From: an uncultured delta proteobacterium | GTDB lineage: Bacteria > Myxococcota_A > Polyangia > Polyangiales > B10-G4 | Direction of reading: 5' to 3' | Length of the DNA stretch: 64,000 nucleotides | NCBI GenBank assembly: GCA_963727445.1 | Contig: CAVSGI010000006.1 | Coordinates: forward strand, 288,001-352,000 | Shown here: positions 1 through 64,000 of the stretch, in pieces | Layout of the letters: each line of letters begins with the position of its first letter | Numbering within the stretch: position 1 is the stretch's first letter | Notes under the pieces: model-generated | Seen by the model: the letters and a program-made list of their open reading frames with translations, nothing else | The model's database searches: none | Told to the model about the DNA's origin: nothing | Position numbers and translations under genes: made by a program

Positions 1-2
1 TC

Positions 3-164
3 CTCCGCGGCGAGCCCACTCCTCTCGACTCGCACGCCCCGATCCCTCGTGCGGTGTCGACGATCGCCCTCAGAGCACTCGAAAAGGATCCCGGCGATCG
101 CTTCGATGATGCGCGCGCGATGGCCGATGCACTCCGTGACTTCAGCGGATCGCGCCCGGTCTGA
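3..164 (+). CDS. 3' end of a Ser/Thr protein kinase (truncated by window start)
   Basis: Manual translation of frame 3 gives ...IALRALEKDPGDRFDDARAMADALRDF..., a typical kinase subdomain XI/C-lobe; TGA at 162-164. Confidence 0.7.
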   Translation, partial: LRGEPTPLDSHAPIPRAVSTIALRALEKDPGDRFDDARAMADALRDFSGSRPV

Positions 165-203
165 GCGTCGACACTCTCGTCGCCCGGTGCTATCACTCTG
201 TGC

Positions 204-773
204 GTGAGCTTCGGCCTCACCGCGCCAGTCCTCTGCCTGAATCGCAGCTTCGAGCCGGTTCGGGTCACCTCGGCGCGCAACGCATTCGAGATGCTCTACG
301 TCGGGCGGGGCTTCGCGCTCGACAGGGGATACGAGGCGCACGACTTCGAGAGCTGGCAGGGCATCTCGCCCGAGACCGACGACGAGACCATCGGGACCCT
401 CTGTGGACCGGTGGTCGTGCCGCGTCTGTTGCTCTTGCGCACGACGACGCGGGTGCCGACCGCGGAGGTGCGCCTTTCGCGGCGCAACGTCTTCCTTCGC
501 GACCAGCACACCTGCCAGTACTGCGGCCGCGAGGGAACGCCGCGTGACCTCAATCTCGATCACGTGGTGCCGCGGTCCCGCGGCGGGCCCAGCACCTGGG
601 AGAACCTCGTGACGTCGTGCCGCAAGTGCAACCTCGAAAAGGGCGGCGACCTCCCCGCCGAATGCGGCATGCATCCGCAGAAACCGCCCATCCGGCCGCG
701 CTTCGTGGCTTCGGTCCACCTGGTCACCGCTGGTCGGCGCTTTCCCGTCTGGGAGCCGTTTCTGAGCACGTGA
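204..773 (+). CDS. HNH endonuclease (McrA-like)
   Basis: VLCLNRSFEP N-terminus; RRNVFLRDQHTCQYCG...LNLDHVVPRSRGGPSTWENLVTSCRKCNLEKG HNH/zinc motif. Confidence 0.9.
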   Translation: MSFGLTAPVLCLNRSFEPVRVTSARNAFEMLYVGRGFALDRGYEAHDFESWQGISPETDDETIGTLCGPVVVPRLLLLRTTTRVPTAEVRLSRRNVFLRDQHTCQYCGREGTPRDLNLDHVVPRSRGGPSTWENLVTSCRKCNLEKGGDLPAECGMHPQKPPIRPRFVASVHLVTAGRRFPVWEPFLST

Positions 774-843
774 GGGAAGTGGGGGGCCTGTGCCCGGCGC
801 TCCTCTCGACACGGGCCTTTTCACGGACTATGAGGCGCGCCTG

Positions 844-2400
844 ATGTCCGACTCGGCCCACGAGCCCGAGGTGCTCGAGACGCGTCCTGCCAAGCGGCGG
901 GTGCTCGTGGTGGCGGGCGCCAAGGGTGGCGTGGGCAAGACGGTGGTCGCGACCAACCTCGCGATCTATCTCGCCACCATCGGCCGCCGCGTGGTCCTGG
1001 TGGATGCCGACCGCGCAGGGTCGAGCGTTCACACCCTCCTCGGCGTCCAGCGGCCGTCGCCTTCTTCGGGTCGCGTGCCCGAGTGGCTCAGCGGCAACGA
1101 GAGTGACGCAAAGGACGACCGCTTGCTCGAGTCCGCGGTCCCCGGCCTTTCGCTGCTGCACGGCGGCATCGACGAGCCGGTGGCGGGGAGCTTCCGGCGC
1201 GGCGGGCACAAGCGACTGATCGCGTCGCTCGAGGAGCACGAGGCGGACTACTTCGTCGTCGACCTGGGCTCGGGCACGCAGCCTGCGCTGGTCGACGCTT
1301 TCTTGGGCGCCGATCTCTCGCTCTTCGTGACGACGCCGGAGCCCACCGCGATCGACAACACCTATCGCTTCGTGCGTTCGGCCTTCGCGCGCGCGCTCAA
1401 GCTCAGCGCGCCGGATCGCGAGACCCAGAACCGGCTCGTGCAGCGCCTCCGCTCGATGGGCAATGCGCCTTCGCCCATGGACCTCGCGCGCCGACTCGAA
1501 GCGGCGGGCGATCCCCTCGCCGACCTCGTGCGGCGCGCCATCGACGAGCTCGACTTCCGCTTCATCTTGAACCAGACGCGTCTGCGCGCCGATCTGGAGC
1601 TCGGTGAGTCGATGGCCATCGCCTGCCGCCGGCGGCTCGGCATGAGCCTCGACTACCTCGGCTACATCGAGCAGGACGACGCGGTCTGGGCGTGTGTGCG
1701 ACAGCGGCGCCCGGTGCTGGTCGAGAGCCCGGGTACCAAGGCGAGCAAGAACATCGAGAAGATCGCGCGGCGCCTGCTCTCCATCGAGGCGGGCAAGGGG
1801 CCGCGCAAGCACGTCGCCGACGTCCCACCGGAGAGCCATCACGATCTGCTCGGCGTCGAGCGCGGCGCCACCGACGAGGAGATCCGCCGCGCGTACAAGC
1901 GCGCCGAGAAGATCTACGACCCGGAGGCGCTCGCCTGCTACGGGCTCTTCGACGGGCGCACCATGGACGCGCTCAAGGCGCGTCTCGAAGAGGCCTACGA
2001 CGTGCTCCTCGATCCGGCGCGACGGCGACCCTACGAGCTCTCGGTCTTCCCGCTCGATGCCCCGCCCGAGCCCCTGCCGCGCCGCCCCGAGAGCGACGAG
2101 CCCAAGCCACCGCCGCCGGTGATCACCCCGGACACGGAGTTCACCGGGGCGCTCCTCAAGGCGGTGCGCGAATCACAAGGAGTCACGCTGCCGGAGATCA
2201 GCCAGAAGACGAAGATCGGCGCCGCGCATCTCGAGGCGATCGAGGAGGACGACTTCGGGCAGCTCCCGGCGGCGGTCTACGTGCGCGGCTTCGTCACGGA
2301 GGTCGCGAAGTTCCTGCATCTCGACGCCGAGCAGGTGAGTCGCTCCTACGTGCGCCGCTACAAGCGCTACGTGGACGAGCGCGAAAAGTCCTTTGGCTGA
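844..2400 (+). CDS. MinD/FlhG-family ATPase fused to a J-like domain and a RodZ-type HTH
   Basis: Deviant Walker A GAKGGVGKT, VLVDAD, VVDLGSG, TTPEPTA; HDLLGVERGATDEEIRRAYKR (J-like); GALLKAVRESQG...LEAIEEDDFGQLPAAVYVRGFV (RodZ HTH). ATG at 844 chosen as start. Confidence 0.8.
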   Translation: MSDSAHEPEVLETRPAKRRVLVVAGAKGGVGKTVVATNLAIYLATIGRRVVLVDADRAGSSVHTLLGVQRPSPSSGRVPEWLSGNESDAKDDRLLESAVPGLSLLHGGIDEPVAGSFRRGGHKRLIASLEEHEADYFVVDLGSGTQPALVDAFLGADLSLFVTTPEPTAIDNTYRFVRSAFARALKLSAPDRETQNRLVQRLRSMGNAPSPMDLARRLEAAGDPLADLVRRAIDELDFRFILNQTRLRADLELGESMAIACRRRLGMSLDYLGYIEQDDAVWACVRQRRPVLVESPGTKASKNIEKIARRLLSIEAGKGPRKHVADVPPESHHDLLGVERGATDEEIRRAYKRAEKIYDPEALACYGLFDGRTMDALKARLEEAYDVLLDPARRRPYELSVFPLDAPPEPLPRRPESDEPKPPPPVITPDTEFTGALLKAVRESQGVTLPEISQKTKIGAAHLEAIEEDDFGQLPAAVYVRGFVTEVAKFLHLDAEQVSRSYVRRYKRYVDEREKSFG

Positions 2401-2998
2401 GCTCGCGGCACCGCTGATCCTCGCGTCCGCTTCGCCGCGCCGGCGCGAGATCCTGACCCGCCTCGGTCTCTCCTTCGAGGTGATGCCGAGCGAGGTGCCG
2501 GAGGTGCGCGGCGAGGGGGAGAGCCCGCGTGACTACGTGACCCGCCTGTCGGCCGACAAGGCCGGCTCCGTGGCTGGCGCGACCGGCGACCGAAGCCCCG
2601 CTCCCTTCGTCCTCGGCGCCGACACCACTGTGGCCATCGGGGACGAGGTGCTCGAAAAGCCCGTGGACGACCCGGACGCGACGCGGATCATCCGCCGGCT
2701 CTCCGGCCGCGCCCATCGCGTGATCACCGGCGTGAGCGTCGCGCGCGCTGGCGAGGGGGTACTGCGGACGATCGCCAGCGAGACCGAGGTGCGCTTTCGC
2801 GGGTTGAGCGACGCCGAGGTCGCGGCCTACGTGGCGACCGGGGAAGGGCGGGACAAGGCCGGCGCCTACGGCATCCAGGGCCTCGGCTCGGGGTTGGTCA
2901 CGTCGCTGTCCGGCGATTACTTCAACGTCGTGGGCCTTCCCGCGTCCGCCGTGATCCAGCTCCTCTTCGAGGTGGGGGCGCTCGCGCGCTGGCCCTGA
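2393..2998 (+). CDS. maf: Maf nucleotide pyrophosphatase
   Basis: LILASASPRRREIL, VLGADTTV, EKP, DKAGAYGIQG, NVVGLP. Confidence 0.95.
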   Translation: MAELAAPLILASASPRRREILTRLGLSFEVMPSEVPEVRGEGESPRDYVTRLSADKAGSVAGATGDRSPAPFVLGADTTVAIGDEVLEKPVDDPDATRIIRRLSGRAHRVITGVSVARAGEGVLRTIASETEVRFRGLSDAEVAAYVATGEGRDKAGAYGIQGLGSGLVTSLSGDYFNVVGLPASAVIQLLFEVGALARWP

Positions 2999-3008
2999 TG
3001 AGGATTTT

Positions 3009-3692
3009 ATGAGCTCAGTCGACGTCGCGAAGAACCTCGAAGCGATCCGCGCCCGCATCGCGGCGGCGGCCGAGCGCGCCGGACGCGCGCCCGAGAGCGT
3101 CACCCTGGTCGCGGTCAGCAAGGTTCATCCGCCCGAGGCCATCCGCGCTGCCTACGCCGCCGGCCAGCGCGTCTTCGGTGAGAACTACGTGCAGGAGCTG
3201 GTGCAGAAGGCGGCCGCGCTCGAAGACCTCGAAGACCTCACGTTTCACTTCATCGGACACCTGCAGCGGAACAAGGCCAAGGAGGTCGCGCGCCTCGGCG
3301 CGGTGGTGGAGACCGTGGATTCGGCGCGCCTCGCCGACGCGCTGGACAAGCGCGCGAGCGCCGAGGGCGTGCGCCTGTCGGTGATGCTCCAGGTCAACGT
3401 CGGCGGCGAGGCACAGAAGTCGGGGTGCCCGCCCGAAGCGGTGGAGAGCCTCGTCGCGGCGGTGCGCGGCCACGCCTCCCTCGAGCTCCTCGGGCTGATG
3501 ACAATCCCTCCGCTCACCGACGAGGCGGAGGACTCCCGCCCCTTCTTCGCTGCCCTCCGCGCGCTCCGGGACGCACACGCGCCGGGCAGCGCGCTGAGCA
3601 TGGGCATGAGTCACGACTTCGAGGTCGCCATCGCGGAGGGCGCGACCCACGTGCGGGTCGGGACGGCGATCTTCGGGCCGCGCGAGCGCTGA
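3009..3692 (+). CDS. yggS: PLP homeostasis protein YggS
   Basis: LVAVSK, FGENYVQE, HFIGHLQRNK, LSMGMSHDFEVAIAEGATHVRVGTAIFG. Confidence 0.95.
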   Translation: MSSVDVAKNLEAIRARIAAAAERAGRAPESVTLVAVSKVHPPEAIRAAYAAGQRVFGENYVQELVQKAAALEDLEDLTFHFIGHLQRNKAKEVARLGAVVETVDSARLADALDKRASAEGVRLSVMLQVNVGGEAQKSGCPPEAVESLVAAVRGHASLELLGLMTIPPLTDEAEDSRPFFAALRALRDAHAPGSALSMGMSHDFEVAIAEGATHVRVGTAIFGPRER

Positions 3693-3697
3693 GCGCC

Positions 3698-4550
3698 TCA
3701 GTCCCCCGAGCCGTCGAGGAGCGTGTCAATCTCGGCGCCGAGCGCGCGCGAACGGGCGGTAGCGGCTTCGACCGCGCCGGAGACCGCGTCGGCGAAGCCG
3801 TGCGCGTCGAGGTGAGCGAGCCCGGCTTCGGTGGTGCCCTTCGGGCTGGTCACTTTGCGACGCAGCTCGCTCGGCGCCTCGCCGCTCTCGATCAGCAGCT
3901 TGGCGGCGCCCCGCACCGTCTGCGCAGCCAGGCGCAGAGCGTCCTCGGCGGCGAGACCTGCGGCCTGTCCCCCGGCGACGAGTCCTTCAATCAGACGAAA
4001 GACGTAGGCGGGCCCCGAGCCGCTCAGGCCCGTGACCGCATCGAGGAGGCTCTCCTCGAGCTCGAGGGCGTCGCCCACCTGCGTGAAGAGGGTGTGCGCG
4101 AGGCGCGCGTCGGCGTCGGTGGCGCCGCGGCCCCGTGCGTAGGCGGTCATCCCTGCGTGCACCAGTGCGGGGGTGTTCGGCATCGCCCGCACAATCCGCA
4201 CGCCCGCGCCGAGGCCCCGCGCGAGGGCGCCGATGGTCACGCCCGCGGCGATGCTGATCACCAGCGTGTGTTGGCCGAGGACGCCCGCGAGGTCCGCGAA
4301 GACCTCGTCCATCTTCTGCGGCTTGACGGCGAGCACGACCACGTCGGCCCAGCGCGCCGCCTCCGCGTTGTCCGTGCCCGTTCGGAATCCCATGCGCGGC
4401 GGCGAGCGCTTCGAGGCGCGCCTTCGTGGGGTCGGTCGCCCAGACGCGGTCGGGCGCGAGAGCGCCGCTGTCGACGATGCCGCTGATCAGAGCGCCGGCC
4501 ATGTTGCCGGCGCCGATGAAGGTGACCTTGGTCTCGCGGCTCTCGTTCAT
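3698..4550 (-). pseudogene. proC: Pyrroline-5-carboxylate reductase carrying a one-base insertion frameshift (real pseudogene or sequencing error)
   Basis: N-terminal MNESRETKVTFIGAGNMAGALISG lies in one frame (ATG 4550); VVVLAVKPQ...RAMPNTP...TGLSGSGPAY...VTSPKGTT lies in another. Span 853 nt = 3n+1. Removing one base at 4384-4385 restores AHGIRTGTDN. Confidence 0.85.
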
Positions 4551-5473
4551 CTCGTGCTCTCCATCTCGGGCGCAGCCGGATCGGCGCCTGGCGCCTCTTG
4601 GGCTCTCGTGATGTGGGTGCGGAGCGTGAAGGCGCCGCCCAGGTCGGGTGCGTAGCTGTCGACGAGGAGCAGGTAGCTGCCGGGCTCGAGGTCGGCGGAC
4701 AGGCCGCTGTGCTGCGCGTCGGGATCGTCGTCGACGCAGGCGATCACCTCCGCGCCTTCGGCCGTCGCGCATCCGCGCCGCAGCTCGACGATCGCATCGA
4801 CGGAATCGGTGGTCACCTCTACCTCGAGGGTCGCCGCGGACGCGAGCTCCAAGCGGTAGAGGGCCTCGGGTCCGCGCCCGCCGCCGCCGCAGGCCGTGAC
4901 CGCGTCGGCGTCGGTGGGGATGAGGACGCCCTGGGTCTGCCCTTCGGCGAGGGGCGGCGCGCTCGCGCAGCGAGAGGCGAGGGCGGTCGCGTCCTCCACC
5001 GGTGGCTCGTCCCCCGGCACAGGCGGGGGCCCGTCGGGAGCCGGAGCCGGGGGCCGCGCGTCGACCGCGAGCACGAAGTCTCCCTCCCCGCCGCCCCAGC
5101 CGTCGACCACGACCAGGTAGCGCTTGCCCGCTTCGAGGTCGACCACCAGCCGAGCCTCGTCGCGCGCCTCGTGGTCGTCGTTGCAGGCGATCATCGACTC
5201 CCCCTCGTAGACGGCGATCACGATGTCGAAGGTGGCGCGCGCCCGGATGCCGTAGCGCCCGCTCGCGGGCACCTCGAGACCGTAGGCCACATCTGGGGCC
5301 AACAGGTCGCCCGAGCACTGCGGATCGAAGTCGTCGTGGGCGCCGTAGGTGGTGCCGTGGACAGGCTCGCCGAGCGCGATGGCCACGGTCTCGTCCGGGG
5401 CGCCGCCCATCGCCGCATAGATGAGCGGCGAGCAGCCGACACAAAGCGCGAGCAAGGGAACGAAGCGCGTCAC
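4547..5473 (-). CDS. Secreted lipoprotein with two PPC-like beta-sandwich domains
   Basis: Lipobox LCVGC; two similar modules (PDVAYGL...IACNDD...YLVVVDGW and PEALYRL...IACVDD...YLLLVDSY) separated by a Pro linker; TGA overlaps the proC ATG. Confidence 0.65.
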   Translation of the reverse strand: MTRFVPLLALCVGCSPLIYAAMGGAPDETVAIALGEPVHGTTYGAHDDFDPQCSGDLLAPDVAYGLEVPASGRYGIRARATFDIVIAVYEGESMIACNDDHEARDEARLVVDLEAGKRYLVVVDGWGGGEGDFVLAVDARPPAPAPDGPPPVPGDEPPVEDATALASRCASAPPLAEGQTQGVLIPTDADAVTACGGGGRGPEALYRLELASAATLEVEVTTDSVDAIVELRRGCATAEGAEVIACVDDDPDAQHSGLSADLEPGSYLLLVDSYAPDLGGAFTLRTHITRAQEAPGADPAAPEMESTR

Positions 5474-5522
5474 GGCGGGGGACAGTAGCCCAACGAGTCG
5501 CGACGCGGTATGGAGCGAGGCG

Positions 5523-6062
5523 ATGCGGCTCGCCCCGGCGCTCTCGACCCTCGTGCTCGCTCTCTTGCTGCCCGCGACGGCGCGGGCGGACGGGCCCCGC
5601 TATTCGAGTGACGGGATCTACGTGGGCGCGCGCGTGACGCCGGGGGTCGCGCTCTACGTCGCGTACGATCTCGACGTCTATCTCGACGCGGGGCGCCGCT
5701 TCTCCCTCGGTCCGGGCGTGGGGGGGACGTTCTTCGGCGCGGCGGCCGACGTCAGTCAGCAGCAGGACTACGCGATCGAGGTCGACCCGCTGAGGTTCAA
5801 GGCGCAGCCCACGGTGGGCGGCCACATTCGGCCCTTCGGGCTGGTGACCGCGGGCTTCATGTACACGCGCTATCCCATGCCCCCTGTCGCCACCGCTGAC
5901 GAATGGGCCGCGACGCTGGCGGTGGGCGCCGGGGCGGACTTCTGGATCGAGAAGCACTGGGCGCTCGACATCCTGCTCACCTCGCGCTTTCGCCTCACCC
6001 CGTCGGACAACCTCCCCATCGCGTGGGTGGAGCTCGCCTTCGGCGGACGCTTCGGGATGTGA
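5523..6062 (+). CDS. Outer-membrane beta-barrel-like protein
   Basis: Signal peptide ending ARA|DG, alternating amphipathic strands, C-terminal VELAFGGRFGM. Confidence 0.55.
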   Translation: MRLAPALSTLVLALLLPATARADGPRYSSDGIYVGARVTPGVALYVAYDLDVYLDAGRRFSLGPGVGGTFFGAAADVSQQQDYAIEVDPLRFKAQPTVGGHIRPFGLVTAGFMYTRYPMPPVATADEWAATLAVGAGADFWIEKHWALDILLTSRFRLTPSDNLPIAWVELAFGGRFGM

Positions 6063-7498
6063 TGGACGATCCCGCCGCGCAGCTCCGCGAAGCCCTCGAG
6101 GCGTTCCGTCACGAAGAGGCGATGGAGCGCGCCCGGAGGTGGCGCGGCATCGACGGCGCCGAGAGCGAGCGCGCGGTCGCGCGCCGCCATCGTCGCCTGG
6201 GCGACGTGACCCAGGTGCGCGCACTGCTCGAGGACGTGACGCGGGCCGGCGTGGACAGCGCCGGCGCCGCGGCGCTGAGAGCGCACCTCGCCCGGGCGGC
6301 CGCCGACCTCGTGCTCGCTCCGGCGCGCGACGCGCTCGAGGCGGCGGGCGGGGTCGAGCTTCGCTTCGGCCGCGACAAGGGCAACGTGGACGACGCGCTC
6401 GTGGCGCTGAGCGCTTCGGATCCCGAGCGGCAGACGTTCGCGGCCGCCGCGCTCGAGGCGCACGCCAGCCGCGTGGGCGAACATCTCGCCCAGGCCAAGG
6501 GCGAAGCGGATCGCGAAGGGCTGCGGGTCTTCGCCGGCGGCGCGCGGCCGCCGGACGCGGGCCCGGAAGCACAGGCGCTGGCGGAGCTCGCCGAGTCGCT
6601 CCTCGCCGCCACCGACGACGTCGCGCACGAGGTGCGGGGATGGCTCGCGCCAACAGGGAGCTCGGTGTTCGAGCTCATGCCGCGGCTCGCGCTTCCGGAG
6701 GCGTCGTCCTTCGTGCCGCGGCGCGATCGCTACCGTCGGCTCTCCGAAGGCGTCGCGGCCCTCGGCTTCGAAGGCGACCTGGCGTCGCGGGTGCGCGTGG
6801 CGGGGACCCATCCGTTTCCGGGGCCGAGAGCGCGCGTGGTTCTCGCGCGGACGCCCACGGACGCGCGCCTCTTCGAGTCGCGGCGCGAGTGGGGCGTCGC
6901 CTCGGAGCTTTCGGGCGCCGCGGTCCTCGGTCGCGCACTCGCCCACGTGCTCGCCGCGCCCGCCCTGCCGCTCGAGCATCGGAGGCCGCTCGGCGCAACG
7001 GTGGCGCGCGCCTTCGGCGTGATCGTCGCCCAGCTCATCGGCGATCGGGTGCATCTGATCCGAAGGCGCGGCATGACGGCGGCGGACGCCGATCGACTCG
7101 GCCGTGCGGCGGGTGCCCTGGGGGTCCTGACCGCGCGCTTGCGTGCGGCGGCGGTGACGGCGAGGGCCGCGTCGCGGAGCCCGGCCGAGCTCGAGGAGCA
7201 GGCCGCCGCGGCGGCGAGCCGCGCGCTCGGCGCGGACGTGCCCATCGCGCTCGCGCGCCTCGCGGTGGTGACCCCCGCCGCCGCAGGGCCTCGTTTCCGC
7301 GCGACGCTTCACGGGCTCGGCCTCGCCTGGCAGCTCCGCGAGCGATTCGACGAGGACTGGTTCGACAACCCCAAAGCGGCTGAGCCCCTTCGCGCGGCGG
7401 CGGCCCGGGGCGGGCTGCTGTCGGTCGAGGATTTCGCCGCGGAGCTGGGCGCGACGCCCGAGCTCGCGCCCCGCCGCCTCGCCGAGCTCTTCGGTTGA
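6062..7498 (+). CDS. Hypothetical protein, possibly a degenerate M3-like peptidase
   Basis: ATG overlaps the upstream TGA; GC3-rich frame; C-terminal LRERFDEDWFDNPKAAEPL; no intact HExxH (GRALAH instead). Confidence 0.5.
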   Translation: MDDPAAQLREALEAFRHEEAMERARRWRGIDGAESERAVARRHRRLGDVTQVRALLEDVTRAGVDSAGAAALRAHLARAAADLVLAPARDALEAAGGVELRFGRDKGNVDDALVALSASDPERQTFAAAALEAHASRVGEHLAQAKGEADREGLRVFAGGARPPDAGPEAQALAELAESLLAATDDVAHEVRGWLAPTGSSVFELMPRLALPEASSFVPRRDRYRRLSEGVAALGFEGDLASRVRVAGTHPFPGPRARVVLARTPTDARLFESRREWGVASELSGAAVLGRALAHVLAAPALPLEHRRPLGATVARAFGVIVAQLIGDRVHLIRRRGMTAADADRLGRAAGALGVLTARLRAAAVTARAASRSPAELEEQAAAAASRALGADVPIALARLAVVTPAAAGPRFRATLHGLGLAWQLRERFDEDWFDNPKAAEPLRAAAARGGLLSVEDFAAELGATPELAPRRLAELFG

Positions 7499-7554
7499 GG
7501 AACGCGCTCGGCGCACCCATTGCGCAGGGCCGCCCGGCGTTCCACTCTCCCGCC

Positions 7555-8850
7555 ATGTACGCCGAACGCCGCGCGCGCCTTCTGTCGATGATGGGACCCG
7601 GAGTCCTGGTGATCCCCTCGGCTCCCGTCGCCATTCGCAACAACGACGTCGAGCACGCATACCGACAGGATTCGAGCTTCTACTATCTGACCGGCTTCGA
7701 CGAGCCTGAGAGCGTGCTGGTCCTGACCAACCAGCACGCGCAGCACCGGATGGTGCTCTTCGTGCGCAAGCGCGACCCGGAGCGCGAGACCTGGGATGGG
7801 CCGCGCGCGGGGATCGAGGGCGCCAAGAAGCGCTTCGGCGCTGACGCCGCTTTCCACATCGATGAGCTCGCGGACAAGCTCCCCGACTACCTCGAGAACG
7901 TGAAGCGCCTCCACTACCGCGTCGGCCTCGACAGCGCCTTCGATGCGAAGCTCTTCGCCGCCCTCGACGTGGTGCGCCGGCGTGCGCGCGCGAAGAAGAG
8001 CGTGCCGAGCGAGATCGTGGACCCGGCGGTGACCCTCCACGAGCAACGCCTCACCAAGAGCGACGACGAGATCGCCATCATGAAGCGCGCCGCGGCGGTG
8101 ACGCGAGACGCGCATCTGGCGGCCATGCATGTCGCCAAGCCCGGCCGTCACGAATACGAGGTCGAGGCGGAGATGGTGCGCGTCTTCCGCAGGGCGGGAT
8201 GCGAGCGCCCGGCCTACGAGCCGATCGTCGGCTCGGGGCGCAACGCGACGATCCTCCACTACCGAAAGAACGATCGCTTGATGGAGGACGGCGATCTGCT
8301 CCTGATCGACGCTGGCTGCGAGCTCGACTACTACGCCTCCGACGTGACCCGCACCTTTCCGGTGAACGGCAAGTACAGCCCGGAGCAGCGCGCGATCTAC
8401 GACGTGGTCGTCGCTTCGCAGAAGGCGGCGATCGACGCCTGCGTGGTGGGGGCGACAGTGGACGGCGTGCACGACGTCGCGACGAACGTGCTCGTCGACG
8501 GGATGATCGCGCTCGGTCTGCTCTCGGGTGATCGCGAGGCCGTCCTCGCCGAGGGGCTCCACAAGAAGTACTACATGCATCGGACCTCGCACTGGCTCGG
8601 CATGGACGTGCACGACGTCGGCGCTTACTACGAGGACGGAGAGCCCCGGCCGATGAAGGCGGGCTACGTGCTCACGGTGGAGCCCGGGCTGTACGTCGCG
8701 GAGGACGCGGACTGCGACCCGAAGTGGCGCGGCATCGGGATCCGTATCGAAGACGACATCCTGGTCAGCGAGGCAGGCCCCGTGAACCTCACCGAGGACA
8801 TCCCCAAGGATCCCGTCGAGGTGGAGCGCATCCTCGCCGAGCGGCCCTGA
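7555..8850 (+). CDS. pepP: Xaa-Pro aminopeptidase
   Basis: YRQDSSFYYLTGF, ILHY, LLIDAGCELDYYASDVTRTFP, HRTSHWLGMDVHD, TVEPGLY, IRIEDD. Confidence 0.95.
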   Translation: MYAERRARLLSMMGPGVLVIPSAPVAIRNNDVEHAYRQDSSFYYLTGFDEPESVLVLTNQHAQHRMVLFVRKRDPERETWDGPRAGIEGAKKRFGADAAFHIDELADKLPDYLENVKRLHYRVGLDSAFDAKLFAALDVVRRRARAKKSVPSEIVDPAVTLHEQRLTKSDDEIAIMKRAAAVTRDAHLAAMHVAKPGRHEYEVEAEMVRVFRRAGCERPAYEPIVGSGRNATILHYRKNDRLMEDGDLLLIDAGCELDYYASDVTRTFPVNGKYSPEQRAIYDVVVASQKAAIDACVVGATVDGVHDVATNVLVDGMIALGLLSGDREAVLAEGLHKKYYMHRTSHWLGMDVHDVGAYYEDGEPRPMKAGYVLTVEPGLYVAEDADCDPKWRGIGIRIEDDILVSEAGPVNLTEDIPKDPVEVERILAERP

Positions 8851-8903
8851 CTCTCATGGGACAGCGCTGGCACGCGGCTGGACTCGGAGTAGAATCCAGC
8901 TGG

Positions 8904-9095
8904 ATGGAGTTTTTGGCGACACAGCGCTGCCACATCTGCGATGCGCCCATCGAGGGCGAGCCTGCAGGCCGGGGATTGCTCGTTTTTCCACGGGGCGACG
9001 ACCTCGAGACGGAAGAGCCGCCGCTCTGCGAGTCCTGCAGCCAGATGCTCGACGTCAGCGCCTACCACCGCTTCTGGCTCTTCAACGCGGACTGA
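8904..9095 (+). CDS. Small (63 aa) CxxC...CxxC putative zinc-binding protein
   Basis: MEFLATQRCHICDAPIEGEPAGRGLLVFPRGDDLETEEPPLCESCSQ...; a TAGAAT -10-like hexamer lies at 8890-8895. Confidence 0.6.
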   Translation: MEFLATQRCHICDAPIEGEPAGRGLLVFPRGDDLETEEPPLCESCSQMLDVSAYHRFWLFNAD

Positions 9096-9273
9096 GCTTT
9101 CGCTTCACGCCGGCTCGCATTGCGGCTCTGGCCTCCGCTGGCTCCCCGAGAGAGCGAACCTGGGACGACCTTGTCCCACCTTCGCCCACGACCACGCATG
9201 GGAGGGGACGTAGGTGTCCCGCGCTGAATGTAGGTTGCCGTGGTTTTCTCAGCGAATCCGTGCGGATTCCTCG

Positions 9274-9289
9274 TGGCACGCACCGTGAA
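9274..9289 (+). promoter_or_regulatory. Possible sigma54 promoter (variant)
   Basis: TGGCACGCACCGTGAA has a perfect -24 TGGCACG but GA instead of GC at -12; about 30 nt upstream of the 9318 ATG with AGGAGG RBS. Confidence 0.35.
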
Positions 9290-9317
9290 AAGGGGTGTGA
9301 GCAGGAGGAACGACACG

Positions 9318-10118
9318 ATGCGACTGGCTCTCACTACCCTGATCATTTCCATTCTGGCCCTGGGCTGTACCTCGGACATTCAGACCCTCGAGTCTGCCCT
9401 GGTCAGCTGCGACTCGCGGGCGGACTCCGCCTGCTTCGACAGCGAGACCTGCACCGCGGTCGAAGGCCGCGACCTCGAGGTCTGCAGCGCCGGCGAGTGC
9501 GGCGGCGAGTTCGAATGCGAAGACGGCTACCTCTGCGTGGACGGGACCTGCGCCCGCGAGCGCACCGACGATGGCGCTGGCGACGGCAGCGGCGAAGGCA
9601 CCGGCGATGGGGCCGGCGACGGTAGCGGCGAAGGCACGGGCGACGGCAGCGGCGAAGGCACCGGCGACGGCAGCGGGGAAGGGGACGGCGGCGGCGCCGA
9701 CGGCTTCTGTCGCGAGACCGCGGCGGCCTGCGAGGCGGGCGACGACGGCGCCTGTGAGACCCACGCGCGCGAGTGCGGCGAAGGCAGCGGCGACGGCACG
9801 GGCGACGGCACGGGCGAAGAGCCCGCGCCCTCGGAGGAGCCCAGCGCCTTCTGCCGCGAGACCGGCTCGGCCTGCGAGGCGGGTGATGAGAGCGCCTGCG
9901 AGACCTATGCGCGCGAGTGCGGGGACGGCGCGGGTGAGCCATCGCCCGAAGAGCCCCCGGCGGAGGAGCCTGCGCCGTCGGAGGAGCCCGCGCCGTCGGA
10001 GGAGCCGACGACCTGCGACATGCTTCGCGCCTCCTGCGAGGCGGGTGACGCCGGGGCCTGCGAGACCGTTGCGCGCGAGTGTGGGGAGGCGCCGGCGCCC
10101 AGCGGCGACGGGGTCTGA
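9318..10118 (+). CDS. Acidic Cys-rich repetitive lipoprotein
   Basis: AGGAGG RBS; lipobox [13 protein letters not shown] repeats; three C-x6-C-x7-C-x6-C modules; EEPAPS repeats. Confidence 0.75.
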
Positions 10119-10320
10119 GCCGCCCGCTGCTTGACTCGAACCTGGGCAGCCGCATCGCGCCCCGGAGCCACGAGGCTCCGGGGCGCACGCGTTCGTGGGC
10201 TGTTCGGATCTTGGGGTGAAAGGCTCCAGATCAGGCCCGTGGTCCGGGGACTCGCGTCATCACCTGAACGCGATCATTGGGCTTTTTCGTCGGCCTGGGA
10301 TTCGCAGAAGGAAGCAGACG

Positions 10321-11004
10321 GTGTCTCGCCTCCTCTGTCTGCTCCTCTTCGTCACCAGCGCCTGCGCGCAGGGCTCGACGGTGCCGTTTCAGCAGGTCGA
10401 GGGCACGGGGCGAGCGGCGGACGCAGGCATCGAGGAGGACGGCGCCCTCGAGTACGAGCCCGATGGAGGCGGCAGCGGCTACATCGGGATCGGTGATGGC
10501 GGGGAGGACAGCGGTGCGAGCGGAGACGCGGCCCCAGCCTGTGTGGCGGCCACGGAGGTTTGCAATGGCATCGACGACGATTGCGACGGCGCGGTGGACG
10601 ACGGCGGCGTCTGTCCCTGCGATGTCGCCGAGCGTGACGGCCACGCGTATCTCTTCTGCTCGGACGAGCTCTCCTGGACGGCGGCGCGGATGCGCTGCCA
10701 GACCTACGGCTACGATCTGGCGGTCGTCGAGAACGCGGAGGACGACGCCTTCGTCTACGGCCAGATCTCGGCCCGCACGTTCGCCGACACCTGGATCGGC
10801 ATGAACGACACCGCCACCGAAGGCACCTGGGTGTGGATCGACGGAACGCCCTTCGTCTACACCGGCTGGGACGACGGCGAGCCCAACAACGGCGGCACCA
10901 GCGGCGAGGACTGCGGCGTGATCATGACCCGCGAAGGCCGCGAGACGAAGTGGGACGACCGCGACTGTCCCAGCACCCGACCCTTCGTCTGCGAGACGCT
11001 GTAG
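10321..11004 (+). CDS. C-type lectin domain lipoprotein with a myxobacterial metal-binding repeat
   Basis: Lipobox TSAC; EVCNGIDDDCDGAVDD; SWTAARMRC...WIGMND...EGTWVWIDG...WDDGEPNN...EDC...WDDRDC...FVCE. Confidence 0.85.
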   Translation: MSRLLCLLLFVTSACAQGSTVPFQQVEGTGRAADAGIEEDGALEYEPDGGGSGYIGIGDGGEDSGASGDAAPACVAATEVCNGIDDDCDGAVDDGGVCPCDVAERDGHAYLFCSDELSWTAARMRCQTYGYDLAVVENAEDDAFVYGQISARTFADTWIGMNDTATEGTWVWIDGTPFVYTGWDDGEPNNGGTSGEDCGVIMTREGRETKWDDRDCPSTRPFVCETL

Positions 11005-11320
11005 GGGGGGCGTGGGTCTTGCCGAGGGGGTGGCCGGGGGGCGGTATGCTCGTTTCGCTTCGCTCACTCAGTTTGATGATGGGTGGTGGCGTGCGCGCGT
11101 TTCGCTGCGCTCACGCGCTTGCGGGGACGCAGGAGCGGGGGGCCGGAGAGGTTTAATTGTAGTCGGGGCTCCGCCCCAACACCCCGGGGGGACAAGCCCC
11201 CCCTGTCGCCTCGCGCTTCGCGCTCGGCTCTCACGTCTGCCCGCCCGGTGTGGAACAGATGGGCTCGCCATACTCATTGGCAATGATCTGATGGTCTGCG
11301 GGCAGCGTTCGGCCCCCCCC

Positions 11321-11558
11321 TCGGCGCCTGCGGCGCCGGGTCGCGGCCTTTCGGCCGCTCCGCTCCTGCCCGGGTAGCCTGGACAGGGGACCAACGGGGA
11401 CGGTCTACACTTTTCAACTTTCGGCTGGGCCGCGCGCATGCGGATGGAACCCGGGCGCGCGTGGCGAAAGTTGAAAAGTGTAGACCGTCCCCATCAAGCG
11501 GTCGGCGCCTGGGGCGCCGGGTCGCGGCGCTCCGCTCCTGCCCGGGTGGCCTGGACAG
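11321..11558. repeat. Imperfect direct repeats (~60 bp; 11321-11386 and 11502-11558) flanking an inverted repeat
   Basis: TCGGCGCCTG...GCGCCGGGTCGCGGC...GCTCCGCTCCTGCCCGGGT(A/G)GCCTGGACAG occurs twice. Confidence 0.85.
11396..11492. repeat. Perfect 28-bp inverted repeat with 41-bp spacer (REPIN/MITE-like)
   Basis: GGGGACGGTCTACACTTTTCAACTTTCG (11396-11423) and its exact reverse complement (11465-11492). Confidence 0.9.
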
Positions 11559-11667
11559 AGTGGAGCGTTGCGAAGCAACGCCGCCCGCCGAGGTCCCCGG
11601 CCATTCAGAGATGGACCCTCTGGTCAGTCTCAAACACAGCTAACGGGCAGACGTGCGACCCGCGCGA

Positions 11668-12498
11668 TCACCCGCGCGCCCGCACCTCGATCATCTTGGC
11701 TACGCCAAATCCAACCATCTCCGGCGCCTCCACTCCGACTTCGTCCCGCCAGAAGGCCTCGTCACGAAACAGCTCCACCGTCGCGCGGAGGTGCCCGTCC
11801 TGGCTGAACAGCGCGCCGCCTTCGCGCATGCGCGGGAAGAGCGTGCGGACGCAGGTGCGAGTCGAGGCGATCAGATCGACGTCGAGGAGGGCGACGTCGA
11901 CGTGTCCTTCGAAGCGGGGGAGGGTGTCGTCGAAGAGGCCCTTTTCGAAGGTGCAGACGTCGGGCGCGCCGTAGGTCGCGACGCGGCGCTTCACGGCGCC
12001 GAGGCGGCCGCGGAAGGCGCCCTTTTCGAAGGTCAGCGCGCGGCCGTCCAGGAGCTCGTGCCGCTCGTCGTTCTCGGGGATGCCGCGGAAGGTGTCGAAG
12101 ACGAAGAGACGGCCGCCGGCGAGCTTCGTCACCAGGCTCAGCTTCGCGGTGCTGGCGCCCGAGCCAGCGCCTGCTTCGACGACGATCAGATCGTCGCGGT
12201 CCGCGAGTCGCAAGATGCGGTCGGCGACCGTGAGCAGCTCCGCCAGCGTGTGGTAGCCGCGGACGTGATTCGTGACGTGCACGAAGTCCCGGAGCAGCCG
12301 AAGACGCGTCCCCAGGCTCAGCGCGATGGGGTAGGGCTCCGTCAGAAACGAGAGCACGGCCGCGCGGTCCCGCGTCGCGACGAAGCGCAGCGACTGGAGC
12401 TTGCGGTACGGCGTGCCCGGTCCCTTGCGCACCCACCGCCGCTCGTTCTTCCAGCGAGCCGCGTCCGGCGCCTCGCCCATGCGGACCCCGTAGGTCAC
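11668..12498 (-). CDS. TylF/MycF/NovP-family O-methyltransferase
   Basis: VVEAGAGSGAST, FDTFRGIP, FEKGLFDDTLP, LLDVDLIAST...LFPRMREGG. Confidence 0.8.
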   Translation of the reverse strand: MTYGVRMGEAPDAARWKNERRWVRKGPGTPYRKLQSLRFVATRDRAAVLSFLTEPYPIALSLGTRLRLLRDFVHVTNHVRGYHTLAELLTVADRILRLADRDDLIVVEAGAGSGASTAKLSLVTKLAGGRLFVFDTFRGIPENDERHELLDGRALTFEKGAFRGRLGAVKRRVATYGAPDVCTFEKGLFDDTLPRFEGHVDVALLDVDLIASTRTCVRTLFPRMREGGALFSQDGHLRATVELFRDEAFWRDEVGVEAPEMVGFGVAKMIEVRARG

Positions 12499-12501
12499 GG
12501 C

Positions 12502-12888
12502 TCAATCGAGGACGTGCTTTTCGAGCACGAACGCGACCATCGTGCCCGCGAGCACCTCGCGTTCGCCGACTTTGGCGCTCACGCTCAGGACGCGCTTCTT
12601 GCCCTTTTCTTCGGTGACCTCGGCGGAGGCGATCACCTCGTCGCCCACCTTCACCGGCGCGACGAAGCGCACGTCGGCGCTGCCCAGCACGACGTGCGGG
12701 TCGTTCACCGCGAGCATCGCCGCGTGATCGGCGAGGCCGAAGACGAAGCCGCCGTGCACGAGACCTCTGTCATCCGTGCTCATCACGTCGGTCGCGACGA
12801 AGCGCGCCGTCGCCTTGCCCGGCGAGAGCGCCAACGGCGCGCCAGAGAGCCCGCGGTCGATCTTGGGGTGCGTGTTGGGCTCGCTCAC
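12502..12888 (-). CDS. PaaI-family hotdog thioesterase
   Basis: GLVHGGFVFGLADHAAMLAVNDP...VRFVAPVKVGD; GTG overlaps the symporter TGA (GTGA). Confidence 0.9.
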   Translation of the reverse strand: MSEPNTHPKIDRGLSGAPLALSPGKATARFVATDVMSTDDRGLVHGGFVFGLADHAAMLAVNDPHVVLGSADVRFVAPVKVGDEVIASAEVTEEKGKKRVLSVSAKVGEREVLAGTMVAFVLEKHVLD

Positions 12889-14720
12889 TTCTTCCTCCCT
12901 TCGGCGCTGCTCACCGCGGCTTCGGGCTCCATTGCGCCCGACTTGAAGCGACCCCAATAGTCGTTCAGCGCGTCGCCGACCTTGTTCGACAAGAAGTAGA
13001 GACCGAGGATGTTCGGGAAGGCCATGCCGAGCACCATCAGGTCGCTGAAGGTGATCACGTTGTCGATGTTCAGGATCGTGCCCAGCACCGCGAACACCAG
13101 GAAGATGACGCGGTAGATGGTGCTCATGCGCGAGCTGGTCCCGAACAGATACGTCCAGCAGCGCTCGCCGTAGTAGCTCCAGCTGAGCATCGTGGAGAAG
13201 GCGAAGAAGAAGGCCGCCGGCGTGAGGACCCAGCTGAAGCCCGGGATCACGGAGTCGAAGGCGTACTTCGTCATCTCCACGTCGCCGAGAGGCGTGCCGT
13301 CCGCGCCGACCTGCTCGTAGGCGTCGGTGATCACCAGCACCAGGCCGGTCATGGTGCAGATCACGATGGTGTCGATGAAGGGCTCGAGGAGGGCGACGAT
13401 GCCCTCGCGCACCGGCTCGTCCGTGGCGGCCGCGCTGTGGGCGATCGACGCCGAGCCGATGCCCGCCTCGTTCGAGAAGGCCGCGCGGCGGAAGCCCTGC
13501 ACCAGCACGCCCAACATGCCGCCGAAGCCCGCCTCCGGCGTGAAGGCTTCGCCGACGATCTTGCCGAAGGCGGAAGGTATCTCCCCCGCGTTCACCGCGA
13601 GGACGACGATGCCCGCGAGCACGTAGACCACGCACATGACGGGAACGATGTAGCCAGCGACCGCGCCGATGCGCTTGATGCCGCCGATGATCACCACCCC
13701 GACCAGGATCGCCAGGATGATCCCGTAGAGCAGCATCGCGAAGTCCTTCACCGCGACCGACTCGACGTTCATCGCTTCGAGCGTCTGGCCTACCACGAGC
13801 TTCGCCGACTGGTTCGCCTGGAACATGTTGCCGCCGCCAAAGCTGCCGCCGCAGCACATCAGCGCGAAGATCACCGCGAGACCCTTTCCGAGCGGGCCCT
13901 TCTTCAGCTCGGCGAGGCCGCGGCCGAGGTACTGCATCGGTCCGCCCGATACGCGCCCAGATGGATCGACCTGCCGGTAGATCTGCCCGAGGGTGCACTC
14001 GGTGAACTTCGAGCTCATGCCGAGGAAGCCCGCCATCACCATCCAGAAGACCGCGCCGGGTCCGCCGGCGAAGACCGCGACCGCGACGCCCGCGATGTTG
14101 CCGAGGCCGACCGTGGCCGACAGCGCGCTCGACAGCGCCTGGAAGTGGCTCACCTCGCCGGGGTCGTCCTCATCGTCGTACTTGCCGCGCGTGACGTGGA
14201 TCGCGTGGACGAATGCGCGCAGGTTGATGAAGCGGTAGCGCAGCGTGAAGAAGAGGGCGCCGACCACGAGCCAAAGGACGATCACCGGCACCGAGACCCC
14301 GGACAGAACGTCGTGGCACTTCTTCGAGCTCATCCCGCTCTCGGTGCAGAGGGTGGCGCGCGCGTCCGTGTCGGCGGCGACCAGGGCGTCGGCGTCCTCG
14401 GCGGACATGCCCGCGCTCCGGGCCCGACTCCGGATCGCGTCGTCCGAGGTGTCCCAGAAGACGACGTCGAAGAAGAAGATGGTGGCCAGGGGGCTCACGA
14501 CCCAGTCGGCGACGAACCCATCGACGGGGGCGAGGGTCTCGTTCACCGCGGCGACGAAGCCCTTCTGCTCGGGGGCGGCCTGGTCGGCTCGTTGGGCCTG
14601 ATCCTGGCCCTCTTGGCCCTCTTCCTGTGCCTGGGCGGGCAGGCTCACGGCCAGGACCGCGGCCATCGCCAACAGGTATCCCATGGGCTCCCCGATCCCG
14701 GCTGCACGACGTCTCCTCAT
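12885..14720 (-). CDS. Alanine/glycine:cation symporter (AGCS family)
   Basis: GEVSHFQALSSALSATVGLGNIAGVA, GGPGAVFWM, GGPMQYL, RAAFSNEAGIGSA, EPFIDTIVICTMTG; start uncertain (14720 or 14684). Confidence 0.92.
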   Translation of the reverse strand: MRRRRAAGIGEPMGYLLAMAAVLAVSLPAQAQEEGQEGQDQAQRADQAAPEQKGFVAAVNETLAPVDGFVADWVVSPLATIFFFDVVFWDTSDDAIRSRARSAGMSAEDADALVAADTDARATLCTESGMSSKKCHDVLSGVSVPVIVLWLVVGALFFTLRYRFINLRAFVHAIHVTRGKYDDEDDPGEVSHFQALSSALSATVGLGNIAGVAVAVFAGGPGAVFWMVMAGFLGMSSKFTECTLGQIYRQVDPSGRVSGGPMQYLGRGLAELKKGPLGKGLAVIFALMCCGGSFGGGNMFQANQSAKLVVGQTLEAMNVESVAVKDFAMLLYGIILAILVGVVIIGGIKRIGAVAGYIVPVMCVVYVLAGIVVLAVNAGEIPSAFGKIVGEAFTPEAGFGGMLGVLVQGFRRAAFSNEAGIGSASIAHSAAATDEPVREGIVALLEPFIDTIVICTMTGLVLVITDAYEQVGADGTPLGDVEMTKYAFDSVIPGFSWVLTPAAFFFAFSTMLSWSYYGERCWTYLFGTSSRMSTIYRVIFLVFAVLGTILNIDNVITFSDLMVLGMAFPNILGLYFLSNKVGDALNDYWGRFKSGAMEPEAAVSSAEGRKK

Positions 14721-14796
14721 GGGCTGCCCCTCCAAAGCGGCGGGACTATGGCAAAAATGGGCCGGCGGGGCCACCCCGCTCCCCAGCCGGCCACGA

Positions 14797-14825
14797 TTGA
14801 CAGAAAACGGAGGCGCGACTAGAAA
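14797..14825 (+). promoter_or_regulatory. Putative sigma70 promoter of the nuo cluster
   Basis: TTGACA-17 nt-TAGAAA, about 65 nt upstream of nuoA. Confidence 0.5.
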
Positions 14826-14890
14826 CCGCAAGCAATCCGCGGGAAATTGCCGTGCCGCGCGCGGTGACGCGGGTCTGGAGCCAATCCTCG

Positions 14891-15250
14891 ATGACCTCGG
14901 TCTATCTGCCCGTCTTCCTCATGCTCCTCGTCGCCGTGGTTTTGGCGATGGCGATCTTCACAGCCACCAGCGTCTTCGGTCCGAAGGCGCCCTCGGACGC
15001 CAAGAACGAGCCGTATGAAAGCGGCTCGGAGACACGCGGCGGCCGATACGTACGGCCCAGCGTGAAGTTCTATCTGACCGCCATTCTCTTCGTCGTCTTC
15101 GACATCGAGGCGGTCTTTCTCTATCCGTGGGCGGGGATGTTCCGCGACCTCGGATGGTTCGGTCTGGTCGAGATGTTCGCCTTCCTGGCGATCCTCGGCA
15201 TCACGCTGGTCTACGCCTGGCGGAAGGGAGCCCTCGAATGGGAGAAGTAG
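14891..15250 (+). CDS. nuoA: NADH-quinone oxidoreductase subunit A
   Basis: KNEPYESG, VKFYLTAILFVVFDIEAVFLYPWA, YAWRKGALEW. Confidence 0.95.
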   Translation: MTSVYLPVFLMLLVAVVLAMAIFTATSVFGPKAPSDAKNEPYESGSETRGGRYVRPSVKFYLTAILFVVFDIEAVFLYPWAGMFRDLGWFGLVEMFAFLAILGITLVYAWRKGALEWEK

Positions 15251-15810
15251 TGAAATTCGGCGAGGAGGGCTTCTTCACCACGAAGCTCGAGTCGCTCCTC
15301 GCGTGGGCGCGCAAGTACTCCCTCTTCCAGTATCCGTTCGCGACCGCGTGCTGCGGCATGGAGTTCTTCGCCGTCGCGGCGCCCCGCTACGACATCGCCC
15401 GCTTCGGCGCCGAGGCCCCGCGCTTCACGCCGCGCCAGGCCGACATCCTCTGGGTGGTGGGCACCATCAGCCAGCGGCAGGCCCCCGTGCTCAAGCGCAT
15501 CTACGACCAGATGACCGAGCCCAAGTGGGTCATCGCCTTCGGCACCTGCGCGAGCTGCGGCGGGTTCTACGACAACTACACGACGGTTCCCGGGGCGGAC
15601 AAGGTCATCCCCGTCGACGTCTACATCCCCGGCTGCCCACCTCGCCCCGAGGCGGTCCTCGATGGCCTGATGCTCCTTCAGGAGAAGATCACCAAGGGCG
15701 CCGCCGGCAACAAGGAGCCCATCGTCGTTCCACCCCGGGAGATCCCGCAGCTCCTGCAGATCCGGGCGAGCAAGGACGACCACTCGGGAGGCGCGCACGG
15801 CCATGAGTAA
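15250..15810 (+). CDS. nuoB: NADH-quinone oxidoreductase subunit B
   Basis: [45 protein letters not shown]. Confidence 0.95.
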
Positions 15811-16516
15811 GAAGGTCATCGACAAGCTCGCGTCGGAGCTCGGAGGCGCGGTGCTCGAGACGAGCCACTTCCGTGGTGACGACGTCGCCTGGGTCGCGCC
15901 GAAGGACTGGGTCGTCGCCGCGACCACGCTCCGTGATCACGCCGACATGCAGATGAAACAGTTCATCGATCTGACCGCGGTCGACTACCCCGAGCGCGAG
16001 CCCGAGGAGCCGCGCTTCGAGGTGGTGTTGATGGTTCGCTCCCAAGAGAAGAACCAGCGCGCGATCCTCAAGACGAAGGTCGCCGACGGCAAGAGCGTGC
16101 CGACGCTGACCGGCGTGTGGCGCGGCGCGGACTGGGCCGAGCGCGAGGTCTACGACATGTTCGGGATCTCCTTCGAGGGGCACCCCGACATGCGCCGCAT
16201 CCTGATGTACGAGGAGTTCGAGGGATACCCGCTGCGCAAGGACTATCCGATCGAGCGGACCCAGCCGCTGGTCCCCTACCGCGAGGTGGAGGGCATCGTG
16301 AAGCTTCCGCCCTTCGGTCTCGACGAGGGCCAGCCCTTCGGGCGCATCGACTGGCAGAGGCGCCTCGCGGACCGGGACGACCAGGTCTCGCCGGCCATCG
16401 CCCTTCAGACCGGCCAGCGCCGAACGCTCAGCGACTCGGAGATCGCCGAGAGCGAGCAGTTGGACATGCAGAAGACCCTCGTGGGAGGCACCTCCCCTGC
16501 AGGCGAGGGAGGCTGA
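15803..16516 (+). CDS. nuoC: NADH-quinone oxidoreductase subunit C
   Basis: [40 protein letters not shown]. Confidence 0.95.
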
Positions 16517-16520
16517 GCCA

Positions 16521-17738
16521 ATGGAGCCGACGAACGAAGTATTCGAAGAAGACGACGCCCTCGAGCTCCCGTCGGAGCCGATGCGTCTCAACATGGGGCC
16601 GTCGCATCCGGCGATGCATGGCACCATCCGCATGGTCCTCGACCTCGACGGCGAGACCGTGATGAACGTCGACGTCCAGCCGGGCTACCTGCATCGCGGC
16701 TTCGAGAAATCGTGCGAGCGCGGGACCTGGGCGCAGGTCTTCCCCTACGCCGACCGCCTCAACTACGTCTCGCCGATGCTCAACAACGTCGGCTTCGCGC
16801 TGGCCGTAGAGAAGCTCCTCGATGTCGAGGTGCCCGAGCGCTGCCAGTACTACCGGGTGATCCTCGGTGAGCTGGCGCGCATCGCCGACCACTTCACCTG
16901 CAACGGCGCCGGCGCGATGGAGCTCGGGGCATTCACTCCCTTCCTCTGGCTGCTCAAGGTGCGCGAGTGGGTGTGGGACGTGCTCGAGCAGGAGACGGGC
17001 GCGCGCATGACGCACTCCTTCGGGCGCATCGGCGGCATGGCCGCGCCGCCCACGGAGACCTTCGAGGGCGACTGCCTCGACCTCCTCGAGCAGGTCGAGA
17101 AGGTCACCGCCGAGGCCGAGAGCCTGCTCCTCCGCAACCGCATCTTCATCGACCGCATGACGGACGTCGGCATCCTGAAGAAGGAGGAGGCGCTGTCACT
17201 GGGTGTCACCGGGCCGATGTTGCGCTCCACCGGCGTCGAGTACGACGTGCGCAAGGCGCACCCCTACATGGTCTACGACCGCTTCGACTTCGAGATCCCC
17301 ATCGGTCACAAGGGCGACAACTACGACCGCTTCCTCGTCCGATTCGAGGAGGTGCGACAGTCGGTGTCGATCATTCGCCAGGCCCTCGAGCAGATGCCGA
17401 AGGACGGCCCGGTGACCGTCGACGACCTTCGCGTCGCGCTCCCCGACAAGCGCGAGGTGTACACCACCATCGAGGCGACCATCGCCCACTTCAAGTTGGT
17501 GATGGAGGGCCTCAAGACGCCCGAGGGCGAGGTCTACTCCTACACCGAGGGCGCCAACGGCGAGCTCGGCTTCTTCATCGTCTCCGACGGATCGGGCACG
17601 CCCTATCGCGTGCGCGTCCGGCCGCCCTGCTGGTTCAACCTGCAGGCGGCGCGGGAGATGATCATGGGCGACATGATCGCCGACATCATTCCCACCTTCG
17701 GCTCGGTCAACATGATCGGCGGGGAGTGCGATCGCTGA
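16521..17738 (+). CDS. nuoD: NADH-quinone oxidoreductase subunit D
   Basis: NMGPSHPAMHG, GYLHRGFEK, DRLNY, GVTGPMLRS, GECDR C-terminus. Confidence 0.96.
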   Translation: MEPTNEVFEEDDALELPSEPMRLNMGPSHPAMHGTIRMVLDLDGETVMNVDVQPGYLHRGFEKSCERGTWAQVFPYADRLNYVSPMLNNVGFALAVEKLLDVEVPERCQYYRVILGELARIADHFTCNGAGAMELGAFTPFLWLLKVREWVWDVLEQETGARMTHSFGRIGGMAAPPTETFEGDCLDLLEQVEKVTAEAESLLLRNRIFIDRMTDVGILKKEEALSLGVTGPMLRSTGVEYDVRKAHPYMVYDRFDFEIPIGHKGDNYDRFLVRFEEVRQSVSIIRQALEQMPKDGPVTVDDLRVALPDKREVYTTIEATIAHFKLVMEGLKTPEGEVYSYTEGANGELGFFIVSDGSGTPYRVRVRPPCWFNLQAAREMIMGDMIADIIPTFGSVNMIGGECDR

Positions 17739-19324
17739 TGGGCACACTCAAGATCGACGGCCAGGAAGTTCCCTTCGAACCCGGTGACACGATCATCCGC
17801 GCCGCCTGGCGCGCCGGGATCGAGATCCCGCACTACTGCTGGCATCCGGGCCTCTCGGTGGCGGCCAACTGCCGGATGTGTCTGGTGGAGATCACCAGCG
17901 GCCGGCGGATGGACATGCCCATCCTCGAGTGGGACGAAAAGAAGGGCGAGTACGTCCACGCGACCAAGCCGAAGCTCCAGCCCGCCTGCCAGATGTCGGC
18001 CGCCGACGGCATGGAGGTCTCGACCAACAACGACGAGGTCAAGAAGGCGCACGCTTCGGTGCAGGAGTTCCTGCTCCTGAACCATCCGGTGGACTGCCCG
18101 ATCTGCGACCAGGCCGGCGAGTGCAAGCTGCAGGACTACTGGCTCGACCATCAGACCACGCTCAAGCGCAAGCGCACCGAGCCGGTGCACAAGGTCAAGG
18201 GCGTGCGCTTCGGCCCGACCATCGTCTACGACGGGGAGCGCTGCATCATGTGCACGCGCTGCATCCGCGTCTGCGACGAGCTCGTCGGTGACTCGGTCCT
18301 CGACATGCGCCAGCGCGGCAACAAGAACGAGATCTTCGTCGCGCCGGGGCGCGAGTTGGACCATCGCTATACGCTGATGACCGAGCACGTGTGTCCGGTC
18401 GGCGCGCTGACCAGTCGCGACTTCCGCTTCAAGGCGCGGGTCTGGTTTCTCAAGACCGCGCCCGGCATCTGCACCGGTTGCGCCAAGGGCTGCAACAGCC
18501 ACGTCGACTTCGACCCGCGTTACGACCAGGTCTACCGCCTGCGCCCGCGGGACAACGAAGAGGTCAACAAGTTCTGGATGTGCGACGACGGCATGATGAC
18601 CTACAAGGAGGTCCACGAGGATCGGGTGATGGTGCCGAGCCTCGGCCGCGGCGATGGCGTCGAGGAGCTGACCTACGCCGAAGGCATCCAGACGGCGGCC
18701 GAGCGCCTCGCCCACGTGGACGGGTCGCGCGTCGCGGTGGTGCTCTCCGCGACCGAGAGCTCGGAGAACAACCTGGTGGCGGCGCGCTTCGCCAAGGACG
18801 TCCTCGGCTCGAGCCACCTCTACCTGGCGGCGCGGGCCGATTGGGAAGGGGACGACATCCTGAGGGTCGCCGACCACAACCCGAACCGGCGCGGCGCCGA
18901 GATGGCGGCGGGCGGTGACGTGGGCACGGTGGACGACCTTCTCTCCGACATCCTGAGCGGCGAGATCGCCGGGGCCATTCTGCTGGGGCGGGCCACCGAG
19001 AAGAGCGCGCACGACCTCGCGCCGCTGATTCGCCTCGACCTCTCGATCTCGCTCACGGCGAACACCGGCGCCTTCGACGAGGTCGCAGAGCTGGTCATCC
19101 CGGTCTCGTCCTGGGCCGAGCAGCACGGCACGTTCGTCAACGGCGACGGCAAGGCCCAGACCTTCAAGCGGGCCATCCCCTCGCCGGGTCGCATCGTCCC
19201 CGTGTGGCAGACGCTGGTGGCCATCGCCGACAAGATGGGCAAACCGCTGTCCTTCTCCGGCATCAACGAGGTACGCGCGGCATTGAGCAGTGGCCAAGGC
19301 GCGGAACAGGAGGCGCGCGCCTGA
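17738..19324 (+). CDS. nuoG: NADH-quinone oxidoreductase subunit G (short form, 528 aa)
   Basis: IPHYCWHPGLSVAANCRMCLVE, LLNHPVDCPICDQAGECKLQD, RCIMCTRCIRVC, CPVGALT, CTGCAKGCN. Confidence 0.9.
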   Translation: MGTLKIDGQEVPFEPGDTIIRAAWRAGIEIPHYCWHPGLSVAANCRMCLVEITSGRRMDMPILEWDEKKGEYVHATKPKLQPACQMSAADGMEVSTNNDEVKKAHASVQEFLLLNHPVDCPICDQAGECKLQDYWLDHQTTLKRKRTEPVHKVKGVRFGPTIVYDGERCIMCTRCIRVCDELVGDSVLDMRQRGNKNEIFVAPGRELDHRYTLMTEHVCPVGALTSRDFRFKARVWFLKTAPGICTGCAKGCNSHVDFDPRYDQVYRLRPRDNEEVNKFWMCDDGMMTYKEVHEDRVMVPSLGRGDGVEELTYAEGIQTAAERLAHVDGSRVAVVLSATESSENNLVAARFAKDVLGSSHLYLAARADWEGDDILRVADHNPNRRGAEMAAGGDVGTVDDLLSDILSGEIAGAILLGRATEKSAHDLAPLIRLDLSISLTANTGAFDEVAELVIPVSSWAEQHGTFVNGDGKAQTFKRAIPSPGRIVPVWQTLVAIADKMGKPLSFSGINEVRAALSSGQGAEQEARA

Positions 19325-20724
19325 TGGACTCCATGCTCATCCTGGTCGTATCCACGTTGCTCAAGATCGGCTTCGCGCTGATCATCATCCTGACCTTCGC
19401 GCCGGTCCTGATCTGGGCGGAGCGCCGGCAGAGCGCGATGATGCAGGACCGCATCGGTCCGACGCGCGCCGGGCTCCGGATCCCGGACCGCTTCGTGCCC
19501 TTCGGGCGCAACGCGCTGACCACGGGCTCTGCGGTGCACATGATGCTCGCCGGCGGTCTGGCGCTCTTGGCGGTCGTGCTCGCCGGGGAGGCCGGCTACA
19601 GCCTCTATCAGGGCGGCGACTTCGTGATCCCCGGCGGCCTCGGTGGGACGGAGACCGACCCCACCCTCAGCTGGAACGCGGTCCTGTGGCTCTCGGTGCT
19701 CCTGGCCCCGCTCAGCTACGGCCTCAGCCGGATCCTCGCCTACGCGGGGCGCACCTTCGACGGGAACATCACGCTCCTGGGGCTGCTCCACCCGCTGGCC
19801 GACGCGCTGAAGTTCGTCTGGAAGGAGGACTTCGTCCCTCCGAAGGCGGACAAGCTCCTCTTCTCCCTCGCGCCGATCCTGACGGTGGTGACCGCCATCG
19901 CGACCTTCGCGGTGATCCCCTTCGCAGACACGCTCTATCTCGACTGGGCGGGCGACGTCCTTCCGGCGAGCGGGGTGATCAGCGGGCCGCAGGTGCCGAT
20001 GCAGGTCGCCTCGGTGAACGTCGGGATCCTCTTCGTCTTCGCCATCGCCGGCACTGGCGTGGTGGGCGCCGCCATCGCCGGCTACGCGAGCGACAACAAG
20101 TACGCGTTGCTCGGCGGTCTCCGCGCGGCCGGCCAGATGGTGAGCTACGAGGTGACCCTCGGCCTGACCATCGTGCCGATGTTCATGGTCTACAACACGC
20201 TCCTTCTCGAGAACATGGTGCGCTGGCAGGCCGAGAACGTCTGGGGGATCTTCGTCAACCCGCTGGCGTTCATCCTCTTTCTGACCTGCTCCATCGCCGA
20301 GACGAAGCGCATCCCCTTCGACGTGCCCGAGGGTGAGTCGGAGCTCGCCGCCGGCTACTGCGTCGAGTACTCGGGCATGAAGTTCGGCATGTTCTTCATG
20401 GCGGAGTTCGTCGAGGTGATCGTGCTGTCGGCGATCGCGTCGGCGCTCTTCTTCGGCGGCTACGACGTGCCGTTCTTGACCCGGAGCGGCTTCGAGCTCT
20501 TCGGATACGTCGCGGAGATCCCGCACTGGGTGGTGATCGTCATCCAGATGCTCTCCTTCACCGTGAAGGTGGCGCTCTTCATCTGGTTCCAGCTGATGAT
20601 CCGCTGGACGCTGCCGCGTTTCCGCTACGACCAGATCATGAGCCTGTGCTGGAAGATCATCCTGCCCGCGTCGCTGGTCAGCATCATGGTGACGGGCATG
20701 GTTCTACTGATGGTGGGAGGCTGA
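19324..20724 (+). CDS. nuoH: NADH-quinone oxidoreductase subunit H
   Basis: ERRQSAMMQDRIGP, HPLADALK, KYALLGGLRAAGQMVSYE, AETKRIPFDVPEGESEL, PRFRYDQ. Confidence 0.95.
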   Translation: MDSMLILVVSTLLKIGFALIIILTFAPVLIWAERRQSAMMQDRIGPTRAGLRIPDRFVPFGRNALTTGSAVHMMLAGGLALLAVVLAGEAGYSLYQGGDFVIPGGLGGTETDPTLSWNAVLWLSVLLAPLSYGLSRILAYAGRTFDGNITLLGLLHPLADALKFVWKEDFVPPKADKLLFSLAPILTVVTAIATFAVIPFADTLYLDWAGDVLPASGVISGPQVPMQVASVNVGILFVFAIAGTGVVGAAIAGYASDNKYALLGGLRAAGQMVSYEVTLGLTIVPMFMVYNTLLLENMVRWQAENVWGIFVNPLAFILFLTCSIAETKRIPFDVPEGESELAAGYCVEYSGMKFGMFFMAEFVEVIVLSAIASALFFGGYDVPFLTRSGFELFGYVAEIPHWVVIVIQMLSFTVKVALFIWFQLMIRWTLPRFRYDQIMSLCWKIILPASLVSIMVTGMVLLMVGG

Positions 20725-20725
20725 G

Positions 20726-21304
20726 ATGGCCAAGCTGGTTGCGCGTCCGAACAAGACGATTTCCGAGCAGGCCTACGTCCCCGAGGTGGCCAAGGGCCTC
20801 GGCGTGACGATTCGTCGCTTCTTCAAGAACACGTTCACCGAAGACAGCGAGATCGACACCATCAAGTACCCGGAGGAGCAGCGCGTCTACCCCGAGCGCT
20901 TCCGGGGGATCCATCGCCTCACCCATCGCATCGACGGATCGCCGCGCTGCGTCGCGTGTCTGTGCTGTTCGACGGCGTGCCCGGCGCAGTGCATCTACAT
21001 CGAGCCGGCGGAGTATCAGCCCGAGGACCCGCGCTACGGCTACGAGCGCTACCCGGAGGCCTTCGTCATCGACGAGCTCCGCTGCATCTTCTGCGGCTAC
21101 TGCGTCGAGGCGTGCCCCTGCGACGCCATTCGCATGGACACCGGCATGCACATGCCCCCGTCGACCAGGCGCGAGCACTTCATCTACGACAAGGACACGC
21201 TGATGAGCCTGCCTGGTCGCGATGGAAGCTACGAGACCGCGAACCCGCGCCACGAGCCGGGTGACCCGACCCATCCCGGCGTCGACCGGTTGAAGGGACA
21301 CTGA
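20726..21304 (+). CDS. nuoI: NADH-quinone oxidoreductase subunit I
   Basis: YPEE...RFRGIH; two ferredoxin motifs CVACLCCSTACP and CIFCGYCVEACP. Confidence 0.95.
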   Translation: MAKLVARPNKTISEQAYVPEVAKGLGVTIRRFFKNTFTEDSEIDTIKYPEEQRVYPERFRGIHRLTHRIDGSPRCVACLCCSTACPAQCIYIEPAEYQPEDPRYGYERYPEAFVIDELRCIFCGYCVEACPCDAIRMDTGMHMPPSTRREHFIYDKDTLMSLPGRDGSYETANPRHEPGDPTHPGVDRLKGH

Positions 21305-21411
21305 GCGCGCGCGGCAAGGGCCGCCGCCGTGCAGAACGATCTGCGCTCCCCCTGTCACCCGGGCGCGACAGTTTTACCGACGCTTGCCCGTAATCACACG
21401 GGTTTTGCTCG

Positions 21412-21426
21412 TGGAATGGAGGTTGC
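21412..21426 (+). promoter_or_regulatory. Putative sigma54 (-24/-12) promoter of the kinase gene
   Basis: TGGAATGGAGGTTGC = GG-N10-GC with TTGC, 28 nt before ATG 21455. Confidence 0.5.
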
Positions 21427-21454
21427 GAAGGGGGAAGGTGGAGGTTGTTTCGAG

Positions 21455-22858
21455 ATGTTCCCGTCACCCCGCGTCCCCACCACGATCGGCGCGTACCGGA
21501 TCATCGAGGAGCTGGGCGCAGGAGGGATGGCAGAGCTCTACGTGGCGGAGCCGCTGGGCGGCGGGCGGCGCGTGGCGCTCAAGACCATCCGCCGCCACCT
21601 CCGCGACACCCCACGCTATGTCGAGATGTTCCTGGATGAGGCGCGGGTCCTGGGCTGCATCGACCATCCGAACGTGGTCTCGGTCGACGCCCTCGAGCGG
21701 GACGGCGACGACTACTTCATGGTGATGGAGTACGTGGACGGCGTAAGCCTCGGAACGCTGATGGACCGCGCGTCTCGTTCGGGCATCCCGGTCGACGTGG
21801 AGATCGCGGTGCGCATCGCGGCGAAAGCCCTCGACGGTCTCGAGGCTGCGCACGCCGCGATCGGGCTCGAAGGCCGGCCCCTCGACATCGTCCATCGCGA
21901 CATCAGCCCGCAGAACATCCTCGTGGGCCGCGACGGTCGGGTGAAGGTGATCGACTTCGGGATCGCCAAGGCGCGGGGGCGGCTGCACGAGACCAAGAAC
22001 GGGAAGATCAAAGGCAAGCTCCGTTACATGTCGCCGGAGCACTGCGGCGGCGCGCCCGTCGATCACCGTTCGGACATCTACGCGCTCGCGGTCGTCCTCT
22101 GGGAGATGCTCACCCTCCGTCCCTACTTCGACGGCGACAACGAGCTCGCGATCATCCGGCAGGTGCGCCGCCCGACCTTTCGCTCCATCTCCGCGTGGAA
22201 TCCGCGCGTGCCGCGGGAGCTCGAAGCGGTGATCCGCAGGGCCATGCATCCCGAGCCCGAGAGCCGCTTCCAGTCCGCGCGCGAGCTCGCGAGCGCGCTC
22301 CTCGATGCCTGCCCCCCCGCCCGGTCCGTCGGGCCCGCCCACGTGGCCGCGTTCATCTCGCGCCTCCTGGGTGCACAGATGCAGCCCGACGTCTTCGCTG
22401 ATGCCACCGGCCACGATGCCCGCTTCCGCGCCGCGGTCGGCTACACCTTCCACGTGGTGGTCCCCGCTGGTGGTCACGAAGAGGCATCCCCCGAGACGAA
22501 GATCCTCGACGGCACCGAGCGCCGCGCCGCAGCACCGCGCGCGAGCTACGGCTTCATGCGCCAAAGGCCGCGGGCGATGAATGGTCTGGCGCGGCTCTTC
22601 GCGGCAGCGATGATCGTGTTCTTCCTGAGCGGCGTGATGGGGGTCGCGATGGGGCACGCGCTCGCGGCCCGCCCCCTCGCGGCACCGAGCGCCAAGCTCT
22701 CGCTCTCCACGTGGCACCGAGGCTCCTCGATCGTGGCCAGGGAAAAGGCCACTGATCTGGATGGCCAAGGTGGGGCCGCACCCGAGAACGTGAGCCGCTA
22801 CGTGGGCGACTCGGGAGCGGGTAGCACGCCGCGCGAGGCCTGCGTGCCCACCACGTGA
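21455..22858 (+). CDS. Ser/Thr protein kinase with a C-terminal TM segment
   Basis: LGAGGMAELY, VALK, VHRDISPQN, DFGIAK, YMSPE. Confidence 0.92.
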   Translation: MFPSPRVPTTIGAYRIIEELGAGGMAELYVAEPLGGGRRVALKTIRRHLRDTPRYVEMFLDEARVLGCIDHPNVVSVDALERDGDDYFMVMEYVDGVSLGTLMDRASRSGIPVDVEIAVRIAAKALDGLEAAHAAIGLEGRPLDIVHRDISPQNILVGRDGRVKVIDFGIAKARGRLHETKNGKIKGKLRYMSPEHCGGAPVDHRSDIYALAVVLWEMLTLRPYFDGDNELAIIRQVRRPTFRSISAWNPRVPRELEAVIRRAMHPEPESRFQSARELASALLDACPPARSVGPAHVAAFISRLLGAQMQPDVFADATGHDARFRAAVGYTFHVVVPAGGHEEASPETKILDGTERRAAAPRASYGFMRQRPRAMNGLARLFAAAMIVFFLSGVMGVAMGHALAARPLAAPSAKLSLSTWHRGSSIVAREKATDLDGQGGAAPENVSRYVGDSGAGSTPREACVPTT

Positions 22859-22903
22859 AAAGGGCTTGCGCAGCACCGGAGAAGCGCGAATCTAGCGCTC
22901 CTC

Positions 22904-23896
22904 ATGACTGACGCGTCATCGACATCTCCGCTCCTCGCCATGCGGCGCAGGGCCGTGACCCGGACCATCGAAGCGGTCCTGCGCACCGTCAGCGGATCGA
23001 TGAAGCTCCATCCCGCGGCCAACCCCGAGCGGCACGGGATCGAGGTGATCGAGAACCTGAGCTACGGCCCTCATGGAGAGGCGAACGCCCTCGACATCTA
23101 CCGCCCTCACTTCGGTGAGCGTCCGCTCCCGGTGGTGCTCTATCTCCACGGCGGCGGCTTCAGCATCCTGAGCAAGGACACCCACTGGATGATGGGCCTC
23201 GGCTTTGCGCGGGGCGGCTACCTGGTGATCAATGCGAACTACCGCCTCGCTCCCGCGCACACCTATCCCGCGGCGGTCGAAGACGCGGCCCGCGCGCTCG
23301 AGTGGGTGTGGGACCACGCGTCCGAGTACGGCGGAGACCCGGAGCGGGTGATCGTCGCCGGTGAGAGCGCGGGCGGGAACCTCGCGACGGCGCTCACCAT
23401 CGCGTGCACCTTCGAGCGTCCCGAGCCGTTTGCCCAACGGCTCTTCGCGCGAGGGAGGGTCCCCGTGGCGGCGGTGCCCCTCTGCTCCATGCTCGAGGTC
23501 TCGCACGCCGAGAGATATCTGCGAGACGAGAGCCTTCCCGTCTACGTGCGCGATCGGCTCCATCAAATCTGCAACAACTACCTCGGCCCCTACACGAACC
23601 GGAGCCTCGACGAGCGCGGCCTCGCCGATCCCCTTCGGATCCTGGAGAGCGACGCGCAGCCCGTGCGCCCGCTGCCACCGTTCTACGCATCTTGTGGCGA
23701 CGAGGACCCGATCCTCGACGACACCAAGCGCCTCGACGCGGCGCTCGACGCGCGCAAGATCAAGCACCGCGTCGCGTACTACTGGGGCCAGGGGCACGCG
23801 TTTCAGGCTTTCGTGTTCAAGCCCAGCGCACGGCACGCGATGAGCTCCTGCCTCTCCTTCTTGGCCGACGTGGTGCCGCCCGCCGCGTCCGCGTAG
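22904..23896 (+). CDS. Alpha/beta hydrolase (HSL-family esterase/lipase)
   Basis: YLHGGGF, NYRLAP, GESAGG, HAF. Confidence 0.9.
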   Translation: MTDASSTSPLLAMRRRAVTRTIEAVLRTVSGSMKLHPAANPERHGIEVIENLSYGPHGEANALDIYRPHFGERPLPVVLYLHGGGFSILSKDTHWMMGLGFARGGYLVINANYRLAPAHTYPAAVEDAARALEWVWDHASEYGGDPERVIVAGESAGGNLATALTIACTFERPEPFAQRLFARGRVPVAAVPLCSMLEVSHAERYLRDESLPVYVRDRLHQICNNYLGPYTNRSLDERGLADPLRILESDAQPVRPLPPFYASCGDEDPILDDTKRLDAALDARKIKHRVAYYWGQGHAFQAFVFKPSARHAMSSCLSFLADVVPPAASA

Positions 23897-23962
23897 ACGG
23901 CGTTCCACGTCGCATCAGACCGCCAACCCGCGCCCTACAGTCCCTGCTACATTCTCGACGCC

Positions 23963-25444
23963 ATGCCCGAGCTCGTCGCCGCCGTGGATCTCGGATCCAA
24001 CTCGTTCCACATGTTGGTGGCGCGGGTCGTGGACGGCGAGGTCCAGGTCGTCGACCGCCTCAAAGAACGCGTGGCGCTCGCGGAGGGCCTGGGCGAGGAC
24101 AAGACGCTCAGCGAAGAAGCTCAACAGCGCGCCCTCGATTGCCTCGAGCGTTTCGGGCAGCGGCTCGAGCACATGACCTCCGACAGCGTCCGCGCGGTGG
24201 GCACCAACACCCTGCGCGCGGCGAAGAACGCACGACGCTTCGTGGAGCAGGCCGAGGCGGCGCTGGGGCATCGGATCGAGGTCATCAGCGGCCGCGAAGA
24301 GGCGCGGCTCGTCTACCTCGGCGTCGCCAACACCCTGAGCCGCCCCGAGGGCCGGCGCCTGGTCGTGGACATCGGCGGCGGCAGCACCGAGTGCATCATC
24401 GGCGAAACCTTCGAGCCCCGCCTCGCCGACAGCCTCTACATGGGCCACATCACGTGGACCAAGCGCTACTTCGAGGACGGCCGGATCACGGCCGCGGCGA
24501 TGGCCGACGCGCGCACCGCCGCTGCGCTCGAGGCGGAGTCGATCCAACAGGAGTACCGGAAGATGGGATGGGAGGAGGCGGTCGGCGCCTCGGGCACCAT
24601 CCTCGCCATCGACGCCGTCGTTCGCACCAACGGGTGGGGCGACACCATCACCCCCAAGGCGCTCAAGCGGATGCGCAAGGCGCTGATCGCCGCGGGGCAC
24701 GCCAACAAGCTCGACCTCGAGGGCTTGCAGGAAGCGCGCAAGCCGGTGATCGCCGGGGGCCTGGCGATCCTGAGCGCCGTCTTCGACATCCTGGGTATCG
24801 AGTCCATGACGCCGAGCGAAGGGGCCGTCCGCGAGGGTGTCGTCTACGACATGGTCGGCCGGATGAGCCACCGCGACGTCCGCGAGGGCACGGTGCGGCA
24901 GCTCGAGGAGCGCTACAACGTCGATCGCGATCAGGCGGCCCGCATCGAGCGGACGGCGATGAGCCTCCTCGATGACGCGGCCGACGATCTCGAGCTCGAT
25001 GTCGACTGGGCGCGCGACTATCTGCGCTGGGCGTCACGCCTGCACGAGATCGGCGTGTCCCTGAGCTACTCCGGCTATCACAAGCACGGCGGTTACATCT
25101 TAGAGCACACCGACATGCCCGGCTTCAGCCGCGACGCGCAACAGGTGCTGGCGCGCATGGTCACGAGTCACAGGCGCAAGCTGCGCGTCAGCCGCTTCGA
25201 AGACCTCCCCACCGAGGTCGCGGTGCCCGCCGTTCGGCTGACGATCCTGCTTCGGCTCGCGGTGCGCATGAACCGCGGGCGCAGCGACGCCGCCGTTCCC
25301 AAGGTCCACCTCGCGGTCGAGGGCGAGCATTTCTCACTCCGCTTCCCCGCCGGGTGGCTCGACGACAACCCCCTGACCCGTGCCGACCTCGAACGCGAGC
25401 AGGCGCGCCTCGAGGCGGCGGGGTACTCGCTCAGCTTCGCCTGA
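23963..25444 (+). CDS. ppx: Exopolyphosphatase Ppx/GppA
   Basis: VDLGSNSFH, SGREEARL, DIGGGSTE, REG, LHEIG...YHKHG. Confidence 0.93.
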   Translation: MPELVAAVDLGSNSFHMLVARVVDGEVQVVDRLKERVALAEGLGEDKTLSEEAQQRALDCLERFGQRLEHMTSDSVRAVGTNTLRAAKNARRFVEQAEAALGHRIEVISGREEARLVYLGVANTLSRPEGRRLVVDIGGGSTECIIGETFEPRLADSLYMGHITWTKRYFEDGRITAAAMADARTAAALEAESIQQEYRKMGWEEAVGASGTILAIDAVVRTNGWGDTITPKALKRMRKALIAAGHANKLDLEGLQEARKPVIAGGLAILSAVFDILGIESMTPSEGAVREGVVYDMVGRMSHRDVREGTVRQLEERYNVDRDQAARIERTAMSLLDDAADDLELDVDWARDYLRWASRLHEIGVSLSYSGYHKHGGYILEHTDMPGFSRDAQQVLARMVTSHRRKLRVSRFEDLPTEVAVPAVRLTILLRLAVRMNRGRSDAAVPKVHLAVEGEHFSLRFPAGWLDDNPLTRADLEREQARLEAAGYSLSFA

Positions 25445-25452
25445 GCCCGGCT

Positions 25453-25884
25453 TCAGTCCTCTGTGCGCACGCGGCCGCGGGATTGCTTGAGCTTGGAGCG
25501 GCGCCGCTTCGCGTCCATGCGGCGCCGCTTCGACGCGCGCGTCGGCTTGGTCTTCTTGCGCCGCTTGGGCGGGTCGAGGGAGGCGAGGACCAGCGCCTTC
25601 AAACGCTCCCGCGCGTCTTCGAGATTCATCTTCTGATCGCGGGTGGCCTGGCTGACGATGATCACCCGACCCTCGGAGTCGAGGCGGACACCGGGTTGGG
25701 CGCGCACCCGGCTCTTCTGCGCGGCGGTCAGGGCCCTCGTTCCGTCGAGGTCGAAGCGCAGGTCGACCTTGGACGAGACCTTGTTCACGTTCTGGCCGCC
25801 CGGACCGGAGGCGCGCGCAGCGGACCAGCTCAAGGACTCCGCCTCGAGCCGCACCTTGCCACGGATATGCAGGTCGTCTGCCAC
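25453..25884 (-). CDS. arfB: Alternative ribosome rescue factor B
   Basis: RASGPGGQNVNKVSSKV, basic tail RKKTKPTRASKRRR. Confidence 0.93.
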   Translation of the reverse strand: MADDLHIRGKVRLEAESLSWSAARASGPGGQNVNKVSSKVDLRFDLDGTRALTAAQKSRVRAQPGVRLDSEGRVIIVSQATRDQKMNLEDARERLKALVLASLDPPKRRKKTKPTRASKRRRMDAKRRRSKLKQSRGRVRTED

Positions 25885-25961
25885 GGCGCCACCATAACGC
25901 GACAATCGAGCTCCGCATCCTCCATCGCGGCGAAGCGGCGTCTCGTCTATGCTTCGCGCCG

Positions 25962-27146
25962 ATGGCCGACGAAAAGCGCTCTCAGCTCACCACGGCGGTT
26001 CATGGCGGCGAGCCCCGACACCACCCTTACGACGCGCTGGCGGCGCCCATCGTCCAGACGGCGACCTACACCTTCGAGAACACCGCGGCGCTCGTCGCCT
26101 ACATGGAAGGTCGCTCCGAGCGCGAGGAATACGGGCGTTACGGCAATCCCACCGTGCGCCTGGTCGAGGAGAAGGTCGCGGCCCTCGAGGGCGTGGAGGA
26201 CGCGGCCGCCTTCGGCTCGGGAATGGCCGCGCTCACCACCACCATCCTCGCCTTCACCAAGTCCGGCTCGCACGTGGTGCTCTTCTCGGACTGCTACCGC
26301 CGGACCCGTCAGTTCGTCACCGGCGTCCTCGATCGCTTCGGTGTCACCCACACCCTGGTTCCGCCGGGAGACCTCGGCGCGCTCGACGAGGCCATCACCG
26401 AACAGACGCGCCTGGTGGTGAGCGAAGCGCCCACCAACCCGTACCAGCACGTCGTCGACCTGGATCGCCTCGCCGAGATCTGCCGCGCACACAAGACCAA
26501 GTCCCTGGTCGACAGCACTTTCGCCACGCCGATGAACCTCCGGCCCGCGGAGCACGGTATCGACCTCGTCGTGCACAGCGCCACCAAGTATCTCGGAGGG
26601 CACAACGACGTGCTCGGTGGCGTGGTCGCCGGCAGCCGGGCCATGGTCTCGCTGGTTCGGGATCTGAGGCACGTGCTCGGCGGCATCCTCGACGCACACG
26701 CCGCCTATCTGCTGCACCGCGGCCTCAAGACGCTGGCACTGCGCGTGGCTCATCAGAACGAGTCCGCCGCCAAGATCGCCGAAGCGCTCGAGCTCCATCC
26801 GCGCGTGACGCGCGTCTACTATCCGGGCCTTCCCTCGCACCCCGACCACGAGATCGCGGGGCGACTCATGGACGGCTTCGGCGGTGTGGTGAGCTTCGAG
26901 CTCGAGGGCGATCTCGCATCGGTGGGTCGCTTCGTCGACAGCTGTACCATCCCGCGCATCGGTCCGAGCCTGGGCGGTGTGGAGTCACTGATCGAGCAGC
27001 CGGCGGTGATGAGCTACTACGAGCTGGGGAGTGAAGGGCGCAAGGCGGTCGGCATCTCCGACACGCTGGTGCGTCTGGCGGTGGGCCTCGAGGATCCCGA
27101 CGAGCTCGCGGCGGACCTGCTCGGCGCCCTCGATCGCAGCATCTGA
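25962..27146 (+). CDS. metB: Cystathionine gamma-synthase / Cys-Met metabolism PLP enzyme
   Basis: YGRYGNPT, FGSGMAA, EAPTNP, DSTFATP, HSATKYLGGHND, SLGGVESL. Confidence 0.85.
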   Translation: MADEKRSQLTTAVHGGEPRHHPYDALAAPIVQTATYTFENTAALVAYMEGRSEREEYGRYGNPTVRLVEEKVAALEGVEDAAAFGSGMAALTTTILAFTKSGSHVVLFSDCYRRTRQFVTGVLDRFGVTHTLVPPGDLGALDEAITEQTRLVVSEAPTNPYQHVVDLDRLAEICRAHKTKSLVDSTFATPMNLRPAEHGIDLVVHSATKYLGGHNDVLGGVVAGSRAMVSLVRDLRHVLGGILDAHAAYLLHRGLKTLALRVAHQNESAAKIAEALELHPRVTRVYYPGLPSHPDHEIAGRLMDGFGGVVSFELEGDLASVGRFVDSCTIPRIGPSLGGVESLIEQPAVMSYYELGSEGRKAVGISDTLVRLAVGLEDPDELAADLLGALDRSI

Positions 27147-27234
27147 CCGCTCGTCCCGCGTCCGCGACCGTTCGCCCCATCGGCCCGAGAAAACACGCCC
27201 CTTCACGCGTTTCTTAGCGTGAAGGAGGCGCGAG

Positions 27235-28020
27235 ATGACCGAATGGAAGGCATGGCGAGCACATTTTGAAGAGAGCGCGACGCGACCGCGGCCGGTGATC
27301 GACTCGGCGGAAGGGATCCCCGAAGAGGCGCGTGCGGCGGTGGCCGCTGCGATGGCGCGCTTTCAACTCGGCGAGACGGGGGAGGGCCGAATCGCCCACG
27401 AGATCGACCGCGTGCATCTGCGTACCATCGACGACGACTACCGGGCTGCGCTCAAGCTCTTCGTCGCCGAGGAAGGCCGGCACGCGCGTATTCTGGGTGA
27501 CGCCGTGCGCGCGCTGGGTGGGCGCCGCGTCGACAAGAGCGCGAGTCAGAGCGCGTTCACCCACGGGCGGCGCCTCTTGGGCGTGCGGACCAAGCTGCTC
27601 GCGCTGCTGACGGCGGAGGTGGTGGGGATCGGTTTCTACGAGACGGCCGCCTCCCGCCTCGGCGACGGTCCCCTTCGTGCGGCCCTCACCCAGATCGCAG
27701 GCGACGAGGAGGCGCATCTTCGGTTTCACGCGCGCTTCTTTCGGGACGAGGTGCGAGGCGGCGGCCTCGCGGCGAAGCTCGCCTTTCGCGCCTCGTGGTG
27801 GCCGCTGGTGATGGGCGCGACCACGGCGCTCTTGCGGATCGAGCGCGAGACCCTCGCGGCCCTCGGCGTCGCGCCGTCCGAGCTCGGGCGCCGCTATCTG
27901 CGCCTCGCCGCCCGCGTCAATCGCGCGGTCGTCGGCGACGAAGCGGCGGTGGTCGTCGCGCTCTCTGCCTCCGAGCCCTACCGCAGCCCGAGCCGCTTGC
28001 GCAGCTTGCGCGCCGCCTGA
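27235..28020 (+). CDS. Ferritin-like domain protein
   Basis: RFQLGETGEG, EEGRH and DEEAH (two ExxH), AEVVGIGFY; GGAGG RBS. Confidence 0.75.
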   Translation: MTEWKAWRAHFEESATRPRPVIDSAEGIPEEARAAVAAAMARFQLGETGEGRIAHEIDRVHLRTIDDDYRAALKLFVAEEGRHARILGDAVRALGGRRVDKSASQSAFTHGRRLLGVRTKLLALLTAEVVGIGFYETAASRLGDGPLRAALTQIAGDEEAHLRFHARFFRDEVRGGGLAAKLAFRASWWPLVMGATTALLRIERETLAALGVAPSELGRRYLRLAARVNRAVVGDEAAVVVALSASEPYRSPSRLRSLRAA

Positions 28021-28718
28021 CGCGAGATCTCGACCTGGTCGCCGCCATCGGTCACGGCCACGTAGCCGCCCGTCGGCTGGTCGACCAGGCGATCGATGCG
28101 CGCGAGGTTGATCAACGCGCGCCGATGCACGCGCTCGAAGGCGCTCACCGGGAGCTTCGACTCGAGGTCGGTCAGGGTGAGCTCGGTGAGGAGCGCTTCG
28201 CCCGCGTAGTACACGGTGACAAGCGAGCCGTCGAAGACGGCGTGGGTGATCTGGGTCGGGTCGAGGAGGCGCGCTCCATCGCGGGTGGGGAGGGCCAGAC
28301 GCGGCAGGTCGTCGCTCACCCCGCGGGTCTGTGGGCCCCCATCGGCGCGCGGCCGGTCCGCCGCACGCGCGCGGTCGAGGGCCTTCTTGAGCCGCCCCGC
28401 CTCGATCGGCTTGAGCACGTAGTCCACCGCGCCGACGTCGAAGGCCTCGAGGGCGTGCTCCGGATGGGCGGTGGTGAAGATCACGTAGGGCCCGTCGTCG
28501 GCGATCAGCGCCTTGGTCTCGAGGCCGGTGAGGCCGGGCATGTGGATGTCGAGGAGCAGCACGTCGACCTCGTCGTGGGCGTCGAGCGCCGCGAGCACCT
28601 CTTTGCCGTCGGTGCACTCGACGACGATGTTCACGTCGGAGAAGGCCGAGAGCAGACGACGCAGGCGCTTTCGTGCGACGAGCTCGTCGTCGGCCAGGAT
28701 CACGTTCAGCGTGCTCAC
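27978..28718 (-). CDS. LytTR-family response regulator
   Basis: ADDE, LDIHMPGLTG, FTTAH, VDYVLKP, FERVHRRALIN. Confidence 0.92.
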   Translation of the reverse strand: MSTLNVILADDELVARKRLRRLLSAFSDVNIVVECTDGKEVLAALDAHDEVDVLLLDIHMPGLTGLETKALIADDGPYVIFTTAHPEHALEAFDVGAVDYVLKPIEAGRLKKALDRARAADRPRADGGPQTRGVSDDLPRLALPTRDGARLLDPTQITHAVFDGSLVTVYYAGEALLTELTLTDLESKLPVSAFERVHRRALINLARIDRLVDQPTGGYVAVTDGGDQVEISRQAARKLRKRLGLR

Positions 28719-29785
28719 GCGCTCTCCTCCGGCGGGCCGAGCATGACGATCTCCACGCGCGTCCGCTCCTCCTCCGTGCCCGCGCCTCCGATGCTCAGCG
28801 ACGCGCGCTCACCATAGGCGAGGGCGAGGCGCCGTTCCACCATGGCGATGCCCTCGCCGCCCTCGCGACGGCCGGTATAGGGACCCGGGTTTTCGACGAC
28901 GAGCCGCAGCGTCTCCCCCCGCACTTCGACCTCGAGCAGGAGCTCCCCGCGATGGCCTTTGGCCGGGCCGTGCTTCACGGCGTTTTCGACGATGGGCAGG
29001 AAGATCATCGGCGGCACGCCGATCTCCGGGAGCGGATCGGGGACTCGGCGGACGAGGGTGAAGAGCTCCGGATCGCGGATCAGATGCAGGTCGAGGAGCG
29101 CGGAGAGGAGCTCGAGCTCCTTCGAGAGGGGCCAATCCTTCTTCCGCACTCCATCGAGGACGGCGCGAAGCATCGAGGACAGCTCGAGGGTGGCGCGCTC
29201 CGCGACCTCCCCGTCCTCGCGACACCACTCGGCGATCGCGTTCAGGGTGTTGAAGAGGAAGTGCGGGTCGAGGTGGCTGCGGAGCGCGAGGAGCTGTGCG
29301 CGCTCGGCCTCCCGCGCGAGGGTCTCGGCCCGGGTCTGCGCGTGGGTGAGGCTCTTCTCCATCTCGATGTCGCGCCCAAGTCCCCAGCCGCCGACCACGA
29401 AGAGGGCGAAGGCGACCGCGAGGGAGAAGCGATCCGTCAGGAAGGTCACGCCCATCCGAAGCGCGTGGGGCAGCACGTAGCCGCCGATCATCACCAGGAT
29501 GAAAGCGATGCCGAGGAAGGCGGCGAGGCGCACGAGGGGCGGGGATTGGTGCTCGCGCTCGGCGAAGAGAACCCGAAAGGCATGGGGCGCGACGAACCAG
29601 AACCCGCCCACCATCGTGAGGCCGACCGCGGTCGCCAGGTATTGGCCGCTGATGCGCCACTGGGCGACCAGGAGCGGGACCGCGAGGAACGCGACCGGCA
29701 CCAGGCGCCGGGGCGTGATCAACGCCCGCATCGTGCTGGTCCAGGTGGGGATCGCCGCCGTGCTCATCGGATGCGATCGGAGCAT
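28715..29785 (-). CDS. LytS/YehU-family sensor histidine kinase
   Basis: Four TM segments; LRSHLDPHFLFNTLNAI; PIVENAVKHG. Confidence 0.92.
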   Translation of the reverse strand: MLRSHPMSTAAIPTWTSTMRALITPRRLVPVAFLAVPLLVAQWRISGQYLATAVGLTMVGGFWFVAPHAFRVLFAEREHQSPPLVRLAAFLGIAFILVMIGGYVLPHALRMGVTFLTDRFSLAVAFALFVVGGWGLGRDIEMEKSLTHAQTRAETLAREAERAQLLALRSHLDPHFLFNTLNAIAEWCREDGEVAERATLELSSMLRAVLDGVRKKDWPLSKELELLSALLDLHLIRDPELFTLVRRVPDPLPEIGVPPMIFLPIVENAVKHGPAKGHRGELLLEVEVRGETLRLVVENPGPYTGRREGGEGIAMVERRLALAYGERASLSIGGAGTEEERTRVEIVMLGPPEESA

Positions 29786-29851
29786 GGCACGGCGGAGCGG
29801 CGAGGGGAGGGCCTCGCCGCCTGAACGGTCGTGGGTAGGGGGTGAGTGGCT

Positions 29852-30578
29852 GCGCGGGCGTTGCCCGCGCTTGGGGAGCGCTTCGCTACGGCGTCACACC
29901 GCCTTGTGCGTGGGGGACCGCAGTCCCGGCGGTGTGGCGCCTGCGCTGCGCGCGCCCTGCGCGCGGGCGTTGCCCGCGCTTCGTGAGCGCTTCGCTACGG
30001 CGTCACACCGCCTTGTGTGTGGGGGACCGCAGTCCCGGCGGTGTGGCGCCTGCGCTGCGCGCGCCCTGCGCGCGGGCGTTGCCCGCGCTTCGTGAGCGCT
30101 TCGCTACGGCGTCACACCGCCTTGTGTGTGGGGGACCGCAGTCCCGGCGGTGTGGCGCCTGCGCTGCGCGCGCCCTGCGCGCGGGCGTTGCCCGCGCTTC
30201 GTGAGCGCTTCGCTACGGCGTCACACCGCCTTGTGTGTGGGGGACCGCAGTCCCGGCGGTGTGGCGCCTGCGCTGCGCGCGCCCTGCGCGCGGGCGTTGC
30301 CCGCGCTTCGTGAGCGCTTCGCTACGGCGTCACACCGCCTTGTGTGTGGGGGACCGCAGTCCCGGCGGTGTGGCGCCTGCGCTGCGCGCGCGCTGCGCGC
30401 GGGCGTTGCCCGCGCTTCGTGAGCGCTTCGCTACGGCGTCACACCGCCTTGTGTGTGGGGGGGGACCGCAGTCCCGGCGGTGTGGCGCCTGCGCTGCGCG
30501 CGCCCTGCGCGCGGGCGTTGCCCGCGCTTGGGGAGCGCTTCGCTACGGCGTCACACCGCCTTGTGTGTGGGGGACCGC
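29852..30578. repeat. Tandem array of a 109-bp palindrome-rich unit (6 full copies plus a 70-bp partial)
   Basis: Units start at 29852, 29961, 30070, 30179, 30288, 30397 and 30509; near-identical with no unique spacers; internal hairpins GCGCGGGC-GTT-GCCCGCGC and CACACCGCC...GGCGGTGTG. Confidence 0.95.
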
Positions 30579-30594
30579 CTGGGGGGCCGCTGGC

Positions 30595-33003
30595 TCAGCC
30601 GCCCGGATTCGTGGCGGCGGAGAGGACGTTGCGCGCTTCCTCGGCGCCCGGGCCGCCGGAGTCACGCGCCTTGAGGAGCAGGCCGGTCTCGCCCATCGCG
30701 CCGAGGATCTCGGCGGCGGTCGCGCGACGCGCGGCGTCATCGCCCGTGAGCGCGGCGTACATCTGCATGCGGACGAACTGCGGGCTCGCGCCGCCGGGGC
30801 CTTCCCAGCCCGACTGAAGGACGTTGATTGTCTTGAGCCAGGCGTAGGCGTAGCGACCCTCGCGGTCGCCTTCGCGGAGGATCTTGGAGGCGTTGATGCG
30901 ACGCCAGATGGCGCCACTCTCGAACATGTCCTCGGTCAGCAAATCGAACCACTCCGACTGCTCGTCCATGATGGCGAACTGGAGGATCTCCTCGGCGTCC
31001 GAGTCCTCGCCGAGGGCGGTGACAAGCGCGTGGGCAGCCTCTTCGCTGCCTCCGAGCGCGATGGAGAAGGAGGCCACGCGGCGGCCCTCTTCGTCGCCGA
31101 GGAGCGTCATGAGCCCGGCGTCGGCCTCGGGGTTCGCCCCATAGCCCACGGCGATGGCGACCGCGCGACGAACCGCCACCGGCGCTTCGCTGCCCATCAC
31201 CCGGATCAGCTCGGCGTTGAGCGTCGGCTGTGCCTTCTGCCAGAGCGCCTGCACGTAGTAGCGGCGCGCCGCCTCGTCGAGGGACTCGTCCTGCACCTTG
31301 GTGAGGACCTCCTCGAGCTGCTCGGGCGTGGCGGACCGGCCGATGGCGTGGGCCGCGTAAGCGCGAAGCTCGTAGTCGTCCATCGGATCCTCGACGACCT
31401 TCATGAGCTCCTCCACGGCTTCGGGGCGCCCGTAAATCTTCATGGCGAGGATCGCGCCCTTGCGCGTGCGCAACAGGTCCTCGTTCGGGATCGAACGCTC
31501 CGCCGCGTTGGTGGCGGTCATGTCCACGTCGGCGGGCCGCTTCACCATGTCGAGGAGACGGCGGAAGGCCGGCTCGTAATTCATGCTGGCGAGGGCCTGG
31601 GCCGCCGCCGGCGCGTCGACGCCGGTGAGCGCCTTCTCGATGCGGCGTGCCGCCTCGTCGGTGCCGGTCGCGCCGAGCGCGCGGATGATCGCTGCCTGGC
31701 GGAAGCAGCCAGCTGGCATCGTCGGATCGGGCTCGTCCGGGCAGGTGGGAGGCAACAGCGCGAGGAGCTCGCCGGCCGCCTCGGGGGGGCCGAGCTTCTC
31801 GAGACCGTCGAGGGCCGCGTCCGCAGCCGCCTCGTTCTCGCTCTGCGCCATCGCGATCAGACGGGGCACGGCGCGCGGGTCGCCGAGGTTGGCGAGCGCG
31901 ATCGCCGAGTCGTTCCGGATCTCCTCGTCCTCGCTGTTGATGAGGCCAGCGAGCGCATCAGCCGTGTCCGGATCGTGCGTCGCAGCGACCAGCCGCACGA
32001 GCTCCCGCTTGATCGACACGTCGTCCGCTTCGCCCACCAGGCGGGCGAGATCCGCGCCGGAGATGGACTTGCCGAGGGCGGCGATGATGCCCTCGCTCAT
32101 GTTCGGCTGGTTCGTGAGCAGGCGGAAGAGCGGCTCGGCCGCACGGGGATCGCCCGTCCGCCCGAGGCCTGTCGCTGCCGACCGAATGACCTCGGTGTTC
32201 CGCTCGTCCTCGGGACGCGCGAGCTCGTGGTCGACCAGGCGGGTCAGCGGGTCGATGGCCGCCGGGTCCGCGGATTCCGCGAGGGCCTGCGCCGTCAGCA
32301 GTCGCACCGAGTCCTCTTCGTGGTTCAGCAGCTCGTCGGAGGCGAGACGCTCGGGGCCGAGCACCCGCGTGATGACCGCTGGATCCCAGTTGGGCATGTC
32401 CTGCAGGCGGCCGGCGACGAACTGCTCGATGATCGCATCGGCCGCGTTCGACTCGCCGAGCACGGCGAGGGCCCACACGACCTGCGTGCGGTCGAGCTCG
32501 TCGGTGTCGGGGAGGATGTCGAGGAGCTTCTGCCGCGCGGGGTCCGCCGTGGGCGAGCCCAGGTTCGCGAGCGCGATCGCCGCCTGGCGCCGCACCTCAC
32601 CACGCTGGTCGAGCGCGGTGATGTACAGCGGTACGGCCGCCGCGTCTTCGAAGGCGTCGAGGTTCTGGATGATCCGAACGCGCACGCTCGGGTGATCGTC
32701 CGCCTGGAACACGTTGCGGAGACACGTGAGCATCTCCTCCTGTGCGTCGATCTGACCGCAGCGCTCGACCTCCGCCATCATCTGGTCTTTGGCGATCGTG
32801 GCGCGGTAACCGAACCACGCCATGATCCCCAACATGATGATGATCAGGACGCCCGCGATGCGGCCGGCCGTCGAGGTGCGCTTGCGCATCCCCTTGAGGG
32901 CCTGCTCATCCCCCATCGGCACGGCTGCGAGCGGGTTGTCGTCTTCAAAAGCGCTGAGGTCGGTGGGCCCCTCGGCCGGTGCCTCGAAATCCTCGTCGGA
33001 CAT
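30595..33003 (-). CDS. Membrane-anchored HEAT-repeat protein (802 aa)
   Basis: GGAGG RBS; one N-terminal TM (IAGVLIIIMLGIMAWFGY); many repeats such as VRRQAAIALANLG and IRNDSAIALANLGDPRAVPRL. Confidence 0.85.
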   Translation of the reverse strand: MSDEDFEAPAEGPTDLSAFEDDNPLAAVPMGDEQALKGMRKRTSTAGRIAGVLIIIMLGIMAWFGYRATIAKDQMMAEVERCGQIDAQEEMLTCLRNVFQADDHPSVRVRIIQNLDAFEDAAAVPLYITALDQRGEVRRQAAIALANLGSPTADPARQKLLDILPDTDELDRTQVVWALAVLGESNAADAIIEQFVAGRLQDMPNWDPAVITRVLGPERLASDELLNHEEDSVRLLTAQALAESADPAAIDPLTRLVDHELARPEDERNTEVIRSAATGLGRTGDPRAAEPLFRLLTNQPNMSEGIIAALGKSISGADLARLVGEADDVSIKRELVRLVAATHDPDTADALAGLINSEDEEIRNDSAIALANLGDPRAVPRLIAMAQSENEAAADAALDGLEKLGPPEAAGELLALLPPTCPDEPDPTMPAGCFRQAAIIRALGATGTDEAARRIEKALTGVDAPAAAQALASMNYEPAFRRLLDMVKRPADVDMTATNAAERSIPNEDLLRTRKGAILAMKIYGRPEAVEELMKVVEDPMDDYELRAYAAHAIGRSATPEQLEEVLTKVQDESLDEAARRYYVQALWQKAQPTLNAELIRVMGSEAPVAVRRAVAIAVGYGANPEADAGLMTLLGDEEGRRVASFSIALGGSEEAAHALVTALGEDSDAEEILQFAIMDEQSEWFDLLTEDMFESGAIWRRINASKILREGDREGRYAYAWLKTINVLQSGWEGPGGASPQFVRMQMYAALTGDDAARRATAAEILGAMGETGLLLKARDSGGPGAEEARNVLSAATNPGG

Positions 33004-33062
33004 GGCGGATCCTCCCCAAAAAGGCGGCCCAACATACCGATCTTGCGTGGAAAAGGAAACGC

Positions 33063-34238
33063 TCAGGGTGCGTTTGTGTCGTCGCCGAGGTCGAATATCC
33101 GCCGCGCGTTGTCCGCGTAGAGCTTGCGGAGCACCCCCTCGGGGAGCCCGATCGCGTCGATGGTCCAGTCGCCCTGGATGGGGGTGGGGTGGGCCATGTG
33201 CCGGGCGTTCGTCTCGAAGTACCTGAAATGAGAGGCGAAGAAGGCAGAGACCGCGGAGCGGGGGTCGGGATGAGCGCCCCGCGAGCCGAGGGTCAGACCC
33301 CCCGCCGTCACGCCGAGATCGGTGCCGAAGAGGATCCGGTCCTGGTGCCGCACGAAGAGCGCGTGCATCTCCTCTGGATCGTGGCGGCCGATCTCGGGGA
33401 GGCGCGCGCCGGTCTCGACCACCAGATTCGGGTAGCGGTCGAGCATCTGCCCGACCCGCAGCGGCTCCTCCGGGTCGTTGCCGAAGTGGGCGCCAACGAA
33501 GGTGGTGTTCGGGTGGCGGGCGACGCGGGTCTCGAACTGCGCGAAGATCTCCTCCCACGTCGGCCAGGGCTCCCCGTTCGGGTCGTCGCCGTAGAAGCTC
33601 CACGCGGGATGGGCCTGTAGCTCGGCGTATCGCTCGTTGTCGGGGGTGGGCGGCCGGAAGAAGGCCTGGGGATCGCCGGAGTGGATCAGCACCGGCAGGC
33701 CGAGGCTCCCCGCGGTCTCGAAGACGACGTCGAGGCGCGGATCGTCGATGCGCAGCAGCGATCCGTCCGAGAGGCGCGTGCCGAGGCCCAGGCTCTTGAA
33801 GATCTTGAGCCCCACCGCGCCGCGCTCCCGGCAGGCGCGCAGCCAACGGACGGCGAACTCCTGAAAGTCCGCGTCCTCGACCGCGGAGAAAGCGAAATTG
33901 CAGTAAGGCCGAATGCGCCCGCCGGTCTGCTCGGCCACCTGATTCCAGGCCACCAGTTCCTGTTGGGGCGAGCCGCCGCTCGCGTTGAGCGCGATGTCGA
34001 TCCCGTTTTCGTCCATGATCGACAGCGCTTCGGGGACCTGCTCGAGGCCCAGGTGGGTGTGGACGTCGATCTTCGGCAGGTCGGCGAAGTGCTCCTCGGG
34101 CGCCTCTGGGGTGGGCGGCGGACCGGTCGGTGCCGGCGGGGGCCAGAAGGCCACCGCGAGGACGATCCCCGCGATCAGGGCCCCAGCCACCGCCCAGAGG
34201 GCCTTCGAACCCCCCCGTCTGTGTTCATTCGTTTGCAA
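33063..34238 (-). CDS. Amidohydrolase-family protein with an N-terminal TM/signal
   Basis: KIDVHTH, GLKIFK, VLIHSGDP, FVGAH, ILFGTD. Confidence 0.85.
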   Translation of the reverse strand: MQTNEHRRGGSKALWAVAGALIAGIVLAVAFWPPPAPTGPPPTPEAPEEHFADLPKIDVHTHLGLEQVPEALSIMDENGIDIALNASGGSPQQELVAWNQVAEQTGGRIRPYCNFAFSAVEDADFQEFAVRWLRACRERGAVGLKIFKSLGLGTRLSDGSLLRIDDPRLDVVFETAGSLGLPVLIHSGDPQAFFRPPTPDNERYAELQAHPAWSFYGDDPNGEPWPTWEEIFAQFETRVARHPNTTFVGAHFGNDPEEPLRVGQMLDRYPNLVVETGARLPEIGRHDPEEMHALFVRHQDRILFGTDLGVTAGGLTLGSRGAHPDPRSAVSAFFASHFRYFETNARHMAHPTPIQGDWTIDAIGLPEGVLRKLYADNARRIFDLGDDTNAP

Positions 34239-34312
34239 GTGCCCGAAATCGCTGTTGACCCGTTGCGGGGCCCCATTCTAATCTCGTGAGCCGTTGGAGG
34301 GGAGACCCCGGG

Positions 34313-34645
34313 ATGACGAAATCCGAGCTCATCGACGCAGTAGCCCAGCGGAGCAAGATCACCAAGAGCAGGGCCGAGCAGGTCGTGAACTGCGTCTTCG
34401 AGTCGATGACCAAAGCGCTCGAAAAGGGCGAGGGTATCGAGATCAGAGGCTTTGGCAGCTTCACCGTGCGCCATTACAAGCCTTACAACGGTCGCAATCC
34501 CCGCACTGGTAAGCCAGTGCCGGTGCCGGCGAAACGTCTACCTTTCTTCAAGGTGGGCAAAGAGCTCAAGGAGCTCGTCAACACCGGCAAGCTCCCAGAA
34601 GGCGGATTCGCCAGCCATCACGAGCCCGTGCCCGACGACGACTGA
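34313..34645 (+). CDS. ihfB: Integration host factor beta / HU family
   Basis: MTKSELI, IEIRGFGSF, GRNPRTG, PFFKVGKELKE. Confidence 0.88.
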   Translation: MTKSELIDAVAQRSKITKSRAEQVVNCVFESMTKALEKGEGIEIRGFGSFTVRHYKPYNGRNPRTGKPVPVPAKRLPFFKVGKELKELVNTGKLPEGGFASHHEPVPDDD

Positions 34646-34694
34646 GTCGGCCTTTCGGCTCGACAACTCCCAACGGCCCCACACGAGCACCACC

Positions 34695-35921
34695 GTGTCC
34701 CCCGAAGAGCAGCTCGCCGAGCTCAAGCGCGGCGTCGTCGATTTGCACGTCGAGTCGGAGCTACTCGACCGCCTGCGCGAGGGGAAGCCTCTCAAGATCA
34801 AAGCGGGTTTCGACCCGACGCGCCCCGACCTCCATCTCGGGCATACGGTCTTGATGAACAAGATGCGTGCGTTCCAGGAGCTCGGGCACGAAGTGATCTT
34901 CGTGGTCGGTGATTTCACGGCGCAAATCGGTGATCCCTCCGGCCGCAGCGCCACCCGCCCCGTCCCCACCCGCGAAGAGATCGAAGAGGGCGCGCGGACC
35001 TACGCCGAGCAGGCGTTCAAGATCCTCGACAAGGACGCGACCCGCATCGTCTACAACAGCGAATGGCTTGGTGAAATGCGCTTCGACGACGTCATTCGCA
35101 TGGCGGGGAAGTACACCCTGGCGCGCATGATGGAGCGGGACGACTTCAAGAAGCGGTGGGCGGAAAACCAGAGCATTTCCATTCACGAGCTCCTCTATCC
35201 GCTGGCCCAGGCCTACGATTCGGTCGCCCTCGAATGCGACGTGGAGCTGGGCGGCACCGACCAGCTCTTCAACCTCCTCGTCGGTCGCCAGCTGATGCGC
35301 GAGTACGGTCAGCGGCCGCAGCTCGTCATGACGACGCCCATCCTCGAGGGCACGAACGCGCGCGAAGAGGACGGGCGCATCGTGGGCGACAAGATGAGCA
35401 AGTCCCTCGACAACTACGTGGGGGTCGCCGAGGCGCCGAAGGAGATGTTCGGCAAGCTGATGAGCATCTCGGACGCCGTGATGTGGCGTTACTACGAGCT
35501 CCTGTCGGGCGAGTCGGTGGAGACCATCGCCGAGCGCAAGCGCGCGTGCGCGTCGGGTGGGATGAATCCGCGCGACGCGAAGGTGGCCCTCGCGAAGGAG
35601 ATCGTCGGCCGCTACCACGACGACCGCGCCGCAGAAGACGCGCGCGAAGCGTGGGAGGCGCAGTTCAGCCGGCGCGAGGTGCCCGACGACATGCCGGACG
35701 TGACCCTCGAGGCCGGCGACGAAGGCGAGATTCGGATCCCGAAGGCGCTCGTCGAGGCGGGGCTGGTGAAGAGCTCGAGCGACGGGCGGCGCCGGCTTCA
35801 GCAGGGCGGCGTGCAGGTCGACGGCGCGAAGGTGACCGACACGCAGGCGAAGCTGAAGAAGGGCGGGACCTACGTGGTCAAGGCCGGCAAGCGCGCCTGG
35901 GCGAAGATCACGGTCCGCTGA
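34695..35921 (+). CDS. tyrS: Tyrosine--tRNA ligase
   Basis: GFDPTRPDLHLGH, YPLAQAYD, ELGGTDQLFN, KMSKS, C-terminal S4 domain. Confidence 0.97.
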   Translation: MSPEEQLAELKRGVVDLHVESELLDRLREGKPLKIKAGFDPTRPDLHLGHTVLMNKMRAFQELGHEVIFVVGDFTAQIGDPSGRSATRPVPTREEIEEGARTYAEQAFKILDKDATRIVYNSEWLGEMRFDDVIRMAGKYTLARMMERDDFKKRWAENQSISIHELLYPLAQAYDSVALECDVELGGTDQLFNLLVGRQLMREYGQRPQLVMTTPILEGTNAREEDGRIVGDKMSKSLDNYVGVAEAPKEMFGKLMSISDAVMWRYYELLSGESVETIAERKRACASGGMNPRDAKVALAKEIVGRYHDDRAAEDAREAWEAQFSRREVPDDMPDVTLEAGDEGEIRIPKALVEAGLVKSSSDGRRRLQQGGVQVDGAKVTDTQAKLKKGGTYVVKAGKRAWAKITVR

Positions 35922-35930
35922 TGGGTCGAG

Positions 35931-37022
35931 ATGCCTGACATTCGCGCCGTCGTCATGACGGGCCCGCACGAGCCGCTCGCGCTCCGCGAGCTGCCGGAGC
36001 CGGAGCTCGCGCCGGGCGCGGCGCTCTTGCGAACCACCTACAGCGAGGTCTGCGGGACCGACGTGCATCTCGCCGACGGCAAGCTCGCCGGCGTGCCTTA
36101 TCCGATCGTGCCAGGTCACGTGTCGGTGGGGGTGCTCGAGAAGATCCGCGGCGAGATCCGCGACGTGGACGGCGTGCCCTTCCGCGAAGGGGACACGGCT
36201 GCGTTCCTCGACGTCCACGGCTCTTGCGGCGCCTGCTACCAGTGCCTGGTCGCCAAGGCTTCGACGCGCTGCCCTTCACGCCGTGTGTACGGCATCACCT
36301 TCAGCGCCGACGAAGGTCCGCTCGGCGGCTGGGCGGAGAAGATCCTGCTCCTGCCCGGGACCAAGCTGCTTCGCCTGCCCGACGGGCTGGACGGGGCGAC
36401 CTACATCGGCGGCGGTTGTGGACTGAACACCGCGTACGCGTCCGTGACGCGCGCGACCATTCGGCTCGGCGATTCGGTGGTGGTGCTCGGCGTCGGGCCG
36501 GTGGGGCAGAGCGTCTGCGCGTTCGCGAGCCTCTCCGGCGCGAGCCAGGTGCTCGCCATCGGGGCGCCCGACGAAAGGCTCGCCTACGCGAAGCGCATGG
36601 GCGCGACCGATACGTGCGGCCTCGGCCTGGACGCCGGCGCGCGGGCGGCCTGGGTGCGCGAGCGGACCTCGGGGTGGGGCGCCGACGTGGTGATCGAGGC
36701 GGCGGGGGATCCGCGCGCGGTGATCGACGCGCTCACCATGGTGCGCGACGCGGGGACGGTGGTGGTGGCCGGGCAGTACACCGACAACGGCGAGGTCGCG
36801 ATCAATCCGCACTCCCTCATCAACGAGAAGCATGTCGATCTGCGCGGCAGCTGGGGCAGCGACTACAGCCACTTCCATCGCGCGATCGCGCTTCAGGCGC
36901 AGCATCGCGCGCGTTTCCCCTGGCACGAGATGGCCGCCAAGAGCTTCGATCTCGATCACGCCGCCGACGCGCTCGAAGCGGTGCGCGCGCGCGAGCTGGT
37001 CAAGGCGACGATCCGTCCTTGA
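35931..37022 (+). CDS. Zinc-binding (MDR) dehydrogenase
   Basis: VCGTDVH, PGHVSVG (GHE variant), CGACYQC...C, GVGPVG. Confidence 0.88.
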   Translation: MPDIRAVVMTGPHEPLALRELPEPELAPGAALLRTTYSEVCGTDVHLADGKLAGVPYPIVPGHVSVGVLEKIRGEIRDVDGVPFREGDTAAFLDVHGSCGACYQCLVAKASTRCPSRRVYGITFSADEGPLGGWAEKILLLPGTKLLRLPDGLDGATYIGGGCGLNTAYASVTRATIRLGDSVVVLGVGPVGQSVCAFASLSGASQVLAIGAPDERLAYAKRMGATDTCGLGLDAGARAAWVRERTSGWGADVVIEAAGDPRAVIDALTMVRDAGTVVVAGQYTDNGEVAINPHSLINEKHVDLRGSWGSDYSHFHRAIALQAQHRARFPWHEMAAKSFDLDHAADALEAVRARELVKATIRP

Positions 37023-37023
37023 T

Positions 37024-37205
37024 TCAGTCGGCGATCCCAGGCGGCAGCTCGACGAGCCAGTCGGCGCTGGAGTAGCCGTCGTGGGTGGGCTGGGGGGCTC
37101 CGGCGCAGTGGGCGGTGGCGCAGTGGGCGGTGGCTGCACCTCCCGTGGATCGTCGCAGGCGACGGAGGTCCACACCAACAGGACGAGGAGCATCTGCCGC
37201 CTCAT
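37024..37205 (-). pseudogene. Small lipoprotein (~60 aa) interrupted by a probable one-base deletion in a homopolymer
   Basis: ATG 37205 overlaps the glgA TGA; MRRQMLLVLLVWTSVAC lipobox plus Pro linker. Adding one base to the G6 run at 37092-37097 joins a GC3-rich frame ending DWLVELPPGIAD* at 37024. Confidence 0.5.
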
Positions 37206-38668
37206 GCATCGTGCCCGCGATCGCGGAGGGCGGCGCGGAACACCTTCAGGTATTCGCGCGCGGCGCGGTCCCAGCTGAAGTCGCGCGTCATGGCCGTGCG
37301 CTGCATCGTGCGCCACGCGTCATGGCGGTCGTCGTAGAACGAGCACGCCCAGCGGATGGTGCCCGCGAGCGCCTCGTCGGTGGCGCAGTCGAAGACGAAG
37401 CCGGTGGCGCGACCCGCGAGCACCTCGTTGTCGGTGGCGTTGATCACCGTGTCCGCGAGCCCGCCGGTGTTGCGCACCAGGGGTAGGGCGCCATAGCGAA
37501 GGGCGTAGAGCTGGGTCAGGCCGCAGGGCTCGGAGCGAGAGGGGACGATGATCACGTCGCTCGCCGCCTGCACCAGGTGCGCAAGGGCCTCGTCGTAGCC
37601 GACGTAGACCGCGACCCGCCCAGGGTGCGCTTCGGCGAGCGTTCGGAAGCCGTCCTCGAGCGCCTTTTCGCCGCTGCCGAGCACCACCAGCTGCCCGCCC
37701 GCCTCGAGGATGGCGCTGCTCGCTTCGAGGAGCAGGTCGACCCCCTTGAGCCAGGCGAGGCGCGAAACCATGCCGAAGAGCGGCGCGTTCGGGTCGCCGT
37801 CGAGATCGACGTGCCGCCGGATCTCGGCGCGCGCGGCCAGCTTGCCCTGGGCGACGCTCTCCACCGTGTAGCGCATCGGCAGGTGGGGGTCGTTCTTCGG
37901 ATCCCACACATCGTAGTCGACGCCGTTCACGATGCCCGTGAGCGCACGCCTCCGTCCCGCGAGCAGGCCTTCCATGCCGAAGCCGGCTTCGGGCGTCTGG
38001 ATCTCGCGGGCGTAGGTCTTGCTGACGGTGGTGATGCGATCAGCGTAGTAGAGGCCCGCCTTCAGGAAACCGACGCCGCCGTAATACTCGACGCCGTCGA
38101 TACCGCGCGCCGATTCGGGCAGGCCCAGCGAGTCGAAGATGCTGGCGTCGTAGCGGCCCTGGTAGGCGAGGTTGTGGATGGTGGTGACTGTGGCGACGTC
38201 GATCTCGTCCGCGCGGACGTAGGCCGGCGCGAGGCCAGCCTGCCAGTCGTGGGCGTGTAGGACGTCGGGGACGAAGGAGGGATCGGCGCCGGCGGCCAGA
38301 CGCGCGCCCGCCCAGCCGAAAGCGGCGAAGCGCAGGTGGTTGTCGGGATGATCGTGGCCCTGGCCGTCGAGATACGGGCCCCCGTCGCGAAAGTAGTGGC
38401 CCGGGCAGTCGAGCACGTAGGCCGGGACGTCGACCCCCCGCAGGCGTCCGCGCATGATCTGGGCCGAGCCCGCGCCGAAGAGATCGTCCACCGAGAGGAC
38501 GGGCTCTTCGTCGTAGAGGGCCTCGAAGACCGCGCCATATCCGGGGAGCAGGACCCGGGCGTCGACGTTCATCCGCGCGAGGGCCGCCGGGAGCGCAGCG
38601 GCGACGTCGGCGAGGCCGCCGGTCTTGACCAGGGGATAGAGCTCGCTCGCGACGGAGAGGACTCGCAC
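37202..38668 (-). CDS. glgA: Glycogen synthase
   Basis: ASELYPLVKTGGLADV, HAHDWQ, TIHNLAYQG, PSRSEPCGLTQL. Confidence 0.96.
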   Translation of the reverse strand: MRVLSVASELYPLVKTGGLADVAAALPAALARMNVDARVLLPGYGAVFEALYDEEPVLSVDDLFGAGSAQIMRGRLRGVDVPAYVLDCPGHYFRDGGPYLDGQGHDHPDNHLRFAAFGWAGARLAAGADPSFVPDVLHAHDWQAGLAPAYVRADEIDVATVTTIHNLAYQGRYDASIFDSLGLPESARGIDGVEYYGGVGFLKAGLYYADRITTVSKTYAREIQTPEAGFGMEGLLAGRRRALTGIVNGVDYDVWDPKNDPHLPMRYTVESVAQGKLAARAEIRRHVDLDGDPNAPLFGMVSRLAWLKGVDLLLEASSAILEAGGQLVVLGSGEKALEDGFRTLAEAHPGRVAVYVGYDEALAHLVQAASDVIIVPSRSEPCGLTQLYALRYGALPLVRNTGGLADTVINATDNEVLAGRATGFVFDCATDEALAGTIRWACSFYDDRHDAWRTMQRTAMTRDFSWDRAAREYLKVFRAALRDRGHDA

Positions 38669-38688
38669 CCCTCAGTCCATACCGCGCG

Positions 38689-39951
38689 TCAGTCGAGTGC
38701 GTCCAGCATCGCTTTGGTGATGAGGGTCACGCCGCCCTCGGTGCGGTGGAAGCGGCGGGCATCTTCGCCGGGGTCGTCGCCGACGATCAGGCCCTCCGGG
38801 ATCTCCACCCCGCGATCGATCACGACCTTCTTGAGGCGCGCGTGGCGAGCGATGTTCACCTGCGGCAGCACCACCGCCCCGTCGAGCTCGCAATAGGAGT
38901 TGACGCGCACCTGGGTACCGAGGACCGAGCGCCGCACCCGCGAGCCGCTCACGATGCTCCCCTCGCCGACGATGCTGTCGATGGCGCGGCCCCGGCGCCC
39001 CTCCTCGTCGAAGACGAACTTCGCGGGGGGGAGCTGCAGCTGATAGGTCCAGATCGGCCACTGGTCGTCGTAGAGATCGAGCTCGGGCGTGACGGCCGTC
39101 AGGTCGATGTTGGCCGACCAGTAGGCGTCGATCGTTCCGACGTCGCGCCAGTACGGGTCGGGCTGGCCTTCGCTGTAGATGGCGCTGTCGCCCAACCGAT
39201 GAGCGCGGACGTTCGCGTGCTGCACGAGGTGGGGGATGAAGTCCCTGCCGAAGTCGTGTGAGCTCGAAGCGATCTCCGAGTCGCGCACCAGCTCGTCGTA
39301 CATCTTCTCCGCGGTGAAGACGTAGATGCCCATGGAGGCGAGGGTGTGCTCGGGGTCGTTGGGGAGCCCGGGAGGATCGGCGGGCTTCTCGAGGAAGCCG
39401 ATGACGCGCTCGTCTGCGTCGACGTCCATCACCCCGAAGGCGCTCGCTTCCATGCGGGGAACGGTCACACAGCCCACGGTGACGTCGGCGCCCGACGCCA
39501 CGTGCGCCTCGATCATCAGCCCGTAGTCCTGCCGGTAGATGTGATCGCCCGCGAGGACCACCACGTACTCGGGCCCCTCCGCCCTCAAGATGTCGATGTT
39601 CTGGAAGACCGCATCGGCGGTGCCGCGGTACCAGGTGTTCTCGTCCACCCGCTGTTGCGCCGGGAGGAGGTCGATGAACTCGTTCATCTCGCCGCGGAGC
39701 ATCCCCCAGCCGCGCTGGATGTGGCGCAGCAGGCTGTGACTCTTGTACTGAGTGGCGACGTAGATGCGGCGAATGCCCGAGTTCAGGCAGTTGGAGAGAA
39801 CGAAATCGACGATCCGGTACTTTCCGCCGAAATAGACGGCGGGTTTCGCGCGGTTGTCGGTCAGGTGCATCAGGCGGCTGCCGCGACCTCCCGCGAGGAT
39901 CAACGCGACGGATTGCCGGGCGATGCGGCGAATGTCGTCATCCTGTTTCAT
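38689..39951 (-). CDS. glgC: Glucose-1-phosphate adenylyltransferase
   Basis: [49 protein letters not shown]. Confidence 0.97.
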
Positions 39952-40017
39952 GCTGCCCACGAGCATATAAGCCCGGCCTACGTCGTGCGAGGGGGAAGGT
40001 GTTACGTTTTGGCAATC

Positions 40018-41307
40018 GTGAGGCTCTGGCGTTGGGCGTTGGTGCTCGTCGTGGGCTGCGGAGCCGCTTCACCCGCGGGTCCCTTCACCACACCTCCCCT
40101 GGCGTCGAGTCATCCCCTGATCGCGGAGGTCGCCGAATGTAGCGGCGGCGAGAGCGCGGTGCGTGATTGCGTGGTGCAACGCGTGTGCGCCCATGCGTTC
40201 GACGGAGCGGATCCCCGCCGTTTCCATCTTCATCCCATGGGCGAGACTCCGTGGATTCAGGTGAGCCTGAGCGCTCAACGAAGGGTCCGGGAGATCGATC
40301 TGGCCCACGGCGGGCCGAACGGGACGGAGTACGAGGTCGGCTTCACCTGCGAGGAACGAGCGAATCGAGGGGTGGAGGCGGACTCCTTCACGTTGTCGTT
40401 GGACGAGCCCGAAGAACGAAGCGATGCGCTGCTCACGCTTCCCGAAGACGAGCGAACCCGAGAGGCGGCGCGCGCGGCCTTCGACGCCGCCGATGACGGC
40501 CCGCTCGTCTTCCAGCACGCCTTGTGGCTCGCGCGCTCGACCGACCCCTCGGACCATGTGCTCGTCGGCGAGGCGCTGAAGAGCCGGGACGTGGTCGAGC
40601 TCCTCGGCAACACCACCATCGACCGGGGGCCGCGCCTGCGCTTCGAGCCGCTAGGGCATCGCTGGCCCCTGGCCCAGATCCTCTTCGCCCTGCGCGATGG
40701 GGACAGCGCGAGCGGGCGGGCACTCCTGACCGAGCTGGCAAGCGATCCACTGTGGTCGGACGAGACGCTCGACGTGGCCGACGGCCACGTGGAGTGGCTC
40801 CTTCGGGCGCTCGCCGCGGTCCGACCGCCGCCGCCGGCCGTGCTCGCGTACTTTCGGAGCCACGCGGGCCCCGGCGTCTACGCGGGCGTCGTGGCGTCGG
40901 CCCTCGTGGAAAACGGAAGCGACGAAGCGGTGAGCCTCCTTCGCACGCTCCTTCGCGACGGGCGCATCCCGGCCCCTGAGCGCGCCGCGTGGCTTCGCGC
41001 CGACATCGGCGCGGCCCGCCACCGCCCGGAGGTCCTACAAGTCGCCGAACAACTCCTGCTTCGGGGGCTACCGCCGCGACTCGATCGGCGCCTCCTCGAG
41101 GATCTCTTCGGGGACTTCACCGAAGAGCTGAGACCGGATAGCCAGCTCAGCTGCCCCGCTCTCGAAAGGGTGCCCGAGGAGGCGGCGCTCATCCTGCGCC
41201 GTATCGGCGCCCACGCGCTCGCGCGCCGCCTCGGCGCGTCGACGCGCCACGTCGTCGAGGAGGGACTCCAACGCCTTCTGTCCACGTCCGAGAGCGCCGA
41301 CGACTGA
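40018..41307 (+). CDS. Hypothetical lipoprotein
   Basis: [14 protein letters not shown] lipobox; helical HEAT-like C-terminal half; fills the gap between glgC and the PLC gene. Confidence 0.6.
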
Positions 41308-41316
41308 GGCCGAAGC

Positions 41317-42408
41317 TCAGGGCGCGAGCGCGACCGCCTCGGGCGTACACTCGGCGGGCGCGCTCACGGGGTTGCAGCGCGCGGGCATGCCGTCGGGGAT
41401 CTGCACCCAGTAGTCGAGGCCATCCACCGGGGCGGGAAAGTCGGTGCTGACGATGTGGGCGCCGCTCGCGAGGGCGGCGTCCCTTCGGGTGGTGTCGTCG
41501 GCGCGCGCCTCGACTCCTCCCGAGTCCGCGCGGGTGCGCACGATGAAGCCGGCGGGGACCGCGGTGGCGATCCGCGGATCGCTCGGATCGTTGAGCACCA
41601 GCACGCTCTCGATCGGTGTCCCCTCGTCGCCCTCGGCGAACATCGCGCGCCCGGCCAGCGTCGTTTGGCCCGCGGTGTACGCGTCGCGGGTCTCTCCTGC
41701 GTCGTTCAGGAAGAAGATCGTCTTGCCGCGCGCCTCTGCCAGCGTGGGCCACCCGTCGGTGACGATGCCTTCGCGGGTGGAGGCATGCGTGCCGCGCACG
41801 TCATCCGGCGAGATGCGCATCTCGTCGGGCCAGATGGCGCGGATCTCGGCGTCGAGGGCATCGAGACGATCGGCGCTGGTGTCGCTCGCGGGATCCTTCG
41901 CCTCGATCTGGACGAAGATCGGCACGTGACCCGGGTTCGCGTCGGACCAATCGCGCAGCACGCTGAGGCACTCGCTCAACAAAAAGCACGTCGTCTGTGC
42001 GTCGATCAGCCCCACGTGAAAGACCTCGTAGCGGCGGCATCGCGCGTTCCAGTTCACGTCCAGCTCCACCGCACGCACGCCCTGTGCCTCGAGCTGCTGA
42101 TCGAGGGGCACGTGGGTGTACTCCCAGTCAGGCACGGCGTGCTCCGGCGGGGCGATGTGATAGCTGTTGTGCGTTCCCTTCACCTGGAGGTGATCGACCC
42201 GCAACAGATCGTCGAGGGGTCCGGTGGGGGAGGGCGCCGTGCGCGCCGGCCTGACGGCGATCGGATCGGGACAGGTCACGGCGGTACCGGTGTCGACGGC
42301 CGCGTCCGTGGCGCTGTCGGGGGCGCTCGCGTCGCTGGCGTCGCTCGGTCCGGCGGCGTCGTCGCCGCAGGCGACGAGGGCGAGCAAAGCGAAGACGAGG
42401 GCGCGCAT
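41317..42408 (-). CDS. Ca2+-dependent phosphoinositide phospholipase C-like lipoprotein
   Basis: Lipobox LVAC; HLQVKGTHNSYH; QQLEAQGVRAVELDV; HIVSTDFP. Confidence 0.8.
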   Translation of the reverse strand: MRALVFALLALVACGDDAAGPSDASDASAPDSATDAAVDTGTAVTCPDPIAVRPARTAPSPTGPLDDLLRVDHLQVKGTHNSYHIAPPEHAVPDWEYTHVPLDQQLEAQGVRAVELDVNWNARCRRYEVFHVGLIDAQTTCFLLSECLSVLRDWSDANPGHVPIFVQIEAKDPASDTSADRLDALDAEIRAIWPDEMRISPDDVRGTHASTREGIVTDGWPTLAEARGKTIFFLNDAGETRDAYTAGQTTLAGRAMFAEGDEGTPIESVLVLNDPSDPRIATAVPAGFIVRTRADSGGVEARADDTTRRDAALASGAHIVSTDFPAPVDGLDYWVQIPDGMPARCNPVSAPAECTPEAVALAP

Positions 42409-42550
42409 CGGCCCAGCATACCCGCCTGCTGAGGTCTTTCGTCCCGTCGGGTGGGGTCGGGTGATCGGGGCCCGTCGGCTCCAGTGAGCGTGGAAACCGC
42501 GACAAAGGAGCGTCGCAGACTCGGGAACGCCCATTGCACTGCTTTGCTTC

Positions 42551-43930
42551 GTGCACCACCCCCTCCGCCTCCTCGCCCCCCTCCTTTTTCTCTTCGCCGC
42601 TTGCGCGCCTCCCGGCGGCAGCCTCTCGGGCTCTTCGGGCAGGGGAGGGGGAGACGAGGACGGCAGCGTGGCGGAGAGCGACGGCGGGACCGGCTATCGC
42701 GTCGACTCGGGCACGCCCGCGCCGCCGACCCCGCCCGCCGAGCCCGACGCCGATGGTGATGGTCTGCCCGACGCGGACGAGGCTACGCGCGGTACCAACC
42801 CGAACGAAGCGGACACCGACGGCGACGGCATCGGCGATGGGGTGGAGGCGCTGGCCGGGACCGATCCGCTCGATCCGAGCAGCACCATCCCCGACACCGA
42901 CTTCTACGTGGTGCTGCCCTACATGGATCCCGCCCAGATGGGAGAGCTCGAGTTCACCGCGCGCCTCGGGCGCGCCGATGTCTTCTTCCTGATCGACACC
43001 ACCGGCTCGATGGGCGGCTCCATCAACAACGTGCGCTCCACGCTCTCGTCGGCGATCGTTCCCGCGATCGACGCGTCGATCGCCGACGCGCGGATGGGCG
43101 TGGCCGAGTATCAGGACTTCCCGACCTCGCCCTACGGAAACAGCGGCAACTCCCCGTTCCAACTGCGCCAGGCGGTCACCGACTCGGTCGACGCGGTGCA
43201 ATCGGCGCTCGCCCCGCTGCGCGCCTACGGCGGCGGGGATGGGCCGGAGTCGATGGTCGAGGCGCTCTACCACACGGCCGCCGACGGCTGCGGCAGCGGG
43301 GGCCGCGGCGCCGCGTGCTTCCGCACCGATGCGACCCCGATCGTGGTGGTGGTCACCGACGCACCCACTCACAACGGCCCTGGCGGCGCGAACGGCTACG
43401 GCATCAGCGCGCGCTCCTACTCGGAGAGCGTCGCGGCCCTCAACGCCATCGGCGCCAAGGTGCTCGGCGTCGCGGTCAACTACCGCGACCATCTGGTCTC
43501 GGTAGCCAACGACACCAGCTCGCGACGCGCGGACGGATCCCCTGCCGTCTATGCCGCGCCGGGCGGCACCGTCGACAGCGCCGTCGTCGACGGGATCGTG
43601 GACCTGGTGGGGGGCGTGCCTCAGGACGTGAGCCGCCGCCTGATCGACGACCCCTCCGACGACGTCGACGCGACGCAGTTCATCAAGGCTGTCCGGCCCG
43701 TGCGCGCCACGCGCATGGTGACCATGGACGAGACGACTTTCTTCGGTGTGCCGGGCGGTACGACGGTCACCTTCGAAGCCTCCTTCCAGAACGACTTCCT
43801 CGAGCACGGCGACACCGTCCGGATCTTCCGCGCGGAGATCGAGGTGCACGACCTGCCCGGCATGACCGCCCTCGATACGCGTAACGTCTACATCGTCGTG
43901 CCGCGTCGAGACGGGTCGATCCTCATCTGA
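42551..43930 (+). CDS. vWA-domain lipoprotein with Ca-binding DxDGDG repeats
   Basis: Lipobox FAAC; DADGDGLPD, DTDGDGIGDG; MIDAS-like FLIDTTGSM; GGGDGPES; VVTDA. Confidence 0.8.
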   Translation: MHHPLRLLAPLLFLFAACAPPGGSLSGSSGRGGGDEDGSVAESDGGTGYRVDSGTPAPPTPPAEPDADGDGLPDADEATRGTNPNEADTDGDGIGDGVEALAGTDPLDPSSTIPDTDFYVVLPYMDPAQMGELEFTARLGRADVFFLIDTTGSMGGSINNVRSTLSSAIVPAIDASIADARMGVAEYQDFPTSPYGNSGNSPFQLRQAVTDSVDAVQSALAPLRAYGGGDGPESMVEALYHTAADGCGSGGRGAACFRTDATPIVVVVTDAPTHNGPGGANGYGISARSYSESVAALNAIGAKVLGVAVNYRDHLVSVANDTSSRRADGSPAVYAAPGGTVDSAVVDGIVDLVGGVPQDVSRRLIDDPSDDVDATQFIKAVRPVRATRMVTMDETTFFGVPGGTTVTFEASFQNDFLEHGDTVRIFRAEIEVHDLPGMTALDTRNVYIVVPRRDGSILI

Positions 43931-43943
43931 TATCGTCCCCGCC

Positions 43944-44567
43944 GTGAACGACGGCGATACGAGGGCGACGCCCGGATCGGAAGAGGTCCTCGCGTTCTGG
44001 TTCGGGGCGCTCGACGAAGACGGTCTCGCCAGCACGACCAAGTCACAGCGCTGGTGGCGGAAGGACGAAGCCTTCGACGCGGAGATCGCAGAGCGTTTCG
44101 GTCCGCTGATCGACGCCGTCTGCGGCGATGAGAGGGAAGCCTGGCTGGAGACGCCCGGCGAGGCGCTCGCATACGTGATCGTCCTCGATCAGTTCGGCCG
44201 CAACGTTCACCGGGGAACGCCGCGCATGTACGCCGAGGACGACCGAGCGCTCCGTGCGGCGCAGCGGGCGGTGGAGAAGGGTTTCGACCGCCTCCTGCCG
44301 CTGTCTCATCGCGCGTTTCTCTACATGCCCCTGATGCATTGCGAGTCGAAGGAAGCTCAGGCGCAGTGTGTCGCGCTCTTCGAGACGATGCAGTCGGAGC
44401 TGTCGGGGGAGCGCGCCGAGCGGATGAAGGGGTTCGTGGAGGCGGCGCGTGCGCATCGTCGCATCGTCAATCGTTTCGGTCGCTTCCCCCACCGGAACGT
44501 CATCCTCGGCAGGACGAGCACCGCCGAGGAGTCCGCGTTCCTACAGGAGCCGGGATCGTCGTTCTGA
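43944..44567 (+). CDS. DUF924 family protein
   Basis: VLAFWFG, IVLDQFGRNVHRG, FLYMPLMHCE, RFGRFPHRN. Confidence 0.9.
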   Translation: MNDGDTRATPGSEEVLAFWFGALDEDGLASTTKSQRWWRKDEAFDAEIAERFGPLIDAVCGDEREAWLETPGEALAYVIVLDQFGRNVHRGTPRMYAEDDRALRAAQRAVEKGFDRLLPLSHRAFLYMPLMHCESKEAQAQCVALFETMQSELSGERAERMKGFVEAARAHRRIVNRFGRFPHRNVILGRTSTAEESAFLQEPGSSF

Positions 44568-44588
44568 GCTGGGTGGTAGAGTGCGCGA

Positions 44589-45788
44589 GTGGACCCCAAG
44601 AAGCTCCGCTCCCACGGTGACGTCGACCTCGCCGACAAGCTCTTGGCCGAGCGCTTGGTCATCGATCTCAACGAGCGTCTCGAGAAGGAGCAGGAGAAGA
44701 CGCCGCTGGGGATCAGGCGGCATCTGCTCGCGACGTCCATTCGAATCACCGAGCGGATGTTGCCCGACATCTTCGGGCTGGTCGCCGAGTGCCGTGAGCG
44801 ACTCGACATCGAGATCTCGCTCGAGGTCTACGTCTACGCGTCCACCTCCTTCAATGCGATGTGCATCAAGCCGGAGCAGGGGCGTCTCTTCATCCTGCTG
44901 AGCTCCAGCCTGCTCGAGGCCTTCGCGCCGGGGGAGCAGCGTTTCGTGATCGGCCACGAGCTCGGTCACCACCTCTTCGGTCATCTCGACATCCCCATCG
45001 GCTTTCTTCTGGGTGGCGACGAGCCTCCTCCGCCGGATATCGCACTTCGCCTCTTCGCCTGGTCGCGCTACGCCGAGATCAGCGCCGACCGGGCCGGGGC
45101 CTACTGCGCGAACGATCCCGACGCGGTGGCGCGCGCTCTCTTTCGCCTCGCCTCGGGGCTCACCATCAACCTCGACGACATCCGCATCGACGACTTCGCG
45201 GCCCAGGTCGACGACATGCAGGTGGAGGCGCAGGAGCCGGGGGCGAAGGCGCCGCAGGCGGATTGGTTCTCCACTCATCCCTTCAGTCCCCTGCGCCTCA
45301 AGGCCGTCCGGCACTTCTTCGATTCGGAGCTCTTCGTGCGCGACGAAATTCCGGTCAGCACCCTCGAGGCCCGGGTGCAGACCTTGATGGCGCTGATGGA
45401 GCCGAGCTATCTCGACGAGAAGAGCGACGCCGCCGAGACCGCGCGACGGCTCCTCTTCGCCGGAGCCATCGCGGTGGCCAACGTCTCCGGCGGGATCGAC
45501 GAGGCGGAGATCGCGGCCTTCGAGAAGTTCTTCGGCGAGCACTCCTTCACCGACAAGCTCGACATCGAGGCGATCGTGGCCTCTCTCGACCACCGCGTGA
45601 GCGCCGCGCTCGAACAGGTCTCCCATTCGCGCCGCATCCAGGTCTTGCGCGATCTCTGCGTGATCGCGCGCGCAGACGGACACGTGGATGATTCCGAGCG
45701 AATCCTCCTCGAGGATCTGGCGGGCCGCCTCGAAGTCCCGGCCGAGCTCGTCCACGCGACCCTTTGTGGGAACTGCGATCTGGACTGA
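44589..45788 (+). CDS. M48 metallopeptidase with a C-terminal TerB-like domain
   Basis: FVIGHELGH, EISADRAG, FSTHP; C-terminal VANVSGGIDEAE...ARADGHVDDSER. Confidence 0.82.
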   Translation: MDPKKLRSHGDVDLADKLLAERLVIDLNERLEKEQEKTPLGIRRHLLATSIRITERMLPDIFGLVAECRERLDIEISLEVYVYASTSFNAMCIKPEQGRLFILLSSSLLEAFAPGEQRFVIGHELGHHLFGHLDIPIGFLLGGDEPPPPDIALRLFAWSRYAEISADRAGAYCANDPDAVARALFRLASGLTINLDDIRIDDFAAQVDDMQVEAQEPGAKAPQADWFSTHPFSPLRLKAVRHFFDSELFVRDEIPVSTLEARVQTLMALMEPSYLDEKSDAAETARRLLFAGAIAVANVSGGIDEAEIAAFEKFFGEHSFTDKLDIEAIVASLDHRVSAALEQVSHSRRIQVLRDLCVIARADGHVDDSERILLEDLAGRLEVPAELVHATLCGNCDLD

Positions 45789-45828
45789 GCCGGACGCTTT
45801 CGAGCGCGCGCTGGCGTCATCATCTACG

Positions 45829-47169
45829 ATGGGAGGGGTGGGAGCTCGACTCGCGGCCCTTCATCTGGTCGTCCTGAGCGTGGCCTGCGGCCGCATCGAC
45901 TATGGGCCGATCGAAGGGGGCCTAGGGACCGACGCCGCCACCATGGACGCCTCGGATGCGTCCGACGTGATGGACGCCGTGACAGCTGACGTCGGGACGG
46001 ACGCGATGGCCAGCGATGGCGGTGAGACCGACTCGGCGGTGGGGGATGCTTCGTCCTGTTCGGGGTGCTCTCTCGGTGCGGAGTGCCTACCAGGGACCGA
46101 CCCCTCCGCCTGTGGATCCGGCGGTGGCCCCTGCATGGTGTGCGCGCCGACCGCGATATGTGGCGAAGGGAGCTGCACGACTCCGGATCGGCATGATCTG
46201 CTGGGTCTGGGCTTCGGGTGGAGCTGCGCTGCCAGAGGGGGATCGGGGTACTGCTGGGGCGGTAACTTCTCGGGCGAGCTGGGCGACGGCACGACCACCA
46301 ATCGGCCGATGCCCGGCTTGGTGTCGGGGTTGACCGGCGTCGCGGGGGTCGCGGCCAGCGACACCGCCACCTGCGCCCTCACCACCGACGGGGCCGTCTC
46401 GTGCTGGGGCTCGCGGACCTACGGGAGTTTCCCCGTTTCCATCGCCGCCCTCACCGACGCCGTGTCCCTTTCCGGCGGCGAAACGCACTTCTGCGCACTT
46501 CGCACCGGCGGCGTCGTCTCGTGCTGGGGCGACAACTTCGACGGGCGCCTCGGTGATGGGACGACGACCAGCTCGCCCTCACCGGTGAACGTCGCTGGCT
46601 TGCCCGGCGCCGCCGACCAGGTCACCGCCGGCTTCAGCCACTCCTGTGCGCGTGTCGGCGGTCAGGTCTACTGCTGGGGCTCGAACACCTTTGGGCAGCT
46701 CGGCGACTCGACCATGGCGCCTTCCCTCACGCCGGTCACGGTCACGGGACTGGGGGATGCCGTCGACATCGCCGCGGGCTATCGTCACACCTGCGCCGCC
46801 CGCGCGTCGGGTCCCGTGGTCTGCTGGGGGGCCAACTTCGCGCCCTCGCCGGTCACCGTCCCCATGTCCGACGGTGTCACCCGGCTCCGGGCGGGTTACG
46901 ACTACACGTGCGGCATCCGCTCCGGGAGCGTGCTCTGTTGGGGCATCAACGGTCTCGGCCAGCTCGGCGACGGGACCACCACCGCCCGGAGCGAAGCGAC
47001 GACGGTCGCGGCCATCGGGGGGGTGCTCGAGGTGGAGACGGGCAACCAGCACACATGCGCGCGGACGAGCGCGCTGGAGGTGTGGTGCTGGGGGGACAAT
47101 TCCGGCGGGGAGCTCGGGGACGGCTCGACTGTGGAGAGCCACGTACCGGTCCTCGTGGCGTTCCCCTGA
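45829..47169 (+). CDS. RCC1/BLIP-II repeat lipoprotein
   Basis: Lipobox SVAC; repeated CWGxNxxG(Q/E)LGDG and HTC motifs. Confidence 0.88.
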   Translation: MGGVGARLAALHLVVLSVACGRIDYGPIEGGLGTDAATMDASDASDVMDAVTADVGTDAMASDGGETDSAVGDASSCSGCSLGAECLPGTDPSACGSGGGPCMVCAPTAICGEGSCTTPDRHDLLGLGFGWSCAARGGSGYCWGGNFSGELGDGTTTNRPMPGLVSGLTGVAGVAASDTATCALTTDGAVSCWGSRTYGSFPVSIAALTDAVSLSGGETHFCALRTGGVVSCWGDNFDGRLGDGTTTSSPSPVNVAGLPGAADQVTAGFSHSCARVGGQVYCWGSNTFGQLGDSTMAPSLTPVTVTGLGDAVDIAAGYRHTCAARASGPVVCWGANFAPSPVTVPMSDGVTRLRAGYDYTCGIRSGSVLCWGINGLGQLGDGTTTARSEATTVAAIGGVLEVETGNQHTCARTSALEVWCWGDNSGGELGDGSTVESHVPVLVAFP

Positions 47170-47281
47170 GGCGTGTGAAAAACTCGTGCAGTTCCGGAGA
47201 GATGGTGCCTTTGAATGATGTCGCCGCCCGCGGCAACATTACCTGGCAAGATGCTGGGGTCGATGGCATATTCGGGGTGAT

Positions 47282-47488
47282 TTGGAACACGACGACGAAG
47301 ACCGCCGTGCGCTGGCTAGGCGCAAGTTCCTGAAAGCAGCGGTGTATTTGCCGCCGCTGGTGGTGAGCGCCGTGAGCGCGAGCAAGGCGCATGCGCAGGC
47401 GAGCTGCACGCCGGCGACGTGTGGTCCGGTGACTTGTCCACCGGTGACGACCTGCATGCCGGACACCACCTGCATGCCGGCTGGCTGA
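47282..47488 (+). CDS. Putative RiPP precursor peptide with a Tat-like leader and Cys-Pro-Thr repeat core
   Basis: 68 aa; RRKFLK, YLPPLV, AHA|QAS; core SCTPATCGPVTCPPVTTCMPDTTCMPAG; ends 3 nt upstream of the radical SAM gene; TTG start. Confidence 0.75.
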   Translation: MEHDDEDRRALARRKFLKAAVYLPPLVVSAVSASKAHAQASCTPATCGPVTCPPVTTCMPDTTCMPAG

Positions 47489-47491
47489 GCC

Positions 47492-48598
47492 TTGAGCCAC
47501 GGGTTGATCTACGTCCCGCCCCGCTGGTTCGGGCGGAGACGAGGCGACCGCCTCGAGCTCTCGGAAGCGGTGCTGGGTCACGAGGTCGTCCTCGAAGGAC
47601 GCGCCGCAAAGAGCGTGGTCGATCGCGGTGAGCTCGACGAGGCCACCCGCTTCTTCGCCCGTCACGACCCGGCCCTCGCCGGCTTCGAGACCGACCTCGA
47701 GAGCTCGCCGCCGGTTCCCCTCACCCGCAAGACGCTGCTCAAGGGGACGGAGTGGGGCCGGCTCTTCGTCGAGCTCACCGGCCGCTGCAACGAGCGCTGC
47801 GTCCACTGCTATGCGAGCGCGGGGCCCGAGGTGGGCGAGGCCCTCGACTGGCCCACCATCGCTCGGGTGATCGACCAGGCGCACGGGATCGGCTTCGCCT
47901 CGATCCAGCTCACCGGCGGCGATCCCCTGGTCTCCGAGCACTGCCTCGCGGCGGCGGCGAGGGTGCGGGAGCGTGGCTTCCGCGAGCTCGAGATCTACAC
48001 CAATGGGCTCGCCCTTCGAGGCGCGCTCTACGAGGGCTTGCGCGATCTGGACGCGCACTTCGCCTTCTCGGTCTACTCCTCGGACCCCGCGGTGCACGAC
48101 GCCATCACCCAGGTGCCGGGCAGCCTGAAGCGCACCTCCGAGGCGATCCGACGCGCCGCGGCGGACGGGCTGACCTTGCGGGTGGGGATCATCGAGATGG
48201 CGGGAAACACCGCGGGCCTCGAGGCCACGCGGCGTTACGTCGAAGGGCTCGGGGTGCCGGAGGATCGCATCTCGTCGGACAGCTCGAGGGAAGTGGGCCG
48301 AGGCGACAGCTTCGCCGGCGAGTCCCAGGGCGCGCACGGGGGGCGGGGCGGTGTCGCTGCGGGCGTCCCGCGTTTCGTCGGACGCGCCGCCGTCGCTTAC
48401 GACGGCAGGGTCCACCCCTGCATCTTCAGCCGCGCAACCGTCCTCGGTGACGTGCGCGCGCAGTCGCTGAGCGAGATCCTCGAGGACGACACGCCGCTGT
48501 CGCCGCCGTCGAGGCGATTGGAAGTCTTTGGAGAGAGCGCGTCGATGGCCTGCTGGGAGTGTCGCCTCAGAAACCAGCTCCTCGGAGGTGCGACGTGA
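47492..48598 (+). CDS. Radical SAM enzyme with a SPASM/twitch-like C-terminus (putative peptide maturase)
   Basis: ELTGRCNERCVHCY (CxxxCxxC), LTGGDP, YTNG, HDAITQVPGS, DGRVHPC...CWEC. Confidence 0.92.
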   Translation: MSHGLIYVPPRWFGRRRGDRLELSEAVLGHEVVLEGRAAKSVVDRGELDEATRFFARHDPALAGFETDLESSPPVPLTRKTLLKGTEWGRLFVELTGRCNERCVHCYASAGPEVGEALDWPTIARVIDQAHGIGFASIQLTGGDPLVSEHCLAAAARVRERGFRELEIYTNGLALRGALYEGLRDLDAHFAFSVYSSDPAVHDAITQVPGSLKRTSEAIRRAAADGLTLRVGIIEMAGNTAGLEATRRYVEGLGVPEDRISSDSSREVGRGDSFAGESQGAHGGRGGVAAGVPRFVGRAAVAYDGRVHPCIFSRATVLGDVRAQSLSEILEDDTPLSPPSRRLEVFGESASMACWECRLRNQLLGGAT

Positions 48599-48873
48599 GC
48601 GCGAACCCGGTCCCGGTTCCCAAAGAGCTACCCCGCCACGAGATCGGCCCCGAGGGCGAGACCGTCCTCTTCGACGCGGACGGGAGCCAGCTCCTGGTGC
48701 TGAACGACATCGGCGCCGGCGTCTGGCTGCTCCTCGACGGAGAGCGCGGCCTCGCCGACATCGTCGACGAGATCCTCGAGGTGCACCCCGCGACGCGCGA
48801 CGCCGTGGAGCGTGACGTGCGCGCCTTCCTGGACGACCTGGTCGAGCGCGGTCTCGTCACCTGGCGCGACTGA
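48595..48873 (+). CDS. PqqD-family RiPP recognition element (standalone RRE)
   Basis: 92 aa; ETVLFD...LNDIGAGVWLLLDG...IVDEI...VERDVRAFLDDLVERGLV; GTGA overlap with the rSAM gene. Confidence 0.9.
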   Translation: MSANPVPVPKELPRHEIGPEGETVLFDADGSQLLVLNDIGAGVWLLLDGERGLADIVDEILEVHPATRDAVERDVRAFLDDLVERGLVTWRD

Positions 48874-49688
48874 TGATGAACGGGGTGCTGGTCGTCGCCG
48901 ACCTCGAGGTGCGCGTGTCGACGAGCGTCCCGGAGATGCTCCCACGCCTCGAAGCGATCTTCGGTGCGCCCTCCGAGCGGCCGGTGAGTCGCAGCATGTC
49001 GCTGGTGATTGGCCGGGAGCCCGAGGGGACGCTCGAGGTGACCTTCGATGGGGAGGAGACGATCGGCGAGCTCGCCGACGGCGACATCATCCCGACAATC
49101 GAAGGGCTCATCTACCAGGCGGTCACCGAGACGCCCGGGCGCGCCGCGCTCCACGCCGGGTGCGTGACGCGGGGCGGGCACACCTTGCTCTTCGTGGGGC
49201 CGTCGAACTCCGGGAAGAGCTCGCTCTGTCGCGCCGCGCTCGGCCGGGGCTGGCGGTACGCGAGCGATGACCTGACGCTCTTCGACGGCAGGCGTCTGTT
49301 GGGCCTCTCGCGGTCGATCGCCTTCGACGTGATCGACGTGGCGAAGGAGACGCCGGCGTGGGTCCGTGACGCCGACGTCTCGACCTACCAGACCTACGTG
49401 GGCGACAAGAACATCGCCGTGCCGCTCGTCTCGGTCGCTCCTACCCATCGCGTCGACGATTGGATCGACGGACAGGGCGCACACGTCGTGATCCCCGAGC
49501 GCGTTCAGACACGGACCTCCCTCGCGCCCCTGCCGGCGACCGACGCGCTGGCGGCGCTCCTCGCCGGCGCGCACCACCCCGATCCCCCGGACCTGGGCGT
49601 GCTGACACGGCGCGAGGCCTATCGTTTGTCGTGGGTCTCGCCCGACGAGGGGATCCACGCGATCGAGCGTGCTCTCGGCCTCGACTGA
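48873..49688 (+). CDS. HPr kinase-like P-loop kinase
   Basis: LHAGCV, Walker A GPSNSGKS, WRYASDD; start overlaps the PqqD stop. Confidence 0.82.
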   Translation: MMNGVLVVADLEVRVSTSVPEMLPRLEAIFGAPSERPVSRSMSLVIGREPEGTLEVTFDGEETIGELADGDIIPTIEGLIYQAVTETPGRAALHAGCVTRGGHTLLFVGPSNSGKSSLCRAALGRGWRYASDDLTLFDGRRLLGLSRSIAFDVIDVAKETPAWVRDADVSTYQTYVGDKNIAVPLVSVAPTHRVDDWIDGQGAHVVIPERVQTRTSLAPLPATDALAALLAGAHHPDPPDLGVLTRREAYRLSWVSPDEGIHAIERALGLD

Positions 49689-50530
49689 TGCGTCGGCGTA
49701 TCGAAGACGCACTTTACCACTCGATGGCGCGCGGGACGCGACGTCTGGTCGCGTCTCCCAGAGCTGGCCGTGCGCTCGCGACCAGTGCCGCCGCCATCCT
49801 GGCGCACGCGCTGGATCCGCGTGAACGCAGCCGCATCGGCATCGGCCTCTACGACGTGAGCTACGAGCCGTCTTACGAGCGCGAGGATCTCTACGATTGG
49901 GAACAGCGATGGTTCAGCCGGGTGTTGCCGGCGCCGCCGGGACGGATCCTGGTGGGCGCTGCCGGGGGAGGTCGTGAAGTGGGCGCGCTCCTCGAGCGAG
50001 GCTACGAGGTCGCCGCCTTCGAGCCCGCGGACAAGCCGCGCGCCCACGGTCGCGCGCGTCACCGTGGCCGCGTCACCATCGAAGCCGCCGACTACGACGC
50101 CCTCACCGCCGCCGTGCGAGGCGAAACGGCGTCGCCCCTGGCAGACATCGCACGCGCCCGCTACGACGCCGTGCTCCTCGGATGGGGTAGCTTCACCCAC
50201 GTTGCCGGCGGTGCACGGCGCGCGGCGCTCCTCTCCGCCTGCGACCAGCTCACCGACGGCCCGATCCTGGCGAGCTTCTATTTCCGCGAGGGGGCCGAAG
50301 CCCCTGACTCCCGCTCGGACGCCGCGCGATGGGGACGACGCATCGGGCGCGTGATCGGCCGCGCGCGCCGCGTGGAGGGCATCACCGAGGAGTGGGATTT
50401 CTACCATTGGGGTGGGTTCGCCCATCGCCTCTCGGTCGAGGACGTGGAGTCGGCGGCTCGGGCCGCAGGCCGGAAGGTTCTCTGGAGCCTGACCGACGGC
50501 TTCCCCCACGCGACGTTCACCAAGCTGTGA
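49688..50530 (+). CDS. Class I SAM-dependent methyltransferase
   Basis: Motif I-like RILVGAAGGGRE...VAAFEP; YDAVLLGWGSFTHV; start overlaps the kinase stop. Confidence 0.75.
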   Translation: MRRRIEDALYHSMARGTRRLVASPRAGRALATSAAAILAHALDPRERSRIGIGLYDVSYEPSYEREDLYDWEQRWFSRVLPAPPGRILVGAAGGGREVGALLERGYEVAAFEPADKPRAHGRARHRGRVTIEAADYDALTAAVRGETASPLADIARARYDAVLLGWGSFTHVAGGARRAALLSACDQLTDGPILASFYFREGAEAPDSRSDAARWGRRIGRVIGRARRVEGITEEWDFYHWGGFAHRLSVEDVESAARAAGRKVLWSLTDGFPHATFTKL

Positions 50531-50590
50531 GCGCGAGTGCCCCGGCCCGTGGTGTGTCCGTGGCCCCACGTGACGTGGCATGATGAATAG

Positions 50591-51382
50591 ATGTCGCCTC
50601 GCTCGTGCACTTTCGGCGCGCTCCTCGTGATGCTCGCGTCGTGCACGGTGGACTCGTCGGCCATCCGTCCCGAGTCGGACGTCGCACCGGGCCATGATGT
50701 CGGCGTCGACACGAGCACACTCGATGCCATGCGCGACACCGCCGCGCGCGACACGACCGTCCCATCCCGACCGGATGGCGGTCCCGCGGACGCGACGACC
50801 CCGATGGATGGCGCGTCACCGGACGCCGCGCCCGACACCGGCACCGCCTCCGACACCAGCACCCCGCCGGATACCATCGCCCCGCCCGATGCCAGCATCC
50901 CGCTCAATTGCGGCGACCGCACCCTCGACCGCGGCGAGTCCTGCGATGATGGGAACAACACCAGCGGTGACGGCTGCAGCGCCGTCTGTGAGACCGAGTC
51001 TTCCTTCGACGACTGCCCCGGCGCACGCCTGGTCATCGGGCTCGGTAGGCAGAGCTATCGCGGGTCCAACGCCGGGGCTGCTTCGACCCAGACCTGCAGC
51101 AGTGGTCGGGGCCGCGGGCCGGACGCGGTCTACACCATCGCGCCCAACTACACGGGGCGACTCAACATCCGGGTGACCTCGCCCTTCGACGCGGTGTTGA
51201 TGACCAAGAGCGCCTGCCCGGGGGCGGTGCAGTTCTTCTGCGAGGACAGCTGGTATGGCGGGAGCACCGAGCAGGTCACGGGCGGCGTGAGCGCCGGGAC
51301 GGAGTACATGGTGATCGTCTCCGGCTACGGCTCGAGCGACACCGGCGACTTCGAGCTCGTCTTTCGGGGCTCGTCGCCCTGA
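50591..51382 (+). CDS. Lipoprotein with a Myxococcus Cys-rich repeat and a PPC-like domain
   Basis: Lipobox LASC; CGDRTLDRGESCDDGNNTSGDGCSAVC; GPDAVY...YMVIVSGY. Confidence 0.78.
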   Translation: MSPRSCTFGALLVMLASCTVDSSAIRPESDVAPGHDVGVDTSTLDAMRDTAARDTTVPSRPDGGPADATTPMDGASPDAAPDTGTASDTSTPPDTIAPPDASIPLNCGDRTLDRGESCDDGNNTSGDGCSAVCETESSFDDCPGARLVIGLGRQSYRGSNAGAASTQTCSSGRGRGPDAVYTIAPNYTGRLNIRVTSPFDAVLMTKSACPGAVQFFCEDSWYGGSTEQVTGGVSAGTEYMVIVSGYGSSDTGDFELVFRGSSP

Positions 51383-51394
51383 GCCAGCGCGTCT

Positions 51395-52819
51395 TCAAAC
51401 GAGCGCTTTGGTCAGCACCGTCTCCTTGACCGAAGTGCCGCGCTCGGTCTCCGCGATCAGGAGATCGGCCGGGCACTTTCCTTCGTTCACCAGGGTGCGC
51501 AGCTTGCTCAGATGGATGCGCTCGTCGTCGCCGTTGCGGTTCAGGTTGCTCAGGCGCGACAGACCCGCGGCCGCGATGTCGAGCAGCTCGCTCGCCCACG
51601 TGCGCACCGGTCGCCCGGCGAGGGTGGCCGACAGGGCGCGTTCGGCGATCTCCGGCCGTGCCGCGGAGACGAGCTCGTGGTCGAGGGGTGCGCTCAACTT
51701 CTCGAGCGCATCCATCGCGTCGTCGTCGTAGAGAAGACCCTTCCACAGCGCCGGCAGCGCACAGACGAGCGACTGGTCCTGGCTGTCGGCGCCGCGCACT
51801 TCCAGGGTCTTCTTCAGCCGCGACTCGGGGAAGAGCGTGTTCAGGTGCGTCTCCCAGTCGGTGTGCGTCGCGTGCGCCCCTTCGAAGCCGTCCTTCATGA
51901 AGGCGCGGAAGGTCTGGCCGGTGTTCGCGAGGATCTTGCCGTCGCGCTTGACCAGAAACATGGGCACGTCGAGGGCCCACTCCACGTAGTCGCGGTAAGT
52001 GGCGGCCTCGCTCCATGCGAAGGGCAGAAGGCCGCTCCGGTCGGGATCCATGTCCAGCCAGACGCGGACGCGGCGGCTCTTGTCGCCACAGAGCTGTCCC
52101 TCGACGAAGGGGCTGTTCGCGAACATCGCGCTCACCACCGGCGCGACCGCGAGGGAGAGCCGCAGCTTGCGCATCGCGTCCGCTTCGCTCTCGAAGTCGA
52201 GATTGGCCTGCACGGTCGCCGTTCGCAGCATCATGTCGAGCGCCATCGTGCCGCGGGTGGGCAGGTACTCCTTCATGATGCCGTAGCGGAGCTTCGGGAC
52301 CCACGGCAGGTCTTCGCGTTCGGCGAAGGGGTGGAAGCCGAGACCCAGCCACGCGATGCCGAGCTCGGAGGAGATGTCGGCGAGCTCCTGCATGTGCCCG
52401 CGAAATTCGGCGCACGTCTGGTGAACGGTCTCGTGGGGCGCTCCCGACAGCTCGAACTGGCCGCCGGGCTCGAGGGTGATGCTGGTGGCTCCGCGCTGCA
52501 GGCTGATGACCTGACCGCCCGCGTGCTCCCGCTCCTCGAACCAACCGTGATGCGTCGTGAGGCTCTCGAAGACCGCCTGAATGCTCCGCTCCCCTTCGTA
52601 GGGCAGGGGGCTTCCATCGGGGAGGAGCACCCCGATCTTCTCCATCTCGGTGCCGATGCGGAAGCGACTGCGCGGCTTCTCGGCTTCGTGGAAGGGGCGG
52701 AGGAGGTCGGAAAAGTCCCGGAGTCGCTCGCTGTCTTTTTCGTAATCCAAGGAGAAGCCCGTGGTGGGAGGTCTCTGGTTGAGCCGACTGTTCGTTCGGG
52801 CGGCCCGAGGGGTTACCAT
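51395..52819 (-). CDS. gshA: Glutamate--cysteine ligase (GCS2 family)
   Basis: RIGTEMEK, ITLEPGGQFELSG, PKLRYGIM, MMLRTATVQANLD, FANSPF, LEVRGAD. Confidence 0.9.
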   Translation of the reverse strand: MVTPRAARTNSRLNQRPPTTGFSLDYEKDSERLRDFSDLLRPFHEAEKPRSRFRIGTEMEKIGVLLPDGSPLPYEGERSIQAVFESLTTHHGWFEEREHAGGQVISLQRGATSITLEPGGQFELSGAPHETVHQTCAEFRGHMQELADISSELGIAWLGLGFHPFAEREDLPWVPKLRYGIMKEYLPTRGTMALDMMLRTATVQANLDFESEADAMRKLRLSLAVAPVVSAMFANSPFVEGQLCGDKSRRVRVWLDMDPDRSGLLPFAWSEAATYRDYVEWALDVPMFLVKRDGKILANTGQTFRAFMKDGFEGAHATHTDWETHLNTLFPESRLKKTLEVRGADSQDQSLVCALPALWKGLLYDDDAMDALEKLSAPLDHELVSAARPEIAERALSATLAGRPVRTWASELLDIAAAGLSRLSNLNRNGDDERIHLSKLRTLVNEGKCPADLLIAETERGTSVKETVLTKALV

Positions 52820-52883
52820 GGGGCCGTTCGGGCGCCCTCACAAGCGCCTACATCGCACCACACTCGCCGGAGCTGCAACAAAC

Positions 52884-53231
52884 GTGACCACACGATCCAA
52901 GGCCGGTTACATCGGGCCCAACCTGGTGATTCATGGACGTTTGTCGGGCAGAGGCGAGATCGTCGTCGACGGCCTCCTGGAGGGGGACGTCACCGTGGAG
53001 GGTGTCGTGAAGGTGGGGGCGGTGGGCACGATCAAAGCGGCGGTCGAAGCCGACGTCGTGGACGTGGCCGGAGTCCTCAAGGGTGCCGTGACCGGGATGG
53101 AAGAGGTGGCGGTGCGAGAGGGAGGGACCATCGACGGCGATGTCCGCGCCCCGCGCGTCGCGATCGACGACGGCGGCGCTCTTCACGGCGGCATCCAGAT
53201 GGACTTCGAGATCGAGCGAGGAGACGAGTAG
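52884..53231 (+). CDS. Bactofilin (polymer-forming cytoskeletal protein)
   Basis: IGPNLVIHGRLSG...VDGLLEGDV...G.IDGDVRAPRVAIDDGGALHGGIQM. Confidence 0.88.
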   Translation: MTTRSKAGYIGPNLVIHGRLSGRGEIVVDGLLEGDVTVEGVVKVGAVGTIKAAVEADVVDVAGVLKGAVTGMEEVAVREGGTIDGDVRAPRVAIDDGGALHGGIQMDFEIERGDE

Positions 53232-53819
53232 ATGGGCAGACCTTCGATCCTCCCGAACGGCATGAAGCTGATCGGTGACGTGTCGGGCGAGGAGGACCTC
53301 GTGATCTTCGGCACCATCGACGGCGAGGTGCACGTCGACGGTGCGGTGGTAGTCGAGGAGGGCGGCGTGGTGCACGGAAACGTCCGCGGCCGCACGGTGA
53401 CCGTTCGCGGTGTGGTGGTCGGCGACGCCAAGGCCGAGAGCGCCATCCGCGTCGACGAGGGTGGCCAGATGGTCGGTGACGTTCGCGCGCCGCGCGTGAA
53501 CATCGTCAAGGGTGCGCGCTTTCGCGGTCACGTGCACATGACCGCGCCCGATGGAACCCTGGCGGCGCCAAGTTCCAAGCGCCGTCGCCGTCGTCGCTCC
53601 GACGAAGTCTCCGCGCCGGAGCAGTCGAGCCCGCGCGCAATCGAGGAAGCGGCGCGGACGAAGCGAGCGGTGCGCGCGACGGTGCCGGGTTCCGTCCGGG
53701 CGGTGCAGAAAGCCGATACGGTGGTGGGAGAGCCCGCCCCCGGGCCGCGCCGCCCGCCCGCCCCACGCATGCCGGTGCTCCGGCGCAGCCGAGCACGGCG
53801 CAAGGACTCACCGGCATGA
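53232..53819 (+). CDS. Bactofilin with a basic disordered C-terminal tail (BacP-like)
   Basis: GDVSGEEDLVIFGTIDGEV...GDVRAPRVNIVKGARFRGHVHM followed by an Arg/Pro-rich tail. Confidence 0.88.
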   Translation: MGRPSILPNGMKLIGDVSGEEDLVIFGTIDGEVHVDGAVVVEEGGVVHGNVRGRTVTVRGVVVGDAKAESAIRVDEGGQMVGDVRAPRVNIVKGARFRGHVHMTAPDGTLAAPSSKRRRRRRSDEVSAPEQSSPRAIEEAARTKRAVRATVPGSVRAVQKADTVVGEPAPGPRRPPAPRMPVLRRSRARRKDSPA

Positions 53820-54379
53820 CGACCCCGGACGTGGGGCCGCGGCTCCTCGCGCTCTTGAAGGAGCTGAGCTTCGCCCGCCGGAAGGTGACGCTCGCCTCGG
53901 GGCGCGAGAGCGATTGGTTCATCGACGTCAAGCAGACAGTGCTCACGGCACAGGGGCACGCCCTCGTGGGGCGCGCGCTCCTGGACGCAGTCCTCGCGTT
54001 GCCCACGCCGCCCAAAGCGGTGGCCGGGGTGGAGCTCGGCGGCTGTCCGCTCGCCTCCGCGGTCTCCCTTCTCTCCCACGAGCGCGGCCGGCCGCTCGAC
54101 GCGATCTACGTTCGCAAGACGGTGAAGGACCACGGCAGCAAGCGCGAGCTCGAAGGGAACGGTCGCCTGGGGGAAGGCGACGAGGTGGTGGTTCTCGAAG
54201 ACGTGGTCACCACGGGAGGCTCGACGCTGAACGCGGTGGCCAAGCTGCGGGCGCACGGGCTGAAAGTGTCGTCGGTGGTGGCGGTCGTCGATTGGAACGA
54301 GGGTGGCCGAGAGGCCCTCGCCGATGCCGACCTCGCGCTCGTCTCTCTCTACGGACGCGCGGACTTCATGGGGGACTGA
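53816..54379 (+). CDS. pyrE: Orotate phosphoribosyltransferase
   Basis: TLASGRESDWFID, VRKTVKDHG, VVLEDVVTTGGS. Confidence 0.93.
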   Translation: MTTPDVGPRLLALLKELSFARRKVTLASGRESDWFIDVKQTVLTAQGHALVGRALLDAVLALPTPPKAVAGVELGGCPLASAVSLLSHERGRPLDAIYVRKTVKDHGSKRELEGNGRLGEGDEVVVLEDVVTTGGSTLNAVAKLRAHGLKVSSVVAVVDWNEGGREALADADLALVSLYGRADFMGD

Positions 54380-54381
54380 AG

Positions 54382-55017
54382 GTGCGTGTCGTCGGGCACC
54401 TCCTCCTCGCCTCGCTCGCGGCCACCGTGCTCGGTTGCAGCGCGACGACGGTGAGCATGCGGCCCGAGCCCCGCTCCTTCACCGCCGCCGACTACGACAG
54501 CGTCTACGAGAAGTGGACCCGAGAAGCGGACGACTTCGAGTTCGGCAAGCTCACCGACGTGCTCAACGTGACGGCGACCTTTCAGGGGTGGGAGTTCCGC
54601 TGGGCTTACGTGGTGCGCTACGCCGCCGATCACAGCCTCCGAACCGAGGAGCGGGCCGAGATGCTCCGCGCCTCCCTGGCGGACGCGCGGGAACGCCACC
54701 GATTCTTCGTCACCATGAGCGGGGCCAAGTGGAGGGACACGGACCTCACGAGCGACGACGCGGTCTGGCGGGTGATCCTCGTCGATGAGGATGACAACCA
54801 GATGGTGCCCCTCGAGATTGAGAAGCTCCATCGTCCCACCGCCAACATCGGCGCCTATTACCCCTCCGTTTCCGTCTTCCGCCACGCGTTCCGGATCGTC
54901 TTTCCGGCCCGCCGGCCCGACGGAAGCCCCGTGATCCCGGACAATGCCAGCTACGTGATCCTTCGTTTCGCCGGGCCTCTCGGGACGGTCGATTTGAAGT
55001 GGGAGTTTGCGCACTGA
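54382..55017 (+). CDS. Hypothetical lipoprotein
   Basis: Lipobox VLGC; GC3-rich frame starting 2 nt after the pyrE stop. Confidence 0.7.
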   Translation: MRVVGHLLLASLAATVLGCSATTVSMRPEPRSFTAADYDSVYEKWTREADDFEFGKLTDVLNVTATFQGWEFRWAYVVRYAADHSLRTEERAEMLRASLADARERHRFFVTMSGAKWRDTDLTSDDAVWRVILVDEDDNQMVPLEIEKLHRPTANIGAYYPSVSVFRHAFRIVFPARRPDGSPVIPDNASYVILRFAGPLGTVDLKWEFAH

Positions 55018-55034
55018 GCGCCCTTTTTCCGGCG

Positions 55035-55063
55035 TTGACACCCATGTGACGCCCCGGTATGGT
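55035..55063 (+). promoter_or_regulatory. Putative sigma70 promoter
   Basis: TTGACA-17 nt-TATGGT, about 100 nt upstream of the HEAT lipoprotein gene. Confidence 0.65.
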
Positions 55064-55159
55064 CGCGCCCGGCGTCTAAACTGCCGTATTGATACGAGTA
55101 ATCCCGGGGACCTCGGGAGCTGAGCGGGGCGCCGAGACCTTGAGGGGAGGCCCTTAGCC

Positions 55160-56839
55160 ATGAGGAAAGTCGCGACCAGCGCGCTCGCGAGCGTGCTCAT
55201 CATCTCCGTCAGCATGGCCCTGTGGGGCTGCCACGCTGATCCCGACGACGCGGCCGGTCAGGCCGGCGAGCTGACGGATCCCGTGCGTCGAGAGAACGCG
55301 CTTCGGAACATCCAGAGGCTCTATTCGGCAGCGTTGGCGGCGACCGACAACGACCGCAACAGCGACAAGGTCAAGGCCGTCGTCGATGCGACGGTCGACA
55401 AGATCTCCCAGGCCTACCTCGACTATCCCGAGGACACGCAGAACGGCCGGGTGATGCTGGACATCCTGAAGGACATGCAGGACCCGCGCGGTCTGCCCGC
55501 CTTCAAGGAGGCCCTCGGTTGGCGGCCGGAGGTGACCGAGGAGCACGCGATCACCGCGGCGCAGGCGATCCGTCTGATCGACATCCCCGACGCTGACAAG
55601 GCGGACGTCATCGACAAGCTGGCCGATGCCCTCGAGCGCGTCACCGGCGCGCGCGGCGTCGACAACCGCATGCGCATCGAGTTCATCCGCACCCTGGGTG
55701 AGCTGGGCGATACGCGCGCCACGCCGATCCTCACCAAGGTCGCCACGGCCCAGAGCGAAGAGCAGAACTTCCTCATCAACCGTCTCGCCGCGACCCAGAT
55801 CGGCCGCATGGGCGACCCCGAAGCGGTGCCGGAGCTCATCAAGGCCCTCTTCCTCTTCGCGCCGAACAACCCGGCGATGCGCATGAACGACGTGGCCGCC
55901 GAGGCGCTGGTCCGCATCGGCCGTCCCTCCTACCAGCCGCTCCTGGCGCTGATGCATGGCCAGAACGACGAGGCCAAGGCGATCGTCGAGGCGTACATCG
56001 AGGCCGTGCGGGCGCGCAACGAAGAGGCCGCCGCGGCGATGTCGGCGGAGATGCTGATGAACGCGGAGGCGACCTTCACCCTGGGTGCCCTCGGATACGC
56101 GGATGCCTTCGACGCCATCGTCGAGGAGGCGCAGAGCGAGGACATCAGTCGCCGCATCAACGCGTCCATCGCGCTCGTTCGCCTCAACCTGAGCGATGCG
56201 CAGAAGGCCCAGGTACGCGACATCCTCAAGAGCACCTACGAAGCGGCGGAGCTCGAGGCCAAGCCCCAGCTCCTGGCGGCCATGCGGATGATGTATGACG
56301 CCGATTCGTTGCCCTTCTTCCTGGCGCAGGCCTCCGATACCGACCTGCATCCGCAGGTGCGACTGGAGGCCGTCAAGGCGTACGCGCTGCTCGCGAACGC
56401 GCGCGACGTCGCCGCACTGCGTGCGCTGATCGCGCGCGAGCCGGCCTCCGAGGACGGCGGCTACAAGGAGAACTTCCAGCAGAACGAGCCCCTCCTCGCG
56501 CTCGCGACCGAGTGCAACGAGGACGTCTCCTGCTGGATTGGCAAGCTCGGCGACTCCGACAAGGAGGTCGTCAAGAAGGCCGCCTACATGCTGGGTCGCT
56601 ACGGCAGCGGCAACGAGGAGGCGGTGAACGCGCTTGTGGGCCTCCTCGACCACAACGAGCTCGAGGTGCGTCTGGCGGCGCTCTCGGCCCTCGATCGGAT
56701 CGCCACCCACGGCAGCCAGGCTGCCGTCGACAAGATCGAGGAGCTCCGCGAGACCGAAGAGGGCCGCTCGATCTGGAACAACTTCAGCCGTGAGGCGCTG
56801 CCCACCCAGGCGCGCCTCCGTAATCGCTCGGCTGACTGA
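55160..56839 (+). CDS. HEAT-repeat lipoprotein
   Basis: GGGGAGG RBS; lipobox LWGC; repeats such as TLGELGDTRATPIL, QIGRMGDPEAVPEL, EVRLAALSALDRI. Confidence 0.85.
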   Translation: MRKVATSALASVLIISVSMALWGCHADPDDAAGQAGELTDPVRRENALRNIQRLYSAALAATDNDRNSDKVKAVVDATVDKISQAYLDYPEDTQNGRVMLDILKDMQDPRGLPAFKEALGWRPEVTEEHAITAAQAIRLIDIPDADKADVIDKLADALERVTGARGVDNRMRIEFIRTLGELGDTRATPILTKVATAQSEEQNFLINRLAATQIGRMGDPEAVPELIKALFLFAPNNPAMRMNDVAAEALVRIGRPSYQPLLALMHGQNDEAKAIVEAYIEAVRARNEEAAAAMSAEMLMNAEATFTLGALGYADAFDAIVEEAQSEDISRRINASIALVRLNLSDAQKAQVRDILKSTYEAAELEAKPQLLAAMRMMYDADSLPFFLAQASDTDLHPQVRLEAVKAYALLANARDVAALRALIAREPASEDGGYKENFQQNEPLLALATECNEDVSCWIGKLGDSDKEVVKKAAYMLGRYGSGNEEAVNALVGLLDHNELEVRLAALSALDRIATHGSQAAVDKIEELRETEEGRSIWNNFSREALPTQARLRNRSAD

Positions 56840-56862
56840 GGGCTCCGCAGTAGACTCTGCCC

Positions 56863-58785
56863 ATGCGCCTGGAGGTCCTCAGCGGCGACGCACAGGGTAC
56901 CGTCGTCGAATCCGACGGGGACATCGTGCGGATTGGGCGGGGTGAGGCGAACAATCTCGTCATCGACGCGCTCCACGTGAGCGCGGAGCACGCCTCCCTC
57001 GCCCACACCGACGCCGGCTGGATGGTGCGTGATCATCACAGCACCAACGGCACGCGCATCGTCCGCGGCGAGACGGTGGTGGACCTCGCGGAGGAGCCCG
57101 GCCGCGAGGCGCTCATCGAGAGCGGCGACGTGCTCAGCCTCGGCGATCCCGAGGCCCATCTCGCCGTCGCCGTCTCCTACGAAGAGGAGCCCGACGACAC
57201 CCGGATCGTGTCGCTGCGCCGGGTGGCGGAGATCGAGAAGGTCGAGGAGGCGGTCGGCCTCGACCGCGAGCTCCTCAAGAAGCTCTACGAAGCGCAGAAG
57301 GACATCTCCTCGGCGCTGCGCCTCGCCGAGGTGCTGGACGCGGTTGCCCGGCAGGTCTTCGCGTTTCTGTCGCGCGCGACCCACGTCACGGTGGCGCTTC
57401 GCGACGTCGACGAGCCGACGAGCCGCAAGAAGCCACGGTACGTGCCGGTCGGCACGCGGGTGCGCGACGGCGGCGACAGCGGCGAGTCGATCCCGATCAC
57501 CCGCAGCGTCTTCAAGAAGGTGGTGGCGGAGCGAGCCGCGGTGCTCGCCGCGGACGCCAAGCGCGACGTCGGCGAGACCGCCTCGCTGATGGCGGCGCAG
57601 ATCCTCTCCACCATCGGCGTCCCGCTCTGGTTCGGCGAAGACATCATCGGGGTGTTGCAGGTCGACAACCGCGCCTCGAAGGGCCTCTTCAAGGAGGAGG
57701 ACCTCGACATCCTCGCGGTCCTCGCGCAGACCACCAGCCAGGCGTTCCATCACGCCCGCCTCTACAGGCGCCTCGAGGCCGCCGAAGAGCAGGCACGCAG
57801 CGAAAACGAGTACCTGAAGGAGCGCGACAAGAGCCAGCGCTTCGGCGGGATCATCGGCGAGAGCGCCGCCATGAAGAAGGTCTTCGACCAGCTCAAGAAG
57901 GTGGTCGATACGCGGGTCACCGTCCTGGTCGAGGGCGAGACGGGCACGGGCAAAGAGCTCGTCGCCAGCGCCGTCCACCACTGGTCCAAGCGCGCCGAGC
58001 ATCTCTTCGTGGCGACCAACTGCGCCGCCATGCCCGAGAACCTGCTGGAGTCGGAGCTCTTTGGTCACAAGAAGGGCGCCTTCACCGGCGCTACCGAGGA
58101 CAAGAAGGGCCTCTTCGTGATCGCCGACGGAGGCACGCTCTTCCTCGACGAGGTCGGCGAGATGCCGATGTCCCTGCAGGCGAAGCTGCTCCGCGTGTTG
58201 CAGGAAGGTGAGGTTCGTCCGGTCGGCTCGAACCAGACCAAGACCGTCGACGTTCGGATCGTCGCCGCGACCAACCGGGAGCTCGAGAAGGAGGTGCAGG
58301 AGGGACGCTTCCGCGAAGACCTCTACTATCGTCTCAAGGTCTTCCCTCTTCGCATCCCGCCGCTTCGCGAGCGGCGCGAGGACATCCCGCTGCTCGCGGG
58401 CCACTTCCTGACCCGCTACGTGCAGGAGTTCGGTCGCGAGGTCGGCGGCTTCAGCCAGCAGTCGATGGAGCTGCTGCAGAGTTACAAATGGCCCGGCAAC
58501 GTGCGCGAGCTCGAAAACGAGGTGCAGCGCCTGGTCATCCAGGTCGACGACGGAGAGTTCGTGCAGGCGGAGCACATCAGCCCGCGGATCCGCCAGGTCG
58601 AAAACGTCATCGACAAGGTCCGGCCAGAGAAGGGCACGCTCAAGGAGATGGTCGAGCAGGTCGAGAAGTGGATCCTCCTCGAAGCCCTCCGCGAGCACGA
58701 CAACAACAAGACCGCCACCGCCAAGACCCTCGGCATCACCCGCGAAGGGCTCCACAAGAAGCTGAAGAACTACGGCCTGAGCTAG
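56863..58785 (+). CDS. FHA-GAF sigma54-dependent enhancer-binding protein
   Basis: FHA (IGRG...VSAEHA...STNGT), GAF (GVPL...GVLQVDN), [39 protein letters not shown]-terminal HTH. Confidence 0.94.
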
Positions 58786-58873
58786 CACCACTCGATGAGG
58801 GTCACGGCGGCCCTCGCTTGCTCAGGCATTTCCGAGCGCTCGTGGCCGTATCGAAGCTATAACAGAGGCGCCG

Positions 58874-59056
58874 ATGAGACGGTTCGCACGCGACGGCAGT
58901 GGATCGATTCTGGTGCTCGCCTCCCTGAGCTTCCTCTACATGGGCGTGCGGCAGGTCGCGGATCACGACTACGTCGCCGCGATCCTCCTGGTCCTGACGG
59001 GGCTCAGCTTGTGCTGGGCCGGGGTCGAGCTCCTGCGCCCGACGATCGGAGAGTGA
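58874..59056 (+). CDS. Small two-TM membrane protein
   Basis: 60 aa with two hydrophobic segments; stop overlaps the PPIase start. Confidence 0.55.
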   Translation: MRRFARDGSGSILVLASLSFLYMGVRQVADHDYVAAILLVLTGLSLCWAGVELLRPTIGE

Positions 59057-59949
59057 ACGTGCGAATGGTCCTCACGGCCTTCGTGATCGTCGTCTCGGCG
59101 TGTGGGGATGACGGACCGGCGGACGCGCCTGCCAGGGAGCAGGGCGGCGACGACGTCGGCGGTGAGACGGTGGCCACCGTCGATGGTGTCGGGATCTCCA
59201 TCGACGAGGTGGAGGCGATGGTCTCGCGCACCGGATTGTCACCGGAACAGGCGCTTCGGAAGCTCGAAGAGCAAGAGCTGCTGGCGGCTGAAGCGCGGCG
59301 GCGGGGCCTCGGCGCGCGAAGGGAGACGCGTGAGGCAGGCGAGCGCGCGATGATTCAGCGCTACCTCATCGAGCGCGTAGAGGGCGTGGTCACCCCCGCG
59401 TCGATCACCGATGAAGCGATGCGCACCAGGTACGAGGCGCAGCGGGACCGTTACGTCCGGCCGGCGCTCCGGCGGTCGACGCATCTGCTCTTCGAGGTGC
59501 CCGAGGACGCATCGCCGGAGGTGGTGAGAGAGAAGCAGAGAGAGGCCGCGCGCGTGCTCCGCGAGGCCGAGCACGGCGACGCGGCGACGGTGTTGGCCAC
59601 CGAGGCCGAAGCCGGTCCGGGACGCCGACTCGAGGAGCTCCCGCCATTCCCGCGGCAGGGGGCGCTCGAAGAGCCCTACGCTCGCGCGCTCTTCGAGACG
59701 CCGCCTGGGGAGCTCTATCCCGCGGCGGTGAGGACGCGCTACGGCTTCCACGTGATCCTGGTCACGGAGGAGATCCCCGGGGAGACGACGACCTTCGAGG
59801 AGGCCATGCCCGAGATTCGGGACGCGCTGGTCGTGGAGGGCAGGGCGGCGCTGCTGTCGCGCCTCTTGCGCGAGCTCGGCGCCGAGCGGCCGGTGCAGCT
59901 CGAGGAGCCGGCGCTGCAGCGCATCGACCGGCTGGAGCTCGACCCGTGA
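59053..59949 (+). CDS. PpiC-type peptidyl-prolyl isomerase lipoprotein
   Basis: Lipobox VSAC; VATVDGVGI; THLLF; VRTRYGFHVI. Confidence 0.82.
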   Translation: MNVRMVLTAFVIVVSACGDDGPADAPAREQGGDDVGGETVATVDGVGISIDEVEAMVSRTGLSPEQALRKLEEQELLAAEARRRGLGARRETREAGERAMIQRYLIERVEGVVTPASITDEAMRTRYEAQRDRYVRPALRRSTHLLFEVPEDASPEVVREKQREAARVLREAEHGDAATVLATEAEAGPGRRLEELPPFPRQGALEEPYARALFETPPGELYPAAVRTRYGFHVILVTEEIPGETTTFEEAMPEIRDALVVEGRAALLSRLLRELGAERPVQLEEPALQRIDRLELDP

Positions 59950-60623
59950 CCGTGAAGAAGCGGCGGCGGCGCAAGACTCACGAGGCGCCGCGCGACATGG
60001 ACGAGAGCGCCTTCACCCACATCCTGAGGCGCCTGTGGAAGAGCAGCGAAAGCGTGCTGTCGGTCGTGTTCATCGACTCCGAGGGAGAGGCGATCGACTA
60101 CTGCTCGTCGATCGATCCATTCGAGGCGAAGGTCATCGGCGCGCAGATGATGGTCACGGCGCGCTCCATCCTCGATTCCCTCGTCAAGGCGGCCCACGGT
60201 CGCATGTACGAGATGACGGTCATCGCCGAGCAGCAGGTGCTCATCGTCCGGCGGGTGTCGAACGATCTGGCGCTCGTGATCTCCACGCGCGTAGGCGAGG
60301 ACGAGCATCCGGTGGCGGTCGCGGTGGAGCGCTGCGTGGACCGACTGCGGCGCGAAGCCAAGCTCGATGTTCCCGAGTGGGAGCCGCGTCCCAAGCCACT
60401 CGAGGTGCTGATCCGCGAAGCGGTCGGTTGGGACTACGCGCCCGCGCTCTTCAGCGACAAGGAAGGCGAATGGACCGAGGTGTCGGTGGTCCTCGGGCGC
60501 TGGGAGGATGACGATCAGGACGACCTGACCTGCTTCCGCGTCCGCACACGCGACGGAAACGAGGTCACGCTCGCCCACGACACGAAGTACGATCGCTGGA
60601 CGTTGTTGAGCGACGCGTATTGA
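59946..60623 (+). CDS. Roadblock/LC7-like domain protein with an extra C-terminal domain
   Basis: FTHILRRL...VVFIDSEGEAIDY...VLIVRRVSNDLALV; C-terminal VLGRW...FRVRTRDG...LAHD...W. Confidence 0.6.
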   Translation: MTVKKRRRRKTHEAPRDMDESAFTHILRRLWKSSESVLSVVFIDSEGEAIDYCSSIDPFEAKVIGAQMMVTARSILDSLVKAAHGRMYEMTVIAEQQVLIVRRVSNDLALVISTRVGEDEHPVAVAVERCVDRLRREAKLDVPEWEPRPKPLEVLIREAVGWDYAPALFSDKEGEWTEVSVVLGRWEDDDQDDLTCFRVRTRDGNEVTLAHDTKYDRWTLLSDAY

Positions 60624-60651
60624 AGGGGGCGCGACCCTCGGGCGTTCCGGG

Positions 60652-62019
60652 TCACCACACCAGGAGCACGGTGCCCATCCAGATGGCGCCGGCGAGCATG
60701 ATGATGGCCGTGTAGCCGATGACGTCTTTCGCCTTCACGCCGGTGATGGCGAGCAGAGGCAGGGCCCAGAAGGGTTGGAGCATGTTGGTGAGCTGGTCGC
60801 CGTAGGCGACGGCCATCACGGCTTCGCTCAGGGGCACGCCGAGGGTGCGCGAGGCTTCGACGGCGATGGGGCCCTGCACGGCCCACTGGCCGCCGCCGCT
60901 TGGAACGAAGAGGTTGATGACCCCCGCCGAGAGCATGGTGAGCACGCCGTAGCTGTGTGCCGAGGCAGCGGAGGTGATGGCGCTGGCGAAAGTGGCGCCG
61001 AGGCCGGTGCCGCGCATGACGCCCATGATCCCGGCGTAGAACGGGAACTGCAGCACGATGCCGCTCGTGCCCGCCACCGCGTCCGCCACCGCGAGTCGGT
61101 AGCGCCTGAGGCTCCCATGCAGCGCGAGGCCGAGCGTGAGAAAGAGCAGGTTCAGCGCGTTCGGATCGAGCTTCGCGATCCCCACGTCCACGAGCCACAG
61201 GGCGAATGCCGCGCCGAGAGGGATCACCAGGAGCCACGCCGTGATGGGGCTCGCCTCGATGCGCTCCGGCAGGGTCTCGGCGGCGGCTTCCTCTTCGCCG
61301 TCGTCCTCGGGCGGCGCGCCCAGATACTCGGTCATCGACTCGCAGGGCTCCGCGCCGCGCGGCGCCAGGGCCGCCGCCAGCGCCGGCACCAGGAAGAGGA
61401 GCCCGAGCGTCACCACCAGGTTCATCGGTGAGAGCACCGTCTTCATGAAGGACAGCGTTCCGACCTCTGTCGCCACGTCCTCGCCGAGGAAGCGCGCCAC
61501 GTTCGCTTCGGTCGTCATCATGAGCGGCGCGCTTCCGCTGAAGCCGCCGTGCCAGCACATGAGCCCGGTGTATCCCGCTGCCGAGAGCAGCGGGTAGTGC
61601 GCGGCGATACCGCGCGCCGCGCAGCTCTTGCCGACCTCGCGCGCGAGGATCGCCCCCACCACCAACCCGAGGCCCCAGTTGAGGAGCGCGGTGAAGATGG
61701 CGACGAAGGCGACGAGGAACGCGGCCTGTGCGCCGCTTCGCGGCAGCGCGGCCACCCCGACGAGGAAGCGCTTCACCACCGGCGCCGAAGCGAGCGCGTG
61801 ACCCGTGACGAGGATCAGCACCATCTGCATGGTGAAGGCGAGCAGGCTGAAGAAGCCGGTGTCGCCTTGCCATGCGCGAACGATCTCGAGCGGCCCCACC
61901 GATTCGATGATCGCCGCCAGGAGGAAGGTCAGCAGCGTCAGGCCCACCGCCAGGACGAAGGGATCGGGCGTCGTTGCGCGAAAGAAGGCCGCGAATCGAT
62001 GCCCCAGCCGACGGATCAT
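60652..62019 (-). CDS. atoE: Short-chain fatty acid transporter (AtoE family)
   Basis: PDPFVLA, FTMQMVLILVTGH, WHGGFSGSAPL, QFPFYAGIMG, FVPSGGGQWAVQGP, NMLQPFWALP. Confidence 0.92.
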   Translation of the reverse strand: MIRRLGHRFAAFFRATTPDPFVLAVGLTLLTFLLAAIIESVGPLEIVRAWQGDTGFFSLLAFTMQMVLILVTGHALASAPVVKRFLVGVAALPRSGAQAAFLVAFVAIFTALLNWGLGLVVGAILAREVGKSCAARGIAAHYPLLSAAGYTGLMCWHGGFSGSAPLMMTTEANVARFLGEDVATEVGTLSFMKTVLSPMNLVVTLGLLFLVPALAAALAPRGAEPCESMTEYLGAPPEDDGEEEAAAETLPERIEASPITAWLLVIPLGAAFALWLVDVGIAKLDPNALNLLFLTLGLALHGSLRRYRLAVADAVAGTSGIVLQFPFYAGIMGVMRGTGLGATFASAITSAASAHSYGVLTMLSAGVINLFVPSGGGQWAVQGPIAVEASRTLGVPLSEAVMAVAYGDQLTNMLQPFWALPLLAITGVKAKDVIGYTAIIMLAGAIWMGTVLLVW

Positions 62020-62164
62020 GGCGGGCACCATAGACCACTTCTCTTTCGGGGGTGGCGGCTGAGCGTGGGCCGTCCTTCCTCCCGGCAGGGCCCTTCGGGG
62101 GCCAGGCCCTGACGCTCGCAATCGGATTGCCGCATCGGGCCAGATTCCGATACGATTTCGGCCC

Positions 62165-63391
62165 GTGAGCCGCGCTTGTCCCCAGTGCCGCACCGTCTAT
62201 CCGGACGAGGTTTTCTTCTGTGGCGAGGACGGGACCATCACGGTGCAGGTCCAGGACCCCTCCGACCCCGATGCACGCCTCGGCACGCGCCTCGGCGGTT
62301 ACATCGTCGTCGCCCGCGTGGCCGATGGCGCGATGGGACGCGTGTACGAAGGCAGGCACCCCGAGACCAAGGAGCGGGTGGCCATCAAGGTGCTCCACGC
62401 CGACGTCGCGCGCGACACGGTCTCGGTGGAGCGATTCAAGCGCGAGTACGAGACCGCGGCCGAATTCCACCACCCGAACATCGTCGCCGTGCTGGAGTTC
62501 GGTGAGACCGGTGACGGAAGTTACTTCCTCACCATGGAGTACCTCGAGGGCGAAGAGCTCGGTGAGCTGCTCCGACGCGAGGGCGCCATCCCCCGCGAGC
62601 GCGTGGTGCGCATCGTGACTCAGCTCAGCCTGGCGCTCGACTACGCGCACTCCTTCGGGGTGATCCACCGCGACCTCAAGCCGGACAACGTCTTCCTCTG
62701 CCAGAGCCCCGACGGCGACGTGGTCCGCGTGCTCGATTTCGGCTCGGTGAAGCTGCAGATGGAGATGGGACCGAAGCTCACCGCCTTCGGGACGACGCTC
62801 GGCTCGCCGTACTACATGTCGCCGGAGCAGGCGATGGGGAAGCAGGACGTCGATCAGCGCACGGACATCTTCGCCGTCGCCGCGATCCTCTTCGAGATGT
62901 GCACCGGCAAGATCGCCTTCGAGGGCAGCACCGTCGCCGAGATTCTCATGAAGATCGTCAACGGCACACCGCCCATGGCGAGCCAGGTGCGTCCGGGCGT
63001 TCCGCCCGGTCTCGACGACGTCATCCAGACCGGGCTCCGCAAGGACAAGGCTCAGCGCTACGAGAGCTGCGCCGCGCTGGCCCACGCCGCGCTCATGGCC
63101 TACGGGATCGATGGCAGCGTCGAGGAGATCGCGACCACGCCCGCGAGCGCCCTCACCGAGCGTCTCTCCCACGTCAAGGCGCCTGTGGTGCCGCCCGGCC
63201 AGACGCCCCTCGACCTGCCCGCGAATCTGCGGCCCTCCGACGGTGGGGCACCCCTCGGCTCCCTTCCGCCCAACACCGCGCAGGTGCCGACGTCGGCGCC
63301 CTCGCCGGCTCTGTTGATCGGCCTCGGCGTGGCGATCCTCGGGATCGTGCTCCTGGGGATCGTCGTGGTGGCGCTAGTCATCCTGCGCTGA
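62165..63391 (+). CDS. Ser/Thr protein kinase with an N-terminal zinc ribbon and C-terminal TM
   Basis: CPQC...FCGEDG; GAMGRVY, VAIK, HRDLKPDN, DFGSVK, YMSPEQ. Confidence 0.93.
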   Translation: MSRACPQCRTVYPDEVFFCGEDGTITVQVQDPSDPDARLGTRLGGYIVVARVADGAMGRVYEGRHPETKERVAIKVLHADVARDTVSVERFKREYETAAEFHHPNIVAVLEFGETGDGSYFLTMEYLEGEELGELLRREGAIPRERVVRIVTQLSLALDYAHSFGVIHRDLKPDNVFLCQSPDGDVVRVLDFGSVKLQMEMGPKLTAFGTTLGSPYYMSPEQAMGKQDVDQRTDIFAVAAILFEMCTGKIAFEGSTVAEILMKIVNGTPPMASQVRPGVPPGLDDVIQTGLRKDKAQRYESCAALAHAALMAYGIDGSVEEIATTPASALTERLSHVKAPVVPPGQTPLDLPANLRPSDGGAPLGSLPPNTAQVPTSAPSPALLIGLGVAILGIVLLGIVVVALVILR

Positions 63392-64000
63392 GGCGGCGGC
63401 GACGAAGTCGTTGCCCCTCAGGGTCAACAGCCGCGTGGCCCGGAGCGGTCCTCTGCTCGCGGAGAAGCCCCCGCTCGGCGCCGCCGTCGGCGCCCGCACG
63501 TCGGTCAGCCGGGCCGCCAGGTCGGGGCGGGTGGTGGCGCCCGCGTCCACGCCGCGCCGGATAAGGCTCACCGCGTCGTATGCCCACGCCGCGAATCCGT
63601 CGGGCTCGGTTCCATAGCGCTCCATGAAGGCGTCGGCGAAGGTTCGGCCGGTTCCGCTCTCCACCGGCGCCCAGAAGGGGACCGAGAAGAGCGCACCCTG
63701 CAGGTAGCGCCCGGTGCTTCGCGGCAGCGTCGGCGCGAAACCGACGCTCGGAACGAGCAAGGTGATCGCGTGCGCGTCGCCGGGAGCGCTGCCGCCCGCC
63801 GGCACGCTCCACAGACCGCCGCTGGCCAGCGCGGGCGCGATCAACGCGACCTTCGCAGAGGCGTCAGCGACGAAGAGCGCGTCGAAGCGCTCGTGGCGCA
63901 ACTGGGTGATGGCCGGGCCGAAGGCCGTCGCGGTCGGCTCGTAGCTCGCCTGCGCCACGACCTGGCCACCGGCGCTGCCGACGCTCGCGACGAAGGACTC
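63374..64000 (-). CDS. 3' part of a periplasmic binding protein / LpoA(LppC)-like protein (truncated by window end)
   Basis: FDALFVAD...LIAPALA; FADAFMERYGTEPDGFAAWAYDA, a type I periplasmic-binding fold signature. Confidence 0.65.
   Translation of the reverse strand, partial: ESFVASVGSAGGQVVAQASYEPTATAFGPAITQLRHERFDALFVADASAKVALIAPALASGGLWSVPAGGSAPGDAHAITLLVPSVGFAPTLPRSTGRYLQGALFSVPFWAPVESGTGRTFADAFMERYGTEPDGFAAWAYDAVSLIRRGVDAGATTRPDLAARLTDVRAPTAAPSGGFSASRGPLRATRLLTLRGNDFVAAASAQDD

Follow-up and report, generated by a model that had tools for sequence, protein, structure and literature searches.

We propose that the first 38 residues of a short peptide encoded in the window (the whole 64,000-nucleotide stretch of DNA analysed) form a dual-use leader, which would guide tailoring of the peptide through a RiPP recognition element (RRE) and afterwards serve as a twin-arginine (Tat) signal for its export and its release by signal peptidase. 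Judging from the motifs and their conservation, we regard this reading as probable. That the leader combines a cleavable signal with an RRE-binding site can be held with high confidence, and Tat is the likely export route. A wider claim is put forward tentatively, its chances being somewhat below even: a RiPP class whose RRE leader is built into a Tat signal, in which the RRE acts as a proofreading-like mask until tailoring is done and one clade makes Tat-lipoproteins, that is, lipid-anchored crosslinked phosphopeptides.

The precursor and its operon

The precursor gene stands first in an operon of tightly packed genes, followed in order by those for a radical SAM enzyme, a PqqD protein, an HprK-like kinase and a methyltransferase-like protein. 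The features are:

47282..47488, + strand: precursor peptide gene, 68 aa, TTG start (open reading frame; 38-aa leader/signal and 30-aa core)
47315..47335, + strand: twin-arginine motif A-R-R-K-F-L-K, residues 12-18 (read from the open reading frame)
47336..47383, + strand: hydrophobic stretch of 16 uncharged residues, 19-34 (A19-S34), a putative h-region
47345..47362, + strand: Y-L-P-P-L-V (residues 22-27), candidate binding site for the RRE, within the uncharged run
47384..47395, + strand: K-A-H-A, a basic residue and a putative signal peptidase I site, predicted cut between A38 and Q39
47396..47485, + strand: core, 30 aa, with five C-x-P repeats and five Cys; it begins Q-A-S, then the first Cys
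47402-47404, + strand: core Ser3, candidate kinase site
47492..48598, + strand: radical SAM enzyme with a short three-Cys auxiliary-cluster (SPASM-like) domain (PF04055 and PF13186)
48595..48873, + strand: discrete PqqD-type RRE (PF05402)
48873..49688, + strand: HprK-like kinase (TIGR04352, below cut-off, E 7e-11)
49688..50530, + strand: methyltransferase-like accessory gene, lineage-restricted (weak match to NF041820, E 8e-4)

The initial annotation had described this leader as a twin-arginine motif, the sequence YLPPLV, a hydrophobic run and the site A-H-A before Q, all of which are present in the open reading frame 47282-47488. Some details differ from its account. The Tat consensus S/T-R-R-x-F-L-K holds from the arginines onwards (RR-K-F-L-K), with Ala instead of Ser/Thr preceding them; the claimed likeness to YxxPxL extends to the YxxP part, the final residue being Val (YxxPxV) and not Leu; and the cut site, said to lie directly before the Cys core, is separated from the first Cys by Q-A-S. 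Its remark that the operon has no ABC transporter or protease is borne out, as the five genes hold neither a peptidase nor a transporter. The genes flanking the operon (45688-47169 and 50591-51382) encode lipoprotein-like proteins, with RCC1 repeats and a Cys-rich acidic repeat, and are not among the recurrent neighbours of related loci.

A screen of the 40,664 short open reading frames (40-130 aa, all frames) of the source genome used a Tat-like rule of our own rather than a published program. This rule is passed by 128 of them, 17 of which also have A-x-A at the right distance, and only one of the 40,664, the window precursor, combines the rule and A-x-A with YxxPx[LVIFA] nine residues after the arginines. 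A chance combination of motifs is ruled out by this genome-wide screen, by the A-x-A shuffles and by the conservation found without reference to the arginines, both given below. Searched against Pfam and NCBIfam, Tat signal models included, the peptide gave no match at E<=1; its look-alikes in the Atlas, at 0.90-0.91 and under the recognition threshold, are named Cys-Xaa-Xaa-Xaa repeat targets, and no solved structure resembling it was found. Neither tblastn nor a pattern search revealed a second precursor copy in the source genome, and no sigma-70 promoter or terminator pattern was found.

Relatives and their loci

Clustered at 50% identity, the precursors found by a profile search amount to 258 representatives; the analysis used the 150 that scored best. 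The named records of the family come mostly from metagenome-assembled genomes (MAGs) of Myxococcota and Zetaproteobacteria and are nearly all annotated as hypothetical protein; no NCBIfam model matches the precursor family better than E 0.002. Searches with the radical SAM enzyme and the precursor gave 97 loci with a strong radical SAM match, reduced to 84 after removal of duplicates. These loci span 1.8-13 kb, many being short, and some missing genes reflect contig ends. PqqD is found in 78 of the 84 loci (79 by clustering, one spurious row, L008, having been dropped), the HprK-like kinase in 68, a nucleotidyltransferase of the NTP_transf_5 type in 48, and a methyltransferase-like family, to which the window protein is 37% identical, in 14. 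The nucleotidyltransferase is absent from the window's own cluster. Two NTP_transf_5 genes unlinked to the operon lie elsewhere in the source genome (C9:162712-163578 and C16:38296-39156), and the first, which shares about 32% identity with the nucleotidyltransferases encoded in the cassettes of relatives, could act in trans.

The loci vary in several ways. Those of Zetaproteobacteria (L183-L219, L227) have the same leader with much longer Cys/Lys-rich cores, many of which contain a C-C-P-C or C-x-P-x-x-C-x-P-C motif. The precursor occurs in two or three copies in L190, L197, L198, L204 and L214, and lies downstream of the radical SAM gene or on the opposite strand in L174, L179, L180, L182 and L217-L218; that of L182 lacks a recognisable cleavage site. 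Between precursor and radical SAM gene, L172 carries a second, decayed copy of the leader start (625-800). In six loci (L089, L092, L203, L207, L211, L217), mostly of the early-Cys type discussed below, the cassette is embedded among exopolysaccharide or capsule genes, including a flippase, a chain-length regulator, an asparagine-synthase-like gene and an O-antigen ligase.

Conservation of the twin arginines

Among the 150 profile matches, 145 could be anchored on RR and [YWF]xxP, and the other five keep RR without the aromatic residue. An alignment of 149 sequences combined the window peptide and three of its close relatives with 145 of the 150 profile matches; the five omitted were overlong or truncated. 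R13, R14 and P25 are invariant in it, the set having been chosen by a profile that itself contains RR. Precursors were therefore also picked blind to the arginines in the 84 loci selected by their radical SAM enzyme, with a pattern consisting of [YW]xxP, an uncharged run and C-x-P. This pattern found 86 open reading frames in 74 loci. Five of them were dropped, namely all those without RR or KR; they also lack the family leader and core, and each of their loci has a proper precursor as well. The other 81 precursors, window included, comprise 80 with RR and one with KR, always exactly nine residues before the Tyr. The arginine pair is conserved among homologues, and the one exception, RR to KR, is a change that Tat tolerates. 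As to the 10 loci without a match to the pattern, the radical SAM gene lies at the end of a contig in five, an assembly gap interrupts one, and in three the pattern missed a precursor with RR; in the last, L161 (13 kb), a radical SAM-PqqD-kinase cassette at 5300-6100 has no precursor upstream or by pattern.

Tat signals follow an RR-x-hydrophobic-hydrophobic-K/R spacing, and a basic residue before the cleavage site is a feature that helps to avoid Sec. RRx[FLAMVIS][LIMVF] fits 140 of the 145 relatives, the arginines lie at most 35 residues from the start in 128 of 138, and an uncharged run of at least 13 residues follows them in 136 of 145 (family median 16); both parts of our Tat-like rule are passed by 114 of 145. 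At the consensus Phe position 84% of the family have Leu instead, and Ala replaces Ser/Thr before the arginines in 79%. For comparison we used the 27 matches to TIGR01409 in the source genome as native Tat-like signals, a few of which look spurious. The hydropathy of the stretch is 1.71+-0.28 in the family and 1.88 in the window (first 13 residues) versus 1.40+-0.37 in these native signals, a difference that favours Sec. The prolines in the stretch are no objection to Tat, since 23 of the 27 native signals have one. The window peptide does not match the curated Tat profiles TIGR01409 and PF10518 and is absent from the 27 genomic matches; each profile finds 2 of the 149 members, weakly (best E for TIGR01409 0.21). 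More members match TIGR02811, the model of a Tat-signal family, than any other, again weakly (28 of 149, best E 0.0025). The source genome, whose completeness is 85.6%, encodes TatC and gives two matches to TatA/B and three to signal peptidase I. TatC occurs in 47 of 50 carrier genomes, all of them MAGs, a presence that does not discriminate, TatC being widespread.

The RRE-binding motif and its PqqD partner

The motif [Y/W]xxPx[L/V/I/F/A] has been defined for discrete RREs (PMC13381572). It is present in 144 of the 145 anchored relatives, and [YW]xxP occurs in none of the 27 native Tat-like signals. The operon's PqqD is the only one found in the source genome, and the best solved relatives of its profile include TbiB1, TfuB1 and LppB. 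In the crystal structure of LppB with its leader, N33 holds the leader in its kink at the Pro, against which F74 packs, and D70 forms a bond with the Tyr (PMC13381572). By our own count N37, D74 and F78 of the window protein are in register with these three residues; of 64 rows, 63 retain N37, 63 retain D74 and 25 retain F78. On this correspondence of residues and the profile matches the window PqqD is assigned to the YxxP-binding type.

A predicted complex of PqqD with the leader, a check that the initial annotation had proposed, speaks weakly for binding: it scores 0.35 versus 0.02 for the best of three controls, its contacts agree to at least 84% and the partner's pLDDT is 59 or more. Like complexes have already been solved, so the pass may stem from structures known to the model. 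The mark applied is reached by 116 of 157 solved pairs and by 2 of 215 mismatched ones, and at a score of 0.60 or under stand only 18 solved pairs together with both mismatches.

The cleavage site and its lipobox-like variant

In 106 of the 123 relatives without an early Cys, an A-x-A site ends 14-19 residues after the Tyr, versus 26.8+-4.4 (maximum 42) in 1000 within-sequence shuffles; a relaxed definition of the site gives 120 of 123 versus 89.7. Before the site, 80 of the 123 have a basic residue. Gln occupies position +1 in 49 of the 106 sites, as it does in the window, where A-H-A is followed by Q and there is no Pro at +1. The A-x-A persists in Zetaproteobacteria, despite cores differing in length and sequence.

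In the remaining 22 of the 145 relatives a Cys follows the Tyr at a distance of 14-17 residues; its -1 position is G, A or S throughout (22/22), and in none of these relatives is there an A-x-A or a basic residue (0/22 for each). This type looks like a signal peptidase I site swapped for a signal peptidase II site, and we lean towards lipidation in the clade concerned. As lipoboxes the sites are non-canonical: Gln, Glu or Asn is common at -3 or -2, a feature shared by just 9 of the source genome's 356 native lipoprotein-like proteins. The absence of A-x-A does not amount to 22 independent events, since the early-Cys type is largely one clade: a tree covering 43 of the 84 loci shows three changes. 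We also considered the early Cys as position -1 of a signal peptidase I site. This would be possible in 14 of the 22, the other 8 having Gln or Glu at a position that must be small, and Gly is found in 19 of 22 versus 9 of 106 at the matching position of A-x-A sites; the idea was rejected. An lgt gene directly follows the kinase gene in L187 (6821-7597), probably by coincidence, as the precursor there is of the A-x-A type.

Peptidases and exporters

The initial annotation would have been contradicted by the need for a remote dedicated peptidase or transporter; as far as computation goes it is not refuted, and no peptidase or ABC exporter recurs in the 84 loci. The survey covered 127 of 137 neighbour representatives with Pfam, long ones cut to 520 residues, and the neighbouring genes proved mostly housekeeping and polysaccharide ones. 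Signature patterns, insensitive as they are (they missed the ABC genes of L209), found no C39 and no S26 in the loci and one ABC signature at a locus edge. Isolated cases are an ABC-2 pair in L209, an M12 peptidase in L213, and both an M32 peptidase and an importer permease in L180; 15 Zetaproteobacteria loci have a gene for an MFS transporter, encoded on the opposite strand. The source genome, at its 85.6% completeness, yielded no C39 and no archaeal-type signal peptidase (TIGR02228), and a single S24 match.

Likely chemistry

Cys residues of the cores stand in C-x-P in 665 of 699 cases, mostly 5 or 6 apart. In the radical SAM enzyme the Cys of the SAM cluster (C99, C103, C106) and of the auxiliary cluster (C310, C354, C357) are kept in 80 of 80 sequences, and exactly three invariant auxiliary Cys imply an open iron site. 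In the thioether enzymes PapB and Tte1186 the sulfur of the substrate binds the auxiliary cluster (PMC10177961). The best fold match of the enzyme model (pLDDT 81.7) is SkfB (Z 21.7, rmsd 6.1, 273 residues aligned over residues 5-366), with SuiB and CteB also high among the matches. A thioether crosslink from Cys to carbon along the C-x-P repeats seems, on balance, the modification to expect. The N-terminal 77 residues (47492-47722) are modelled as strands then helices and align with the N-terminal part of SkfB; modelled alone they give a mediocre pLDDT of 68, and they show no profile likeness to PqqD. This domain may possibly be a second leader-binding domain (RRE).

A Walker A motif is present in 65 of the 68 HprK-like kinases, and the first core Cys has a Ser before it in 121 of 145 relatives, compared with 58 of 554 Cys further along. 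Given this conservation, and since LppK phosphorylates Ser3 of the LPP (linear polyphosphorylated peptide) core (PMC13381572), core Ser3 is likely the kinase site. The function of the product may be guessed at as metal binding in the periplasm, including that of iron-oxidising Zetaproteobacteria. Matches to TIGR04114 in the source genome lie away from the operon.

Proposed route and alternatives

From the anatomy, conservation and gene content set out above we infer the binding, the chemistry, the order of events and the subsequent steps as follows. PqqD would grip YxxPxV in the cytoplasm, thereby covering the hydrophobic stretch, and hand the core to two tailoring enzymes: the radical SAM enzyme, which would most likely form Cys-to-carbon thioethers across the C-x-P repeats, and the kinase, whose most likely target would be Ser3; in relatives the nucleotidyltransferase would decorate the core further. 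Once PqqD is released, the same stretch would act as a twin-arginine signal, and TatABC would carry the constrained peptide across the inner membrane. The housekeeping signal peptidase I would then cut after A-H-A, leaving in the periplasm a 30-residue peptide that starts with Gln. In one clade, whose cut site is [GAS]-C, Lgt and signal peptidase II would act instead and leave the product anchored by a lipid. The initial annotation, which had proposed Tat export and release by signal peptidase, thus gains computational support from the arginines, the A-x-A site and the gene content, export being the inferred part. Its account did not extend to the lipobox-type variant, the conserved Ser, the C-x-P repeat or the nucleotidyltransferase that many relatives have.

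A leader that unites a cleavable signal and an RRE site might instead be exported by Sec, its arginines being kept for binding the N-terminal domain of the radical SAM enzyme or the kinase. We consider this unlikely. The spacing of the arginines, the single KR variant and the basic residue before A-x-A (80/123) all fit Tat rules, and a multiply crosslinked peptide would suit a pathway for folded substrates. What speaks for Sec is the hydropathy above that of native Tat-like signals, the weak match to Tat profiles, the strands-then-helices domain, which could bind a leader, and the precedent of bufferins (PMC11626156) and DAG-RiPPs (PMC13056109), described as having ordinary signal peptides and being modified in the cytoplasm before export.

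The leader could also be cut in the cytoplasm by a soluble signal peptidase like LppS encoded elsewhere, with a remote pump or the neighbouring MFS as exporter. The LPP clusters, which share the set of RRE, kinase and nucleotidyltransferase, do have a leader peptidase and an ABC pump (PMC13381572); the nucleotidyltransferase of the source genome is already unlinked, so parts can lie elsewhere; and one may add the MFS genes of 15 loci and the incompleteness of the genome (85.6%). We nevertheless find such a route improbable: among the candidate peptidases sought in the genome only the S24 match was found, with no archaeal-type signal peptidase or C39; the LPP leader consensus as published in PMC13381572 contains neither RR nor a hydrophobic region; and the lipobox-type swap and the uncharged run of at least 13 residues (136/145) would go unexplained without membrane targeting. 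Very improbable, finally, is a leader that is a signal peptide only, with enzymes reading the core as in bufferins and YxxP kept for another reason. The bufferin signal is dispensable for modification (PMC11626156), the model of the PqqD-leader complex (0.35) speaks weakly for binding, and Tyr/Trp is absent in 5 of 150 relatives; against this stand YxxPx[LVIFA] at a fixed offset in 144 of 145 relatives and in 0 of 27 native Tat-like signals, and the presence of PqqD, pocket residues conserved, at 78 of 84 loci. Our preferred reading remains that of RRE-guided tailoring followed by Tat export.

Comparison with known systems

On gene content the system is a member of none of the LPP, paeninodin, sactipeptide, bufferin and DAG-RiPP groups. 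By analogy, it is an LPP/paeninodin-like tailoring set joined to a sactipeptide-type enzyme, in which, as bufferins and DAG-RiPPs also show, a signal peptide takes the place of a dedicated peptidase and pump. The LPP systems of Bacillota resemble it in the discrete RRE that binds YxxPxV, the HprK-like kinase and the NTP transferase, in the phosphorylated Ser3 of the core, Ser3 being present in the window core too, and in cleavage by an enzyme of the signal peptidase type; the capsule or exopolysaccharide neighbourhood of some family loci is likewise shared with LPP clusters (PMC13381572). They differ in having a dedicated peptidase, LppS, and a pump, LppD, and, as described there, in lacking a radical SAM enzyme and Cys repeats (PMC13381572); the terms Tat, signal peptide and radical have no occurrence in the main text of that article. 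Membership in the LPP group was rejected, as the archaeal-type signal peptidase and MsbA-like pump are absent from the operon and do not recur in the 84 loci.

Lasso peptide pairs of RRE and leader (TbiB1, TfuB1/FusB1, the paeninodin protein PbaB1) have the same [Y/W]xxPx[L/V/I/F/A] motif and RRE pocket, and paeninodin clusters also carry a kinase and an NTP transferase (PMC13381572). The window family differs from lasso peptides in its Cys-rich core and signal-type leader, and was not assigned to them, the operon having no macrolactam cyclase and no B2 peptidase; asparagine-synthase-like genes near three loci lie in polysaccharide regions. Like the sactipeptide and ranthipeptide maturases SkfB and CteB, the radical SAM enzyme has an auxiliary cluster and would act on a Cys-repeat peptide. 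The Cys-Xaa-Xaa-Xaa repeat targets of radical SAM enzymes (TIGR04114/TIGR04117), whose precursors also have a twin-Arg-like start, are built on CxxxC, whereas the window family has C-x-P at a spacing of 5-6; from both groups it is set apart by its discrete PqqD and kinase, and it stays below all NCBIfam cut-offs.

RiPPs with signal peptides are already known, and Sec-signal lanthipeptides such as cinnamycin are precedents for A-x-A leaders. The MNIO-modified bufferins share with the window family a Cys-rich precursor, housekeeping export and release by signal peptidase with no dedicated peptidase, and differ in their Sec signal, their MNIO chemistry and the dispensability of the signal for modification (PMC11626156); the window family places its RRE motif within the signal and almost never departs from RR. 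DAG-RiPPs, which are RiPP-lipoprotein hybrids, also have signal peptidase I and lipobox variants within one family, with MNIO enzymes, canonical lipoboxes and recognition via a C-terminal motif as differences (PMC13056109). Their authors expect lipidated RiPPs to be leader-independent (PMC13056109), and Tat, twin, RRE and radical SAM do not occur in the available text of that article. A literature search by title and start of abstract found no published RiPP that is Tat-exported and RRE-dependent or that has its RRE site in the signal, and a term search of PMC10288494 returned nothing relevant on Tat/RRE RiPPs.

The enzymes so far associated with signal-peptide RiPPs read the core or the C-terminus (PMC11626156, PMC13056109). 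If our reading is true, a single 38-residue stretch satisfies an RRE, the Tat receptor and signal peptidase, with the RRE setting the order of modification, then export, and the peptide could do without a protease and pump of its own by using the cell's general export machinery. The system would then suit studies of the timing of modification and export, and would offer a portable leader to secrete or lipid-anchor crosslinked peptides without dedicated genes. The analysis also names an uncharacterised family of C-x-P-repeat peptides in Myxococcota and iron-oxidising Zetaproteobacteria.
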